From Longimicrobiales bacterium (GTDB lineage Bacteria > Gemmatimonadota > Gemmatimonadetes > Longimicrobiales > Gaopeijiaceae), in the NCBI GenBank assembly GCA_965226375.1, contig CBDDCX010000008.1, forward strand, positions 160,001-224,000: a stretch of DNA of 64,000 nucleotides. Direction: 5' to 3'. This document shows positions 1-64,000 of this stretch, piece after piece (positions within the stretch are counted from its first letter, which is position 1; each line of letters starts with the position of its first letter). A program made the position numbers and the translations under genes. The notes beneath the pieces are model-generated. The model did no database searches and had not been told where the DNA came from. It saw only the letters and a program-made list of their open reading frames with translations.

Positions 1-776
1 AGGACGATCACCATACCCACACCCGAGAAGAGGGCCAGGATCGGGTGGAAGAGACCCGCCACCCTCACCAGGGCCATGTTCCGGTCCATGTACTGGCGAT
101 TGAGCTCGTCGAAGTGCTCTGCCTGTGACCCTTCTTGGACATATGCCCGCACGATTCGCATGCCCGTCAGGTTCTCCTGGACCATCGTCGACAGCGTAGA
201 GAACTGCTCCTGGATCTGCTCGAAGTGGGCGTGGATGACCCGGCCGAAGGCGATGACCACGGGCGGGAGGACGATCATGGGGATCAATGCGAACGCCGTG
301 AGCCGTGGACTGATCCACAGCATGAAGCTCAGGGCGAGGAGGAAGATGACCGACGTATTCACCGAGTACATGATGGCCGGACCCGCTGCCATGCGTACCG
401 CCAGAGTGTCGTTCGTCGCCCGTGCCATGAGGTCGCCGGTACGAACCGATCCGTAGAATGTCGCGTCCAGCCGTAGTAGGTGTTTGAAGAAATCGTTCCG
501 GAGGTCGCACTCGATACGGCGGCTCACCCCATTCAGCAACTCACGCATCCCGTACTTGGCAGCCCCTGCCACCAGGGCCACGCCCACGATGAGCAACGCG
601 TAGGTGCCGATGCGAGCGGCTGTGACCGAGGGGTCGCCCAGGCCGTCGATGGCCAGCTTCACGAGGTACGGGGCGGCCACGGTGAAGAGGTTGGTGATCA
701 CGACCAGAACGAGCCCCAGCGCGAAGCCCCTTCGGTAGGGCCGGAAGTAAGGCAGGATCGTGCGGAGTTCCCTCAT
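1..776 (-). CDS. ABC exporter, fused permease/ATP-binding type (N-terminal transmembrane domain; runs off the window edge)
   Basis: Translated by hand (absent from the ORF track): ATG at 776, MRELRTILPYFRPYRRGFALG...LRNDFFKHLLRL...RTGDLMARATND...VQENLTGMRIVRAY, typical ABC_membrane domain of MsbA/MdlA-like exporters. Confidence 0.9.
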   Translation of the reverse strand, partial: MRELRTILPYFRPYRRGFALGLVLVVITNLFTVAAPYLVKLAIDGLGDPSVTAARIGTYALLIVGVALVAGAAKYGMRELLNGVSRRIECDLRNDFFKHLLRLDATFYGSVRTGDLMARATNDTLAVRMAAGPAIMYSVNTSVIFLLALSFMLWISPRLTAFALIPMIVLPPVVIAFGRVIHAHFEQIQEQFSTLSTMVQENLTGMRIVRAYVQEGSQAEHFDELNRQYMDRNMALVRVAGLFHPILALFSGVGMVIV

Positions 777-798
777 CGCCAAACGGGGCTCCCCCTTC

Positions 799-2577
799 TC
801 ACCACCCGACCGCCGTTCCGCCCCGCCGCGGGTCGGAGGCCGCCTGCAGCGTGCCGTCTGGCATGACGATGATGGCCTGCACGTCGCCCGAGACGCCGCC
901 GCGCTCGACCATCGTGTGCCCTCGGGCTTCCAGAGCCGCCACCACCCCGGGCTCCAGCCCTCCCTTCTCGTAGTAGATCTGATCCGGTAAGTGCTGATGG
1001 TGGACGCGAGAAGCGTTCACGGCCTGCACCACGTTCATCCCGTAATCCACCACGTTCACGATGGTCTGAAAGGTCGTAGTGATGATCGTGGCGCCGCCGG
1101 GGGTTCCCGTGACGAAGAAGAGTTCTCCGTCGGGACGGATAACGATCGTGGGGGTCATGGCCGACAGCATGCGCTTGCCCGGACCCACGGCGTTGTTCTC
1201 GCCCTGCACGAGCCCGAACTGGTTGGGTGTGCCCGGTTTGGCGGCGAAGTCGTCCATCTCGTTGTTGAGCACGAACCCCGCGCCTGCCACGGTAACCTTG
1301 CTGCCGAACCAGGAGTTGATGGTGGTCGTGACCGAGACGGCGTTCCCGTCGGCATCGACAATCGAGAAGTGGGTCGTGTGATCCCCTTCGTGCGGAGGCT
1401 CCAGGCCGGGACCGACATCCGAGGACGGAGTGGTGCGATCCGTGATGTCCGCGCCCCTTTCTCGGGCGTACGCCTTCGACGTCATGCGCTCCAGGGGCAT
1501 GTCTACAAAGTCGGGGTCGGCCAGGTACTCGTTGCGATCGGAGTAGGCTCGCCGCCACGCTTCCGCCAGGAGGTGGACCATGTCCGCCGAGTGCCAGTCT
1601 ACGGACCTGAGGTCATGACCTTCCAGGATGTTGGCCATCTCGGCCATGGTGGCTCCACCCGACGACGAGGGCGGCATGGACAACACCCCATACCCTCGGT
1701 ACGTGAACTCGACGGGGTCACGCCAGGCGGCCGTGTACGTTTCCAAGTCCTGGTGGGAAATGACGCCACCGCCACGCTCCATCTCGGCGACGATGAGGTC
1801 GGCGGTCTCGCCGCGGTAGAACCCGTCCGAGCCGTTGTCCCGAATCCGCCCCAGTGTCGAGGCGAGCGCCGGCTGCGAGAAGGTCTCCCCCACTTCGGCC
1901 ACGTGTCCGTCGGGCAAGAAGGTGGCGGCTGTCGTCGCAAACCGCGTAAGGCCGTCACTCGAGCTCAATAGATTGCCGCGGAACCGCTCGTGCACCACGA
2001 ACCCCTCGGCCAGCCCAACCGCCGGCTCCACCAGATCCGCCCACGGCAGAGAGCCGAAGCGCCGGTGTGCTTGCCAGAGCCCCATCACCGAGCCGGGCAC
2101 ACCGGCCGCCAGATGCCCGACCACCGACTTGTCGGTGAGGTTACCGTCCTCGTCGAGGAACATGTCACGCGTCGCGGCCAGGGGACCCTTCTCCCGGTAG
2201 TCCAGCGCGGCGGTGGTTCCATCCGCCATCCTCACCATCATGAACCCGCCACCGCCGATGTTGCCGGCTTCGGGGTTCACCACGGCCAGAGCCAGGGACA
2301 CCGCAATGGCTGCGTCGACGGCGTTGCCGCCGGCCCGCATGACCTCGACGCCTATTTCACTGGCGTACACGTCGGTACTGACCACCATGCCGTTCGCGGC
2401 CGAGACCGGTGGTGTGTCCGACGGATACCGCCAGGCATCGTTGAACGAAACGACAGCCGCGCTGCCGCCGTCCGGCGCGGCACCCTCGGGAGCGCACGTC
2501 CCCGTTCCAAGGATCAGTACGAAGGCGAACGCACCCGGCGCAGCCGAGCGAAGCCATGTCAGTCGCGTACCGAGCAT
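799..2577 (-). CDS. ggt: Gamma-glutamyltransferase (exported)
   Basis: GGNAVDAA, GNIGGGGF, LDYRE, HTTHFS (Thr nucleophile), LNNEMDDF, PGKRMLSAM, GTPGG and SDPRR motifs; N-terminal signal. Confidence 0.96.
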   Translation of the reverse strand: MLGTRLTWLRSAAPGAFAFVLILGTGTCAPEGAAPDGGSAAVVSFNDAWRYPSDTPPVSAANGMVVSTDVYASEIGVEVMRAGGNAVDAAIAVSLALAVVNPEAGNIGGGGFMMVRMADGTTAALDYREKGPLAATRDMFLDEDGNLTDKSVVGHLAAGVPGSVMGLWQAHRRFGSLPWADLVEPAVGLAEGFVVHERFRGNLLSSSDGLTRFATTAATFLPDGHVAEVGETFSQPALASTLGRIRDNGSDGFYRGETADLIVAEMERGGGVISHQDLETYTAAWRDPVEFTYRGYGVLSMPPSSSGGATMAEMANILEGHDLRSVDWHSADMVHLLAEAWRRAYSDRNEYLADPDFVDMPLERMTSKAYARERGADITDRTTPSSDVGPGLEPPHEGDHTTHFSIVDADGNAVSVTTTINSWFGSKVTVAGAGFVLNNEMDDFAAKPGTPNQFGLVQGENNAVGPGKRMLSAMTPTIVIRPDGELFFVTGTPGGATIITTTFQTIVNVVDYGMNVVQAVNASRVHHQHLPDQIYYEKGGLEPGVVAALEARGHTMVERGGVSGDVQAIIVMPDGTLQAASDPRRGGTAVGW

Positions 2578-2590
2578 TCAATCATCCTCT

Positions 2591-3789
2591 CTAGTCGGTG
2601 TTGTCAGTCCCGGCCATCTCGCCGAGGAGGCGGATGGCACCGGCGGCCAGTGCAGCGGCGCCGACGGGAATCGCCGACTCGTCGATGTCGAAGTCGGATC
2701 TATGGTGCATACGTGGCTCGGAAGGGGCTGCGCCCAGGAAGAAAAAGGTGCCCGGTGCCTCTTGCGCCAGAAAGGAGAAGTCTGCCCCGAAGGTCATCGG
2801 CTCGATGGGCAAGGTTGCGTCCTCGCCCACCAGGTCGACGGCCGCGGCCTGCACCCACTGCGTGACGCGGGCGTCGTTGACCACGGGCAGGTACCCGGGG
2901 CCGATGTTGACGGTCACTTCGGCGCCGAGGGACTCGAGCATTCGAAACGATCCCTCCAGATGTCGGCAGAGCCGCTCGCGCACGTCCGGGGTGAAGAACC
3001 GCATGGTCCCCTCGAGCGTGATCCGGTCTGCCAACACGTTTCCGGCGGTGCCTCCCTCGATGCGACCGAAGGTGAGGACCCCCGCCTCGGTGGGAGAGAG
3101 GCCGCGAGAGACGGCCTGTTGTGCGGCGACGATCCCCTGAGCCGCCAGCACGAGCGCGTCCACACCCAGGTCCGGCCGGGCGGCGTGGCCGCTCTGGCCC
3201 CGGACCTCCACACGGATCTCCTCGGTGCCCGCCATCAGAGGGCCCGGCCGAAAGAAGAGCTTGCCCGAAGGGAGCACCGACGTGATGTGGAGTCCCGTCA
3301 CGGCCGTGACTCCCTCCATCGCGCCCTCTTCCACCATGCGCATTGCGCCACTCTTGCCTTCGTCGTCGGTTCCCTCTTCGGAGGGCTGGAAGAGGAACCG
3401 AACGGTGCCGGCGGCAGCCGGCCCTCCTCTCGCTCGTGTGCCAGCAGCTTCGCCGCTCCGATCAGGCCTGCGACGTGGGCGTCGTGGCCACAGGCGTGCA
3501 TGACGCCAGGGGTTTCGGACACGAAGGCGTGAGTGTTGGTCTCATGAATCGGAAGAGCGTCCATGTCGGCTCGGAGAGCGATCGTGGGACCCTCTCCGTT
3601 CTCGAGGTCGGCGACTACACCCGTGATCCCTACCTGGGTGCGGACCCGGCACCCCAGAGCCTCCATGGCCGTGGACGCGATAGCGGCGGTGCGCACCTCT
3701 TCAAAGGAGAGCTCCGGGTGTCGGTGCAGATCTCTGCGGATCTCCACCAGGTCGGGAGCCATCGATCGTGCCTGCTCGAGAAGGTCCAA
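2591..3789 (-). pseudogene. M20 (Acy1/HipO-like) amidohydrolase split by a frameshift near 3410 (possible sequencing error)
   Basis: The 5' ORF has RRDLHRHPELSFEE, RADMDAL and MHACGHDAH. The other frame continues GTVRFLFQPSEEG...GHAARP...MHH. One added base joins them. Confidence 0.85.
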
Positions 3790-3971
3790 AGGGAGTCACC
3801 CGGTGTATGTGGTCTGCGCCCGCCGTTTCAAGACAGGGCGTCGGTTGCTGCCTGAAAAATACGAAGGTTAGGTTGTTCGCGTGTGCAAGATGCCGCAAGC
3901 GGGTCGACAGATACCGCTCGCGAGCCGAGCGGACACCCCGGTTCACGTTTACGGAGGAGCGGTCGGCATTC

Positions 3972-4922
3972 ATGCTCGATGACCGTCTTACAGAGCAGAG
4001 GAACCCGCGTTCCGCGCGCGTCGATACGCTCTCGTCATTGGAGATCGTAGATCTCATCAACGCCGAGGACCGGTTGGTGGCCGACGCCGTGGCGGAGGAA
4101 CGCGTGGCGATGGCACGCACCATAGACATGGTCGTGGAGGTGTTCAGGGCGGGCGGGCGCTTGATCTACGTGGGGGCCGGCACTTCGGGCCGTCTGGGTG
4201 TGTTGGACGCGGCCGAGATGCCTCCCACGTTCGGCACCGATCCGACCATGGTCCAGGGCATCATCGCCGGAGGTTTGGAGGCGCTGGTTCGCTCCAGGGA
4301 GGGGGCTGAGGACAGCCCCGTGCAGGGGGCCGAGGACATCGATGGGCGGAATGTGGGACCGCTCGACTTCGTCTTGGGGATCGCCACGTCGGGGACCACG
4401 CCCTACGTGCATGAAGCGCTCGCTCGGGCCCGGGAACTGGGTGCCCGCACGGGATTCCTCCTCTGCACCCATCCGTCGCCTGAGCTGGTCGATACCCACG
4501 ACGTCGTCATCGCCCCACTGGTGGGGCCGGAGGTGGTGACGGGATCCACGCGCATGAAGGCCGGAACCGCCACCAAGCTGGTTCTCAACATCATCACGAC
4601 AGGCGCCATGATTCGCATCGGCAAGGTCTTCGGGAACCTCATGGTGGATCTCCAGGCCACGTGCGAGAAGCTTCAGGACCGGGCAGAGCGAATCCTCATG
4701 AATGCGCTTTATGTGGAACGGTCCGAGGCGACTGGCCTTCTCGACGCGGCGGGCGGTCATGTGAAGACGGCCTTGGTCATGGGTGGCAGAGGGGTCGGCA
4801 AGGAAGAGGCAACCGGCATACTCCACGCGGCAGACGGTGTGCTCACGCGCGTCCTGGAAGACCTGCCCTTGAACCCCAGCGGGAATCCCAGCGCGGACCC
4901 CAGCGGGGACTCCACCGAGTGA
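3972..4922 (+). CDS. murQ: N-acetylmuramic acid 6-phosphate etherase
   Basis: TEQRNP, GAGTSGRLGVLDA, GAED and GPEVVTGSTRMKAGTA motifs; GGAGGAG RBS before ATG 3972; adjacent to anmK. Confidence 0.96.
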   Translation: MLDDRLTEQRNPRSARVDTLSSLEIVDLINAEDRLVADAVAEERVAMARTIDMVVEVFRAGGRLIYVGAGTSGRLGVLDAAEMPPTFGTDPTMVQGIIAGGLEALVRSREGAEDSPVQGAEDIDGRNVGPLDFVLGIATSGTTPYVHEALARARELGARTGFLLCTHPSPELVDTHDVVIAPLVGPEVVTGSTRMKAGTATKLVLNIITTGAMIRIGKVFGNLMVDLQATCEKLQDRAERILMNALYVERSEATGLLDAAGGHVKTALVMGGRGVGKEEATGILHAADGVLTRVLEDLPLNPSGNPSADPSGDSTE

Positions 4923-6085
4923 GTTCCGGGGAGCTCGTGGTGGGTCTCATGTCGGGGACCTCGCTGGACGGAATCGACGCCGCACTCGTACGCTTCGAGG
5001 GGAGCACGCTCGAGAATTTCGGGTGGAGGCTCGTCGCCTTCGCGAACACGCCATATGGCCCCGATCGACAGGCGCTCTTATTGAAGGGCATGGAAGATGG
5101 GACGCCGGATGGACTGTGCATCCTGAACGCCTCTCTCGGGGAGTGGATGGCTGCCGCCGTTCTGAACGTGTGCGAGGGTGCCGATGTGAACCCGACCGAT
5201 CTCACGGCCGTCGGGTGCCACGGACATACCATTTGGCACATTCCACCGGAGGGTGGCGAGCGCGGGTCGACCCTCCAACTCGGCGATCCCGCCACCGTCG
5301 CCGAGGTCACGGGTGTGCCGGTCGTAAGCGACTTCCGAAGCCGAGACGTGGCCGCCGGAGGACACGGAGCACCCATGGTCACCTGGCCGGACTGGTTGCT
5401 CTATTCGGCGCAAGATCGGCGCCGAGCGGTACACAATATGGGTGGCATCTCCAACGTGACCTGGCTTCCCCCTTCGGGGTCCGACGAGCCCCTCCTGGCC
5501 TTCGACACGGGGCCCGGGATGGGCTTGGTGGACGAGGCCACTCGGCGGGCCACCCAGGGTGATCTCCCCTATGACGTCGATGGCGAGCTGGCCCGGAAGG
5601 GTCGGGTGGACCAGGCCCTACTGGCTCGCCTTCTCGACGACGACTACTTCCGCGCCGGGCCGCCCAAGACGACCGGTCGGGAGCGGTACGGTCGGGACTA
5701 CGTGGATCGGCTCGCCGAGGGGCTCCGCCCCGGCTCGGACGAGCCGGCGTGGCGCGACCTTATCGCGACGCTCACCGCCCTGACGGCTCGCACCTTGGGT
5801 GAGGCCTACCGCACGTGGGTACTCCCGAAAGGGCTCGACGAAGTGTTCTTGATGGGCGGCGGATCTCGCAACCCCGTGCTGGTCGAGGCGATCCGGGCGG
5901 AGTTGGCTCCTCTTCCGGTGATGGACGGTGGCGAGTTGGGGGTCGACCCGGACGCCCGCGAGGCGCTCGCCTTTGCGGTTCTCACCTGGGCGCACCTGCA
6001 CGGCGTCGCGTGCAACGCGCCCGACGCGACGGGGGCACGGGGCCCCCGGGTGCTGGGCTCCCTCACGCCCGGAGCGAGCTCGTGA
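4919..6085 (+). CDS. anmK: Anhydro-N-acetylmuramic acid kinase
   Basis: GLMSGTSLDGIDAA, HGHT, DFRSRDVAAGGHGAP, DTGPG, KTTGRE and REALAFA motifs; GTG overlaps the murQ stop. Confidence 0.95.
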   Translation: MSSGELVVGLMSGTSLDGIDAALVRFEGSTLENFGWRLVAFANTPYGPDRQALLLKGMEDGTPDGLCILNASLGEWMAAAVLNVCEGADVNPTDLTAVGCHGHTIWHIPPEGGERGSTLQLGDPATVAEVTGVPVVSDFRSRDVAAGGHGAPMVTWPDWLLYSAQDRRRAVHNMGGISNVTWLPPSGSDEPLLAFDTGPGMGLVDEATRRATQGDLPYDVDGELARKGRVDQALLARLLDDDYFRAGPPKTTGRERYGRDYVDRLAEGLRPGSDEPAWRDLIATLTALTARTLGEAYRTWVLPKGLDEVFLMGGGSRNPVLVEAIRAELAPLPVMDGGELGVDPDAREALAFAVLTWAHLHGVACNAPDATGARGPRVLGSLTPGASS

Positions 6086-6105
6086 GCTCGCGCTCCGGCG
6101 GGACC

Positions 6106-7920
6106 ATGAGGCACACGAAGAACGTGAAGGAGCGGCGTCCCGTTCCTGCCTGGACGATCCTGGCGGCGGTGGCGATAGCGCACTTGGCCATCGCACTTCC
6201 GGCGCTCAACCCTGCCCCCCACAACGGGGGAGACAACGCCGGGTACATTTCGCTGGCGCACTCACTCGCTACGGGCGAGAGCTATGTGGAAGCGTGGGAC
6301 CCCGCCGAGCTGCCCCACACGAAGTATCCTCCGTTTTATCCGGCGCTCCTGGCCGGCGCCATGCTGCTGGGCGCCGAAGCCTGGCTGACCTTCAAGCTCC
6401 TCTCCGTCCTACTGATAACCACGGCGGTGGTCTTGTCGTTCGGTTGGGTCAGGGACCGACATGGCTCGGGATTGGCTACGGGGGTGGCCGCGATCCTCGC
6501 CCTGTCTCCCGCGCTCTTGTGGTCCAGCAACTGGATTCTGTCCGACCCCCTCTTCCTGGCGCTGACCCTGGGGTGTCTCTGGGCCTTCCATCGGTCGGAT
6601 GACGTCGAGAGCGCGTCTAGGACGGGACATCAACCGCCGAACGCAGATCCCGCGGGCGAGGGTGAAGGCGCCGGTGACCGCGTTGGTGACCGCCCTGGTG
6701 ACCGCGTTGGTGGCCGCGCCGGTGGCCGCGTTGGTGTCTGGATCGCCGCCGGGTGCCTCATGGCCATCCTCGCGACCTTCACGCGCACGGCAGGCCTTCC
6801 GCTCATACTCGCTGTGGCGGGCACCTTGGTGCTCGCGCGCCGCTGGAAGGCCGTTGCGGGGTTCGGGGCTGCCTTCGCGATTCCCAGCCTGGCGTGGTGG
6901 CTACGCTCTCGCAGCTCGGGGCAGGCTCAGTACATCTCCGAGTTCTGGCTCATAGATCCGTACCGGCCCGACCTAGGGACCGCCGGTGTCGCCGACCTGC
7001 TCCACCGCGTTTTGGACAACCTCGAGGGTTACGTGTTCACACACATTCCGGGTGGGCTGACGACCTGGTCCGGGGCGCCCTTGACCTGGCTCGGCGTGTT
7101 TCTGATCGGCACAGGGGTGGTGGGGTGGACTATGCGTGTTCGAGACCGCCCCACCGTAGCCGAGTTGTTCTTTCCCCTCTACTTCGGCCTGATTCTGCTG
7201 TGGCCGGCGGTGTGGTCGGGGGATCGGTTCGCCCTGCCGCTCTATCCGCTCCTGCTTTTCTACTCGGGCGAGGCGCTCCTCGCGGGTGCGGCTCGTGTGC
7301 ACCCCAGAGTGCCGCTCGTGGGCGGACTGATCGTCGCCTCGCTGCTGCTGGTCCCTTCCGCCCGGGGCTGGAACGATGCCACCCGGCGTGCGGCGGCGTG
7401 CCGCGAGGCGGTGCGGACCGCGGGCCCATTCGCATGCTACAGTGAGGGCTTTCAGCAGTTCGTGGCCGCTGCCCGATGGCTGGGCGAGAACGCTCCTGAG
7501 GGAGCGGGCGTCTTCAGCCGTAAGCCGCGGATCTTCTATACACTCTCGGGCGTCAGGAGTCGGACCTATCCCTTGAGCCCGGATCCGGACCGATTCTTCG
7601 ACGAGGCCAGAGCCGCCGGAGTCTCGTACGTGGTGCTCGACCGGGTGGATCGATTGGCGAACGCTTATGTGACCCCGGTGCTGATGGCTCGGCCGAAGGC
7701 TTTTTGTGGCCTGGTGGGAGTGGGTAGGGGAGAGGCGACCACACAGATCTTCGGGATCATCGAAGAAGAGGGCGCCGCCGCCGAAGCCGATGGGGCGGAG
7801 GAGGAAGGGCGAGACGTAAGCATCGGCCCATGCCCCGACGCAATGCGAAGGGCGGAGCCGAGGGACCTGCCTTCTTATACGACTTCGCGTTTGCCCCTTC
7901 TCGCTCTGCCTTCGCCGTAG
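6106..7920 (+). CDS. GT-C fold (ArnT/GT39-like) membrane glycosyltransferase
   Basis: Multiple TM helices; GDNAGYISLAHSLA...KYPPFYP loop, LSDPLF and DRFALP motifs. Alternative GTG start at 6082. Confidence 0.7.
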   Translation: MRHTKNVKERRPVPAWTILAAVAIAHLAIALPALNPAPHNGGDNAGYISLAHSLATGESYVEAWDPAELPHTKYPPFYPALLAGAMLLGAEAWLTFKLLSVLLITTAVVLSFGWVRDRHGSGLATGVAAILALSPALLWSSNWILSDPLFLALTLGCLWAFHRSDDVESASRTGHQPPNADPAGEGEGAGDRVGDRPGDRVGGRAGGRVGVWIAAGCLMAILATFTRTAGLPLILAVAGTLVLARRWKAVAGFGAAFAIPSLAWWLRSRSSGQAQYISEFWLIDPYRPDLGTAGVADLLHRVLDNLEGYVFTHIPGGLTTWSGAPLTWLGVFLIGTGVVGWTMRVRDRPTVAELFFPLYFGLILLWPAVWSGDRFALPLYPLLLFYSGEALLAGAARVHPRVPLVGGLIVASLLLVPSARGWNDATRRAAACREAVRTAGPFACYSEGFQQFVAAARWLGENAPEGAGVFSRKPRIFYTLSGVRSRTYPLSPDPDRFFDEARAAGVSYVVLDRVDRLANAYVTPVLMARPKAFCGLVGVGRGEATTQIFGIIEEEGAAAEADGAEEEGRDVSIGPCPDAMRRAEPRDLPSYTTSRLPLLALPSP

Positions 7921-8507
7921 AGGAGTCCGAGCGCTGCGCCGAATGCCACGTGATGGGTCAGGGATCCGGACGGGGTCTCCTCGCCGGCGAAGAGCAAGGA
8001 GAGGACCGGCATCGTGCGATGAGGGCTTGCAGCACCCAGGATGCCATCGAGGCCGCCCATGGGCGACGCTACGTATTCCATGACGCCGAAGGTGGCACCG
8101 CGGAAGACGGGGGAGCCAGGCAGCCGGGCCTCCAACATGGAGCCATACAGGATCCCACGTCCAGCGCCGATCAGCAGCTCGAGCGCAGGATCCGGTGCGG
8201 TGCCGTTCTCGGCGGACGAGCCGTTCGGATTCCGCAGCACGCTCAACACGAAGGCCGCGCCGGCACCGGCCAGTGCGGCTCGGGCGATGCGCAGAGTACC
8301 GGGTCCGTCTCCGGCCAGGGCGGAGATCAGCTTGTGAGCCACGGCTCCGCCACCGGCGGCGAGGAGTTGGTCGACGGCGGAAGGCTGGGCCGTCTCGTCG
8401 GCCTTGCCCGGTTTCTTACTTACCTTCTTTGGGGCCGGAGCGTGCTGGCGCGCCGTTTCGAGCGCATAGCCCAGTTGGTACCAGATGTTTTTGGACGATT
8501 CGCTCAT
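7875..8507 (-). CDS. Hypothetical membrane-associated protein
   Basis: 210-aa ORF with an ATG start and hydrophobic segments, ending HHVAFGAALGLLY; no family recognised. Confidence 0.6.
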   Translation of the reverse strand: MSESSKNIWYQLGYALETARQHAPAPKKVSKKPGKADETAQPSAVDQLLAAGGGAVAHKLISALAGDGPGTLRIARAALAGAGAAFVLSVLRNPNGSSAENGTAPDPALELLIGAGRGILYGSMLEARLPGSPVFRGATFGVMEYVASPMGGLDGILGAASPHRTMPVLSLLFAGEETPSGSLTHHVAFGAALGLLYGEGRARRGKREVV

Positions 8508-8627
8508 GCCCCGCGTGGCTCACTGTGATCGAGAGGGGAGGCCGTGGTAACCTGTTTTACATCGGCAGCGCAACTCTGATCGAAGGGTGATGACGACGAC
8601 ACCGTTTGACAAGGTCACCGGGCCGGA

Positions 8628-11600
8628 ATGATTCGTCCCCAAGCATCGATCACACTCTGGTCGGTCGTCGTCGGCGGTGTGTTATGGACGACCACCGTGG
8701 CTGCGCAGGTGCCGCCCGACGCGAGCTGGCGAAGCCTTGAGACGACTCACTTTCGCGTCACGTTCCCGGCTGAACTGGAGGCTGTTGCCAGAAGGGCGGG
8801 AGAGCGTGCCGAGCGCGCGTACGGCTATCTGAGTGAGAGGCTGCTCACCCCGCCCAGTGGCCGGATCGAGCTCTTGTTGACTGACCATGCCGACCAGAGT
8901 AACGGGTTCGCCAACGCCCTCCCCTTCAATCGCATCACGGTCTTCGTCAGGCCTCCCATGGACGGATTCGGCGCCACCCACTTCGACGACTGGCTGGAGA
9001 CGGTCGTCACCCACGAGCTGGTACACATATTTCACCTCGACCATACGGGACCCCTCGGGTCACTCGTGAGGGCAGTGCTGGGACGTTCATCGGCGGACTG
9101 GCCGGCCTTTCCGGGCTATGACGTGCCGGCATGGATCGGCGAGGGCATGGCCACCTACTACGAGTCGGCACTGACCGAGTCCGGGAGGGTGAACGGAAGC
9201 TTCAACGACATGGTGCTCCGAACGGCGATGCTCGAGGGCAGATTCGAAGGTCCGGATCAAGTCTCCGGCCTCTCGCCCAACTGGCCGGCCGGCGCCCGCG
9301 TGTACGCCTACGGTGCGTCGTTCTTCGACCATATGCTCGATGCGTACGGAGAGGAGCGCATGGGAGAGTTCGTCGATGCCATCGCTCGCCAGATCATCCC
9401 CTGGCGCGTCGACTCCGGGGCGAAGGATGCTTTTGGCATAGGATTTCGTGAAGCGTGGTCTTCATGGGAAGACGGGCTCGAGGTCGGCTACCGCGCCCAG
9501 GCCGATTCGCTGGCCGCCCTGGCTCCCCTCACTCAGGGGGAGTCCATCGCCGGGGACGGGCGCAGGGTGCTCTTCCCTGCCGTCTCTCCCGACGGCCTGC
9601 GCCTCGGTTACCTGCGCTCCGACGGCCGAAGCGACATCCAGCTGCGCGTAGCGAACCCGGACGGTTCCGACCCCCGGAAGCTGACCCGAGTGAACAGTGT
9701 TGCGGACTGGACCTGGCTCCCCGACGGCGACCTGCTTGTGGCCGAGCAGGAATTCACGGACCCCTACCGTGTTCGATCCGACCTGGTGCGTGTCGACCGG
9801 AGCGGGGGGGAACGTTGGATTACGCGTGGTGCTCGACTTGCCCAGCCCACCGTCTCGCCGGACGGTCGGTACGCCGTGGCGGTACAGGACGGGGAAGGGA
9901 CCAACCGACTCGTTCGGGTGGACCTCTCGACCGGGGCGGTCGAGCCGGTCACGGACTTCGTGGCCACGGAGCACTGGGCCTCTCCGAGCTGGTCGCCGGA
10001 TGGCCGATGGATCGCCGCCTCGCGATGGAGGCCCGGTGCCTTTTACGACCTGTTCGTGCTGGATCCGGAAGGCGAGATCGTCCATCAGGTCACGGCCGAC
10101 CGGGCCATCGATCAGGACGCCACCTGGACACCGGACGGTCGCCGCCTTCTGTGGGCGTCGGACCGAAGCGGAATCCCGAACTTGTACGCCGTGGCCTTCG
10201 ATCCGGTTTCGGGTGAGCCCGGGTCCCTCAGCCAAATCACCAACATGATCGGGGGAGCCGCCTACCCTTCGGTGGATCCCGCGGGCGAGTGGATCTACTT
10301 CTCCAGTTATCACTCCTACGGCTGGGACGTGGAGCGGATCCGTTTCGATCCGGACTCCTGGTTCGATCCACTCCCGGTAAAGGCGAGTTTCGCCCGTGGG
10401 GGGGAGTCGGCCCCGGAGCTCTTTGCCCGACAGGTGTCGGGCGATTCGCGCCCGTACAGTGCGCTCCAGACCATCTTGCCCCGCTCCTGGGAGCCGATTT
10501 ATGAATCGGGCGTCACTCGGCAGAACGCCGAAGTGGTGCGAGCGGGATTCGGTGCTCGCATCGAGGGGCAGGATCTTGTCGGGCGGCATACATACGCCGT
10601 CGAGAGCGTGTTCCGGCAGAGCGGCCGCACCGATGTCGATCTCTCCTACGCCTATTCAGGTAGGGGCAATCCCTTCTTGGGGCTCTCCTGGCGGCAGGGT
10701 CACGACGTCACGGGTCCTTTCGACTTCGAGGCGGCGCCGGGCGACACGACTCCGGTGTTCGTCGCGGAACGGGAACGTGCGTTCCGAGGCTCGGTGACCC
10801 TGGTTCGGCAACGGATGCGGACCAGTACGTCCCTGTCGTTTTCCGGCGCGCACATCTGGGAGCGGCTGGAGCTTCTGGATGAGAATCTGGATGACAGCCC
10901 GTTCACGCTCTCCCGGCCCGAGCGCAGGTTGGGTGAGGCGGCGATCACTGTCGCCTTCAGCAATGCACGGTCCTTCGCCTTCTCCACGACCGCCGAGGTC
11001 GGAGTCGGTGGATTCCTGCGCCTGCGCGCCCGCCGTGAGCTCTCGCTTCCGAGTTCGCTGCGTGGGGTTCCCGGCAGTGATCGGAGCTTCCGCGAGGTGT
11101 CGGGAGTGGTGCGGGGATATCACGCGTTTTCGGGTCCGGGCTTTTCGCGCCACGTCGTCGCCTGGCGTGCCTCGGGCGGGGGGGCCTACGGACCGGGCGC
11201 GAACCGATTCCACTTCGACGTTGGTGGGGCCCATGGGCAACTCGAGGATCTCACCGGGCTCGAGCTGTTCGGCGGCACCCCGCTGCTCTTACCGGTGAGG
11301 GGATACTTCACGGGTCAGCGCTCGGGTCGTTATGCCTGGACGGCGTCCGTCGAATATCGCTTCCCGATCCTCAACGTCCATAGGGGTTGGGGATTTTTCC
11401 CGCTGCATGTGGACCGTGTGAGCGGCGCGCTGTTCGTGGACGGTGGGAACGCCTGGGGCGACTCCGATCCAGCGATCGACGACCTAAACCCACGGAGGCC
11501 TGCGCTCGGATCCGTGGGGGCCGAGCTTCAGATCTCGGTCCTGGCCCTCTTCAACACGAGATTGTTCTTCAGGTTGGGCGCTGCGATGACTCTGACCGAC

Positions 11601-11645
11601 GAAATGGACGACCCACTCTATCTTCGCTTGGGGACGGCGTTTTAG
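8628..11645 (+). CDS. Outer-membrane protein: gluzincin-like peptidase domain + TolB/PD40 beta-propeller + BamA/TamA-like barrel
   Basis: Signal peptide; THELVH...WIGEGMATY; repeated SPDG/WSPDG/WTPDG motifs; VRGY and EYRFP motifs; C-terminal Phe. Confidence 0.8.
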   Translation: MIRPQASITLWSVVVGGVLWTTTVAAQVPPDASWRSLETTHFRVTFPAELEAVARRAGERAERAYGYLSERLLTPPSGRIELLLTDHADQSNGFANALPFNRITVFVRPPMDGFGATHFDDWLETVVTHELVHIFHLDHTGPLGSLVRAVLGRSSADWPAFPGYDVPAWIGEGMATYYESALTESGRVNGSFNDMVLRTAMLEGRFEGPDQVSGLSPNWPAGARVYAYGASFFDHMLDAYGEERMGEFVDAIARQIIPWRVDSGAKDAFGIGFREAWSSWEDGLEVGYRAQADSLAALAPLTQGESIAGDGRRVLFPAVSPDGLRLGYLRSDGRSDIQLRVANPDGSDPRKLTRVNSVADWTWLPDGDLLVAEQEFTDPYRVRSDLVRVDRSGGERWITRGARLAQPTVSPDGRYAVAVQDGEGTNRLVRVDLSTGAVEPVTDFVATEHWASPSWSPDGRWIAASRWRPGAFYDLFVLDPEGEIVHQVTADRAIDQDATWTPDGRRLLWASDRSGIPNLYAVAFDPVSGEPGSLSQITNMIGGAAYPSVDPAGEWIYFSSYHSYGWDVERIRFDPDSWFDPLPVKASFARGGESAPELFARQVSGDSRPYSALQTILPRSWEPIYESGVTRQNAEVVRAGFGARIEGQDLVGRHTYAVESVFRQSGRTDVDLSYAYSGRGNPFLGLSWRQGHDVTGPFDFEAAPGDTTPVFVAERERAFRGSVTLVRQRMRTSTSLSFSGAHIWERLELLDENLDDSPFTLSRPERRLGEAAITVAFSNARSFAFSTTAEVGVGGFLRLRARRELSLPSSLRGVPGSDRSFREVSGVVRGYHAFSGPGFSRHVVAWRASGGGAYGPGANRFHFDVGGAHGQLEDLTGLELFGGTPLLLPVRGYFTGQRSGRYAWTASVEYRFPILNVHRGWGFFPLHVDRVSGALFVDGGNAWGDSDPAIDDLNPRRPALGSVGAELQISVLALFNTRLFFRLGAAMTLTDEMDDPLYLRLGTAF

Positions 11646-11668
11646 GGGGCTGATAGAGGAGCCCCACC

Positions 11669-12034
11669 TCAACGCTTCTGCCCCGCCAAACCCCCCATAC
11701 GGTCTACGGACGCGTGCATTGCGGCCAACGCCTCGTCAAAGCGCTGATCGCTTCCCTCGAGGCCGGATTCTTTCTGGGTAGCCGCTGCGTTGAGGTTTCT
11801 AATAAGGCTGATGAAGTGGTCACCCTCTTCACGGAGAGCCACGAAGCTCCGTTCGTTGGGGAGGAGCTGCCCTGTGAGGCCCCAAACACCGGCCTCCAGG
11901 ATCAAGACTCCCACCAGCACGACCACGATCTGGATCTGGATGCTCGTGGGGGGAACGAAGAGGACGCCGCCGAACACGATGGCCATACCTAATAGGGGGA
12001 GCCCCACCTCGACAGCTCTGCGTAAACTTCTCAC
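11669..12034 (-). CDS. Hypothetical protein with two N-terminal TM helices
   Basis: 121-aa ORF with two hydrophobic helices then a helical soluble tail; GAGGGAG upstream. Confidence 0.6.
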   Translation of the reverse strand: MRSLRRAVEVGLPLLGMAIVFGGVLFVPPTSIQIQIVVVLVGVLILEAGVWGLTGQLLPNERSFVALREEGDHFISLIRNLNAAATQKESGLEGSDQRFDEALAAMHASVDRMGGLAGQKR

Positions 12035-12323
12035 TCGTAGATCTCCCTCTACGGAAGTCCGTTTGGGGTCCGGCCTATGGCCCGGCGCCGCCTGAGAACT
12101 CCCTTGTCGTGGTTCAACCCGATTTCATTGTTGGCCGGATACGGTGCGGGGCGTTCCGGGAGGCGAGACTGCTGAGGCTCTACCGATGTTCAATCGCCGG
12201 CAACATACGGCCTCAAAGGCGTCTTTACAAAGTCTTGTGGTGAGGAGCGGACCGATTTCAGCCGGGTTCTGGGGAGTGGAACCGCCGAGATCTGCCGGGT
12301 CGACGTTATCCTCGGCGAAACTC

Positions 12324-12375
12324 TTGACCACAAGATATAGTGGGTGTAGGTTGGGGATACCTCTAGATTTTGTGG
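12324..12375 (+). promoter_or_regulatory. nrdJ promoter with tandem NrdR boxes
   Basis: CCACAAGATATAGTGG (12328-12343) and CCTCTAGATTTTGTGG (12360-12375), 32 bp apart. They overlap or flank TTGACC-17bp-TAGGTT (12324-12352), upstream of a ribonucleotide reductase. Confidence 0.88.
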
Positions 12376-12494
12376 TATCCTGGAAACTTTTCCACATACA
12401 ACTTTAGAGGCGGAGCCACGTATCGCCGTTTTTCAACGGCCGACGTGTGGTATTTCCACCGACTTCCCAAATCGATCCATGGAGTAACAGCGGC

Positions 12495-15020
12495 ATGAAG
12501 CAGGGGCCCCCCTCAGACGGTGCGCAGATCTTCGACGACGTAGTCCCCGAGGACGTTCCTCCGGCGAATCTTTCAGAGAACGCACGCATCGTTCTGGCCA
12601 AGCGCTACCTGAAGAAGGACGAGCACGGAAACCCGCTCGAGGAGCCCGAGACGATGTTCTGGCGGGTAGCGAGCGTAATAGCCGACGCGGACAAGGCATA
12701 CGGGGCCTCGGAAGCTGCCGTCGGGGAGCTCGCCCGTCAGTTCTATGATCTCATGACCGATGGGAAGTTCGAGCCGAACTCCCCAACGCTCATGAACGCG
12801 GGCCGGCCGTTGGGTCAGCTCTCGGCGTGTTTTGTCCTTCCCGTCGACGACGCTCTGTCGAACGGTGCGAGTGGCATTTACGACACGCTCAAGTCCATGG
12901 CACTGGTGCACCAATCGGGTGGAGGCACAGGCTTTTCCTTCTCCAGGCTGCGCGCTACCGGATCCCAGGTTCGCTCCACCATGGGAGTGGCTTCCGGACC
13001 CGTCTCCTTCATGAGGCTCTACGATGCCAGCACGGAGGTCGTGAAGCAGGGTGGCACCAGGCGCGGGGCGAACATGGGCATCCTGCGGGTGGATCACCCG
13101 GACATCCGGTCGTTCATCACCTGTAAGGACGACACGTCACAGATTACCAACTTCAACATCTCGGTCGCTCTCACGGACGCCTTCATGGAGGCCGTGCGAA
13201 ACGAGGCCGACTACGACCTGATCAGTCCGAAGACCGGCGAGGTGGTCGCGCAGGACAACGCCGTAGAGATCTTCGACATGATCGTGCACGGCGCCTGGAA
13301 GACGGGCGAGCCCGGCACGTGCTTCATCGACCGTGCCAACGCCTTCAATCCGGTTCCCAAGCTCGGATCCTATGAGGCCACGAACCCATGCGGGGAGCAG
13401 CCCCTTCTACCCTACGACGTCTGCAATCTGGGAAGCATCAACCTGGCTAAGTTCGTGAACGAAGACGCGGCCGGGACCGAGGAGCCCGCGGATCTGATCG
13501 ATTGGGACGGCCTGCGCCAGACGGTCGCGTTGTCCACGCACTTCCTGGACAACGTAATCGACGCGAACCGGTATCCCCTTGCGGCCATCACGGAGTTGGC
13601 CCAGACGATCCGCCGTATCGGCCTCGGCGTCATGGGTTGGGCGGACATGCTCATCAAGCTGGGTATCCCCTACGACACGCCCGAAGGCGTCGAGATGGGG
13701 CGCAAGGTTATGGGCTTTCTGAACGAGGAGTCTCGCAACGCATCGGAGAGACTCGCCGAGGGCCGTGGGACCTTCCCGGCCTGGGAAGAGTCGATCTGGG
13801 GTCCCGACGACGTTTGCGCTCGGGATGCCGGGGGACGGCGCGTTCGGCCCGAGCGTCGTCTGCGCAATTGTAACCTCACCACCGTGGCTCCGACCGGCAC
13901 CATCTCGATCTTTGCGGGATGTTCCGGCGGTATCGAGCCCATCTTTGCCGTAGCCTTCATGCGTAATCAGGCGGGTTCACTGATGCCGGATGTGAACCCC
14001 GAATTCGTGGCTCGTGCAGAAGCAGAGGGTTGGTACTCCGAAGATCTCATGACCCGGATTGCCGAAGAGGGCCACATCCACTTCGACGAGGTGCCTGAAG
14101 AAGTTCAGGCGGTGTTCAAGACCGCGCACGACATCACTCCCGAGTGGCACGTGCGCATGCAGGCGGCGTTCCAGGAGCACACCGACTCGGCCATCTCGAA
14201 GACCACGAACTTCCCCACCGAGGCTTCGGAGGAGGATGTCCGGCAGATCTACCAATTGGCGTACGAGCTCCACTGCAAGGGCGTGACGGTGTACCGGGAT
14301 GGCTCGAGGTCCGGCCAAGTCCTCTCCACCGGCAAGACCGAGAAATCGGAGGCCGGCGACACCGAGACCAACCCCGACATCGTCGAGCTCGAGCACTTGC
14401 TGGCGGACGCCCGCGAGTCGCTCCACGGTCTGAGGGTGGAGCTCGAGCAGGTCTATCGGGACCAACAAGAGCAGGACCTCACCGCCGCGGCGTCGCGACA
14501 CAAGCGGCAGCGTCCGGCGATGCTCCGCGGGCGCACGGTCAAGATGAGCTCCCCGCTGGGCGACTGTTACGTGACCATCAACGAAGACGACGATGGGCGA
14601 GCCTTCGAAGTGTTCTGCACGCTCGGAAAGGCAGGTGGCGCTGCCACGGCCGACGCCGAGGCAGTGGGTCGTTTGATCTCGCTGGCGCTGCGTTCCGGCA
14701 TCCCGATTCCTGCGGTGCGGGATCAACTGCGCGGCATCTCGTCGGACCGCGCGGTCGGCGTAGGCCCGAACAAGGTGCTCTCGCTGCCCGACGCGATCGG
14801 CCAGGCCCTCGAGAAGTACATTGCGGAGAAGGATGGGGTGCAGGAGACCCTACCGCTGGGTGTGACAGCGGGGGCCGCAGGCACTCAGCCGCAGACCGGC
14901 GCCGATGAGGGCCATCACAACAACTTCCTTGGAAGTTGCCCCGAATGCGGCGCAGGTCAGCTCGCCTTCGAAGAGGGTTGCGTCAAGTGCCACGTTTGCG
15001 GCTACAGCGAGTGCGGATGA
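12495..15020 (+). CDS. nrdJ: Adenosylcobalamin-dependent (class II) ribonucleotide reductase
   Basis: PNSPTLMNAG, LSACF, GGGTG, RRGANM, TNPCGEQ, APTGT and KGVTVYRDG motifs; C-terminal TSCPD-like domain and CxxC-CxxC zinc ribbon; GGAG RBS before ATG 12495. Confidence 0.96.
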   Translation: MKQGPPSDGAQIFDDVVPEDVPPANLSENARIVLAKRYLKKDEHGNPLEEPETMFWRVASVIADADKAYGASEAAVGELARQFYDLMTDGKFEPNSPTLMNAGRPLGQLSACFVLPVDDALSNGASGIYDTLKSMALVHQSGGGTGFSFSRLRATGSQVRSTMGVASGPVSFMRLYDASTEVVKQGGTRRGANMGILRVDHPDIRSFITCKDDTSQITNFNISVALTDAFMEAVRNEADYDLISPKTGEVVAQDNAVEIFDMIVHGAWKTGEPGTCFIDRANAFNPVPKLGSYEATNPCGEQPLLPYDVCNLGSINLAKFVNEDAAGTEEPADLIDWDGLRQTVALSTHFLDNVIDANRYPLAAITELAQTIRRIGLGVMGWADMLIKLGIPYDTPEGVEMGRKVMGFLNEESRNASERLAEGRGTFPAWEESIWGPDDVCARDAGGRRVRPERRLRNCNLTTVAPTGTISIFAGCSGGIEPIFAVAFMRNQAGSLMPDVNPEFVARAEAEGWYSEDLMTRIAEEGHIHFDEVPEEVQAVFKTAHDITPEWHVRMQAAFQEHTDSAISKTTNFPTEASEEDVRQIYQLAYELHCKGVTVYRDGSRSGQVLSTGKTEKSEAGDTETNPDIVELEHLLADARESLHGLRVELEQVYRDQQEQDLTAAASRHKRQRPAMLRGRTVKMSSPLGDCYVTINEDDDGRAFEVFCTLGKAGGAATADAEAVGRLISLALRSGIPIPAVRDQLRGISSDRAVGVGPNKVLSLPDAIGQALEKYIAEKDGVQETLPLGVTAGAAGTQPQTGADEGHHNNFLGSCPECGAGQLAFEEGCVKCHVCGYSECG

Positions 15021-15063
15021 GGGAAACCATCTTCGGTCACTGACCCACGCGGCCTGGTCTCTA

Positions 15064-15106
15064 CTCAACCCGTCGCCCTCACAGGGGCGACGGGTTGAGC
15101 CGTTTA
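15064..15106 (+). terminator. Probable intrinsic terminator after nrdJ
   Basis: 15-bp perfect stem CTCAACCCGTCGCCC / GGGCGACGGGTTGAG with a 6-nt loop, followed by a T-rich tract. Confidence 0.7.
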
Positions 15107-15245
15107 TCCCCCGTTTTCGGTTTCCTTTTCAAATAACCCGGCGTATGATCGGAACGAATTCGATCGCTCACAGGTTTTCGCAGTGGAGGCGGCCCGGAGC
15201 ACCTCCGGACCCCCTTATTCGCCGGCCCTTCCCAGGAGACCGACC

Positions 15246-16121
<876 letters not shown>

Positions 16122-16203
16122 CAATGGATCGGTCGTCGTGCGACGGATCCGCCGCGTGAAGCGGGTCCGTTACACGGCGCCGAGCCCTTGACGGAGGCTG
16201 GAA

Positions 16204-17670
16204 TTGACCGAGACCGGTGAGGACCTCACACGGTCGGCGGATGTGAATCCGGGCGGTGGGGTCGAGCGGCCGAGCCGAACCGACGAGTTGATCGGGCTCC
16301 TTTCGAGCAAGGTCGTGGGTCAGGCCCACGCCTTGGAGCACATCGTCCCGAGCATTCAACTCCATCAGTCTGGGCTCGCCCCTGAAGGTCGGCCGGTCGG
16401 TGTCTTCCTGCTTCTCGGACCGACCGGGACCGGTAAGACCCGGACGGTGGAGGCGCTGGCCGAGGTGCTCCACGGAGATGTGCGCAGCGTCGTCAAGATC
16501 GACTGTGGCGAATTCCAACACGAGCACGAGGTGGCCAAGCTCATCGGTGCACCACCCGGGTACGTGGGGCATGCCCAGACGGAGCCCAGGCTTACACAAA
16601 ACATTCTGGATGCCGCCGCGAGCGAGCGAAGCGATCTCACACTGGTCCTATTCGAGGAGATCGAGAAGGCGGCTACTTCGCTCGCTCAGCTGCTACTCGG
16701 CGTGCTCGATAAGGCTACTCTCAGGTTGGGTGACGGCTCTGAGGTGGACTTCGAGCGGGCGATCATCTTCCTGACGAGCAACCTGGGCGCCCGTGACATG
16801 ATGGCCGAGATCCGGCCCGGTCTGGGTTTCGACACACAGCCGCGGCGACCCGGTCCCGAGCTCGCGGCACATCTCGAGCGGGTCGGACTGCGTGCTGTTC
16901 AGCGTCACTTTTCACCGGAATTCGTCAATCGAATCGACGCGGTGATCACCTACCGCCCCTTGGGCAACGACTCGCTGGTGGCCATTCTCGAGCAGCACGT
17001 GATGGACCTGCAGCTTCATGTTCAGAGTCGCCTCGGCAACCGCTCTTTCGAGATCGAAGTTGCGCCCGCGGCCCGGTTCTTCATGCTGGACAAGGGAACG
17101 AGCATGGAGTATGGGGCCCGCGAGCTACGTCGTACCATCCACCGGCACCTCACGCAGCCCTTGGCCGCCATGGTGGCGAACGGACAAGTGGCGCCCGGTG
17201 CCATTGTCACCGTGGACCTCCATGAAGAGGGCGACCATCTGACCCTTGTCCCCGTGGGGGGGACGCCCGGTCAGGAGATCGCGCCATTGAAGGTCCTCGC
17301 CCTGGACGACAACGATGCGCTCCTGGGCTGGATCGAGCGTGTTCTGGTGGACGAGGGCCATGAGGTGCGGTTGGCCACCACAGTGGAGAGTGCGCGCCGG
17401 ATGGCGTCGGAGGTGCAACCCGATGTCCTCCTTTTCGACCACATCCTTCCGGACGGCGAAGGTGTGAGGTTCGCGGTGGAGCTGCTCAAGGAGTTCGAGA
17501 ACGCGGGCGCGGTCGTGATGAGCGGGGCGACCCTGGACGAAGAGGAGTTCCTGCTCTGTCAGCGCTATGAGATCGCGTTCCTGAAGAAGCCCTTCGTCGC
17601 CGAGGAGCTCTTGGGTGCCCTGGAGGCCCTCTGCCTCAGTGGAGGAAGCAGCCGCTCCGCCACGGCTTGA
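16204..17670 (+). CDS. Single-module ClpA/B-type AAA+ ATPase (NBD2-like) fused to a C-terminal response-regulator receiver domain
   Basis: GPTGTGKT, IGAPPGYVG, LFEEIEKA, FSPEFVNRID and YGARELRR motifs, then LALDD...LLFDHILPD...MSG...KKPF. Confidence 0.85.
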   Translation: MTETGEDLTRSADVNPGGGVERPSRTDELIGLLSSKVVGQAHALEHIVPSIQLHQSGLAPEGRPVGVFLLLGPTGTGKTRTVEALAEVLHGDVRSVVKIDCGEFQHEHEVAKLIGAPPGYVGHAQTEPRLTQNILDAAASERSDLTLVLFEEIEKAATSLAQLLLGVLDKATLRLGDGSEVDFERAIIFLTSNLGARDMMAEIRPGLGFDTQPRRPGPELAAHLERVGLRAVQRHFSPEFVNRIDAVITYRPLGNDSLVAILEQHVMDLQLHVQSRLGNRSFEIEVAPAARFFMLDKGTSMEYGARELRRTIHRHLTQPLAAMVANGQVAPGAIVTVDLHEEGDHLTLVPVGGTPGQEIAPLKVLALDDNDALLGWIERVLVDEGHEVRLATTVESARRMASEVQPDVLLFDHILPDGEGVRFAVELLKEFENAGAVVMSGATLDEEEFLLCQRYEIAFLKKPFVAEELLGALEALCLSGGSSRSATA

Positions 17671-17766
17671 CCCAGTGTTTTCTCCGCCCCATCCTGACCT
17701 TCTTTCGAGTCGCGGTCGGATCCCCGGGAACCGGTCGTGATCCTTCTCCCCGACAGGGAGCCGTTC

Positions 17767-18234
17767 ATGCCAGTCGTTTCCATGCAGGTAAACGGGCAAG
17801 CGGTCTCACACGAGGTCCAGGAGCGCACTCTCCTCGTGGACTTTCTGCGTGAGACACTGACGCTCACCGGCACCCATGTCGGGTGCGACACGAGCCAGTG
17901 TGGAGCTTGTGTGGTGCACGTTGGAGGCAAGTCGGTCAAGAGCTGCGCCATGCTGGCGGTCGAAGCCGAGGGCGCCGAGGTCATGACCATCGAAGGGGTC
18001 GCGACGAACGGAGTGCTCCACCCGATGCAGGAGGCCTTCAAGGAGCATCACGGGCTGCAGTGTGGTTTCTGCACACCGGGCATGGTCATGAGCAGCCTCG
18101 ACTTGGTGAGCGGCAACCCCTCGCCGTCCGAAGGCGACGTGCGGGAGTGGCTGGAGGGCAACCTCTGCCGCTGCACGGGCTACCACAACATCGTGAAGGC
18201 CGTGCAGTCGGCGGCCTCCGAAATGGGAGGCTGA
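17767..18234 (+). CDS. coxS: CO dehydrogenase-like small [2Fe-2S] subunit
   Basis: [23 protein letters not shown] and GNLCRCTGY motifs. Confidence 0.92.
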
Positions 18235-18235
18235 T

Positions 18236-20602
18236 ATGGCGGAGAACGGAATCGGGGCCGCCGTACGGCGGAAGGAAGACGGCCGTTTCCTGACCGGGAA
18301 AGGCCGCTACACGGATGACATCAACCGCCCGGGGCAGACGTACGCATACCTCGTGCGCTCTCCGGAGGCACACGCCAACATCTCCGGCATCGACACCGCG
18401 GCGGCCGCGTCTGCTCCGGGAGTGGTGGCCGTGTTCGCTGGGGCCGACATGGCCGCCGATGGACTGGGCGGTTTGCCGTGCGGATGGGGCATTCACAACA
18501 AGGACGGCTCACCCATGGTAGAGCCGCCCCATCCGCCGCTCGTGGTCGATCGGGTCCGGCACGTGGGTGACATCGTCGCGGTGGTGATCGCCGAGACGAA
18601 GGCCCAGGCCAAGGAAGCCGCTGCGCTCGTCGACGTCGAGTACGAGAACCTCCCGGCCGTCGCGTCTCTGAGCGCGGCCGTGAGCGAGGGCGCTCCGCAG
18701 GTGTGGGAGGACGCTCCCGGCAATGTCTGCTTCGATTGGGAGATCGGTGACCAGGCGGCCACCGAAGCGGCGTTCGAGGGAGCAGCGCACGTGGTGTCGA
18801 TCGACATCGTGAACAACCGTCTCATCCCGAACGCCATCGAGCCTCGGGTGGCAATTGGCGACTACGACACCGTGAGCGGCGACTATACGCTCTACACGTC
18901 AAGCCAGAACCCGCACGTCATCAGGCTGCTCATGGGCGCGTTCGTCATGCAGATCCCGGAGCACAAGCTCCGGGTGGTGTCCCCTGATGTCGGAGGTGCC
19001 TTCGGCTCCAAGATCTTCCACTACGCGGAAGAGGTCATCATGACCTGGGCCGCGTCCAAGATCGGACGCCCTGTGAAGTGGACCGCCGAGCGCTCCGAAT
19101 CGTTCATGTCCGACGCGCACGGGCGGGACCACGTGACCCACGCCGAGCTGGCCCTGGACGAGGAGGGGCGCTTCCTGGCTCTGCGGGTGAGCACGCTCGC
19201 CAACCTCGGCGCCTACATCTCCACGTTCGGCGCGGCGGTCCCCACGATCCTGCACGGCACGCTTTTCGCCGGCTGCTACACCACGCCGGCTATCTACGGT
19301 GAAGTGAAGGCGATCTTCACCAACACGGTGCCGGTGGACGCGGTCCGTGGTGCGGGGCGACCGGAAGCGTCGTTCATGCTCGAGCGCCTCGTAGACGTGT
19401 CCGCCCGCCGGCTGGGGATGGATCCGGTCGAGATCCGCAGGAAGAACTTCATTCAGCCGGATCAGTTCCCCTATCAGACGCCGGTGCTGTTGGAGTACGA
19501 CACGGGGGACTACGACGGTACGCTGGACTTGGTGCTCGAGCTTTCCGAGTGGGAGGGATTCGAGGCTCGCAGGGAAGAAGCCAAGTCCAGGGGCAAGCTC
19601 CGTGGAATCGGCCTGTCGACGTTCCTCGAAGCGTGCGGGATCGCCCCCTCAGCGGTGGCGGGCGCGCTGGGCGCACGAGCCGGACTCTTCGAAGTCGGCC
19701 AGGTGCGGGTGCACCCCACCGGCAGCGTGACGGTCTTGACGGGAAGCCACAGCACCGGCCAGGGCCATGAGACGGCCTTTGCTCAGATCGTTTCCGAGGG
19801 CTTTGGTATCGGGATCGACCTGGTAGAGATAGTCCACGGGGATACCGACAAGGTGCCCTTCGGGATGGGCACCTACGGCTCACGCTCTCTGGCAGTGGGC
19901 GGGTCGGCGATCCACAACGCCATGCAAAAGATCATTGCCAAGGGTACGAAAATCGCCGCCCACCTCATGGAGGCCGCCGAGGCCGATGTCGTCTTTGAGG
20001 ACGGTCGCTTCACCGTGACCGGTACCGACAAGTCCCTGGGTCTTGCCGACGTGTCGCTGGCGGCCTATGTGCCTCACAATTATCCGGAAGATCTGGAGCC
20101 GGGCTTGGAGGAGACGGCCTTCTACGATCCCAAGAACTTCACCTTCCCTGCAGGGGCTCATGTGGCGGAGGTGGAGATCGACCCGGAAACCGGCGTCGTG
20201 GAGTTGGTCGCGGTCTCCTGCGCCGACGACGTTGGGCGTATTATCAACCCCATGATCGTCGATGGCCAAATGCACGGAGGCCTGGCGCACGGGATCGGCC
20301 AGGCGCTGCTGGAGTGCTGCAAGTACGACGACGACGGACAGCTTATAACGGGCTCGTACATGAACTACACGATGCCTCGGGCGGCGGACCTGCCCTTCTT
20401 CAAGACGGGACACAACATCACCAACTGCACCCACAATCCGCTGGGTGTGAAGGGTGTCGGTGAGGTGGGCTCCATCGGAGTGCCGCCCGCCGTGATCAAC
20501 GCTGTCGTAGACGCCCTGGCTCATCTGGGTGTCGAGCACATGGACATGCCGGCAACTCCGGAGCGCGTCTGGCGCGCGATCCGGGACGCGGCGGCGAACT
20601 GA
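18236..20602 (+). CDS. coxL: Form II CO dehydrogenase-like molybdopterin large subunit
   Basis: [18 protein letters not shown], active-site [16 protein letters not shown] and KGVGE motifs; S-L-M gene order. Confidence 0.88.
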
Positions 20603-20612
20603 AGGGAAGACC

Positions 20613-21407
20613 ATGGACAACTTCACGTTCCATCGCCCCGGCACGGTGGCCGAGGCCCAGGATGCCATTCGTGCGGCCGACGCCGGCAAGTTCCTGGCCG
20701 GCGGTCAGAGCCTTCTTCCCATCATGAAGCTGGACATGGCGGCGGCGAGCGATGTCGTGTCGTTGGCGGGACTCGAGGAGCTCCGGGGGATTCAGCGCAA
20801 CGGCGATACGTTGTCGATCGGAGCCGCGATGACACACGCCGAGGTGAGCGGCTCCGCCGACGTGCGGAACGCCATTCCGGCGCTCGCAGACTTGGCGGGG
20901 GGCATCGGAGATCCTCAGGTGCGGAACCGCGGCACGCTGGGCGGCTCGGTCGCCCACAGTGATCCTGCGGCGGACTATCCGGCGGCCTTGGTCGCAACAG
21001 GCGCCACGGTGGTGACCGATCGGCGTGAGATCGCCGCCGAGGACTTCTTCGTCGGCATGTTCGAGACTCCTCTCGAGGACGACGAGATCATCACGTCGGT
21101 GCGCTTTCCCATTCCCGAGCGGGCCGCATACGCCAAGTTCCCGAATCCGGCCTCCAAGTATGCCATTACCGGTGTCATGGTGGCTCAGGGTGGTGGCGGG
21201 GTCCGGGTCGCGGTGTCCGGCGCGGGATACAACGTCTTCCGTGCGAGCGCCCTGGAAGAGGCGCTGTCATCCGATTTCTCGTCGGGGGCACTCGACGGCA
21301 TCAGTGTAGACCCGGACGGTCTGGTCTCGGACACGGACGCCAGCGCCGAGTATCGGGCGCATCTGGTGTCCGTCATGGCCCGCCGCGCCGTGGAGGCGTG
21401 CGCATAG
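20613..21407 (+). CDS. coxM: CO dehydrogenase-like FAD medium subunit
   Basis: [27 protein letters not shown] and [10 protein letters not shown] motifs. Confidence 0.9.
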
Positions 21408-22306
21408 AGAATCGTGGATCGATCCCGGATTCGGTCGAGGATACCGTCACGCTCCTCGGCGAGGAGGACTATATAGCGGACCGATCTCTCGCCACGGCCG
21501 TCTACCTGTCGTTGAGTTTGGGTAGGCCGCTCTTCCTGGAGGGAGAGGCGGGGGTGGGCAAGACCGAAGTAGGGAAGGTCCTCGCCTCGGGACTGCGGCG
21601 GCGCTTGATCCGGCTCCAGTGTTATGAGGGATTGGACGTGTCGTCCGCCGTCTATGAGTGGAACTACGCGCGCCAGATGATCGAGATCCGGATCGCTGAA
21701 GCGGCGGGCGTTACGGATCGGATCAGGCTCGAGTCCGACGTCTTCTCGGACGAGTTTCTGATCCGCCGGCCCCTTCTCGAGGCCCTCTCTCCCCACCCCG
21801 AGGGCCCCCCCGTTCTCCTCATCGACGAGCTGGATCGCACCGACGAGCCCTTCGAGGCATTTCTCCTGGAGCTTCTTTCCGACTTCCAGGTCACCGTACC
21901 CGAAGTGGGGACGATCAAGGCGGACGAGCCGCCGGTCGTGATCATCACCTCCAATCGCACGCGCGAGATCCACGACGCTCTCAAGCGACGCTGCTTCTAT
22001 CACTGGATCGACTATCCGACCAGAGAGCGGGAGACGGAGATCGTGGCGGTACGTGTGCCGGAAGCCGGTGAAGAGTTCACCCGTCAGGTGGTCGGCTTTG
22101 TCCAGAGACTGCGCGAGCAAGATCTCTTCAAGGTGCCCGGCCTCGCCGAGTCCATCGACTGGACCCGTGCGCTCTTGGTCCTGGGTCGCTCGAGCCTCGA
22201 CCACGAGGTGGTGAACGAGACTCTCGGCGTGCTTCTCAAGTACGAAGATGACTTGGCTCGCGTGCGTGGCGATCCGGTCGCCACCATCCTGCAGGAAGTT
22301 GGCTGA
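21398..22306 (+). CDS. coxD: MoxR-family AAA+ ATPase (CoxD-like)
   Basis: [22 protein letters not shown] and TSNRTRE...ALKRRC motifs. Confidence 0.9.
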
Positions 22307-23579
22307 CTCCGGACCCTCGGGTCCCGGCGAGTTGAGTGCTGGCCCGCCTCCCTGGGGCGATCAACTCGCTGAACGGGTGACCGATTTCGCGCGGCTGCTC
22401 CGACGGGCTGGACTCCCTTCGGGCCCCGGTGACGTGGTGAACGCCATGGGCGCACTCGCGACGGTGGACATCACCCGCCCCGACGAGTTCTTCTGGGCCC
22501 TTCACGCGGTCTTCGTGAGGCGGGGGGAACACAGGGCGACTTTCTCGGAGGCCTTCAAGTTGTTCTGGTCTGATCGTCCTCCTTCGAACGCGTTCTTGGA
22601 CGAGCTGCTGTCCCTCTCGAAGGCGGCGGTACCCGCACGGCCACGTTTGCAACGGCGCCTGGCCGAGGCCTGGGCGGAGGGCGGCCACGGGGCCAAACCC
22701 GAACGGGACAGGGTCGAAGCCGACCTTCGGATGACGTATTCGGAGCGAGAGGCTCTGTCGAAGAAGGACTTCGAGCAGATGTCCGTCGAAGAGATGGAGG
22801 CCGCCCGCGACGCCATCGCTCGCATGCAGCTTCCCGTCCGGGACCTGCCGACCCGGCGGCGTCGACCGCACCCGCTGGGGTCCGAGGTGGACCTGCGGCG
22901 CACGCACCGCGCGACGCTCAGGACGGGTGGGGCCACGATCCCCTTGGAATGGCGTACGCGGCGGCGGCGCCCACCCGCCATCGTGGCCCTGTGTGACGTC
23001 TCGGGGTCGATGACCGGTTACACCCGGATGCTTCTACACTTCCTCCACACCCTGACGAACGACAGAGACCGGGTGCACTCCTTCCTCTTCGGAACGCGTC
23101 TCACCAACGCCACGCGTCACCTGCGGCATCGCGACGTGGACGTGGCGCTCGAGCGTCTGAGCCACGTGGTAAAGGACTGGGACGGGGGAACGCGCATCGG
23201 GGCTTGCATCGAGGAGTTCAATCGCCATTGGTCGCGGCGGGTGCTGGGGCAGGGAGCCGTAGTCTTGCTGATCACCGATGGGCTGGACAGGGAAGGGGCC
23301 GATGGGTTGGGCGTCGCCATGGATCGTTTGCACCGTTCGTGCCGACGGCTAATCTGGCTCAATCCCTTGCTTCGCTACGATCGGTTCCGGGCGGAGGCAC
23401 AGGGCATCAAGGCCATTCTTCCCCACGTGGACGACTTCCGATCGGTACACAGCCTGAACAGTCTCAGGGAATTGACCCGGGCACTGACGTCGCCGTCTAC
23501 GCCCGTCCGAAGAGGCGCCGGACCCACGATCCCAACGACCGGAGCAGAAGCGGAAGCAGGGGTAGCGACTCCGGGTTAG
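22299..23579 (+). CDS. coxE: VWA-domain CoxE-like protein
   Basis: CDVSGSM MIDAS, FGTRLT, GGTRIG, ITDGLD and LIWLNPL motifs; start approximate (TTG 22299). Confidence 0.88.
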   Translation: MADSGPSGPGELSAGPPPWGDQLAERVTDFARLLRRAGLPSGPGDVVNAMGALATVDITRPDEFFWALHAVFVRRGEHRATFSEAFKLFWSDRPPSNAFLDELLSLSKAAVPARPRLQRRLAEAWAEGGHGAKPERDRVEADLRMTYSEREALSKKDFEQMSVEEMEAARDAIARMQLPVRDLPTRRRRPHPLGSEVDLRRTHRATLRTGGATIPLEWRTRRRRPPAIVALCDVSGSMTGYTRMLLHFLHTLTNDRDRVHSFLFGTRLTNATRHLRHRDVDVALERLSHVVKDWDGGTRIGACIEEFNRHWSRRVLGQGAVVLLITDGLDREGADGLGVAMDRLHRSCRRLIWLNPLLRYDRFRAEAQGIKAILPHVDDFRSVHSLNSLRELTRALTSPSTPVRRGAGPTIPTTGAEAEAGVATPG

Positions 23580-24096
23580 CATCGGCGGCTTCGACCGGAT
23601 CGGTGCTCGCTGGCGCGTCGGGGGCTCTGGCCGGTCCACTTTCTGAGAGGTGGTCGGCCAGGCGGGCGGTGAACTCCTTGAAGACCTCCGTCGTGACGGC
23701 CTGGATCATGCCGCGCCCGAAGCGGACGATCTTTCCGGCCAACCGGATGTCGGCCACCACCGTGACCGCTGAGCGGCCTCCCTCCAACTCGTGGACCGCG
23801 CTCTCCATGGTAAGCGTGGCCGTGCCACCGCCCCGCTTCTCGCTGCCCTTACCCTCCATCCGGATCACGCGTCGTTCCGCATCCACCTTCGTGAATTCCA
23901 CCGTCCCGTGGTACTCCATGGCCACGGCCCCGAGCTTCACCTTGACCCGTCCCGAGTAGTTGCGCTCGTCGATGACCTCGGTGAGCTCGGCGCCCGGCAG
24001 GCACACGACGATGCGCTCCGGGTGGGTGAGGCACGCCCAGGCTTCATCCGCTGGAGCGTCCAACTCGAAGTGCTCTTCGATCTTGAGAGAGGACAT
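23497..24096 (-). CDS. coxG: SRPBCC/CoxG-family protein
   Basis: CLPGA, VKVKLG and LAGKIVRFGRG motifs; C-terminal amphipathic tail; within the cox cluster. Confidence 0.85.
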   Translation of the reverse strand: MSSLKIEEHFELDAPADEAWACLTHPERIVVCLPGAELTEVIDERNYSGRVKVKLGAVAMEYHGTVEFTKVDAERRVIRMEGKGSEKRGGGTATLTMESAVHELEGGRSAVTVVADIRLAGKIVRFGRGMIQAVTTEVFKEFTARLADHLSESGPARAPDAPASTDPVEAADANPESLPLLPLLLRSLGSWVRRLFGRA

Positions 24097-24102
24097 TCGG
24101 CT

Positions 24103-24786
24103 CTATTGGTTCAAGGTAGTATTCGATGCTCGTCCGGTCGGTTCGTCATCGGTGGCCGTGAGTGCCTGGAGCGCCTCGGGTGTGTCCACATCGGTAAGGA
24201 TGCCGGCCGAGTCCACCGGAACCTCGTGCAACATGGTCTCGTGCTGTGTCATGAGCACTTTGGCGCCGAGGTCTCCGGAGAGGGTCCCGAACTCGGGGAG
24301 CATGTCCGCGGTCCACAGCACGGGATTCCCTCTTCGTCCCTGCCACGTGGGAACGAAGATGGAACCGTCCGGATCTGCGAGGAAGGCGTGAATCAGAGCG
24401 TCGATATGACTCGGGAGCACGCGCGGCATGTCGCCGAGGCACACGACCACGGCCTGGGTCCCGTCCGGAAGGCCGTAGACGCCGGCCCGGAGAGACGTGC
24501 TGAGGCCCTGGGCGTGGTCGGGGTTCCACAAGGTGTCGATCGGGAGCTCGCTCAGGCAGGCTTCCACCTGTTCGCGTCCTTTGCCCGTGACGACGACAAC
24601 CGAGTCTGCGCGGGACGCGAGGGCGGTCCGTACGACGGTCGCCACCATGGGGATGCCGTCGATCGGCTCCAGTAGCTTGTTCCGGTCTCCCATGCGCTTT
24701 GACGATCCGGCTGCCAGCACCAGGCACGTCACTCGCGAGGGACCGATCGGGGAGTGATCCGTGGCCTCCGACGTGTCGCCGCTCAT
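24103..24786 (-). CDS. mocA: Molybdenum cofactor cytidylyltransferase (MocA-like)
   Basis: LAAGSSKRMG..NKLL, GLSTSL, LGDMP, RGNPV and DVDTP motifs. Confidence 0.85.
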   Translation of the reverse strand: MSGDTSEATDHSPIGPSRVTCLVLAAGSSKRMGDRNKLLEPIDGIPMVATVVRTALASRADSVVVVTGKGREQVEACLSELPIDTLWNPDHAQGLSTSLRAGVYGLPDGTQAVVVCLGDMPRVLPSHIDALIHAFLADPDGSIFVPTWQGRRGNPVLWTADMLPEFGTLSGDLGAKVLMTQHETMLHEVPVDSAGILTDVDTPEALQALTATDDEPTGRASNTTLNQ

Positions 24787-25475
24787 GTCACGTCTTGCCG
24801 GAGCTCTCCGATGACCTGCGCCAGGATGGCAGCGGCGATCTCGCCGGGTGTCCGTGCTCCGATGTCCAGGCCCACGGGTCCGTGGATTCTGGACAGGGCC
24901 TCACCGTCGAACCCGGCCTCGGTCAAGCGCTCGAGGCGGCGGCTCTGCGTCTTTCGACTCCCCAGGGCTCCGATGTAGAAGGCTGGGCTGCTCAGTGCGG
25001 CCACGAGCGCAGGGTCGTCGAGTTTGGGATCGTGGGTGAGCGTCACCACCGCCGTTCGATGGTCCAGCTCGAGATCGACAAGGGCCGTGTCCGGCCACGA
25101 GAGGCGGCGGTCGACACCCGGAAAACGAGCCTCGGTATTGAAGGCCTCACGGGGATCGATGAGCGACACATGGAAGCCGGCGTGGCTCGCCATCTGAGTC
25201 AACGGCTGGGCGATATGTACGGCGCCCACTAGCACCATCCGGTGAGGTGGATTGTGTACCTGAAGGAAGTAGCGGCCATCGGGTCCATCCACGGGCCGGG
25301 ACCGGTCGTTGAGGAGCGCCTTGCGGGCCGCCTCGTAAAGTGGTGCTTCACCGTCCGGTCCGGCCTCCAGAGGGTAAAGGAGCGCCCCTTCTCCGCTCTC
25401 CAGGTTCGTCGCCACCACCACGGCTCGCTTGTGCCGACGATCCTGGATCAGCTGGGTCAGGACCTCGGCCTTCAC
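24783..25475 (-). CDS. XdhC/CoxF-family Moco chaperone, C-terminal half
   Basis: GAVHIA, THDPKLDD, YIGALGS and PVGLDIGA.TPGEIA motifs; GTG start overlaps the upstream stop. Confidence 0.88.
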   Translation of the reverse strand: MKAEVLTQLIQDRRHKRAVVVATNLESGEGALLYPLEAGPDGEAPLYEAARKALLNDRSRPVDGPDGRYFLQVHNPPHRMVLVGAVHIAQPLTQMASHAGFHVSLIDPREAFNTEARFPGVDRRLSWPDTALVDLELDHRTAVVTLTHDPKLDDPALVAALSSPAFYIGALGSRKTQSRRLERLTEAGFDGEALSRIHGPVGLDIGARTPGEIAAAILAQVIGELRQDVT

Positions 25476-25798
25476 TCCACCTTCTCCACGTAGATCTCCA
25501 CCTCGCCGCCGCAGGCGAGTCCCACTTCCCACGCCTGCTCGTCAGTCACGCCGAACTGCAGGAGTCGGGTGCCCTCCTGGGCCATGAGGTCCTGAGCTTC
25601 TTGTATGACGGCGCCCTCCACACATCCGCCCGAGACCGAGCCTACAAAGTGGCCGTGCTCGTTGATGCACATCTGGCTGCCGGCCTGACGCGGCGCCGAT
25701 CCCCATGTTCGAACGACGGTCGCCAGGGCCACGCCCAACCCCTGAGCCTTCCACTCGCCGGCCTGCTCCAACACATCTAGGGGTGGGGGCTTATTCAT
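25472..25798 (-). CDS. XdhC/CoxI-family N-terminal domain protein
   Basis: TWGSAPR, GSVSGGCVE and VGLACGG motifs. Confidence 0.9.
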   Translation of the reverse strand: MNKPPPLDVLEQAGEWKAQGLGVALATVVRTWGSAPRQAGSQMCINEHGHFVGSVSGGCVEGAVIQEAQDLMAQEGTRLLQFGVTDEQAWEVGLACGGEVEIYVEKVE

Positions 25799-25920
25799 AA
25801 GGGGAGGATACGTGGGCCCCGATCCGGAAGAAACCCCGAGAGGGCCGGGGGGTTCTAGTGGCCAGCCCCCACCCCAACCCTTGCGGTGGCTCTACGCCCC
25901 GACACAGGAATCCGAAGAAC

Positions 25921-26343
25921 GTGACACCGGACGAATTCGTCGATCGCTTCAACCGGCTCCTCTCATGGGAGGACCGGTATCGCTACCTGATCCAGCTGGG
26001 CCGAAAGCTCGAACCCTATCCGGAGGAGTGTCGGGATCAGGATCATCTCGTGCCCGGATGCCTGAGCCAGGTATGGCTCGTGTCCCTCGGGAGTTCTGAC
26101 GAGGGCAGGTTGCAGCTACGGGCGGACAGCGACGCGCACATCGTGAAAGGGCTGATCTCGGTCTTGTTTCTGATGTACGCGGACAAGACGGCTGAGGAAA
26201 TCCTGTCGGCGGATGTAGAGGGCGTTTTCGAACGCCTCGACCTGGGCCAGCACCTGTCCGTCAACCGGCGGAACGGATTCTACTCGATGAACCGAAAGAT
26301 CCGTGAGCGTGCCGTAGAGGCGCTCGCCGCCGAGAGTCTCTAG
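25921..26343 (+). CDS. sufE: SufE-family cysteine desulfurase activator / sulfur acceptor
   Basis: WEDRYRYLIQLG, VPGCLSQVW (acceptor Cys), DSDAHIVKG and LS.NR.NG motifs. Confidence 0.9.
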   Translation: MTPDEFVDRFNRLLSWEDRYRYLIQLGRKLEPYPEECRDQDHLVPGCLSQVWLVSLGSSDEGRLQLRADSDAHIVKGLISVLFLMYADKTAEEILSADVEGVFERLDLGQHLSVNRRNGFYSMNRKIRERAVEALAAESL

Positions 26344-27539
26344 AAGGCCACGTTGATCATCAGGTAGCCCCAGGTCATGTCCTCTGCCAGGCGCCCGATG
26401 TCGGCCCATGCGTCGTCCTGAAGCAGCCAGGAAAACCCGGCCTGGAACGTCAGGTCGCTGGTATACCTGTACCGGAGCGTGGCGTCGAGCTCCTCACCCA
26501 GGTGGGAGGATGCGAGCTCCCGCTGCTCGACCAGGCTGAACGTGTGTAGATCGACCCCCAGTGAGATGTCGGGGCTGATCTGATACGAGCCCTTCACGGC
26601 CAGGTCCTGGAGCCCCTGCCCCCCGGTGTGCGCCGGAATGTTGAGGAACATGTCTGCCAAGCCGTAGAACTTGTGGTTCGTGGCGAACATGGTGTCGAAC
26701 ACTTTGGTCTCGCCGTCGGCGGGGTTTGCGTCACCTGACAGATAGTCGTACCAAAGGGTCAGCGTGCCTCCGTCCCCCACATCTAAGCCGAGACGTCCAC
26801 CGAACATGTAGGCGGATACGTCGTCACCGACTCGGGTACCCCATTGAACCGTGGCTTCACCCCGGTAGCTCATCCTGCCCGTCTTGCCGGAAAAGCGTGC
26901 CCCGACACTGTTTTGGTCCGTGTCCGCTTCCGAGTCGACGGCCTGGTGGAAGGCGTACAGGTCCAGGTTCCCGGTGGTGCCGGCGCCGATCACGGCATAT
27001 GCACCCCAGAAGCTCGCGTTGTCGCTGACACTTTGGGCGACCAAGTCCTGAGTCTGGTAGCCCATGAATTCCACCGAGCCCCACGACGGATTGAAACGTG
27101 CCCGGACCCCGTCGAAGCTGCACCCTTGTTGAGTCCATCCGACGGCACCGACGAGCCTTTGCCCGCCGAGGTTGACTTCCTGCCGTCCGACTCGCGCTGC
27201 AAAGGGTGCGTCGCTGAACCTCTTGATGTCCACGTAGCCCTGATGCAGGTCGAAGTTGTCGGCGCTGAAGTCACTCAGCGTGTTCATCTCTTCGCCCCAG
27301 AACCTGACGTCCTGCAGCTCGATGTAGACCCTGATGTCGTTTTCCAGGGCTGCCTCGATCGCGGCGCGGGCCCTCATGGACGTGAACTGCTTACCGCCTG
27401 CGGCGGCTGGCTCTCGCAACTCGTGACGCGGGCGTAATTGTCCGTGAAGTGTGACCTCCTGGGCCCCCAGCGGGAGGGCCAGCGCCAGGAGGAACAGGGT
27501 AGGCAGTGATCGATGGGGTGTCATGGTCAGCTTCTTCAT
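26340..27539 (-). CDS. Alginate-export-family outer-membrane beta-barrel
   Basis: Signal peptide; LQDVRFWG, DLHQGY, GRQE...RLVG...FDG, FATNHKFYGLAD and GEELD motifs; C-terminal Phe. Confidence 0.8.
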   Translation of the reverse strand: MKKLTMTPHRSLPTLFLLALALPLGAQEVTLHGQLRPRHELREPAAAGGKQFTSMRARAAIEAALENDIRVYIELQDVRFWGEEMNTLSDFSADNFDLHQGYVDIKRFSDAPFAARVGRQEVNLGGQRLVGAVGWTQQGCSFDGVRARFNPSWGSVEFMGYQTQDLVAQSVSDNASFWGAYAVIGAGTTGNLDLYAFHQAVDSEADTDQNSVGARFSGKTGRMSYRGEATVQWGTRVGDDVSAYMFGGRLGLDVGDGGTLTLWYDYLSGDANPADGETKVFDTMFATNHKFYGLADMFLNIPAHTGGQGLQDLAVKGSYQISPDISLGVDLHTFSLVEQRELASSHLGEELDATLRYRYTSDLTFQAGFSWLLQDDAWADIGRLAEDMTWGYLMINVAF

Positions 27540-27911
27540 GAATGGTGTTCGCTCGAGCGGGGCGTAGAAGAGCAGATGTCTCAGCTCAGGGGTGGACATT
27601 GAGCTCGACCGACCAGTGAATGCATGACTCAACCTCGGAGAGGGAGCCACCGGAGTCTGTAGGGCGTTGTGCGATGCCTCGTGTAATACAATCTCCCACA
27701 TCGAGATGATGTTTGGAGTGCCCGTGGATGTTTGGCCTGAACTGGAAGAGAAACGGAGTGGTCACAAAGGGAAGGGTGGACCCCTGATCGCCTTTTCGTG
27801 AAATTGACGGCCTGACGGGAACCAAGCTTTTTCGGCGACCTGACTACCGGTCGGACGACCCAGGCACTCGGCCCGGGGCGTGTCCGCCGGACCATCCACC
27901 GCGAGGGCGAT

Positions 27912-28856
27912 GTGACGACGAGATGGCTCCCGACCATGGCGCTACTCCTGCTGATTGCGGCCTGTGGCGGGGCGGACGAGCAGGGTGGAGCCACCCTCGC
28001 GGTCAGGGTGGATCGCCCGACCTTCGACTCCTCGCGGGCCTTCCGGGATTTGCAGACGCAGGTGGATTTCGGCCCCCGGGTGCCCGGCACGGACGGCCAC
28101 GCTCGACAGCTCGAGTGGATGGTGGAGCAGCTCGGCTCCCTCGCCGACACGGTGTTCCTGGACGAGTTCGATTACGTCACGACGGCGGGTGACGCCCTCC
28201 GTCTCACCAATGTCATTGCCCGTTTCGGCATGGAAACGGACCGTCGTCTGCTCCTGCTCACTCACTGGGATACGCGGCCGAAGGCGGACCAGAGCCGCGA
28301 CGACGAGGATCGGGAGATGCCGGTTCCGGGCGCCAATGACGGCGCCTCCGGCACCGCGGTTCTCCTCGAGCTGGCACGCATGTTCGCGGAGCAGGGCCCG
28401 CCCGGCGGGGTGGATCTTCTGTTCAGTGACGGGGAGGACTACGGACCCACGACTGCGGACATGTTCCTCGGAGCTGCTCACTATGTGGCCGGCCGGGGTG
28501 CAGACGAACCCCCGGATCTGGCCATACTCCTCGACATGGTAGCCGACGCCGACCCGATGTTCCCCGTAGAAGCCTACTCGCTCGAGGCCGCGCCGCAGCT
28601 TGTGCAGAGGGTTTGGGGCATCGCCGCGGACCTGGGTTATCGGCGCTATTTTCCGTTGGATCAGACGTCCCGCGTGGTGGACGATCATTTGAAGCTCATC
28701 GATGCCGGAATCCCGACTATCAACATCATCGACTTCGACTACGGGTCGGGGAACGCCCTTTGGCATACACCCCGAGACACCCCTGAGAACACGAGCGCGC
28801 AAGCCTTGCTCATGGTTGGGGACGTGGTGGCCGAGTTCGTGTACCGCAACCGCTGA
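27912..28856 (+). CDS. M28 peptidase / glutaminyl cyclase-like lipoprotein
   Basis: Lipobox IAAC; FGPRVPG, HWDTR, GANDGASG, DGED, LLDMV, DDH and WHT motifs. Confidence 0.88.
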   Translation: MTTRWLPTMALLLLIAACGGADEQGGATLAVRVDRPTFDSSRAFRDLQTQVDFGPRVPGTDGHARQLEWMVEQLGSLADTVFLDEFDYVTTAGDALRLTNVIARFGMETDRRLLLLTHWDTRPKADQSRDDEDREMPVPGANDGASGTAVLLELARMFAEQGPPGGVDLLFSDGEDYGPTTADMFLGAAHYVAGRGADEPPDLAILLDMVADADPMFPVEAYSLEAAPQLVQRVWGIAADLGYRRYFPLDQTSRVVDDHLKLIDAGIPTINIIDFDYGSGNALWHTPRDTPENTSAQALLMVGDVVAEFVYRNR

Positions 28857-28924
28857 TCTGTGTCCCGCCGCCTCGTTCCCTGTGGTGATGCGTGCAGTCC
28901 AGCATCGGAACCGTGGAGAAGACC

Positions 28925-29887
28925 GTGAGTGACAATCGCAGAGTGACGGCCGCCGTGGTGCAAGCATCCCCGGTGTTCTTCGACCGAGACGGCACCACCG
29001 AGAGGGTAGCCGAGCTGACCGCTGAGGCTGCGGACGGCGGTGCCGGACTGGTCGTCTTTCCCGAGGCTTACGTGGGCGGCTACCCCTGGGGGCTGGCCTT
29101 CGGGACCGCGGTGGGCGGCCGGAGCGAGGCGGGTCGGCGCGTCTGGCAGCGGTACTGGGAAACGGCGGTGGAAGTGCCGGGTCCCGCCACCGAGCGCATG
29201 GGTGAGGCGGCTCGTGAGGCGGGGGTGTACCTGGTGGTGGGCGTCGTGGAGCGCGACTCCACCTATAGTGGGGGCACCCTGTTCTGCACGCTCCTCTACT
29301 TCGGCCCCGACGGCTCGCTCCTGGGCAAACACAGAAAGCTCAAGCCCACTGCGGCGGAGCGCGTAATCTGGGGTGAGGGAGACGGCAGCACGCTCACCAC
29401 GGTGGACACTCCCTTTGGCCGCGTGGGTGGTCTGATCTGCTGGGAGAACTACATGCCTCTGGCCCGCATGGCCATGTACGGCAAGGGCGTGGAGATCTAC
29501 CTCGCTCCCACCGCCGACTACCGAGGCCGCTGGCAAGCAACGCTCCAGCACATCGCCCTGGAGGGACGCTGCTTCGTGCTCGGGTGCAACCAGTACGTGA
29601 CCCGTGACATGTATCCCGACGACCTCGAGATCGTCGAAGAGCTCGAGACCTGGCCCGAAACGCTGTGCCGCGGCGGTAGCGCCATCTACGATCCGGCCGG
29701 TGAGTGTCTGGCCGGACCGCTCTTCGATACGGAGGGAATTCTCACGGCGGAGCTCGACATGGGGGCCGTGGCAAGAGGGAAATTCGACTTCGACGTGGTC
29801 GGGCACTACGCTCGGCCGGACGTATTCCGCCTCGAGGTGAATGAGCGGGAACAGGCTCCGGTCGTGTACCCCGCGCAGGGGTCGTGA
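28925..29887 (+). CDS. Nitrilase (carbon-nitrogen hydrolase)
   Basis: Catalytic triad FPEA / HRKL.PT / ICWENYMP; GHYARPD. Confidence 0.92.
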   Translation: MSDNRRVTAAVVQASPVFFDRDGTTERVAELTAEAADGGAGLVVFPEAYVGGYPWGLAFGTAVGGRSEAGRRVWQRYWETAVEVPGPATERMGEAAREAGVYLVVGVVERDSTYSGGTLFCTLLYFGPDGSLLGKHRKLKPTAAERVIWGEGDGSTLTTVDTPFGRVGGLICWENYMPLARMAMYGKGVEIYLAPTADYRGRWQATLQHIALEGRCFVLGCNQYVTRDMYPDDLEIVEELETWPETLCRGGSAIYDPAGECLAGPLFDTEGILTAELDMGAVARGKFDFDVVGHYARPDVFRLEVNEREQAPVVYPAQGS

Positions 29888-30027
29888 GTTATTCTAGAGG
29901 ACATCCGTAGGCTGTAGGTATTGTATTATTATTAGATTTTATATTATTATTATGATTAGGCCGGTGTCTTCGTACATACCGGTCCTTCATCCAAGACGGC
30001 GTCCGAGAGACGTCATGTGAGGGTCCC

Positions 30028-31245
30028 ATGATTCAAGCCAGTGCTTCACAAACCGACATGTACCTGAGTGAGGCTGACCAGTTCAGCGCCCACAACTACA
30101 AGCCCCTCCCGGTCGTTCTGGACCGAGGAGAGGGTGTTTGGGTTTGGGACGTGGATGGAAACCGATATCTCGACATGCTCGCCGCCTATTCGGCTCTGAA
30201 TCAGGGACACCGCCATCCGGAGATCATACGAGCCGCCGAAGAGCAGATGGGCAAGCTGACCCTGACGTCTCGGGCGTTCCACAACGACCAGATGGGTCCG
30301 TTCCTCCGGGAGCTCTGTGAGGCCACCGGATTCGAGAAGGCCCTTCCGATGAACACGGGGGCCGAGGCCGTCGAGACGGCCATCAAGACCGTCCGGAAGT
30401 GGGGCTACCAGGTCAAGGGCGTGGCCGAGGGGAAGGCCGAGATCATCGTCTGCGAGAACAACTTCCACGGGCGCACCACCACCATCGTCGGGTTCTCTTC
30501 GGATGCGCAGTCCAGGGAGGGCTTCGGGCCGTTTACGCCCGGATTCGTGACGGTGCCCTACGGTGACGTCGACGCCTTCGAGGCTGCCATCACCGATAAC
30601 ACGGTCGGCTTCCTCGTGGAGCCTCTGCAGGGCGAAGGCGGGGTCGTCGTGCCGGTGGAGGGATACCTGAGTCGCACCGCCGAGATCTGCCGTGGTCAAG
30701 GGATCGCCTACGTGGCGGACGAGATCCAGACCGGACTCGGTCGTACCGGTCGCTTCATGTGCTGCGACTGGGAGGACGTCCGGCCCGACCTGTTCATCGT
30801 CGGTAAGGCCCTGGGCGGTGGTGTGTACCCGGTGTCGGCCGTCATCGCCGACTCGGAGTTCATGGACGTCTATCGGCCCGGTGATCACGGCTCGACGTTC
30901 GGTGGAAACCCCTTGGGTGCCGCCGTAGGGAGGGCTTCTCTGCGCGTGGTTGTCGAGGAGAATCTCGCGCAACGCTCAGACGAGTTGGGCACCTGGTTCA
31001 TGGATGAGCTTCGCGCTATCGACTCGCCGCACGTCGAGGAAGTGCGCGGCCGTGGTCTCATGATCGGCGTGGTTATCAAGGAGTCGTCGGGCACCGCTCG
31101 ACCGTTCTGCGAGGCCTTGCAGGCCAAACGGATCCTGGCCAAAGAGACCCACCATCAAGTCATCCGGTTCGCGCCGCCTCTCGTCATCGATAAGTCGACG
31201 CTGAAAGAGGCTCTGGTGGATATCAAGGCCGTGCTCACGGACTGA
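30028..31245 (+). CDS. rocD: Ornithine--oxo-acid aminotransferase
   Basis: AHNYKPLPVV, AYSALNQGH, LTLTSRAF, MNTGAEAVETA, DEIQTG, GKALGGG and HGSTFGGNP motifs. Confidence 0.95.
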   Translation: MIQASASQTDMYLSEADQFSAHNYKPLPVVLDRGEGVWVWDVDGNRYLDMLAAYSALNQGHRHPEIIRAAEEQMGKLTLTSRAFHNDQMGPFLRELCEATGFEKALPMNTGAEAVETAIKTVRKWGYQVKGVAEGKAEIIVCENNFHGRTTTIVGFSSDAQSREGFGPFTPGFVTVPYGDVDAFEAAITDNTVGFLVEPLQGEGGVVVPVEGYLSRTAEICRGQGIAYVADEIQTGLGRTGRFMCCDWEDVRPDLFIVGKALGGGVYPVSAVIADSEFMDVYRPGDHGSTFGGNPLGAAVGRASLRVVVEENLAQRSDELGTWFMDELRAIDSPHVEEVRGRGLMIGVVIKESSGTARPFCEALQAKRILAKETHHQVIRFAPPLVIDKSTLKEALVDIKAVLTD

Positions 31246-31259
31246 GTCGGGAGCCGGAC

Positions 31260-32982
31260 ATGTCCGCCTCGAGGGCAGCCGAAGAGCCCGGCGCCGTCCC
31301 GAAAGGGAGGGCGTCGGGCTTTTCTGTCGCCGCGCTTACGGCCGGCGCATTGGCGGTGGTGGGAGTCGTGGCCTGGCAGGCTGTGCCGCCGGGCATTTGG
31401 CATGACGACGGTGCGTATCTCCTCTTGGGCCGGTCGCTCGCCAACGGTGAGGGGCTTCGCTATTCCCTGGTGGCCGGCTCACCGCCGGGGGCCAAGTTCC
31501 CTCCTCTCTATCCCCTCCTGCTTGCGGCACTCTGGAAAGTCTCGCCTGCGATGGTGGCCAGGGGATCTCTCGCCGCGTTCATGAACCTTCTCTTCGTGAT
31601 CGTAGGCGGCGGCGTGTTCGTGTCCTATCTGCGGTCACTGGATTTCACGTGGAGGAGCTCGGTCGCCTCGGCGGCCCTCCTTTGGCTCATGCCCGACGTC
31701 TGGCGCTTGTCATTGGTGCCTCTCTCCGAGCCGCTCTTTCTGCTCCTGCTCGTCTTGGCACTGTGGGCGGGGTCCCGCCTGGAGCGAGAACCCACGGGAG
31801 CGACCCTGGTAGTCTTCCTATTGGCCTTCGCCGCCGCGTACCACGTGAGGACGATGGGGGTGGTCCTGGGGGCGGCCGTTCCGGTGGCGCTCGCTCTACG
31901 CAGGCGAGTCCGCTGGGCCGTTTGGACCGGCATCGGCTCGGTCCTGGTCGCAACACCCTGGTTGCTCTGGTCGACTCGCGCTGCGCAAGCGATTCCCGCC
32001 CCCCTTCGTGACACGCTTGGGCCCTTATGGGGGGTGGCTCACCCGGCAGGTGGGGTCAGAAGGCGGGGTCTCCTTGGCCGACATGGCGTCCAGCGGCACG
32101 GCACTGGCCGTGCGCTTCGCGGGGGTGCTCTTTCCAGGTGCCGGCGGACCCTGGGCGGTCATCCTGGCCATCGGGGTCGCGGGAGTGGGCGGGATCGGTC
32201 TCTACCGTCTGTCCAGGGAGTCCTGGACTCCGGTCCTGACGGCCGGTCTGATGGTGGTCCTACTCTGGATATGGCCCTACCAGGAGCGCCGGCTGATCAT
32301 GCCGGTGGCGCCCCTTTTGGGCCTGATCTTGATCTGTGGGTTCAAGACGGAACTCGGTGCAATGTTCAGGTCGCTCCGGGGAAGCGGTACCGCGATCCCC
32401 TCTGGAGCGCCAGCCCCTGCGGACCCGGTGGCTGGGGATGCGCCACGCGCCACGCCCGAGGGGGTCGATCGCCCCGGGCGGCCCGCGAGGGGCCCGTCCG
32501 TTCCTACGTTCGCTCTGGGCGGACTGGGTCTGTGCTGGGTCGTCTGGCTCGCGGCGGCGAGCCTTCTCCACCTGAGGGAGGATCGTCACCTCGAGGCCTA
32601 CAACGTGCGTTCTCGCATGCTTGCCCGCGCCGTGCTCGCCGTGGAGGGGCGCGTCCCGGAGGATGCCGTGGTGGGCGCTCCGGAACTCTGGGCCGGTCTG
32701 GCCCTCCACACGGGCCGCACCGTCGCGCCCAGCGCCAGATTCCATCCCGCGGGCTCAGGCCCGGTCTGGGGAACCACCCATGAGCAGTTCGAAGTCTGGG
32801 ACGCCGCCGGCATCGAATACGTGCTGCTGGAAAACGCCGGCCGAGTCCACAAGGACGCCCTGGACGAGCTGGACACCCGCTGCCCCGGCTCCGTAGAGCT
32901 CTTAGCCTCCTGGGGAGGAGGCATGCTGGTCCGCCTAGACTGGGACCAGGACTGTCGCGCCCAGGTACTAGCCCCCCCCTGA
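31260..32982 (+). pseudogene. GT-C/ArnT-like membrane protein with a frameshift near 32020 (possible sequencing error)
   Basis: HDDGAYLLLGRSLA...KFPPLYP and LSEPLF motifs. Removing one base in GGGCCC gives LRDTLGPYGGWL and continues through the TM-rich second ORF; similar to 6106-7920. Confidence 0.7.
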
Positions 32983-33097
32983 CCCCCGCCCGCGCCGTGC
33001 CGCGCATCACTCTCCCGCCCAAGCCCCCCCGCGCCCTGTCCTACTCTCGCGCCCAAGCCCTCCCCCAAAAAAGGGTAGTGTCGCGATATTTGTGTAA

Positions 33098-34164
33098 AGG
33101 GGGTATTCCCTTAAGTCCACCGACCCCAAGATATAGTGGTTACCGGGGCTCTGCGGGCCGTTTCCCACGTCCGGTGCCGAGGTAAAGGGCCGAAGCTGGC
33201 GTGGGAGCACACTGAACAGCCTGCTCAAGCAAGCGGTAGAACAACAGGCCGCGAGCCCGGGATGTGCGTCGGTTGAAGCGAAAGGTGAACTCGTCCAGAT
33301 AGTAGGGGAGGTGTTCGCGGGCGATCCCTCCTTGGAGGGTTCCGAGGACCCAGCGCTTGAGGAGAGACGCCACCCGATGTACGGCCGACATGAGCACGTG
33401 AGCGGGATCGCCGGAGGTCGAGAGGTTCGTGACCGTGTGGCGAAAGCCCAGTTTGGCGAGTCCCTGATAGCTTGGCCATCCGTCGGTATGCACCGTGCTT
33501 GCCGGTGCGATGCTATCCTTGACGAAGCCTCGCAGAACCGGAGCGGAGAGGTCGGGCACCCAACGCAGCCGTATTCTCCCGATCTTGCGTCCGTCGACCT
33601 CGGCGGCGATCGCGACGATGGCCTTCTTGATCGTCTCGCGGCCCCGCACTCCAGCCTCCACGCCCCCGACATAGCTCTCGTCCACTTGCACAACGCCGCT
33701 CAGCTGGTCGCGATCCGGTCGGACCATGGCCCGGCGGAGCTTGTGGAGCCAGACCCACGCTGTCTTGTAGCTTCCCAGTCCGAGCACGCGCTGGAGCCCG
33801 AGAGCATTGGCTCCGTATTTCTGGCTCGTGAGCTCCCAGGCAGCGAGAAACCACAGACGCAGGGGCGAGCGCGTGCGGTGGAACACGGTTCCCGCCAGCA
33901 CCGAGGTCTGCCTTCGACAGTGTGGGCAGACGAGACGCCCCCGCGATGCTCGCCAGACCTCTCCCAACCCGCCACAGCCCACGCACACAAACCCTTCCGG
34001 CCAGCGCAGACCCTCCACGTACTCCAGGCATGCCGCATCGTCGGGGAAGAACTCGTCCAGCTCCAGCCGCGTACGGGGATAGTCCACGCCGCCACGGAGC
34101 TGAGAAGCCGGAACCGCCATGACCACAACATGTAGTGGGCGGTGGACTTAAGGCAATACCCCCT
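33098..34164 (-). mobile_element. IS1595-family insertion sequence (1067 bp)
   Basis: TIRs AGGGGGTATT(C/G)CCTTAAGTCCACCG with one mismatch; 8-bp target duplication TTGTGTAA (33090-33097 and 34165-34172). Confidence 0.93.
33140..34120 (-). CDS. IS1595-family DDE transposase
   Basis: RWPEGFVC..C...C..C zinc ribbon; VQVDESY, VHTDGW and YLDEFTFRFNRR motifs. Confidence 0.95.
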   Translation of the reverse strand: MAVPASQLRGGVDYPRTRLELDEFFPDDAACLEYVEGLRWPEGFVCVGCGGLGEVWRASRGRLVCPHCRRQTSVLAGTVFHRTRSPLRLWFLAAWELTSQKYGANALGLQRVLGLGSYKTAWVWLHKLRRAMVRPDRDQLSGVVQVDESYVGGVEAGVRGRETIKKAIVAIAAEVDGRKIGRIRLRWVPDLSAPVLRGFVKDSIAPASTVHTDGWPSYQGLAKLGFRHTVTNLSTSGDPAHVLMSAVHRVASLLKRWVLGTLQGGIAREHLPYYLDEFTFRFNRRTSRARGLLFYRLLEQAVQCAPTPASALYLGTGRGKRPAEPR

Positions 34165-34307
34165 TTGTGTAAAAGGGGGTGAGGGGTCCGGGGAGGGTGG
34201 ACAGCCCGGGAAAAAGAGAGGAAGCTCCTTGTGAATGTTCATCATGACACGAACCCGGGGAGTCCGGGCCTGCGCCAGCAGGTCCGGAACCGGAAAGGAG
34301 CTTCCTC

Positions 34308-35489
34308 ATGGAAAAGATGGTTGAAGTTGAGCGGGCCACGCAAGAAGAGTTACGGCAGGATTTGAAGTCGTTGTTTCAGGGCGCGATTCGTGTTACGCTC
34401 GAGATGGTGCTGGAGGAGGAGTTGAAAGCGATGGTCGGAGCGCGTCGTTTCGAGCGGGTCGGCAGCCGGAAGGACCACAGGAACGGCACGTACCTCAGGC
34501 GCCTGCTCACGAGCTTGGGTCAGATCGACGTGATGGTGCCGCGCAGCCGGGAAGGCGGCTCGCCCGCCGACGTGATGGGCCGCTACCGGCGCAGGAGTGA
34601 AGAAGTGGACGAGATGATGGTGGAGGCCTACGTGAGCGGTGTGTCGCAGCGCAAGATGGGCGACGTGACTGAAGCACTGCTGGGTGAGCGCGTGGGACGC
34701 TCGACGGTAAGCCGGGTCGCGAAGCGGCTCGATGGGGCTGTAGAAGCGCTGCGGAGCGCACCCATCGAGGGGCCTCACCCCTATCTGTATCTGGACGCGA
34801 CGTTCCTCGATGCGCGCTGGGCCAGGAAGGTCGAGAACGTGAGCGCGCTCGTGGCCTACGCGGTGGATCCGGACGGTCACCGCCGGCTCCTGGCCATCAC
34901 GCTAGGCCCTGAGGAGTCAGAGGACAGTTGGTCGGAGCTCCTCGAGCAGCTCCTGGAGCGAGGTCTCAGCGGCGTCGAACTGGTGATCGCCGACAAGCAC
35001 GCGGGCCTGGCAGCTGCGGTGCGCCGCTTCCTGCCTGAGGTGCGCCGTCAGCGCTGCACCGTGCACCTGCAACGCAACGTGCTGGCCAAGGTCCCGCATC
35101 GCCTGCGCAAGCGTGTGGCGCGCGAGGTTGCCGCCGTCTTCCGGGCCCCCGGGCTCGCTGAGGCGAAGAAGCGCCTGGCCGAGATCACGACGCGCTGGCA
35201 AGAGGAGCTCCCCGAGGCAATGAAGGTGCTCGAGCGGGGCTTCACGGCCGCCACCCAGTTCTACGCGTTCCCCGAGCCCCACTGGGCCAGGCTACGCACC
35301 ACGAACAGCCTCGAGCGCCTGCACACCGAGATCAAGCGTCGGATCCGGAGCGCCGGCGCCTTCCCCGACCGAGCCAGTGCGCTCCGCCTCATCACCGCGG
35401 TTGCTCTGAAGACTACTGCGGTCTGGAGCGAACGCCGCTACCTCGATCTCACGCTTCTCGAACCCAAGGAGGTCGCCAAGGCAGCCTAA
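34308..35489 (+). CDS. IS256-family (Mutator-like) transposase
   Basis: RNG...VPR.R, YVSGVS.R, YLYLDA, IAD.H.GL, QRC.VH..RN and RTTNSLERL..EIKRR motifs. Confidence 0.96.
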   Translation: MEKMVEVERATQEELRQDLKSLFQGAIRVTLEMVLEEELKAMVGARRFERVGSRKDHRNGTYLRRLLTSLGQIDVMVPRSREGGSPADVMGRYRRRSEEVDEMMVEAYVSGVSQRKMGDVTEALLGERVGRSTVSRVAKRLDGAVEALRSAPIEGPHPYLYLDATFLDARWARKVENVSALVAYAVDPDGHRRLLAITLGPEESEDSWSELLEQLLERGLSGVELVIADKHAGLAAAVRRFLPEVRRQRCTVHLQRNVLAKVPHRLRKRVAREVAAVFRAPGLAEAKKRLAEITTRWQEELPEAMKVLERGFTAATQFYAFPEPHWARLRTTNSLERLHTEIKRRIRSAGAFPDRASALRLITAVALKTTAVWSERRYLDLTLLEPKEVAKAA

Positions 35490-35544
35490 CCGAAGCATCG
35501 AGGAGCTTCCTCTCACTTTTACACACAACTCGGGACTTGACCGG

Positions 35545-35865
35545 TTAAGTCCTCCGGATAGCAGTACCGACGCCGGCGGCGGTCCAGGCCAATACGGTCG
35601 GGAACAGCACCGTCACTATCAGTAGCGTCCAGCCCGGCAATCCCATCACGGCACCGAGCGACTCCGAAAGCTCCGCCAGCGGACCCTCGAACCAATTCCA
35701 TAGCATCAGGGCGCTCCACGCGAGGAACGCGCTGATCCCTGCGGTCGCACCTGCACGCCGTTCGCCAGTCCACACTCCGTAGGCCAGTCCCAGGACAGGC
35801 ACGCTCCACCACCCGACCACGGCGGTACCCAGCGCCAACGCACCGGTCAGGATCATCAAAGTCAT
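35545..35865 (-). CDS. Small hydrophobic membrane protein
   Basis: 106 aa, mostly TM; start overlaps the penicillin acylase stop. Confidence 0.65.
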   Translation of the reverse strand: MTLMILTGALALGTAVVGWWSVPVLGLAYGVWTGERRAGATAGISAFLAWSALMLWNWFEGPLAELSESLGAVMGLPGWTLLIVTVLFPTVLAWTAAGVGTAIRRT

Positions 35866-38381
35866 CGTCTGCTCTCCGGTCGCAGAATCGCTTCTGCCCT
35901 GGAAAGGTCCGTGATGTCTTCCGCGCTCCTCGGAAAACGCAGAGGCTGGAGTTTCCCTTTGACCCAGTCGTCGATCCGATCCAGGTAGGCCTGGCTCAAG
36001 GGGTGGCCCGACTGTCCGCCCGGATAGGTGCCGCGTCCCTCGACCTCGTCGCCGAGCTCTACGACCATGCGCCAGCTCGCACCGTTCCTACCGTTGCCCG
36101 TGTTGGGATTCAACGTCTCGGGCCCACCGCGAATCGGGAGATTCAGCACCGAGAACGCCGACATCCCCAAAAAGTGGACGACGTTGGCGTTGGCCACGCG
36201 GCTCCAGGTCCAGCCCTCCTCGGTTTCGGCACCGTAGGCATCCCGGGCCGCCCGTAGCGCCGCGTCCAGGGAGGAGTTCAGGATGTCGTCTCTCCCTTCG
36301 ACCACATCAGGGGTGGACTGGTCGTCCCACCAGGCGTTGGTCGGGTCGGCGAGGAGCGCGGCAAGGATCGCGGTCCTTGGCGTGGCGACCCGCCGGCCAC
36401 CGGTGTCAGCGAGCTCGTCCCAGGTACGGCCGGCGAGGTCGTTCATGGCCAGCTCGAACAAGGCGGCACGGGTATTGTCCTTGGTGTAAAGCCGATCCCA
36501 CTCGGCCAATAGCCGTCCGGCCTCAGACATCCCCGCTTCCTCCGCGGCCCCTCGGTCAGTCGCCTGGCCCGACCTCCCACGCGCCGCCTCGAGGAAGGCT
36601 TCCACGAACACGTCCGCTCGGGGGCTTCCGGGGTCGGTCTGGAATCGGGACAGCTCAGTCGCCGTGAAGACGGAGTCGGCCCGGAGTAGCTGATTGATCC
36701 GCATGGCTCGCCATGGCGACGGCCAGTTCGCTCCCAGGTACCTGGGGTTGTCCTCGGGGTCCACCGGTTGCTGGTTGCTCGACGTGAGGTATCCCTGGAC
36801 CGGATTCACGGACCCCGGGTAGCTCGAAACCGGGTACCAGCCCTGCCAATCGTTGCTCGACGTTGCCCCGTCGAAAGCCCAGTCTCCCCGCGCCCCGGGC
36901 GGACGAATCGGATATCGACCCGTAGACCGTATGGCGATGTTCCCCTGCCGGTCGGCCACCAGGCCGTTCTGGGTCGGTGCCACCCAGCTTTCCATGGCCG
37001 ACATCCACTCGTCCACAGAACGGGCTCGATTGATGTCGAGAAGGGCCGAGAGCTCGCCCTGGTCCTCGAGCACCGTCCAGCGAAGGGACACGTACTGACC
37101 GGAGTCGCGGCTCACCGGACCTCGGTGCGAGTGCAGGATCGTGTCCACGGCGAGCACGGAGCCGTCCGGCGCTCGATACGTCTCGATTCGTTCCTCGAAC
37201 GGACGCCACTCACCGTCCAGCAGATAACTCCTTGGGCGCTCGGCGTCGTCGACGGTCTCTCGGTACAGGTCCATGACATCGGACCCAGTGTTTGTAAAGG
37301 TCCAGGCCAGATCGCGATTGAACCCGATCGTAATCGTGGGGGTGCCGGGGACGGTCACGCCGTAGACATCCAGCTCGCCAGGGACCACCAGATGGGCCTC
37401 ATACCAGATGCTGGGCAACGTGAAGTCGAGGTGGGGATCGCCGGCGAGGATGGCGTGTCCTTCGGCGGACCGCGACGGCCCGATGGCCCAGTTGTTGGAG
37501 CCCAGAACCGTTTCGCCGTCGTCGTTTCCGCCGGAGTCCACGGGACCGAGGAACGTTTGCAGAGTCGCTGACTGGATGATCATCTCGAGATCGGACTCGC
37601 CCGGCGGCGGCAGGGTGATCGGCTCGAAGCGGGCTTCTCGTAGACCGTTCGGCTGGATCGGCTCCTGGATCGGGGCGTTCACGGGGAATAGCCCGTCGGC
37701 CGCCTCGCGACCCACCAGCGCCGCCGCCGCCGTCTTACGACGCTCGGTGTTGATCATCGCCAAGGTCCAGCCCATCCGCTTGAGCAGGTACAGCGAGTGC
37801 TGGGGCTGCCAGGCCGTGGGCGCACGGCCCAGCAGGTGATACTCCAGCGGGACCTCTGACGGGGACATCGCCCGCATCCACGCATTGACGCCGTCGGCAT
37901 ACGCGTCGAGATGGGTCGTGAGCTCCGACCCGGGCTCCACCCTCGAATAGTCCCGCTCCGCCGACCACGCGAGCGCCAGCTGTCGGGATTGCCGATCGGC
38001 CTCCAAGGCGACCACGCCCACGAGCTCCGTCAATGTGCCAGCGGTGGCTCGTGTCTGTAGCTCGAGCTGAAAGAGACGATCGCGGGCTACCGCATAACCG
38101 AGGCCGCGCACAACGTCCACCACGCTCTCGGCAAAGATGTGAGGGACCCTTCTGTCGTCGTAGACGATGCGGACGTCACCTGAGAGTCCGGGCACGGTAT
38201 GTGTGACCGTGGCCGGCAGGGTGGCGCTCCTGGCGCTGGACCAGACGCCTTTCACCGGGTCGAGGAAGGACCCTAGCGCGGGGACCGGCCCCACGGGCCG
38301 GGCTCCGACGTACAAGCAGACCGCGAGCAGGGCGGCGCTGACCACCGTACCGACGGTGGACCCCGAACGCCGCTCACTCAC
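35862..38381 (-). CDS. Penicillin acylase family Ntn hydrolase
   Basis: VPHIFA, DRLFQL, GSNNW (Ser nucleophile), DPHL, PSIWYE, SWRMVV and PGGQSG motifs. Confidence 0.92.
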   Translation of the reverse strand: MSERRSGSTVGTVVSAALLAVCLYVGARPVGPVPALGSFLDPVKGVWSSARSATLPATVTHTVPGLSGDVRIVYDDRRVPHIFAESVVDVVRGLGYAVARDRLFQLELQTRATAGTLTELVGVVALEADRQSRQLALAWSAERDYSRVEPGSELTTHLDAYADGVNAWMRAMSPSEVPLEYHLLGRAPTAWQPQHSLYLLKRMGWTLAMINTERRKTAAAALVGREAADGLFPVNAPIQEPIQPNGLREARFEPITLPPPGESDLEMIIQSATLQTFLGPVDSGGNDDGETVLGSNNWAIGPSRSAEGHAILAGDPHLDFTLPSIWYEAHLVVPGELDVYGVTVPGTPTITIGFNRDLAWTFTNTGSDVMDLYRETVDDAERPRSYLLDGEWRPFEERIETYRAPDGSVLAVDTILHSHRGPVSRDSGQYVSLRWTVLEDQGELSALLDINRARSVDEWMSAMESWVAPTQNGLVADRQGNIAIRSTGRYPIRPPGARGDWAFDGATSSNDWQGWYPVSSYPGSVNPVQGYLTSSNQQPVDPEDNPRYLGANWPSPWRAMRINQLLRADSVFTATELSRFQTDPGSPRADVFVEAFLEAARGRSGQATDRGAAEEAGMSEAGRLLAEWDRLYTKDNTRAALFELAMNDLAGRTWDELADTGGRRVATPRTAILAALLADPTNAWWDDQSTPDVVEGRDDILNSSLDAALRAARDAYGAETEEGWTWSRVANANVVHFLGMSAFSVLNLPIRGGPETLNPNTGNGRNGASWRMVVELGDEVEGRGTYPGGQSGHPLSQAYLDRIDDWVKGKLQPLRFPRSAEDITDLSRAEAILRPESRR

Positions 38382-38796
38382 CGACGAGGCTCACCACGAT
38401 CTGCCGATGTCGGGGCCGCGTGTCCAGATCCACGAGGACCACCTGCTGCCACGTGCCGAGGGGCAGCGAGCCCTCGACGATGGGAAGTGCCAGGGATGGT
38501 CCGATGAGGCTGGCCCGCACGTGGCTGTGACCATTGTCGTCGTGCCACATCTTCTCGTGCTCGTAACTGCCGTCCCGTGGGGCGAGCCGCTCGAGCGCCG
38601 CGGCGATGTCGTGGCCCACGAGGCCGGGCTCGTACTCTAGGGTGGTGAGGGCGGCCGTGGAGCCAACGACCATTGCCGTCAGCTGCCCCGTGGCGATGCC
38701 GCTCTCGAGCACCAACGCCTGAAGGTCCGCCGTCACGTCCAGGATTTGATCGTTCCCCTCCGTCCGAAGTTCCACGGTGTGCGTGAGGGCGGTCAT
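38374..38796 (-). CDS. YjbQ/UPF0047-family protein
   Basis: GSTAALTTLEYEPG, DNGHSHVRASLIG and LGTWQ motifs. Confidence 0.9.
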   Translation of the reverse strand: MTALTHTVELRTEGNDQILDVTADLQALVLESGIATGQLTAMVVGSTAALTTLEYEPGLVGHDIAAALERLAPRDGSYEHEKMWHDDNGHSHVRASLIGPSLALPIVEGSLPLGTWQQVVLVDLDTRPRHRQIVVSLVGE

Positions 38797-38830
38797 TCCG
38801 ATGCTGGCGTCACGCCGTTACAGCGGAACA

Positions 38831-39040
38831 CTACGGACGGACCTCAGCCTGGTAGCCCGCGGCCTCTACAGCGGCGACGAGATCGGCGTCCGGCATATCC
38901 ACGGAGAGCGTGATTTTGGCCTGGTTATCCTCGAGCGATACGTCTGCCAGCGTCACACCATCCAGGCCTTCGAGGGCCGACTTCACGTGGCTTACGCAGT
39001 GTCCGCAGGACATTCCGGTAATCCCGAGTGTCTTGGTCAT
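38831..39040 (-). CDS. copZ: Heavy-metal-associated (CopZ-like) chaperone
   Basis: GMSCGHC motif; 69 aa ending in AGY-like motif. Confidence 0.85.
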   Translation of the reverse strand: MTKTLGITGMSCGHCVSHVKSALEGLDGVTLADVSLEDNQAKITLSVDMPDADLVAAVEAAGYQAEVRP

Positions 39041-39172
39041 GAGAGTTCCTACTGGGTTGTCGTTTCGGCTCTGGCGACGGGAGGCTAGTGTGTTGTGATG
39101 GGCGCTTCCCGACACGGGGCGGCCCGGTATCGACCACATCCCAAGTCTACTCGATAACGCCAGACCAGTCAC

Positions 39173-39871
39173 ATGACGTCACTCATTCGGTGGCTCCTGA
39201 CGGGTGCCAGTGGGGTCTGCGTCGTGCTGGCGCTGAAGTATGTAATCGTGGACTTCAGGGTTTCGCGCGACCGTATCCATGCCGTTTTCGGTGCCGCGGC
39301 CCTATCGATCGCGGCCTATGCGTACGCCGCGCTCGGCGTCTACCGGTCGATTGCGATAGAAGGCTATGTGTCCGCCGTGCGGATCCACGTCTCTTTCGCG
39401 GTCCTGGCCTATCTATCCTTGGCGTGGTTCTCGGCGCTTCGGACACGTAAGGTGCCCGGCTGGCTTCTCTGGACGGCCACAGGCGTCTCCGCGGTTGTCG
39501 TCGCCTGGAATGTATTCTCCTCGCAAACTCTCTTGTTCGTCGGGGTCATCGAAGTCCAGGGCGTCTTGCTCCCGTGGGGCGAGGTGATCGTCCAGGCCGT
39601 CGCTATCCCCTCCGCCTGGTCCCATGTGGTGGAGCTGCTGACCTTCGCGCTCTATGGAATGTGCGCGTACGCCTGGTGGGGAGACTCGGATGATGGCGAG
39701 CCCGGCCCGGCACTTCCGGTCGCCGGCGCGATGGCGGTGCTTCTCGCGGCCATGCTGGTGGAAGTGGCGGATCCGAGGGTGGTGCCCATGCTGCCTGCCG
39801 ACGAGCTGGGCCTGTTCGTACTTCTGTCGGTTCTGGCGTGGACTACCCGCGCAGTACCCACCAGCCGATGA
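39173..39871 (+). CDS. Hypothetical multi-pass (~7 TM) membrane protein
   Basis: Series of hydrophobic helices resembling a stand-alone membrane sensor domain; no output domain. Confidence 0.55.
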   Translation: MTSLIRWLLTGASGVCVVLALKYVIVDFRVSRDRIHAVFGAAALSIAAYAYAALGVYRSIAIEGYVSAVRIHVSFAVLAYLSLAWFSALRTRKVPGWLLWTATGVSAVVVAWNVFSSQTLLFVGVIEVQGVLLPWGEVIVQAVAIPSAWSHVVELLTFALYGMCAYAWWGDSDDGEPGPALPVAGAMAVLLAAMLVEVADPRVVPMLPADELGLFVLLSVLAWTTRAVPTSR

Positions 39872-41110
39872 CGGCGGCGAAGAGTAGGGCCGCTCCCAAG
39901 AAGCTGAACTGAAGTGCGAGCATCTTGGCCCGGGCACCCTTGGGCAACACCGACTCTGTGCGTCGCACTCCCTTGCTGGTGATGTCGAACATCCACGCGA
40001 TCACCAGGGCCACCGGGAAGCCACCCAGGGCCAGAGCGACCAGGACCCTATGCGTGTTCGCGGGCACGGGAAGTGACTCGAGGGTCAAGTCCGCCGCACC
40101 CAAGACGCCTCCCGCCACGAGGACGTAGAACACGGCCACGTTGTAGACATGGCGTCGCCGAAGTTCTCCCAGGAAGCTTTGGAGGGCCGGAATTTGCTGA
40201 ACGCCGCCCGACTGCGCGCCGTCGGCAGCCGATCGGGATCCGGGGTCTGCTTGGGGATCCAGGAGCTGCTCAAGCGTCTTCGCCACCTCAGACGCCCGGG
40301 GCCGATGCATCGGCTTCTTGGCGAGACAGCGAATAAGCAGTTGCTCCAGGCCTGCGTCGGCGTCGGGACGCAGTTGCCGTAGCGGAATGGGCTCCTTCTC
40401 GAGGTGGGCCGTGGCGATCTGGACCTTCGACGTGGCCGGGTAGGCGTGCTCGAGCGTCAGCACCTCGTACGCGAGGATCCCCAGGCTGTAGACGTCCGAC
40501 TCCTCGGTGAGAGGATCACCCAACAACTGCTCCGGGCTCATGTAACGCGGATCTCCAAGGAGCTGCCCTTGTTGCGTGAGCCGAGTGACGCTGTCCGAGC
40601 CCGTATCGAGGATGCCGGCGATTCCGAGTCGGTGAGGACCACCCGGTCGGAGTCTTTCTCCCGCACCACGTTGGCAGGCCTCACGTCTCGGTGCACGATG
40701 CCGTTCTCGTGCGCAGCCGCCAGGGCGGAAGCCACCTGGCTGAGGACGTGGCAGGCCTGCTCGACGCCCATCGCACCCTCGGCCTGTAGCGCGTCGTCGA
40801 GATTCCGTCCCTCGATGTGCTCCATGACAAAGAACGGCGTTTCGTCTTCGAGGGTCCCGACGCGGTGCACCGTTGCCACGTTGTTGTGATGGATCTTTGC
40901 CGCAGACCGGGCTTCTCTGGCAAAGCGCTTCCATGCGGTTTCGTCTCCCGCCAGTTGGGGCTTCATCACCTTGATGGCCACCATGCGCGTCAGTGCAGTC
41001 TCCCGGGCGAGGTATACGTTCGCCATGGAACCCTCTCCCAGAAGACGTATGATCTGGAAGTCGGGAGCCAGCTCGGACTGGAGTTGGGTTTGACGTTCTA
41101 GGTCGCTCAT
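39843..41110 (-). pseudogene. Hanks-type Ser/Thr kinase with C-terminal TM helices, frameshifted at the DFG codons (~40627; possible sequencing error)
   Basis: LGEGSMA, VAIK and HRDVRPAN motifs, then VLTD|GIAG...GDPRYMSPEQ...SDVYSLG in another frame. Adding one T restores GAC TTC GGA (DFG). Confidence 0.85.
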
Positions 41111-41313
41111 CACGCACGGTCGATAGGGATTCTGGATTCACGTCGAAGCAGAATGTCCCATGCGGGCACGTCTGAGGCAATAAGGCCGCCGTCCACCCCC
41201 ATCCGTCGGGGAATACCCCACGTTATCTTGCGGCTCATCCCGGACAGCCGGGAACATCGGATGGTGACATCGTATAACTGGTAGTCAAGTTCTTCCTGGT
41301 GAGGAGAGATCAC

Positions 41314-41787
41314 ATGCTCAAGAAGAGAATCACGGCTCTGGCTGGAGGGGGCGCCTTCGCGCTGATCATTGCCGCACTTCTCTCGTGGTATACACCGGCC
41401 ACAGCTACGGCCGGTACCGTAACGGTCTACAAGAATCCGTCCTGCGCTTGTTGTGGAGCCTGGGTGGATCACATGCGCGCGGCCGGCTTCGAGCTCGACG
41501 TTCGCGACGTCAACGACCTTCAGTCGATCAAGACCGAGAATGGTGTAACGCCTCGACTCGGATCCTGTCACACGGGGTTGGTTGATGGTTACGTGATCGA
41601 AGGACACGTACCCGCCGATCTGGTGCAAAAGATGTTGACCGAGAAACCGGAGATCGCCGGTCTGTCTGTGCCGGGAATGGTGGTGGGCAGCCCGGGAATG
41701 GAAGTCCCGGGCCAGCCGGCGCAGCCGTACGACGTCATCGCGTTCGACGCCAACGGAAAGACAGCCGTCTACGCCAATGTGCGCTAG
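41314..41787 (+). CDS. DUF411 family exported metal-binding protein
   Basis: Signal peptide; YKNPSCACC..W..H, SCHT, EGHVP and GSPGME motifs. Confidence 0.88.
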   Translation: MLKKRITALAGGGAFALIIAALLSWYTPATATAGTVTVYKNPSCACCGAWVDHMRAAGFELDVRDVNDLQSIKTENGVTPRLGSCHTGLVDGYVIEGHVPADLVQKMLTEKPEIAGLSVPGMVVGSPGMEVPGQPAQPYDVIAFDANGKTAVYANVR

Positions 41788-42473
41788 AAGCGCGGCTTCT
41801 TCCCGGCCAGCACCTCGATGAGCCGGGCAACCCGGTCTCTGATGGCTGGTCCGTCGGCATGTTCGGCCAGGAGCACGGCGTAGGCGGAGAGTTCTGCAAG
41901 CTCCATTCGGTGGAGGGCCGATTCGACGGTTGGCCCCACGGTCACTGCGCCGTGGTTCCGAAGCAGCAGCACGCCGGTTCCGACTCGTTCAGGGTCCGCG
42001 GCGTTGGGTGCGACCGCCGACCGCCGTTCTGCCCGGCCTTCTCCCGCCACTGCGTATCCAACCGCCCTCCCCAGCTCCTGACTACCACTGGGCAGAAGCT
42101 CGATCGTGGCCCAGGCACCGGTTGCCAGCTCCAACTCGGGAAGGTGCTCCACGATTCGCAGGTCCTTCAACCCCGCGGCGATCAGCGCCGGAGCGTGAGC
42201 GTGGATGACCGCCCCGGTCGATGGGTTGGCCGCGTAGCAGGCGCGATGCATAGGTAACTCGCTCGAGGCGCCGTCGCTCGGGTCCTGACTGCCGCTTGCC
42301 ACGACCACCAGATCCGACGCAGCGAGCTTTCCTTTGTGAGTGCCCGCCCGCGTGACAAGGATTCCGCCTTCCACCAGGCGGGCAGAGAGGTTGCCTGCCA
42401 CTCCAGCGATCAGGCCTTGCCGGTAGAGCTCCTGCCCGGCTCGACAGAGTTGGTCCTCCAGGTCGTCCATCAT
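41784..42473 (-). CDS. Class II aldolase/adducin family protein
   Basis: GNLSAR, SSELPMH, IHAH and LRNHG metal-binding motifs; coupled to mtnA. Confidence 0.85.
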   Translation of the reverse strand: MMDDLEDQLCRAGQELYRQGLIAGVAGNLSARLVEGGILVTRAGTHKGKLAASDLVVVASGSQDPSDGASSELPMHRACYAANPSTGAVIHAHAPALIAAGLKDLRIVEHLPELELATGAWATIELLPSGSQELGRAVGYAVAGEGRAERRSAVAPNAADPERVGTGVLLLRNHGAVTVGPTVESALHRMELAELSAYAVLLAEHADGPAIRDRVARLIEVLAGKKPRF

Positions 42474-43597
42474 GCCTCCGGCTCCCCGTCCGCCTCATGC
42501 CCGCCACCCTGGTCGGCTTTGGATTTTCGGACGGCCTCGGCCAACGCCTCTCCCAGCGGGTGTGTGTGCACTCCCTGCTCCGTCACAATACCGGAGACCA
42601 GGCTCGCGGGTGTCACGTCGAAGGCGGGGCTCCACACCCGCACGCCGGCAGGGGCGGTCCGGAACCCGAAGCCCTCGGCGACCTCGTCCGCTCCCCTGAA
42701 CTCGATGGGGATGTCCACGCCGGAAGGGGTGGCCAGATCCACGGTGGACGTCGGTGCGAGCACGTAGAAAGGGACTCCGTGATGGTGGGCAAGGATGGCC
42801 AGGCCGTACGTCCCCACCTTGTTGGCGACATCGCCGTTGGCGGCGATCCGGTCGGCTCCTACGAAGACGATGTCGGGCGGCGAGTCGAGGAAGAGCGCTC
42901 CGGCCATGTTGTCCGTGATGATCGTCACGTCGATTCCGGAGCGGTTCAGTTCCCACGCCGTGAGCCTACTGCCCTGCAGGAGCGGACGTGTCTCGCTCGA
43001 AAACACCCGGACCGCACGGCCGTCTTCTCTGGCCAGGTAGAGGGGTGCCAGTGCAGTGCCGATCCCACCGGTCGCCAGGGCACCGGCGTTGCAGTGTGTG
43101 AGGACGGAGGTCCCGTCATCGACCAGGGGAAGTGCGTGCTCTCCGATCTGCCGGCACATGACCCGATCCTGGTCCAGGATGCGGCCGGCCTCTTCGCGGA
43201 GGGCACGGGCCAGCTCCGCGGTATCGCTCCACTGGCGGCCGAGCGCCAGCGAGCTCATGCGCTCCAGAGCCCACCCGAGGTTGACGGCCGTGGGACGGAC
43301 CTGGGCTAGTTGACGACACCATTCCGTCACCTCTGCAACGGTCCCCCCACCTTCTGCGGTCCGCGCGGTGGCGAGCGCGGCTACGCCCATCGCCGCAGTG
43401 ATCCCGATGAGAGGGGCTCCCCGTACCCGCAGGCTCATGATGGCTTCGCGCAGATCCTCGAGGGTGCGGAGTTCTCTGTAGACCTCTTCCACTGGAAGCT
43501 CGGTCTGATCGAGGACAACAAGCCCCGCACCGTCGTCCGCCCATCGGACCGTAACAGGCGGTCCCGGGGAATCGTCCATGTGTACGCGCGCGTTCAT
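42470..43597 (-). CDS. mtnA: S-methyl-5-thioribose-1-phosphate isomerase
   Basis: LDQT.LP, VRGAP, RPTAVNL, THCNAG.LAT, ETRP..QG.RLT, GADRI..NGD.ANK.GT and FDVTP motifs. Confidence 0.94.
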   Translation of the reverse strand: MNARVHMDDSPGPPVTVRWADDGAGLVVLDQTELPVEEVYRELRTLEDLREAIMSLRVRGAPLIGITAAMGVAALATARTAEGGGTVAEVTEWCRQLAQVRPTAVNLGWALERMSSLALGRQWSDTAELARALREEAGRILDQDRVMCRQIGEHALPLVDDGTSVLTHCNAGALATGGIGTALAPLYLAREDGRAVRVFSSETRPLLQGSRLTAWELNRSGIDVTIITDNMAGALFLDSPPDIVFVGADRIAANGDVANKVGTYGLAILAHHHGVPFYVLAPTSTVDLATPSGVDIPIEFRGADEVAEGFGFRTAPAGVRVWSPAFDVTPASLVSGIVTEQGVHTHPLGEALAEAVRKSKADQGGGHEADGEPEA

Positions 43598-43776
43598 CGT
43601 GGGCAAGATACCGTGGCTCGTGCGGGGCGCGACGGTTGGCCGTCCGCGACCCGTCCCTTCCGAAACCGCATCCTTGCGGTTCTCGTCGTGGATGGTGTAC
43701 CGGTGGCCATCGATGCCACCGACGTAGCCCGCTACTATCTGGGTGATCGGGACCCGCAAGTCGTGCCGGAGTAGCC

Positions 43777-44136
43777 GTGAGAAACTTCGCGATCCGCCTC
43801 ATCATCAATGCCTTCGCCCTGACGGGCGCGGCCTACTTCGTCCGTGGTATCGACCTGACCGGGGGGTATCTGGATGTGCTGTTGGTGGCCCTCGTTTTCG
43901 GGCTCGTGAACGCTCTGGTCAAGCCCATCGTCTTCTTCTTCTCACTGCCGTTTCTCTTTTTCACCCTGGGACTCTTCTATCTGGTGATCAACGGCGCGAT
44001 GCTGCTCCTCACGGCCGAGTTGGTGGACAATTTTGCCGTTGAGGGAATCTGGCCGGCGGTAGCGGGGAGCGTGGTCATCTCGATCATATCGATGCTGCTT
44101 TCGGTTCTTCTGAAGGACGAAGAGAAGAAGAAGTGA
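43777..44136 (+). CDS. YvlD-like 4-TM membrane protein (annotated family 'phage holin 4_2')
   Basis: GLVNALVKP...LP...TLGLF.LVING signature. Confidence 0.85.
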   Translation: MRNFAIRLIINAFALTGAAYFVRGIDLTGGYLDVLLVALVFGLVNALVKPIVFFFSLPFLFFTLGLFYLVINGAMLLLTAELVDNFAVEGIWPAVAGSVVISIISMLLSVLLKDEEKKK

Positions 44137-45049
44137 TCGCCCACTCGGCGCCCACCACCGTCATGACTCCCGCCACCAATCCGTAGGCCACACCGAGCAG
44201 CACGTCGATCAGGTAGTGGTGGTTCAGATACACGGCCGCGAAGCACATGATTGCCAGGAAGACCAACGTGAGGGTGCGGAAGGCGCCGAGCCTGAAGGCG
44301 AAGAAGACCGAGAGTGTAGGGTACGATACGTGCAGCGACGGGATGGCCCCGAACGAGTTCGCCCCGTAGCCGTACATGCGGGTAAAGAAGGCCGTCCCAA
44401 ACAGGTCGTCGAACCGACCAGCTCGGCCGAGGTTCCCCGGGACGTCCAGAAGCACCGTCTCCAGGCCGTGGGCTTCTACATACCACGGGGGAGCGGCCGG
44501 ATAGAGATACCAGGTGGCGTACCCCACGATGTTGACCACCAGAAAGCACCACACGAGGCTTTGGGCCGTCCAGAAGCGGCGCTCCACGCTCCAATCGGCG
44601 CTCGTGCCCCCAGCTTGCACATGGCCCCTATAGATCCGCCTGGTCAGAAGCAGAGCGACCAGCATGAACACCTCGATGAACGTCAGGTACGCGCCACCCG
44701 CGATCAGATCCAGGACCGGATGAAGGTGAAGTCCCAGCCACTCGTTGGGAGTGAGGGGCCCGGTGGGAGAGGGAATGCCGAACAGGCTCCTCTCGAGTAG
44801 GTAGGGCCCCGCGATGTCCGGGGTGCCCCTGAAGCCCCCCCAATACCTCTGACCGTCGTAGACGATTCCGGTGAGAATGAAGGGTAGAACGAAGAGCAGA
44901 GCCTGTCGCCCGCGAGACCCGAGGTGAGACAAGAGGAGCACGACGCCACCGAACAGGAGGTGGTCGAGCTTGATCACTCCCGCCAGCGTGGCCAGAAGAA
45001 ACCAGTAGAGGCCTACCAGAACCCACGGCAGGATTCTTCCCCTCGTCAC
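44084..45049 (-). CDS. AUR1/IPT1-like PAP2 superfamily membrane phosphotransferase
   Basis: YPAAPPWY, AIPSLH and HHYLIDV motifs with several TM helices. Confidence 0.82.
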   Translation of the reverse strand: MTRGRILPWVLVGLYWFLLATLAGVIKLDHLLFGGVVLLLSHLGSRGRQALLFVLPFILTGIVYDGQRYWGGFRGTPDIAGPYLLERSLFGIPSPTGPLTPNEWLGLHLHPVLDLIAGGAYLTFIEVFMLVALLLTRRIYRGHVQAGGTSADWSVERRFWTAQSLVWCFLVVNIVGYATWYLYPAAPPWYVEAHGLETVLLDVPGNLGRAGRFDDLFGTAFFTRMYGYGANSFGAIPSLHVSYPTLSVFFAFRLGAFRTLTLVFLAIMCFAAVYLNHHYLIDVLLGVAYGLVAGVMTVVGAEWAITSSSLRPSEEPKAASI

Positions 45050-47945
45050 GCCCCGCAGGTCCGGGTCACGTAGTCTTCCGATAGCACGCGATCCATCACC
45101 TCCACGACGCGGTCTGCATTACTTCTCCCACCGCCGGGCGTCTCCCCATGAGGGCGCGAAGCCCGTTCCCTAGGTGGTCGCCGACGCGGTGGGCGTGCTC
45201 CTGTAGACCCTCGTCCTCGATTACGTCGAGTACCGCCAGGCCGGCTGCACACGAGACGGGATTACCGCCGAAGCTGTTGAAGTACTCCATTCCGTTCGCG
45301 AAGCTCTCGGCGATCTCGGGCGTCGTGACCACGGCGCCCAATGGGTGCCCGTTTCCGATGGGTTTGCCCATGGTAACGATGTCGGGAACGACGCCCTGGG
45401 TCTCGAAGCCCCAGAAGTGGCTTCCCACTCGGCCGAAGCCGACCTGCACCTCGTCACAGATGCAAACGCCGCCGTCCCCCCGCACCAGGGCGTAGGCCGC
45501 CTCGAGGTAGCCCGGGGGGAGCTCGATTTGCCCTCCGCAGCTCATCAGGCTCTCGCAGATGAACGCGGCGGGGCCGAACGATCTGCGCTGACACTCTGCG
45601 ATGGCCTCTACAATCAGGTCCGCGAAGCGCTGGCCTCGATGCGGGTCGCTCCGTCGGAACCGCCCGCGATAGTCGTCGGGCATGGCCACCGCATGGACAT
45701 GGGGGGCGGCGCCCTCTCCACCTGGTCCCTCGAATTTGTACGGGCTTGCCGCTACCGTGGCTGCCGTATTCCCGTGGTACGCACCCTCCACCACAATGAA
45801 ATCGTCACGGTTCGTATGGGCATGAGCGAGCCGAAACGCCAACTCGTTCGCCTCGCTTCCAGAGTTCACCAGGAAACAGACGGAGAGCGGGTCGGGCAAG
45901 GTGGCCGTCAGACGCTCGCAATAGCGTCCGATGAGCTCGTGCAGGTACCGGGTGTTCGTGTTGAGGACGCCCATCTGCCTTCGGGCGGCCTCTACGACCC
46001 GAGGATGACAGTGCCCCACGTGACAGATGTTGTTCACGCCGTCGAGGTACGCTTGCCCCTCCGCGTCGAAGAGGTGTTGCTTCCACCCTCGGACGATATG
46101 AAGGGGTTCGCTGTACGAAAGGCTAAGGGAGGGCCCCAGATACTCCCGACGGAGATCCTTGATCTCTTCGGGGCGAGTCGTGGGAGCGAAGACCGAACCC
46201 TCGGGCAGGCCCAACAGGACGCCCGGGTCGGGGGAGAGGCTCAGCCAAACGTGCTGCTGGCTGGGAAGGGCCACCCCCGGAAAGGTGCCTTCTTCGTCCA
46301 GCAGGTCGGTGATCAACTGGAAGTGGAGATGCGGCGGCCAATCTCCGTTCTCCGGAAAGTCGCCGAGCCGGGCGATCTCCTGACCGCGTGTCAGGTGACT
46401 CCCGACCTCCAGGTTGTCCAGGGACTCTGCGCTCAGATGCCCGTACAGAGTGTAGAAGGTCGGCCCGTCGTTTGGTGAGTGAGCGAGGATGATCGTGGGC
46501 CCGTAGTCGAGCCGTTCGGAGTTGTTTTTCAGGCCCTGGACGTGCCCATCGAGGGGAGCGAGAACAGGGCTTCCAGCGGGGAGGAAGAGGTCGATGGCGG
46601 TGTGAACGGTCCGTCGTTCCGGGAATTCCCCGGCGGCCTGCCTGTAGTTGTCCGAGGCGTACCACATACGGGGCTCGGCGTATCGACCGACGCCCACCGG
46701 GGCCTCCTCCTCTTCCAGACGGCGCACGAGGTGCATGGCGAACGTGGCCGGGTCGAGGACCTGATCGAGGTCGTCGATCTCGAAGCTGGCCGCGCTGAGG
46801 TCGAATACGAAGGCATCGTCCAGATTCTCTCCGACCACGGGCCCCATCTCTTCCCGGTGCGCCCCGATCCAGTCGGTCACTGCGTGGTGTCGGGGGCATG
46901 GCTCGAGTCCACAGGCGCCTCTGAACAGGTTACGGGCCAGGCGCGGGTGGACGGAGGCCAATCGGCTCAACGCTTCCCAGGCCGGAGCCTCGCTGATGGT
47001 CAGGTAGCCGTCCCCCGAATCATCTCCGCCCTCTGAGGCGGAGACACTGACGGTCACACCGAGGCGAGCCTGAACCAGGGGAAAGAGAATCTCCAATTCC
47101 GCCTCGTCGAGCGGACGTGCGCGATGGTATCCGCGCACCACAGAGATCATCGCAGCCGTGGGGTCGGGCCCGTCCATGAGTGCGTAGGCCGCGCCGATCG
47201 CGAGATCACAGACGGTGGCGCTCTCGAGCACGTCCCCGAAGTCCAGGAGTCCGACCACCTCACGCCCCTCGGCGGCGGGGGGGCCGACCAGGACGTTGTA
47301 ATCGTTGGCGTCATTGTGGATCACGCCACGCGGAACGTCGGACAGGACTGGCGTTACGACCCGCTCGAACGCGCGCCCCACAGCCTCGACCTGCGCCCGG
47401 CGGTGCTTGTCTGCGATATGTGAAACGCCTGCGGCCATGACGTCGGGGGCACGGGTGAGATCCCACCGGTAGCCCGGTCGTACGGCGGCCGGGTGGTCGA
47501 AGCCCGAGAGCACGGCGTCGAGCCGTCCGATCGCCTCACCCAAGGACTCCAGCAGAGCGGGGGTTCGGGGCCGGACCGTTCCGAGCACCTCGCCCTTCAC
47601 GTAGGTGAGGAGCCGCACCCAGTGGCTGTCTCCGTCCTGGCCGGGGGCGGAGAGTCCACGGTCCCCCGTCTTGGTCGGTACCGTACGGGGAAGCTCGATG
47701 CCGATATCGCGGTCGGCGAGGAAGGCCAGGGTGTCGCTCTGGAGATCCAACACCGCCATGGGCTCGTCGGCGTTGGCAATCTTCAGGATAAACCGGTCGC
47801 CTCCGTCGGAGACCACACGGAAGTTCTGATCACGCCAGCTGGGAAGTGACTCGACGTCGCCAACGATCCCGTAGTGAGACCCGAGGAGCTCGAGAGCTTG
47901 CGCCTTGCTGAGGCGCGGACGTTGACCCTTCTGTGGCTTGCTCAC
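45046..47945 (-). pseudogene. Aminoglycoside/hydroxylysine-kinase-like + M23 + class III PLP aminotransferase/phospho-lyase fusion, with an apparent internal deletion near the 3' end
   Basis: IHNDANDYN and LDFGD (kinase); HTAIDL and HLH (M23); DEVQVGFGR and MGKP.GNG (PLP). The frame breaks after GEV (~45120); the terminal helix [13 protein letters not shown] is in another frame whose stop overlaps the next GTG. Confidence 0.8.
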
Positions 47946-48048
47946 GGTCGCAACGTACCGGGGTACGGGCGGCTTTGCTATGCGGGCGGTTGTAGCTCCC
48001 GGGGCTCCCCGGAAGGCTCTTGGATGACCCGATCTGGGCGGGAAAGAC

Positions 48049-48417
48049 TCAGGCCGGGGAAGGCCAGGGGTTCGGATCGGGTCGGACGCCCTTGCGAGGC
48101 GGCGCCTCGAGATTGGCCATGCGCTCCATGAACGCTCGCTCGTCCCGGGTAAGCGTGTCTACGCCGGCACCGTCGATCTGGCCGAGCAGGCGTTCCACGT
48201 ATTCGCGGTTCACCTCATGGAGACGCTCGAGCGAGATGCGGCGCCACCACTCCTCGTCCTCCTGGTCGCGGACGCCCTTGGACGCGTAGTACGAGTTGGG
48301 GCGCTCTACCACGCGCTGGGCAGCGATCAACTTTTTCCTGCGGCTCAGCCATGCCCTCCGGAGGCCGAAGCCTCCGAGAACAACAGCCAGAATCAAAGTC
48401 GGCAACCAAGTAAGCAT
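48049..48417 (-). CDS. Small hypothetical protein with an N-terminal TM helix
   Basis: TM helix, then VERLL.QI...G...LT..ER.F motif like the tails of some rhomboid-associated proteins. Confidence 0.6.
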   Translation of the reverse strand: MLTWLPTLILAVVLGGFGLRRAWLSRRKKLIAAQRVVERPNSYYASKGVRDQEDEEWWRRISLERLHEVNREYVERLLGQIDGAGVDTLTRDERAFMERMANLEAPPRKGVRPDPNPWPSPA

Positions 48418-48628
48418 GTCATCCACCACCCGACGGGCTCTAACAACCTCTCTACATACTGTTCGACGCCTTATGTGTTCCGAGGGTTGCGAGCGTCCCA
48501 GTGATTCTAATACGCGCGGGCCCCACCGAAAGGTTTCATCGTGCCGCGTGGGCGAGCCAGAAGGGGTTCGTTCCCGGATCGGCCGGCGGGTCGCGGCGCT
48601 TCGGGGCGCGCAGCCGGCGACTGTACGC

Positions 48629-48727
48629 CATACGATCGTATGATCCGTGATCCGTCCCATACGTGTAGTAAGACGTTTTTTATTGCCATTTTCTCACGAG
48701 CACATTAGGTTCATACGAACGTTTGAA
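48629..48727 (+). promoter_or_regulatory. Promoter and probable TetR operators of the efflux operon
   Basis: Perfect palindrome CATACGATCGTATG (48629-48642) and related TTCATACGAACGTTTGAA (48710-48727), flanking TTGCCA-17bp-TAGGTT (48683-48711). Confidence 0.75.
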
Positions 48728-48744
48728 TTACTCTGAGGAATGAC

Positions 48745-49359
48745 ATGAACTCACCTTCGCGGAACACAGACACCTCGGACCGTCTACGGACCGCCGGGCG
48801 CCGGATCTTCGCACGCCAGGGATACGAAGGCGCCTCCGTGCGCACGATCACACGCGAGGCTCGGGCCAACCTGGGGGCGGTGACCTACCACTTCGGGAGT
48901 AAGGAAGGCCTGTATGAGGCGGTCGTGGAAGGTGCGCTCGCTCCGTTGAGGCAGCGAGTTACCGAGGCCGCCTCGGTGCCGGGTCCGCCGCTCGAGAGGA
49001 TCGAAGGAGTGGTTCGAGCCTTTTTCGCCCACCTGAGCGAGAATCCGGACATGCCTCACTTCATGCTCCAGCAGGTCACTTCTGGAGTCGAGCCCATCGA
49101 GCCGGTCCAGCAGACCATGCAGCACGTTATCGGCACGCTCTCGACCCTTCTTCTCGAGGGCCAGAAGGACGGCAGCGTCCTTGAGTCGGACCTGTTGCCC
49201 ACGGTCGTCGGAATCATCGCGCTTCCCGTCCACCTGACCCTGGTGGGCCAACTGCTGTCCCGCGTGGGCCGCCTTCCCGATGGGGTCTCTGCAGACCGGG
49301 CAGAGGAGCATGCCGTACAGTTCGTAACACGGGCGCTCAGCGCCGAGGAGGTTGAATGA
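48745..49359 (+). CDS. TetR/AcrR family transcriptional regulator
   Basis: FARQGYEGASVRTI...ANLGAVTYHFGSKEGLY HTH. Confidence 0.93.
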   Translation: MNSPSRNTDTSDRLRTAGRRIFARQGYEGASVRTITREARANLGAVTYHFGSKEGLYEAVVEGALAPLRQRVTEAASVPGPPLERIEGVVRAFFAHLSENPDMPHFMLQQVTSGVEPIEPVQQTMQHVIGTLSTLLLEGQKDGSVLESDLLPTVVGIIALPVHLTLVGQLLSRVGRLPDGVSADRAEEHAVQFVTRALSAEEVE

Positions 49360-50795
49360 ACTCGGACGATAGGGTGACTCGAGGCGCCAGCTGTTCCGGC
49401 GCCGACAGAGCCGACTCGTTAGGTCGCCGGAACGCTCTGGTCGGTCTCGTCTGCCTCGTCGTCCTGGCTTCGGCGATGTCGGCGCAGAGTGCGGCGGCCC
49501 AGGCGGTGGATCGTGCATCCTCCGGAGCCCCGCTGACTTTCGCTGTAGCCGTGGCGATGACGTTGGAGAGCCATCCATTCCTGCTGGGCGGAGTGGCCCG
49601 CCAAAGAGCCGCCCAAGAGGCCCACAGAGTCAGTACGGGAGAGCGCTTCCCGTCACTGAGCGTACTAGGAACGGCGACGCAGTTCGAGGAACCGATGCTC
49701 GTCTCACCGATTCATGGCTTCGAACCCGACCTGATCCCGCCCTTTGACGAGACGCTCTTCCGGGTCGGAGCCGCGCTCGGATACACCGTCTATGATGGCG
49801 GAGCGAGGGGCGCCCGGATCTCGGCGTCTGCCGCCCGGGCCACGTCCGCCCAGTCGGATCTCCGAGCGGCTCGCCAGGACCTCATCGGCCAGGTAGCGAT
49901 GAGCTACCTCGGTGTGCTCCTGGCTCGAGATCAGCTGGAGGCCCATGACCAGCGTATCGCCGCGTTACAGTCGGAGCTGGACCGGGTCCAGGATCTCTTG
50001 GCCGTGGGCCGGGCTCCTCGGGTGGAGGTCCTGCGTGCGGAAGCGGCCCTGGCCGACGCCCGCGCCGACCGGATCCGGACGACCACCATGCGACGCGTGA
50101 CCGAGGGCGAGCTGGGCCGGTTGGCGGGTCTGCCGGATGGCTCGCTCGACGGGCGTCCGTTGCGGGAGGTCACTCTCAGGAAAGGCCCCGAACTAGACCG
50201 GAATCGATTGTTCTCGGCATCCGTGGCAGCCAACCCGAGTGTGCAGCGCGCCAGGGACGAACTCACATCCTCAGAGGCCGCGGTTGATGTCGCCCGCGGT
50301 GCCCGCAGGCCCAATGTGGACCTTCAGGCGGCCTTCGTGGACCAGGGAAGCCTGGAAGGGAACTTCACCGCCGAGTGGAACGTCGGCCTCGCCGTCTCCC
50401 TGCCCGTCTTTACCGGGGGACGCCTTCGACATGGCGTTTCCCGCGCGGAGGCGCTTCGTGAAGCCTCGAGAGAAGGAGTGCGTCTCGCCGAGATGAGGGC
50501 GGCCGCAGGAGTCGACATGGCACTGGCAGCGTGGGAAGAGGCCGAGGCGCGGACCGTGAGCCTTCGGGTCGCGGTGGATCGCTCCACCGAGGTGGCTCGT
50601 ATCGAGCGACTCCGGCTCGACGCCGGCGCGGGTGTTCAGGCGGACTATCTACAGGCCGAAGCGGCGCTTCTCTCACTCAGAGTGGCGCTGAGTGAAGCGG
50701 AGCACGGGGCCGTGCTCGCACGGATCAGACTCGCCGAAGCTGTGGGTGAGCTAGACGAGAGCTGGCTGGCACAGAACCTGGGAGAAGTATCATGA
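49356..50795 (+). CDS. TolC-family outer-membrane efflux protein
   Basis: Signal peptide; two OEP repeats (P.L...YDGG; P.V...LPVFTGG). Confidence 0.9.
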   Translation: MNSDDRVTRGASCSGADRADSLGRRNALVGLVCLVVLASAMSAQSAAAQAVDRASSGAPLTFAVAVAMTLESHPFLLGGVARQRAAQEAHRVSTGERFPSLSVLGTATQFEEPMLVSPIHGFEPDLIPPFDETLFRVGAALGYTVYDGGARGARISASAARATSAQSDLRAARQDLIGQVAMSYLGVLLARDQLEAHDQRIAALQSELDRVQDLLAVGRAPRVEVLRAEAALADARADRIRTTTMRRVTEGELGRLAGLPDGSLDGRPLREVTLRKGPELDRNRLFSASVAANPSVQRARDELTSSEAAVDVARGARRPNVDLQAAFVDQGSLEGNFTAEWNVGLAVSLPVFTGGRLRHGVSRAEALREASREGVRLAEMRAAAGVDMALAAWEEAEARTVSLRVAVDRSTEVARIERLRLDAGAGVQADYLQAEAALLSLRVALSEAEHGAVLARIRLAEAVGELDESWLAQNLGEVS

Positions 50796-51802
50796 GTGGA
50801 CGTCGACCCCCACGACCTGTCCTGGTGGTGATCGTGTTGGCCGTGGCAAGCGGCATACTGTGGTTCGGATTCCTGAGAGAGGGCGAGACCGGAGGTGGGA
50901 TGACCGCGTCCGGTACGGTGGAGGCCACCGAGGGCCAGCTCGCGTTCCAGGCGTCGGGCCGGATCCTGGAGATCAGTGCCCGGGAGGGCGATCGAGTCTC
51001 GGCCGGCCAGCAGTTGGCCAGTCTCGACCTGTCCGAACTCGACGCCCGCCGTGCTCAACTCGTGGCCCAGCTCGCGGTGGCGCGAGCCGGATTGGCAGAG
51101 CTCCAGAGCGGGTTCCGCGAGGAGGAGGTGGCCCAGGGGCGTGCAGGTCTCCGGGCGGCCGAGGCGCAGGTCGGAGACGCCGAGCGCGACTTCGAGCGTG
51201 CCCGGCTCCTGCATGACGGTGGTGCGGTGAGCGAGGAGGCACTGGAGAAGAGCGAACTCGCTCTGAGTCTTGCTCGCATCAGGGCCGACGAACGGGGAGA
51301 GGCAGTTCGGCTGCTCGAGTCGGGACCACGTCCGGAGAGGGTGGATGCCCAGGCCGCCCAGGTTGCGGCGGCGGAAGCCGGAATCCAGATCATGGACGCG
51401 ACGCTGTCCTTCGCGACCATCAGGGCCCCCTTCGACGGTGTGGTGACCGTCAGGCACAGGGAGCCGGGTGAGACGGCCCCGCCGGGCGCGCCCGTGCTCA
51501 CCCTCATGAATCCCGACGATCGCTGGGTCCGGATCTATGTGCAGGAGGATCGGATCGGAAGGGTCCTACTGGGACAGACGGCCACCATCACCTCTGACAG
51601 CTATCCCGATCGCACCTATGAGGGGCGAGTGACCTTTATCGGCTCCGAGGCGGAGTTCACTCCCAAGAACGTACAGACGCCCGAGGAGCGGGTGAAGTTG
51701 GTCTATGCGGTGAAGATCCAGGTGGTGGGGGACGCGTCCTTCGAGCTCAAGCCGGGCATGCCCGCCGACGTTGAGCTCGACGACGGAGGCGCGACTCCGT
51801 GA
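50792..51802 (+). CDS. HlyD-family membrane fusion protein (YbhG-like)
   Basis: ASGTVEA, IRAPFDG, AEFTPKNVQT and LKPGMP motifs. Confidence 0.92.
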   Translation: MSGRRPPRPVLVVIVLAVASGILWFGFLREGETGGGMTASGTVEATEGQLAFQASGRILEISAREGDRVSAGQQLASLDLSELDARRAQLVAQLAVARAGLAELQSGFREEEVAQGRAGLRAAEAQVGDAERDFERARLLHDGGAVSEEALEKSELALSLARIRADERGEAVRLLESGPRPERVDAQAAQVAAAEAGIQIMDATLSFATIRAPFDGVVTVRHREPGETAPPGAPVLTLMNPDDRWVRIYVQEDRIGRVLLGQTATITSDSYPDRTYEGRVTFIGSEAEFTPKNVQTPEERVKLVYAVKIQVVGDASFELKPGMPADVELDDGGATP

Positions 51803-52764
51803 CCGTCCAGGCGAGGGCGCCTTGGGCGGTTCACACAGAGGGCCTGACCCGAACGTTCGGTCCTTTGGTCGCGGTCGACGGCCTGTCGCTCGAGGTCGCT
51901 ACCGGAGAGCTCTTCGGCCTCGTGGGCCCCGACGGAGCCGGCAAAACGACCACGCTGCGGATGCTCGCAGGTGTTCTACGCCCCTCGAGTGGGCGCGCCT
52001 GGGTTTTCGACACGGATGTGGTCGAAGACCCGGAGGCCGTCAAGAGCAAGATCGCCTACATGTCGCAGCGCTTCGGTCTCTACCACGACCTCACCGTGGG
52101 CGAAAATCTGGACTTCTACGCAGACCTCTTCGGCGTCCCGCGGGATCAACGTGAGGAGAGGCTCGCACGACTCTACGACTTCTCGGGCCTGGGCCCGTTC
52201 AAGGACCGTCGGGCCGAGGCCCTCTCCGGCGGGATGAAGCAGAAGCTCGGACTCTCGTGCGCCTTGATCCACCGCCCGCGCCTTCTGCTCCTGGACGAAC
52301 CGACGTTCGGAGTGGATCCCATATCACGCCGTGATCTCTGGTTGATCATCCACGAGATGGTGGACGAAGGTGTGTCCGTGGTCGTGAGCACGGCCTACAT
52401 GGACGAGGCCGAGCGATTCGATCGGCTGGCCTTTCTGGAGGCGGGCAGAACCCTCTCGGTGGACACGCCCGACGCGCTCCGACAGGGGCTCTCCGGTCGG
52501 CTGCTCTCGGTTCGGGTCGGAGATCGATCGAGGACCGCCCGGGACGTGCTGAGGGCCATCCCGCTCGTCACCGACGCCTCGGTGTTCGGCGACCGGCTAC
52601 ACGTGGTCATGGAGGACGCGGTCTCGGGTGCGGGCGTGCTTCGGGCCGCTCTCGTGTCTCAGGGGTTTCCCGACGCGGTGGTGGAGTCCGTCGACGAACC
52701 GTCGCTCGAGGACGTGTTCATGGATCAGGTCGGGGGCGACAAGGAAGATCATGAAATCGCCTGA
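51799..52764 (+). CDS. ABC transporter ATP-binding subunit
   Basis: GPDGAGKT, LSGGMKQK and LLDEPT motifs. Confidence 0.93.
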   Translation: MTVQARAPWAVHTEGLTRTFGPLVAVDGLSLEVATGELFGLVGPDGAGKTTTLRMLAGVLRPSSGRAWVFDTDVVEDPEAVKSKIAYMSQRFGLYHDLTVGENLDFYADLFGVPRDQREERLARLYDFSGLGPFKDRRAEALSGGMKQKLGLSCALIHRPRLLLLDEPTFGVDPISRRDLWLIIHEMVDEGVSVVVSTAYMDEAERFDRLAFLEAGRTLSVDTPDALRQGLSGRLLSVRVGDRSRTARDVLRAIPLVTDASVFGDRLHVVMEDAVSGAGVLRAALVSQGFPDAVVESVDEPSLEDVFMDQVGGDKEDHEIA

Positions 52765-53719
52765 CGCTTCAGACGCTTCTCCCGAATATGCGGTCACCGC
52801 TCGAGATCTGACCTGTCACTTCGGCGACTTCGTGGCCGTGGATCGTGTTTCGTTTGAGGTGCGTTCCGGAGAGATCTTCGGTTTCTTGGGCCCCAACGGG
52901 GCCGGCAAGACGACCACCATCAAGATGCTGACAGGCCTGGTTCCGCCCACCTCAGGTGAGGGTCGAGTCGCGGGCCTCGACGTGGCGACGGAGCGCCGCG
53001 CCATCAAGCGCCGAATCGGCTACATGTCCCAGCTCTTCTCACTTTATGCCGATCTGACTGTAGACGAGAACATCCTCTTCTTTTCGCGGCTCTACGGAAT
53101 TCCGCGAAATCGTCGGAGTGACAGAGCGGACTGGGTGGTCGAGTTGGCGGGACTCACCGAGCACCGAGGGCGGCTGACGGGTGAGCTGCCCCTGGGTTGG
53201 AAACAGAGGCTCGCCCTGGGCTGCGCCGTGCTACACGAGCCACCGGTCCTGTTCCTGGACGAGCCCACGTCGGGGGTGGACCCGATTTCACGTCGAGCGT
53301 TTTGGGACCTGATCCATGGGCTGAGCGACGGTGGGACCACCGCCTTTGTCACGACCCATTACATGGAAGAGGCCGAGTACTGTCACCGGCTCGCCCTGAT
53401 GAATCGGGGACGCCTCATCGCGCTCGACACGGCCGCCGGGCTCCGGGCCGGCATGAGCCTGCCTCTCTTCGAGGTCCGGGCCGATGCGACTCCCCAGGCG
53501 GTGAAGGCCCTGGACGGTGCCGAAGGAATCGTGGACGCCGCCATGTACGGACGGTCCCTACACGTGACCATGGACCGTGCCGATGGTGCCGACGACCGAA
53601 TCCGGTCCCATCTGGCCCGGGCCCGGATCGCGGTGACCGCGGTGGAGCAGATCAAGCCTTCTCTCGAGGACGTATTCGTGGCGCGTGTCCGTGACGAGGG
53701 CGGGGCGAGGAGCTGGTGA
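52751..53719 (+). CDS. ABC transporter ATP-binding subunit (second)
   Basis: GPNGAGKT, degenerate signature LPLGWKQR as in the second domain of YbhF, FLDEPT and TTH motifs. Confidence 0.93.
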   Translation: MKSPDASDASPEYAVTARDLTCHFGDFVAVDRVSFEVRSGEIFGFLGPNGAGKTTTIKMLTGLVPPTSGEGRVAGLDVATERRAIKRRIGYMSQLFSLYADLTVDENILFFSRLYGIPRNRRSDRADWVVELAGLTEHRGRLTGELPLGWKQRLALGCAVLHEPPVLFLDEPTSGVDPISRRAFWDLIHGLSDGGTTAFVTTHYMEEAEYCHRLALMNRGRLIALDTAAGLRAGMSLPLFEVRADATPQAVKALDGAEGIVDAAMYGRSLHVTMDRADGADDRIRSHLARARIAVTAVEQIKPSLEDVFVARVRDEGGARSW

Positions 53720-54840
53720 ACGTGCTGAACGGGACTCGACTCCTGGCCATGGCGCGCAAGGAGACGCTCCACCTGCGCCGCGACTCCAGGAGTCTGCTGC
53801 TTGCCTTTCTCCTGCCGGCTCTCCTCGTGGTGATATTCGGGTACGCCATAACGTGGGACGTCGAAGACATCCGGACCGCCGTACTGGACATGGACGGATC
53901 CAGCCGGAGCAGGGAGTTGCTCGATGCCTTCGAGGTGTCGGGCTACTTCACGGTGGTGCACCGCTTGACCCGGTACGAGCAAGTCGACGATGTGCTGGAC
54001 CGGGGCAGCGCCCTCATCGCCATTGTCATACCACCCGACTTCGCCCGGGATCTCGACGGCGGCCGCTCCGCCGAGCTGCAGGTTCTCGTCGACGGGAGCG
54101 ACGCCAACACGGCGACGATCGCCCTTGGATATGCCCAGGGCATCGTCCGTTCGTTTGCCAGTGGGATCCTGCTTCGAGGCGCCGAGGCCCCCCCGGTGAT
54201 CTGCGCGGAGACCCGAGTCTGGTACAACGAGGAACTGCGGAGCCGGAACATGATCGTTCCGGGGCTCGTGGCGGTCATCATGATGATCAACGCCGCCATG
54301 CTCACCTCGCTCACCATCGCTCGCGAGTGGGAGCGGGGCACCATGGAGCAGCTCGTGTCCACTCCGGTCCATCGGCTCGAGGTGGTCTTGGGCAAGCTGC
54401 TTCCGTACGTAGCCATCGGCATCATCGACGTGGTTCTGGTGAGCGTGATCGGGGTGTTTCTGTTCGACGTTCCCTTCCGGGGCAGCGCCGGCCTCCTGAT
54501 GGTCCTCTCACTCGCCTTCATCGTGGGGGCCTTGGGACTCGGGATGTTCATCTCGGCCGTGGCTCGCTCACAACTCCTCGCCACCCAACTGGCGATGATT
54601 CTCACCTTTCTTCCGGCCTTTCTGCTCTCGGGCTTCATGTTTGCCATCGACGTCATGCCTCCCGCCCTTCAGGCGATCACCTACCTGATCCCCGCCCGCT
54701 ACTTCCTCGTGGTCACCAGAGGACTGTTCCTGAAGGGTGTGGGCGTCGAGGTACTGGCTACCGAGGGCCTGCTCATGATCGCATTCGCCGCCCTGGGCAT
54801 TTTCGGTGCGACGCGAGCGTTCCGGAAGGAGCTCGAGTGA
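53716..54840 (+). CDS. ABC-2 permease (YbhS-like)
   Basis: RKE...RD, DGSD.N.A, REWERGTME and LLSGF motifs. Confidence 0.92.
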   Translation: MNVLNGTRLLAMARKETLHLRRDSRSLLLAFLLPALLVVIFGYAITWDVEDIRTAVLDMDGSSRSRELLDAFEVSGYFTVVHRLTRYEQVDDVLDRGSALIAIVIPPDFARDLDGGRSAELQVLVDGSDANTATIALGYAQGIVRSFASGILLRGAEAPPVICAETRVWYNEELRSRNMIVPGLVAVIMMINAAMLTSLTIAREWERGTMEQLVSTPVHRLEVVLGKLLPYVAIGIIDVVLVSVIGVFLFDVPFRGSAGLLMVLSLAFIVGALGLGMFISAVARSQLLATQLAMILTFLPAFLLSGFMFAIDVMPPALQAITYLIPARYFLVVTRGLFLKGVGVEVLATEGLLMIAFAALGIFGATRAFRKELE

Positions 54841-55979
54841 CAAGCCTGACCTACACCCTCGAGCGAGTGGCCGGCTCTGTGGAACGTGTGTTCGGCGTCC
54901 TGGCCAAAGAGTTCCGGCATGTGTTCCGAGACCCGCGCATGGCACGCGTGATCTTCGTGGCGCCCATCGTACAGCTCGTGGCGTTCGGGTATGCCGTATC
55001 CACCGACCTCAACGACACACCCACCTTCGTGGTCGATCACGACAACACGCGAGAGTCGCGGGAGTTGCTCTCGGCTCTGACGGCTTCCGGTTACTTCGAG
55101 ATCTCAGGTCGCTCGGAGTCTCCTCGAGATCTCGTCCGCGCCCTCGACCGAGGAGACGCGATTCTGGGTGTGGAGATCCCCAGAGGATATGCGGAGGCGT
55201 GGTTGGGGGCGGGTGGCGCACGGATCCAGGTGCTCCTCGACGGGACGAACTCCAACACGGCGGCCACAGCTCAGGGGTATATCACTCGCATCATCGAGGG
55301 GCGTTCGGCGGAACGGCACATGTCCGGGTTGCCGCCTCCGGTTGATCTCCGGGAAAGGGCCTGGTACAACCCGGAATTGGCCAGCCGTAACTACAACGTG
55401 CCCGCCGTGGTCGGGACCCTCATCATGCTCGTCTGCCTTCTCCTGACCTCGCTGGCCGTGGTACGCGAGCGCGAGATCGGCACGCTGGAGCAGCTCAAGG
55501 TCAGTCCCCTTACAGCCGGAGAGCTTATCGCCGGTAAGACGTTGCCATTCGCGATCATCGGGATGGGGGACATGGTCCTGGTGACGACGGTTGCGGTTCT
55601 ATGGTTCGACGTCCCGCTCCGCGGCAGCCTCCCCCTTCTGTTTTTCGCCAGCATTCTCTATGTCGTGGCGGGGTTGGGAATGGGTCTACTGATCTCCACG
55701 GTGTCCAAGACACAGCAGGAGGCCTTCATGGGTACGTTCCTGGTGTTCATGCCGGCCCTGCTTCTGTCCGGGTTCATGTTTCCCGTGTCGAGCATGCCGA
55801 AGATCTTCCAAGAGATCACCGTCGTGAACCCGGTCCGGCACTATCTCGAGATCGTGCGGGCCATCTTCTTGAAAGGGACCGGCATCGAGGTGCTGTGGCC
55901 GCAGTTCCTCGCCCTCGCGATCTTGGGCGTTGTCCTTTTGACCCTGGCGACCCTACGCTTCCGGCGAGAGGTCTCGTAG
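54837..55979 (+). CDS. ABC-2 permease (YbhR-like)
   Basis: KEF...RD, DGTNSN, REREIGTLEQL and LLSGFMFP motifs. Confidence 0.92.
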   Translation: MTSLTYTLERVAGSVERVFGVLAKEFRHVFRDPRMARVIFVAPIVQLVAFGYAVSTDLNDTPTFVVDHDNTRESRELLSALTASGYFEISGRSESPRDLVRALDRGDAILGVEIPRGYAEAWLGAGGARIQVLLDGTNSNTAATAQGYITRIIEGRSAERHMSGLPPPVDLRERAWYNPELASRNYNVPAVVGTLIMLVCLLLTSLAVVREREIGTLEQLKVSPLTAGELIAGKTLPFAIIGMGDMVLVTTVAVLWFDVPLRGSLPLLFFASILYVVAGLGMGLLISTVSKTQQEAFMGTFLVFMPALLLSGFMFPVSSMPKIFQEITVVNPVRHYLEIVRAIFLKGTGIEVLWPQFLALAILGVVLLTLATLRFRREVS

Positions 55980-55985
55980 CGCCGG

Positions 55986-56044
55986 TCCGGCCTCGGTCCA
56001 GCCCAGATCCAGCCTCGTTCCAGCGCTGGTCCAGCCCAGATCCA
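55986..56044. repeat. Intergenic tandem 11-bp degenerate repeat (5 copies plus a partial)
   Basis: TCCGGCCTCGG TCCAGCCCAGA TCCAGCCTCGT TCCAGCGCTGG TCCAGCCCAGA TCCA. Confidence 0.7.
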
Positions 56045-56211
56045 TGCGCGAATCGGCCCAAACACACAGCCGGAATCGCCGTGCTTCCGAACGGGGGTCG
56101 GTGGACCTTCTAAACACTCGCCCACGGCGGTTCCCACGCGTATCTTGCTTCCCGGGCGGGCGGAGGACCGCCTCTTTTCTTCCGTTGGATTCATGTAAGG
56201 GGGTTAGCTCC

Positions 56212-56847
56212 ATGAGCGACGTCGAGATCATCGGCACTCCGGAGCGCAGGGTCTCCAGACGAACGTTCATCATGGGTGTCATCGCCACTGGGGCGACGAC
56301 CTCTTCGGTGGGCTATCTGTTCAGGGGATCGAAGCCGTTACTCGGTGCCATGCCGGTTCAAGGCTCGGTGGAACGGCTGGTGACGCTCAACGTGAACGGG
56401 CAGCAACGTCGTGTAGACGTGCTGAAGCAGGAAACGCTGGCCATGACGCTGCGCTACAAGCTTGGACTCACGGGCACCAAACTCGGATGCGATCGCGCGG
56501 AGTGCGGGGCCTGTACGGTGCTGATCGACGGCGTGCCGAGTTATGCATGCTCGGTGCTGACGCAGACCGTCCGTGGACAGGAGATCACCACCATCGAGGG
56601 ACTGGAGAGCGATGACGGAACGCTCCATCCGGTCCAGCAAGCCGTCATGGACGAGGGTGGCTTCCAGTGCGCCTTCTGCGCCCCCGGCTTCATCATGAGC
56701 ATGGTGGCCATGGTCGAGGCCAACCCGAACCCCACCAAGGAAGAAGCGGCGCACGCTCTCTCCGGTAATCTCTGTCGCTGCGCCGACTACAATAAGATCC
56801 TGACTTCCGCCATGCGTGCTGCCGAGTACTCTCGGCAGCGGGCTTAG
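56212..56847 (+). CDS. [2Fe-2S] subunit of a xanthine-dehydrogenase-family enzyme with a Tat signal (PaoA-like)
   Basis: SRRTFI twin-arginine motif; GCDRAECGAC, QCAFC and NLCRC motifs. Confidence 0.9.
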   Translation: MSDVEIIGTPERRVSRRTFIMGVIATGATTSSVGYLFRGSKPLLGAMPVQGSVERLVTLNVNGQQRRVDVLKQETLAMTLRYKLGLTGTKLGCDRAECGACTVLIDGVPSYACSVLTQTVRGQEITTIEGLESDDGTLHPVQQAVMDEGGFQCAFCAPGFIMSMVAMVEANPNPTKEEAAHALSGNLCRCADYNKILTSAMRAAEYSRQRA

Positions 56848-56856
56848 GAGCGCATC

Positions 56857-59253
56857 ATGGCCGACAAACTGGTAGGACAGGACATCGCCGCTCCCGATCT
56901 CCGGGCCAAGATCACAGGACGGGCCAAGTATGCGGAAGACTTCAGAGCCGACGGCATGGTGTTCGCCAAGCTCCTGTTGAGTCCCATGCCTCACTGTCGG
57001 GTCCGGCGCATCGACGCGAGCGCCGCGCTTGCCATGGAAGGCGTGGTGGGCATCCTCACCGCCGAAGACGTGCCAGCGGTCGACGCCCCGGGCGAGGCGT
57101 GTCTCACCATGGAGCCGCACTACGAAGGAGAGCCCATCCTCGCGGTGGCGGCGGTGGACGAGACCACAGCCGCGGATGCGATCGAAGCGATCAAGATCGA
57201 CTTCGAGCCCCTGCCGTTCGTGTTGAATCCGCTCGACAGCCTGAGGCCTAACGGACCGAACGCCCGTCTCGACGGCAACACGAGGGTCGCTCGGGAGCTT
57301 GCCACCATCAAGTGGACGGAAGAGGACTTCGCAAACGCTCCCGAAGGGACCATGCCCATGGGCGAGGCCGGGGCCGAGTGGAGCGTCGGAGACATAGAGG
57401 CCGGCTTTGCGGAAGCCGAGCTGATCATCGACGAGACCATGACGCACCAGTCGCTCACGCATCACCCGCTCGAGCCTCGCACCACGATGGCGTACTGGCA
57501 GAACGGCAAGCTCTACATGCACACGTCCACGCAGAGTCTGGCGAGGACGCGAGCGGCCGTGGCCGGCAGGCTCGCCATGGACATGGAGGACGTGGTGCTC
57601 GTGGGTGAGTTCTGCGGAGGTGGTTTCGGAAGCAAGATCTCGGGTAATACACACATGCTGATCCCCGCGGTCTTCTCCCAGAAGATCAACCGCCCGGTGA
57701 TGATGCGGATCAACCGGTACGAGGAGAGTTACATCGGCCGGGCTCGCCCCGGCTTCCAGGCTCAGGTCAAGATCGGCTTCCGGGCCGACGGCCGCATCAC
57801 GGCCATGGATATGTACATCCTGAACGATGGCGGACCGTATGGCGGCTCCGGCGACAATATGTCGGCGGGCTCTACGGCTTCTCTTACCTACACGCCGCTC
57901 AACCAGCGGCACCGCGGGGTCGGGGTCTACACCAATACGCCCCCGAAGGCGGCTCAGCGAGGGCCCGGCGGCGCTCAGATCATCGGGATGCTCGAGCCGC
58001 TCATGGACAAGGCGGCCCGGGAGCTCGGAATAGATCGACTCGAGCTCAGGCGCATCAACGCGCCTGGTGCTGACGTGGAGTTCGGGCCTCGCCAGAGCAC
58101 GCTCACGAGCGTCTTCGTCAAGGAGGCTATCGACAAGGGCTCCGAGATGTTCGGATGGGAAGAGAGGATCGCCAGGAGCGGGCAGCGCAACGGTTCCAAG
58201 GTGACCGGAATCGGCGTCGGGGTCAGCCCGTATACTGCCGGCAGTTCGGGTTTCGACGGGTTGCTGGTCATTCGGCCCGATGGAAAGGTTTACATCCACC
58301 AGGGAATCGGGAATCTGGGAACCCACTCCGTCGCCGACACGGCGAGGGCGGCCGCCGATGTTCTCGGAGTCGCGTGGGACGATGTCGAGATCGTATGGGG
58401 TGACACGAGCCGCCACGTGCCGTGGAGCTCGGTGCAGGCCGGGAGTCAGACCACGTTCGCCCACACGAGGGCGAACCATGCCGTTGGGACGGCTGCCAAG
58501 CGGCTGCTCCAGGAGATCGCGGCCCGCGATCTGGGCGGTTCCGCCGGGGACTACGATACGGCCGACGGGCGGGTCTTCCGTCGATCGAGTCCCTCTACGG
58601 GTATGAGCTTCGCTCGTGCCGCGACCCGCGCCATGGAATTGGGTGGGCGGTACAGTGGAGGGGAGGTCGACGACGACCTCAACGACATGACCAAGGCCGC
58701 TGCCGCAGGACTGGCCGGCCAGGGTCTCGTGGCCGCCGCCAAGGACAACTACCCCCGCGAAGGTGGAGTCCAGTCCTGGGTTGTGGGCTTCGCCGAGGTG
58801 GAGCTGGACGTCGAGACCGGAGTGGTGGACATCATTCACTACACTGCGGTGGCGGACTGTGGCACCATCCTGCACCCTCGCAGTCTTGGTGGACAGATCC
58901 TCGGTGGCTCCATCCAGGGTATGGGAATTGCCATGAGTCAGAAGTGGGTCTTCGATCCCGTCTGGGGTGTCTCCTTCGCCAAACGCCTCTACACCGCTCG
59001 ACCACCCGGAATGCTCGACGTGCCCATCGACATGCAATGGTCCGCCGTGGAGATTCCCGATCCGCAGACACCGGTCGGTGCAAAAGGGATCGGGGAGCCG
59101 TGTGTAGGGGCTGGTTCAGCCGCTCTGACATCAGCCGTTGCCGACGCGCTCGGCGGGAACTGTTTGTGTCGCACGCCGCTGACGGCGGACGTCCTTCTCG
59201 CAGAAATCGAGGGACGCCCGTCGGCGTACGGCCCCCTCGAGCTTCACGTCTAA
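56857..59253 (+). CDS. Xanthine-dehydrogenase-family molybdopterin-binding subunit
   Basis: KITGRAKY, STQ, GGGFGSK, AQRGPG, AGSQT and AKGIGE motifs. Confidence 0.92.
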   Translation: MADKLVGQDIAAPDLRAKITGRAKYAEDFRADGMVFAKLLLSPMPHCRVRRIDASAALAMEGVVGILTAEDVPAVDAPGEACLTMEPHYEGEPILAVAAVDETTAADAIEAIKIDFEPLPFVLNPLDSLRPNGPNARLDGNTRVARELATIKWTEEDFANAPEGTMPMGEAGAEWSVGDIEAGFAEAELIIDETMTHQSLTHHPLEPRTTMAYWQNGKLYMHTSTQSLARTRAAVAGRLAMDMEDVVLVGEFCGGGFGSKISGNTHMLIPAVFSQKINRPVMMRINRYEESYIGRARPGFQAQVKIGFRADGRITAMDMYILNDGGPYGGSGDNMSAGSTASLTYTPLNQRHRGVGVYTNTPPKAAQRGPGGAQIIGMLEPLMDKAARELGIDRLELRRINAPGADVEFGPRQSTLTSVFVKEAIDKGSEMFGWEERIARSGQRNGSKVTGIGVGVSPYTAGSSGFDGLLVIRPDGKVYIHQGIGNLGTHSVADTARAAADVLGVAWDDVEIVWGDTSRHVPWSSVQAGSQTTFAHTRANHAVGTAAKRLLQEIAARDLGGSAGDYDTADGRVFRRSSPSTGMSFARAATRAMELGGRYSGGEVDDDLNDMTKAAAAGLAGQGLVAAAKDNYPREGGVQSWVVGFAEVELDVETGVVDIIHYTAVADCGTILHPRSLGGQILGGSIQGMGIAMSQKWVFDPVWGVSFAKRLYTARPPGMLDVPIDMQWSAVEIPDPQTPVGAKGIGEPCVGAGSAALTSAVADALGGNCLCRTPLTADVLLAEIEGRPSAYGPLELHV

Positions 59254-59268
59254 AGGGAGAAACGAATC

Positions 59269-60270
59269 ATGGCGGTCATCAGAGACATGATCCCGGCGTT
59301 CGAGCTCTTCCAGCCGACGAACGTTGAGGATGCCATTAACCTGTTGGATCAGTACGGTGAGGACGGTTGGGTGTTGTCAGGCGGCTTGGACAGCTTCGAC
59401 TGGTTCAAGGACCGCATCAAGCGGCCCGTCGCCGTCGTAGATCTCGTCAATCTGGACGCACTCCGTGGAGTGCGAACCACGGATGACGGCGTCGAGATCG
59501 GGGCGCTGACCACGATCACTGAGGTCGCCACCAACACGGAGTTGATGTCGAGCTACAGTGTGCTCACCGATGCCGCGTCCGGTGTCGCGACTCCGCAGAT
59601 CCGGAACCGGGGCACCTTGGGCGGCAACCTCTCGCAGGACACGCGCTGCTGGTACTACCGGGGTGGATGGCCCTGCTACCGGGCCGGCGGCAACACGTGC
59701 TACGCGTCGGCACCTACGGCCATGAACCGGGAGCACTGCATCCTGGGTTCGAGCCGTTGCGTCGCCGTGAACCCCTCGGATACGTCGTCCGCTCTTATCG
59801 CTCTCGATGCCCAGTTCGTCATCCAGGGGCCACGTGGAGAGCGCGTCGTCGATGCGGAGGACTTCTTCATGCGGCCCAGCGTCGACATCGAGCGCATGAC
59901 GGTCCTGAAGCCGGGAGAGTTGCTGACGGCGATCCGTCTGCCCGCGCGGTGGGCCGGGGCTCGCTTCTATTACGAGAAGGTGGAGGATCGTAAAGCCTGG
60001 GACTTTGCGCTGATGACGGTTGCGTCGGCCATGCGGATGAACGGGGACGTGATCGAAGAGGCGCGCCTGGCGGTGAACGGCGTCGCTCCTTACCCGGTTC
60101 GGCTCGCTACCACCGAGTCGCTGATCCAGGGGCAGGTACCATCCGATGCATTGGGAGCCCAGGCGGGCCTCCTCGCCGTCGAGAAGGCCCAACCGCTGAG
60201 ACACAACGATTTCAAGGTCCCCTTGATGCGAAACCTGGTCCGTAGGGCCGTCCGCGGAGCGGAGGGTTAG
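59269..60270 (+). CDS. FAD-binding subunit with a [4Fe-4S] insertion (PaoB/HcrB-like)
   Basis: [21 protein letters not shown]...C..AGG..C...C..V.PSD pattern. Confidence 0.9.
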   Translation: MAVIRDMIPAFELFQPTNVEDAINLLDQYGEDGWVLSGGLDSFDWFKDRIKRPVAVVDLVNLDALRGVRTTDDGVEIGALTTITEVATNTELMSSYSVLTDAASGVATPQIRNRGTLGGNLSQDTRCWYYRGGWPCYRAGGNTCYASAPTAMNREHCILGSSRCVAVNPSDTSSALIALDAQFVIQGPRGERVVDAEDFFMRPSVDIERMTVLKPGELLTAIRLPARWAGARFYYEKVEDRKAWDFALMTVASAMRMNGDVIEEARLAVNGVAPYPVRLATTESLIQGQVPSDALGAQAGLLAVEKAQPLRHNDFKVPLMRNLVRRAVRGAEG

Positions 60271-60272
60271 GC

Positions 60273-61193
60273 ATGGAGCTATGGCGACGGGCGGTTAATC
60301 CGTGGAATCAGGAGGTCTTGATCGGAGTGTCATGGGACCTCATGTGGGCTGCGATCGTCGCGGGAGCGGGTTTCGTGGTACTGCACGCTTTGTGGGCGCG
60401 CTTCTTGGCACCGGCCGCTGCGGCATCGTCCGATGACCCGAGTTCGGGCCTCCCGAGCCGGATTTTGCGGCATGCGCTGTCCGAGAGGGTCTTCCACGGG
60501 CTCATGGCGGCGGCCATGCTCGTGCTGCTCGTCACCGCGTTCTTACCGGTGTTGGGGATCCAGTTTGCCTGGGTGACGATTCACTGGGTGGCTGGTGTGA
60601 TTCTCACCGCGCTCATCGTCTACCACGTGATCCACGCCACGTGCAGGCAGGACCTGTGGGCCATGTGGATCGACAAGGCCGACATCAAGGCCGGCGTGGC
60701 GGAGCTCAAGCACATCCTGGGGAATCATGATGACGAGGTTCCCAAGGCCGGCAAGTATCCTATCGACCACATCCTGTTCCATCATAGCGCGGCCGTGACG
60801 GGTCTGGTGGCCATCGCCACCGGTGTGTTGATGATGCTCCGGTTGGAGACTCCGTTCTGGACGGCGAACCCGTACATGCTCGCCGACAGCTCATGGGGCG
60901 TGATCTACGTGCTTCATGGTCTGTCGGGAGTCGGGTTGATCGCCCTGACCATTACACACATCTACTTCGCCATACGTCCGGACAAGTGGTGGATCACCAA
61001 GTCGATGATCTACGGATGGATTCCCAGGAGCGAGTATCTGGGGACCCACGATCCCGCCCGATGGGTCGTCACGGGTGGAGGCGAGGGTGCGGATGAGCCC
61101 GAGTTGGTGTCGGCCGGGGTTGCACACGAGTCGGCCGGCGGGGCGACGGGCGAAGAAGAGAGCAACCCGTTCGATGCAGGAGCGGCTTCCTGA
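60273..61193 (+). CDS. Di-heme cytochrome b subunit (FdnI-like)
   Basis: RH...ER.FH, IHW..G, GKY, LHG and HIY motifs with TM helices. Confidence 0.85.
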   Translation: MELWRRAVNPWNQEVLIGVSWDLMWAAIVAGAGFVVLHALWARFLAPAAAASSDDPSSGLPSRILRHALSERVFHGLMAAAMLVLLVTAFLPVLGIQFAWVTIHWVAGVILTALIVYHVIHATCRQDLWAMWIDKADIKAGVAELKHILGNHDDEVPKAGKYPIDHILFHHSAAVTGLVAIATGVLMMLRLETPFWTANPYMLADSSWGVIYVLHGLSGVGLIALTITHIYFAIRPDKWWITKSMIYGWIPRSEYLGTHDPARWVVTGGGEGADEPELVSAGVAHESAGGATGEEESNPFDAGAAS

Positions 61194-61194
61194 A

Positions 61195-61596
61195 GTGACG
61201 GTCGACGATCTCAGGAAGCACATCGATACGATCGAGGAGAGCTACGAGTTCTTCCTCGCTTATGCCGCCCAGGGATTATCCGGTGACGGCAGCAGTGCCT
61301 CGGGTGGAGAACTGCGAGAGTACCTGACCCGGACCGACGGAGCGCTCGGTGCTCTCGTGGACGAGATGGCTGGCGTAGTGGACGGGTTGGAGCCTGCCGA
61401 TGCCCATCGAGACATGGGAAGGGTCATCGAGAGGGACGCGGGTGATGCGCGTGCGGCGGTTGGACTCGTGATGGCGCAGCCCGCCATCAGTTCGCAACTC
61501 ATCGACAATCTGAACGCGTCGATCCACTTCCGGGCGCTCCTGACCGACCTCTTTCTTTTCGACGAGGTTCTGAAGAGTTCAGCCCGGGAAGGTTGA
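61195..61596 (+). CDS. Helical hypothetical protein in the molybdoenzyme operon
   Basis: GTG 2 bp after the cytochrome b stop; IEESYEFFLAYAAQG and SSQLIDNLNASIH.RALLTDLFL segments. Confidence 0.75.
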   Translation: MTVDDLRKHIDTIEESYEFFLAYAAQGLSGDGSSASGGELREYLTRTDGALGALVDEMAGVVDGLEPADAHRDMGRVIERDAGDARAAVGLVMAQPAISSQLIDNLNASIHFRALLTDLFLFDEVLKSSAREG

Positions 61597-61614
61597 GCGC
61601 AAAAAGTGCAAGGC

Positions 61615-62931
61615 ATGTCTAAGCACGTGTGGCTCAGAGTTCTTTGCATTGCCGGGATGACCGTCGCCTGCGATTCCTCACCTTCTCCCGACGCGGGGCC
61701 GGCCGAGACCGAGCGGGCGATCCGGGACGACGGCATTCTGCGACTGGCGGCCATCAACCTCGGCCTCAACGCGAACCAACCCGACGTCAGGGAGCGCCAG
61801 GATCTCTACCTTTCGACCAAGCCCGGCACGGATCATTCCCACCTCGTGGATGCCACCGAGGGCTTCGACCTCATGTGCACCAACGAGATGTACACATGGA
61901 GCGAGGAAGACTCCTACGTGGTGATGGTCGAAGATCTCAGCTCGGTGTTTCCGTATCAGCTCAAGGGCGCGGCCTCGAGTGACCTGTCGGGCTGTGCCTG
62001 TGACCAGGAGGACTGGGCCGCATACGTCGAACCGTTCAGGGAGTGCGTACGTGAAGACCCACAGCGGGACCTTCTGACCTGTTTCAATGCCCCGATCACT
62101 CAGATGGGGCAGGGAGACGAGCAGTGGAGTCCGTGGCGTTGCACTCGCTGTTTAACCGCGACGGTACTGAAGACGTTCATCGACTATACACTGCCCCTCG
62201 AGGAGCAGCAGGCTCTGGTCGACGATATGGACTTCTCGACGTGCCAGGGTGAGCCTGTGCTCGCCCAGTGCCCGAACTGTGAGGGCAAGTCCGGCGTGGC
62301 GATCCACTCCAAGTACCCGATCGTCGAAGAGGACAGGATGACGTTCCCGTTCAGCTGGAGTTCGACTCGCGGAGTGCTCTACGCCAAGATCGACCATCCG
62401 AGTGGGCCGATCCACGCATTCTGCTCCCACATCGCAGAGTCTGGCACGGCCAAGTTCCGGTACCCCGGCTTCGAGGAGATCACCGGCAGCGAAGATGAGA
62501 ATCTTCAGCATATCCGCTGGACGATGGAATACATGGACTCGAAGGACATTCCGGCCGACGAGACCACGCTCTTCATGGGCGACGTCAATGTCGGTCCTGA
62601 CGGCGGCGAGCGTTACTTCCCGGATTTTCCCGACAACTTTGCCGCGTTTACCGACGCGGGGTACGTCTCGCTCGTTCACCAAGACGAGGGGCCCTGCACG
62701 GAGTGTGCCGACAACCCACTCTTCGTGGCCCAAAACGCGCAGTGGGACAATCCGGCCATTCCCAACCAGACGACCCATCTCCTGATGCGGGGTGGCCCCT
62801 GGCAGATCGTCCCGGGGTCGTCAGACAACTTCATGACTGAGGATGTGACGCTCCGAGACGGCGAAGTGACCAAGTGGTCGGACAAGTACGGTATGAGTGT
62901 CGATCTGAGGCTGACCGACCTACAGCGGTAG
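61615..62931 (+). CDS. Cys-rich endonuclease/exonuclease/phosphatase-fold lipoprotein
   Basis: Lipobox-like TVAC; AIN, CTNE, GVAIHSKYPI, RGVLYA, SH, MGDVN and terminal SDKYG motifs. Confidence 0.72.
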   Translation: MSKHVWLRVLCIAGMTVACDSSPSPDAGPAETERAIRDDGILRLAAINLGLNANQPDVRERQDLYLSTKPGTDHSHLVDATEGFDLMCTNEMYTWSEEDSYVVMVEDLSSVFPYQLKGAASSDLSGCACDQEDWAAYVEPFRECVREDPQRDLLTCFNAPITQMGQGDEQWSPWRCTRCLTATVLKTFIDYTLPLEEQQALVDDMDFSTCQGEPVLAQCPNCEGKSGVAIHSKYPIVEEDRMTFPFSWSSTRGVLYAKIDHPSGPIHAFCSHIAESGTAKFRYPGFEEITGSEDENLQHIRWTMEYMDSKDIPADETTLFMGDVNVGPDGGERYFPDFPDNFAAFTDAGYVSLVHQDEGPCTECADNPLFVAQNAQWDNPAIPNQTTHLLMRGGPWQIVPGSSDNFMTEDVTLRDGEVTKWSDKYGMSVDLRLTDLQR

Positions 62932-63136
62932 GGATCCGGGTCGAGGATCGAAGTAGCGGGCTCCACTAGCCGACTCGGACGCTTCGCAGGGAGGGGCCCA
63001 AGAAAGGGCACTCCACACGGCTGTGCGGAACGCCCCGGGATGCGAGCCGACGGTCGACGGGCGGAACCCATTCCCCGAAGGGGGGCGCCGGCCGCCGGCG
63101 GCATCCTGACTGCAGAATACCGGAGTCGTTCCGAGC

Positions 63137-63164
63137 CGGGTATTGGACTTTAGTCCAATACCCG
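63137..63164. promoter_or_regulatory. Perfect 28-bp palindrome, probable regulator binding site
   Basis: CGGGTATTGGACT-TT-AGTCCAATACCCG: 13-bp arms, 2-bp centre, no U-tail. Confidence 0.55.
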
Positions 63165-63317
63165 CGATGGATGCGCAAGTGAGGTTGGCGGGTGGTTTTG
63201 ACAGGGCCCCGTGCAGATAGTGTCCTTCACGCCGAATGGGCACGCACTGTTCGAGGCGCCGCCCCTACGCGAGCTGTCCCTGGAGCCGGTAACCGACCCA
63301 TTCCGACGGCGATCTCG

Positions 63318-64000
63318 CTACTCGACCGTGCGCCGCAAAGGAAGCATGAACGAGAAGGAGCAGCCTTGGGGAACGTTGCTCTCCACTGATATCGTGCCGC
63401 CATGAGCTTCCACGATCGACTTACAGATAGCCAGGCCCATTCCCAGGCCGCCCGTCTTGGTCGTCACGAACGGCTCAAACACTTCGCTGACTTCCTTTGC
63501 CGGGATACCCGGGCCGGTGTCGCTGACGGTGACCCGCACACCATCCGCTCCGTCGCGGCAGATTACCACCTCGATATCGCCCGCCCCTGATTCGACGTGT
63601 CGGCTAGCATCGATCGCATTCATCAGGAGATTCATGACGACTTGCTGAACCTGAACAGGGTCGACCTCTACAAGGGGTAGATCGGGGGCAACTTCTACGT
63701 TGATGTTGACGTGTGCTCCGAGGGCGTCACTCCAGACTAGGGGCAGTACCCCCTTGACGAGTTCATCGAGCTGGACGCTTTCCTGGGCTACGGTATTCTT
63801 CTGCAACAGGGCACGTAGTCGGTGAATAACCTGACCGGCCCGCTTGTCGTCCGCTACGATATCTTGCAGGATTTCGCTCAGTTCCTCCAAGCTGGGTTTT
63901 TCCCCGGCAAGGATCCGCACGGCGGTCTGTGCGTTCGCCAAGATTGCCGTCAATGGCTGATTCAGTTCATGGGAAATCGAAGCTGCGAGTTCGCCCATCG
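63318..64000 (-). CDS. FixL/NtrB-type sensor histidine kinase (C-terminal part; start beyond the window)
   Basis: SHELNQPL H-box, NLLMNA N-box, DTGPG, FEPF.TTK and GLGMGL motifs. Confidence 0.94.
   Translation of the reverse strand, partial: MGELAASISHELNQPLTAILANAQTAVRILAGEKPSLEELSEILQDIVADDKRAGQVIHRLRALLQKNTVAQESVQLDELVKGVLPLVWSDALGAHVNINVEVAPDLPLVEVDPVQVQQVVMNLLMNAIDASRHVESGAGDIEVVICRDGADGVRVTVSDTGPGIPAKEVSEVFEPFVTTKTGGLGMGLAICKSIVEAHGGTISVESNVPQGCSFSFMLPLRRTVE

What the first reader, a model, noticed from the sequence alone, without database searches (positions are those of the whole stretch)
33098..34164. IS1595 element carries NrdR-box-like sites at mirror positions inside both ends: possible dNTP-sensing control of transposition
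Seen: positions 27-42 from each IS end hold CCCCAAGATATAGTGG (33124-33139) and CCACAACATGTAGTGG (34123-34138). These match the box upstream of this window's own nrdJ, CCACAAGATATAGTGG (12328-12343), at 15/16 and 14/16. The two IS copies differ from each other but both keep the palindromic pattern, unlike the near-identical outer 25-bp TIR. One lies 2 bp upstream of the transposase ATG (34120) and the other abuts its stop codon. Established: NrdR is an ATP-cone repressor that binds paired 16-bp boxes in response to dATP/ATP. Inference: the IS may co-opt host NrdR to repress the transposase, mask the ends, or bridge both ends, tying mobility to nucleotide pools or replication stress. I do not know of a prior description but cannot search the literature.
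Basis: partly seen in the sequence, partly recalled or inferred. Interest (0 to 1): 0.88.

Follow-up and report, generated by a model that had tools for sequence, protein, structure and literature searches.

The report
NrdR-type boxes inside transposon ends
A jumping gene present in about 40 copies carries, just inside each of its two ends, one perfect copy of the DNA box normally used by the nucleotide-sensing repressor NrdR, and among related jumping genes the boxes were found only in bacteria that have NrdR, which suggests that the host's DNA-building-block sensor controls the element.

Summary
The IS1595-family element at 33098-34164 (1067 bp, 8-bp target duplication, 38 full copies in this Longimicrobiales genome) has one 16-bp box at positions 27-42 from each tip. 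Both boxes keep all six positions that define an NrdR box. On a matrix built from 22 native ribonucleotide-reductase promoter boxes of other genomes they score 16.4 and 18.9 bits, against a native median of 11.8.

The box is old and widespread. Of 87 related elements with both ends visible, 48 carry it at both ends at the same offset, 36 at neither and 3 at one. The tree needs at least 11 changes.

The main objection is that NrdR needs two boxes 15-16 bp apart. No end has a partner box, and published work puts single-box affinity 530-1000 times lower.

New here: box presence follows host nrdR. All 15 box-bearing hosts have the NrdR system, against 8 of 15 box-less hosts (p=0.003). Within Spirochaetota the split is 3 of 3 against 0 of 7 (p=0.008). 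One possible exception (G010) is unresolved.

I read the boxes as host NrdR sites used in a non-canonical way, one per end (confidence 0.6). The main rival is an inner transposase-binding module. Binding is untested. This scan noted the same motif before in two other genomes.

The parts
33098..34164 (-). Complete IS1595-family insertion sequence, 1067 bp; the transposase reads on the minus strand
   Evidence: Pfam DDE_Tnp_IS1595 (E 2e-29) and Zn_ribbon_IS1595 (E 9e-12). 38 copies in the genome have both end cores exact. BLAST shows about 40 full-length copies at 100% identity.
33090..33097 (.). Left copy of the 8-bp target-site duplication, TTGTGTAA
   Evidence: The same 8 bases follow the right tip. 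Other copies show their own 8-bp duplications.
34165..34172 (.). Right copy of the 8-bp target-site duplication, TTGTGTAA
33098..33122 (+). Terminal inverted repeat at the transposase-distal end (IRR), AGGGGGTATTCCCTTAAGTCCACCG
   Evidence: 24 of 25 bases match the reverse complement of 34140-34164. The GGGTAT-N4-TTNANN core is shared with relatives.
33124..33139 (.). NrdR-type box at IRR, CCCCAAGATATAGTGG; it abuts the transposase stop codon
   Evidence: C4 A6 A8 T9 T11 G13 are all present. It scores 16.4 bits on the native-box matrix and is 15/16 identical to nrdJ box 1.
33140..34120 (-). Transposase gene (326 aa from the ATG at 34120; an upstream in-frame GTG at 34126 lies inside the box)
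34123..34138 (.). NrdR-type box at the transposase-proximal end (IRL), CCACAACATGTAGTGG; 2 bp upstream of the ATG
   Evidence: All six defining positions are present. It scores 18.9 bits on the native-box matrix and is 14/16 identical to the published consensus-based synthetic box (PMC13584703).
34140..34164 (-). Terminal inverted repeat at the transposase-proximal end (IRL)
   Evidence: The right tip reads CCT in this copy and CAT in 35 of 38 copies.
12328..12375 (+). The host's canonical NrdR operator upstream of nrdJ: box 1 at 12328-12343, a 16-bp linker, box 2 at 12360-12375
   Evidence: It is the only pair in the genome with 12 of 12 defining positions at canonical spacing.
12447..15020 (+). 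nrdJ, the B12-dependent ribonucleotide reductase
   Evidence: NF006417, 1139 bits against a cut-off of 961

Best explanation
The two 16-bp palindromes are genuine NrdR-type operator boxes built into the inner part of both ends of an old IS1595 subgroup. The host's dATP/ATP-sensing repressor NrdR is the protein that constrains them. At the transposase-proximal end the box covers the place where relatives have their -10 hexamer, and it reaches to within 2-8 nt of the start codon (a leaderless-type arrangement). A bound protein there would therefore shut off transposase synthesis. NrdR binds as a tetramer that needs two boxes. The element supplies exactly two, one per end, so I infer that they are used as a pair across the element, or with help from end-bound transposase. 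Transposase expression or end use would then follow the dNTP state. Shown: the motif, its match to native boxes, its conservation and fixed offset, its loss from both ends together, and its association with host nrdR. Inferred: that NrdR binds, how it overcomes the single-box problem, and the regulatory outcome.
For: (1) Match to native boxes. Both boxes keep C4 A6 A8 T9 T11 G13, the six highly conserved positions named in PMC13584703. They score 16.4 and 18.9 bits on a matrix from 22 native RNR-promoter boxes of other genomes. Native boxes scored leave-one-pair-out have a median of 11.8 and a range of -0.7 to 18.2. The 71 six-of-six box ends of relatives have a median of 16.8.
(2) Variable positions behave as in native boxes. 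Among 103 IS box ends, A at position 7 occurs 5 times, T at position 10 once, G at position 5 once and C at position 12 never. None of these letters occurs in the 10 boxes of Table 1 of PMC13584703.
(3) Conservation. Of 87 related elements with both ends visible, 48 carry the box at both ends, 36 at neither and 3 are mixed. The offset from the GGGTAT anchor is identical in 94 of 103 ends. The outer repeat sequence differs between lineages.
(4) The transposase does not need the box. The nearest relatives of this element (63-67% identity; L040, L049, L050) lack it. The tree forces at least 11-12 changes. I saw no feature of the N-terminal DNA-binding region that separates box-bearing from box-less rows (by eye, no formal column test).
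(5) The transposase zinc ribbon is not NrdR-like: hhalign probability is 11%, and the NrdR reading hairpin and RRRR motif have no counterpart.
(6) Host association. 15 of 15 box-bearing hosts have nrdR or, in one case, paired RNR-promoter boxes, against 8 of 15 box-less hosts (Fisher one-sided p=0.0032). Within Spirochaetota, where nrdR is in 31 of 151 sampled genomes, the split is 3 of 3 against 0 of 7 (p=0.0083). Two elements in nrdR-less hosts (L259, L243) have box-bearing nearest relatives but have lost or degraded boxes. L259 still keeps a -10-like TAGGAT.
(7) Operator-like placement. In 36 of 36 six-of-six proximal boxes the first in-frame start lies -4 to +8 nt from the box end. Proximal boxes read T-A-G-T-A/G-T at positions 11-16 (A12 in 39 of 52, T16 in 37 of 52). 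Distal boxes do not (A12 in 8 of 51, T16 in 14 of 51).
(8) The host has NrdR (TIGR00244, 173.6 bits) and one canonical operator, at nrdJ.
Against: (1) No end has a second box. In 10 of 10 box-bearing elements examined there are exactly two six-of-six sites per element, and the 16-mers at +31, +32, +42 and +43 score at most 4 of 6.
(2) Published work says NrdR cannot use a single box. The isolated box is not bound (PMC13584703), and one intact box gives 530-1000-fold lower affinity (PMC12051234). Those authors doubt the single-box topA site for this reason. My own rough estimate is that a 1-kb loop between two weak half-sites would not restore strong binding.
(3) Mirror-image presence at both ends, and loss from both together, is also what an inner transposase-binding module would show.
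(4) In 32 of 103 box-like ends the central AT or another core position is changed. This is rare in native boxes, although A8/T9 changes were tolerated in vitro.
(5) Possible exception: the box-bearing element L056 is binned with G010, from a phylum where nrdR passed the cut-off in 1 of 31 genomes. The contig is only 1,481 bp and consists of the element alone, so the assignment is uncertain.
(6) Hosts are not phylogenetically independent. G1064 and G1210 stand next to each other in the listing of their order. Many MAGs are incomplete.
(7) The simple scan found 0 sigma-70-type promoters in this copy. Here the proximal box reads TTGTGG, not TAGTAT.
(8) Box-less elements also live in nrdR-positive hosts (8 hosts), so NrdR presence does not enforce the box.
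Confidence: 0.6

Rival explanations
1. The box is the inner module of the terminal repeats and is bound by the element's own transposase, for end recognition or autoregulation. The likeness to NrdR boxes would be convergent: a sequence that is easy to kink sharply, flanked by CAC/GTG.
For: It sits at mirror positions in both ends, directly after the 25-nt repeat. It is kept or lost at both ends together (48 both, 36 neither, 3 mixed). One box per end suits a transposase and does not suit NrdR. Transposases often bind over their own promoter (general knowledge, recalled). An earlier agent of this scan reached this conclusion on another genome (e1-6781107).
Against: The site is read as a palindrome, not as an oriented end sequence. 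Proximal and distal boxes differ systematically when both are read from the tip inwards: positions 5/12 are AA in 31 of 52 proximal boxes and TT in 31 of 51 distal boxes. The closest relatives work without it, and the box changed state at least 11 times on the tree. I saw no matching change in the conserved N-terminal region (by eye). The zinc ribbon shows no specific similarity to that of NrdR. The core stays fixed while the outer repeat drifts with the transposase. This reading gives no reason why the box should be missing from all 7 nrdR-less hosts and present only in hosts with NrdR.
Confidence: 0.27
2. A different dimeric host protein or nucleoid protein, whose distribution happens to overlap that of NrdR, binds the palindrome. 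Alternatively the palindrome acts only as an intrinsic bend needed to assemble the transposition complex.
For: Host bending proteins act at the ends of other insertion sequences (recalled, not tested here). NrdR recognition relies largely on DNA shape and backbone contacts (PMC9110341), so another kink-inducing protein could prefer similar DNA.
Against: I know of no other factor with this alternating C-A-AT-T-G pattern. The letter-by-letter agreement with native NrdR boxes, including the avoided letters, is close. The association found is with nrdR itself.
Confidence: 0.1
3. Chance resemblance with no function: simply a longer terminal repeat inherited from the ancestor.
For: The six-position core alone is common. 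There are 636 such sites in the genome, 546 outside the element, close to my own composition-based estimate of about 470.
Against: Full-matrix scores of 16-19 bits occur in at most 3 in 100,000 random genome 16-mers, and that sample included the IS copies themselves. The motif is kept at a fixed offset in both ends over transposase divergence down to about 43% identity while neighbouring bases change.
Confidence: 0.03

Closest known systems
NrdR boxes of ribonucleotide-reductase promoters (PMC9110341, passages read; PMC13584703, parts 1-2 and passages read; PMC12051234, passages read)
   Same: A 16-bp partial palindrome with C4 A6 A8 T9 T11 G13, the same tolerated and avoided letters at variable positions, flanks of the CCAC...GTGG type, overlap with the -10 and transcription start region, and a host that encodes NrdR.
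   Different: There is one box per site instead of two boxes 15-16 (or 24-27) bp apart. It lies in a mobile element, not at an RNR gene. It is present at both ends of the element about 1 kb apart. This genome holds 90 copies against 2 native boxes.
Host-factor sites in transposon ends: Dam GATC sites in IS10/IS50, the DnaA box in the Tn5 outside end, IHF sites in IS10/IS1, LexA control of the Tn5 transposase (all recalled from memory, no call)
   Same: A conserved site for a host protein inside or next to the terminal repeat, overlapping the transposase promoter, which ties transposition to the host's replication or stress state.
   Different: NrdR has not been described in this role. Searches, and term searches inside three NrdR papers, found no paper linking NrdR to a transposon. 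The site here is duplicated symmetrically at both ends, and the protein's known binding mode does not fit a lone site.
IS1595-family insertion sequences; named relatives seen here are ISAcr1 (box-bearing), ISCsp2 and ISRama1 (box-less)
   Same: Transposase with an N-terminal zinc ribbon plus a DDE domain, about 1 kb long, GGGTAT-type terminal repeats and an 8-bp target duplication.
   Different: None as to membership. The subterminal box is a feature of only part of the family and is not mentioned in the listings found.
Single NrdR box at topA of Pseudomonas aeruginosa (PMC4409342, search listing only; discussed in PMC12051234, passage read)
   Same: A lone NrdR-like box outside the RNR genes.
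   Different: The authors of PMC12051234 doubt that site because it is single. Here the lone boxes come in conserved pairs per element and follow host nrdR.

Membership tests
NrdR operator (NrdR box pair) | 16-bp partial palindrome with C4, A6, A8, T9, T11 and G13 | tested here: met
   Both boxes have all six positions. Matrix scores are 16.4 and 18.9 bits against a native median of 11.8.
NrdR operator (NrdR box pair) | Two boxes separated by 15-16 bp (24-27 bp tolerated) | tested here: not met
   No partner at +31, +32, +42 or +43 (at most 4 of 6) in 10 of 10 elements, and only two six-of-six sites per element. In the genome scan for pairs with at least 11 of 12 defining positions, IS boxes pair only with 5-of-6 sites in flanking DNA or in the repeat tip, at varying spacers; I read these as chance.
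NrdR operator (NrdR box pair) | Overlaps the RNA-polymerase site or transcription start of the regulated gene | tested here: inconclusive
   In relatives the proximal box holds a -10-like TAGTAT, and the start codon lies within 8 nt in 36 of 36. In this copy the scan found 0 promoters.
NrdR operator (NrdR box pair) | Lies upstream of a ribonucleotide-reductase (or nrdR) operon | tested here: not met
   It lies inside an insertion sequence. The genome's canonical pair is at nrdJ.
NrdR operator (NrdR box pair) | The host encodes NrdR | tested here: met
   One gene, TIGR00244, 173.6 bits against a cut-off of 124.65.
NrdR operator (NrdR box pair) | Bound by dATP/ATP-loaded NrdR | not testable with these tools
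   No protein-DNA assay or protein-DNA prediction tool was available.
IS1595 family insertion sequence | Transposase with DDE_Tnp_IS1595 and the IS1595 zinc ribbon | tested here: met
   PF12762 E 2e-29 and PF12760 E 9e-12
IS1595 family insertion sequence | Terminal inverted repeats, 8-bp target duplication, multiple copies | tested here: met
   25-nt repeats with 1 mismatch. 8-bp duplications are visible at most of the 38 copies (read from the listing, not counted).
Host-factor-controlled transposon end (functional class) | The site is kept at a fixed place in the ends of diverged relatives | tested here: met
   48 of 87 elements carry it at both ends, and 94 of 103 ends have the same offset.
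Host-factor-controlled transposon end (functional class) | Presence of the site follows presence of the host factor | tested here: met
   15/0 against 8/7 (p=0.0032). Within Spirochaetota 3/0 against 0/7 (p=0.0083). One unresolved exception, G010. The test is not phylogenetically corrected.

The most novel reading that the evidence does not exclude
NrdR has a second, non-RNR class of targets: a widespread IS1595 subgroup that offers one box at each end. The NrdR tetramer would clamp the two ends of one element together, possibly together with end-bound transposase. This would silence the leaderless transposase gene and block or time end pairing according to the dATP/ATP state. In genomes such as this one, 90 element-borne boxes outnumber the 2 native boxes and could soak up NrdR, so a burst of the element would feed back on ribonucleotide-reductase expression.
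Probability: 0.2. Interest if true: 0.88.

Novelty: new variant of a known kind. Interest (0 to 1): 0.74.

Why it matters
NrdR is regarded as a repressor dedicated to ribonucleotide-reductase genes, one that needs two closely spaced boxes. If it also acts on these transposon ends, three things follow. Its regulon would extend to mobile DNA in many phyla. Transposition would be tied to the dNTP supply, much as Dam or DnaA tie other elements to replication. And NrdR would have a binding mode with separated boxes that the current structural work does not cover. There is also a practical point: genome-wide predictions of NrdR sites will pick up these elements by the dozen, 90 sites in this genome, and need to recognise them. 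The finding is directly testable with reagents that already exist, because published work shows that NrdR proteins bind boxes from other species.

Tried and rejected
1. A hidden second box. I scored the 16-mers at the canonical and one-turn-longer distances in 10 elements. None exceeded 4 of 6.

2. Boxes brought together at junctions of tandem copies. Two copies on contig C5 are separated by one 9-bp spacer. That puts the boxes about 61 bp apart, which fits neither known spacer class. A hypothetical abutted-end junction would give about 52 bp. I dropped both ideas (hand arithmetic).

3. Transposase zinc ribbon homologous to NrdR's. hhalign gave 11% probability, covering only the two CxxC pairs.

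4. NrdR recruited by contact with the transposase N-terminal domain. One complex-prediction job (two NrdR chains plus transposase residues 1-140) returned 'no answer', score 0.00. This is no evidence either way.

5. A sigma-70 promoter in this copy. The scan found 0.

6. Missing nrdR in G004 (at least 43 copies of a box-bearing element) as a counter-example. Its RNR promoter keeps two boxes 31 bp apart, like its nrdR-positive relative G002. I counted it as having the system. Counting G004 and G014 as negative still gives p=0.007.

7. RNR-promoter box pairs as an independent check of NrdR status in Spirochaetota. No pair reached 10 of 12 in the six nrdR-less genomes G005, G1146, G949, G1230, G163 and G1226; G221 showed one weak 5+5 pair at a 26-bp spacer that I read as chance. 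No convincing pair was seen in the two nrdR-positive genomes that had a hit either, so the check is uninformative there.

8. Rows left out of the host tally.
- G010 (unresolved).
- G207 and G121 (ends off the contig or broken).
- Nine Desulfobacterota genomes whose element ends my anchor did not locate: G703, G756, G556, G684, G686, G520, G629 and G569, all nrdR-positive, and G707, where nrdR was not found.
- Fourteen distant Spirochaetota relatives (E 1e-44 to 1e-66) with no six-of-six box at the anchor offset, 13 of them nrdR-negative.
- Plasmid hosts, which were not tested for nrdR.
- L051, L052 and L062, where no terminal repeat was found.

9. Only 12 of 55 plasmid records were fetched, and 19 of the 78 genome loci, one per contig, were analysed.
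Full report
WHAT IS THERE. The stretch 33098-34164 is a complete insertion sequence of the IS1595 family. Its single gene (33140-34120, minus strand) has the family's DDE domain and zinc ribbon. The element has 25-nt terminal inverted repeats with one mismatch and is flanked by the 8-bp duplication TTGTGTAA. The genome (4.23 Mb, 8 contigs) is a Longimicrobiales bacterium, judged from a near-identical public MAG. It holds 38 copies with both end cores exact, and about 40 full-length copies at 100% identity by BLAST.

They match the nrdJ-upstream box at 15/16 and 14/16. The right box stops 2 bp before the ATG, and the left box touches the stop codon. The gene at 12447-15020 is nrdJ. Its promoter has two boxes with a canonical 16-bp linker. 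This is the only pair in the genome with 12 of 12 defining positions. The genome has one nrdR gene.

HOW GOOD IS THE LIKENESS. According to PMC13584703 (parts 1-2 read), an NrdR box has six highly conserved positions: C4, A6, A8, T9, T11 and G13. The consensus-based synthetic box is ACACAACATCTAGTGG. Both IS boxes keep all six positions, and the right box differs from the synthetic box at two positions.

I built a weight matrix from 22 native boxes upstream of RNR genes in eleven other genomes, taken by coordinates and leaving out this window's own pair. The IS boxes score 16.4 and 18.9 bits. Native boxes scored leave-one-pair-out have a median of 11.8. At most 3 in 100,000 random 16-mers of the genome reach 16.4, and that sample included the IS copies themselves. 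The six-position core alone is not rare: there are 636 sites in the genome, 90 of them in the element. The flanks and the variable positions therefore matter.

RELATIVES. I looked at relatives from three sources: species genomes (19 of 78 loci analysed, one per contig), plasmids (12 of 55 records) and metagenomes (80 loci). Together with the window copy this makes 104 elements. The rule was fixed in advance: look at the 16-mer 22 bases (plus or minus 3) after the G[GC]TAT anchor of each end. Both ends could be read in 87 elements.
- 48 carry a box-like motif at both ends, and in 30 of these all six positions are present at both ends.
- 36 have no motif at either end.
- 3 are mixed.

The offset is identical in 94 of 103 box-like ends. 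Named carriers include ISAcr1 of Acidiphilium and an element on a Legionella antarctica plasmid. ISCsp2 and ISRama1 lack the box. Hosts of box-bearing elements belong to Gemmatimonadota, Acidobacteriota, Chloroflexota, Thermodesulfobacteriota and Spirochaetota, plus a bin of Ca. Eisenbacteria.

On the transposase tree the box-bearing rows are scattered and include the deepest branches. Well-supported branches force at least 11-12 changes of state, and parsimony gives 17. I read this as an ancestral box that has been lost many times, nearly always from both ends together.

The letters at the variable positions behave as in native boxes. A at position 7 occurs 5 times in 103, T at position 10 once, G at position 5 once and C at position 12 never. 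None of these letters occurs in the ten boxes of Table 1 of PMC13584703. One caution applies: the invariance of positions 4, 6, 11 and 13 in that table is partly imposed by my selection rule. The independent signal is the two-peaked split between six-of-six ends and ends with no motif.

WHAT SPEAKS AGAINST NrdR. NrdR binds as a tetramer to two boxes 15-16 bp apart. An isolated box is not bound (PMC13584703). One intact box gives 530-1000-fold lower affinity, and the authors therefore doubt the single-box topA site (PMC12051234). In 10 of 10 box-bearing elements there are exactly two six-of-six sites, one per end, and nothing better than 4 of 6 at the partner distances. Junctions of tandem copies do not give a fitting spacer either (hand arithmetic). 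This is the reason an earlier agent of this scan, working on another genome, preferred a transposase site (e1-6781107).

WHAT SPEAKS AGAINST A TRANSPOSASE SITE. Four observations count against it.
- The nearest relatives of this element (63-67% identical) have the same kind of terminal repeat but no box.
- The box changed state at least 11 times, yet by eye the well-conserved N-terminal region shows no difference between carriers and non-carriers.
- The zinc ribbon aligns with that of NrdR only at the cysteine pairs (probability 11%), and lacks the reading hairpin and the RRRR motif.
- Read from the tip inwards, the two boxes of an element differ systematically. Positions 5/12 are AA in 31 of 52 proximal boxes and TT in 31 of 51 distal ones. 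The site therefore behaves as a symmetric dimer site, not as an oriented extension of the repeat.

The proximal box additionally reads like a -10 hexamer: T11 in 50, A12 in 39 and T16 in 37 of 52 ends. The first in-frame start codon lies -4 to +8 nt after the box in 36 of 36 six-of-six proximal ends, most often 8 nt (17 cases); it is 2 nt in this element. This is the arrangement of a leaderless gene whose promoter lies under an operator. In this copy itself the proximal box reads TTGTGG, and the simple scan found no promoter.

THE NEW TEST: DOES THE BOX FOLLOW HOST nrdR? I counted a host as box-bearing if at least one element end had a six-of-six box at the fixed offset.

Box-bearing hosts, 15 in all, every one with the NrdR system:
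- the window's genome, G002, G007, G008, G009, G011, G726, G424, G794, G443, G482, G892, G1064 and G1210 have nrdR above the curated cut-off;
- G004 lacks the gene in its assembly but keeps the paired boxes at its RNR promoter.

Box-less hosts, 15 in all:
- G001, G003, G006, G012, G013, G015 and G741 have nrdR, and G014 has the promoter pair;
- G005, G163, G221, G1146, G949, G1230 and G1226 have no nrdR, and I saw no convincing RNR-promoter pair.

Fisher's test gives p=0.0032 one-sided. It gives 0.014 if G010 is counted against, and 0.007 if the nrdR gene itself is required.

The sharpest contrast is inside Spirochaetota, where nrdR passed the cut-off in only 31 of 151 sampled genomes and in 35 of the 92 genomes of one order. 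The three genomes with box-bearing elements all have nrdR, and the seven with box-less or decayed elements all lack it (p=0.0083). At least six different element lineages are involved, judged by their repeats. Two of the elements in nrdR-less hosts (L259, L243) have box-bearing nearest relatives (61-69% identical). One of them still shows a remnant with five of six positions.

Caveats on this test:
- Hosts are not independent: G1064 and G1210 stand side by side in the order listing.
- The box-bearing elements of G1064 and G1210 are truncated copies.
- The element of G892 sits on a contig that holds nothing else.
- Many genomes are MAGs of unknown completeness.
- The box-bearing element L056 is binned with G010, a member of a phylum where nrdR passed the cut-off in 1 of 31 genomes. 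Its 1,481-bp contig is again the element alone, and no other genome of the phylum has the element.
- Rows left out of the tally are listed under Tried and rejected.

READING. The letter-by-letter identity with native boxes, the independence from the transposase and the association with host nrdR together outweigh, in my judgement, the single-box objection. I therefore take host NrdR as the protein that keeps these boxes in place (0.6).

The mechanism must then differ from the canonical one. The element always offers two boxes and loses them together, so the simplest inference is that they act as the required pair across the element, or that end-bound transposase supplies the missing cooperativity. 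Neither is shown. One complex prediction for NrdR with the transposase N-terminal part gave no verdict. The inner-repeat (transposase) reading remains a serious rival (0.27).

NOVELTY. Three paper searches found no paper that links NrdR to a transposon. Neither did term searches inside three NrdR papers. Supplements were not read. Host-factor sites in transposon ends are a known kind of thing, so I class this as a new variant. The scan noted the same motif before on two other genomes. The host association reported here is new relative to those notes.

Noticed in passing
window 33081-33097 and 34165-35489: The element sits inside the end region of another repeated element, next to an IS256/Mutator-family transposase gene (34308-35489; PF00872, E 4e-104). 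The same flanks (TTGTGTAA target, either orientation) recur at G000:C8:2230412, C8:1929244, C8:1001304 and C7:206641. Either the composite was copied or the same site was hit repeatedly.
   Followed up: partly
window 34162-34164 (right tip): The last three bases of the element read CCT in this copy and in 2 others, but CAT in 35 of 38 copies. Most copies therefore have a mismatch at position 2 of the terminal repeats.
   Followed up: partly
G000:C5:241213-243355 (outside the window); also G004:C68:228207-230278, C25:43240-45318 and C39:38699-40771: Head-to-tail tandem pairs of the element, separated by only 9-18 bp. In the C5 case the spacer is one target-duplication length and the same 8-9 bases appear three times. 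This suggests repeated insertion at one site or a dimer intermediate.
   Followed up: partly
L122 (ISRama1) and L123 (ISCsp2), about 50-66 bases from each end: These box-less relatives carry CTG-N10-CAG palindromes at both ends, overlapping the start codon at the proximal end. ISRama1 has CTGGATGGATATACAG at both ends; ISCsp2 has CTGGATGGAAACCCAG and CTGTGATTTCATCCAG. They resemble proteobacterial LexA (SOS) boxes. The LexA consensus is recalled, not tested. If real, another clade of the same IS group may use a different host repressor.
   Followed up: partly
G000:C8:12300-15400 (outside the window): Two adjacent, decayed relatives of the element, with broken reading frames, still carry recognisable boxes (CCACAAGATGTAGTGG and CCACAACATGTTGGGT).
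   Followed up: partly
G000:C2:48903 and G000:C6:12605 (outside the window): Two similar loci carry CCCCTATATTATGTGG, three mismatches from the nrdJ box, in an AT-richer stretch upstream of a shared coding start. I did not identify them.
   Followed up: no
window 41218-41233: A lone site three mismatches from the nrdJ box (CCGCAAGATAACGTGG, minus strand). It lacks T11 and is probably chance.
   Followed up: no
genomes G815-G844 and the order of G005: nrdR is patchy. It passed the cut-off in 1 of 31 Ca. Eisenbacteria genomes, in 31 of 151 sampled Spirochaetota, and in 35 of 92 genomes of one spirochaete order, where it occurs in blocks of neighbouring rows.
   Followed up: partly
OWN, L140 and L182 compared with most other box-bearing relatives: In this element and its two closest box-bearing relatives the asymmetric letters of the boxes (positions 5 and 12) are flipped relative to the transposase gene, compared with most relatives. 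This could result from inversion of the interior by recombination between the terminal repeats, a process described for other insertion sequences (PMC3004938, search listing only).
   Followed up: no
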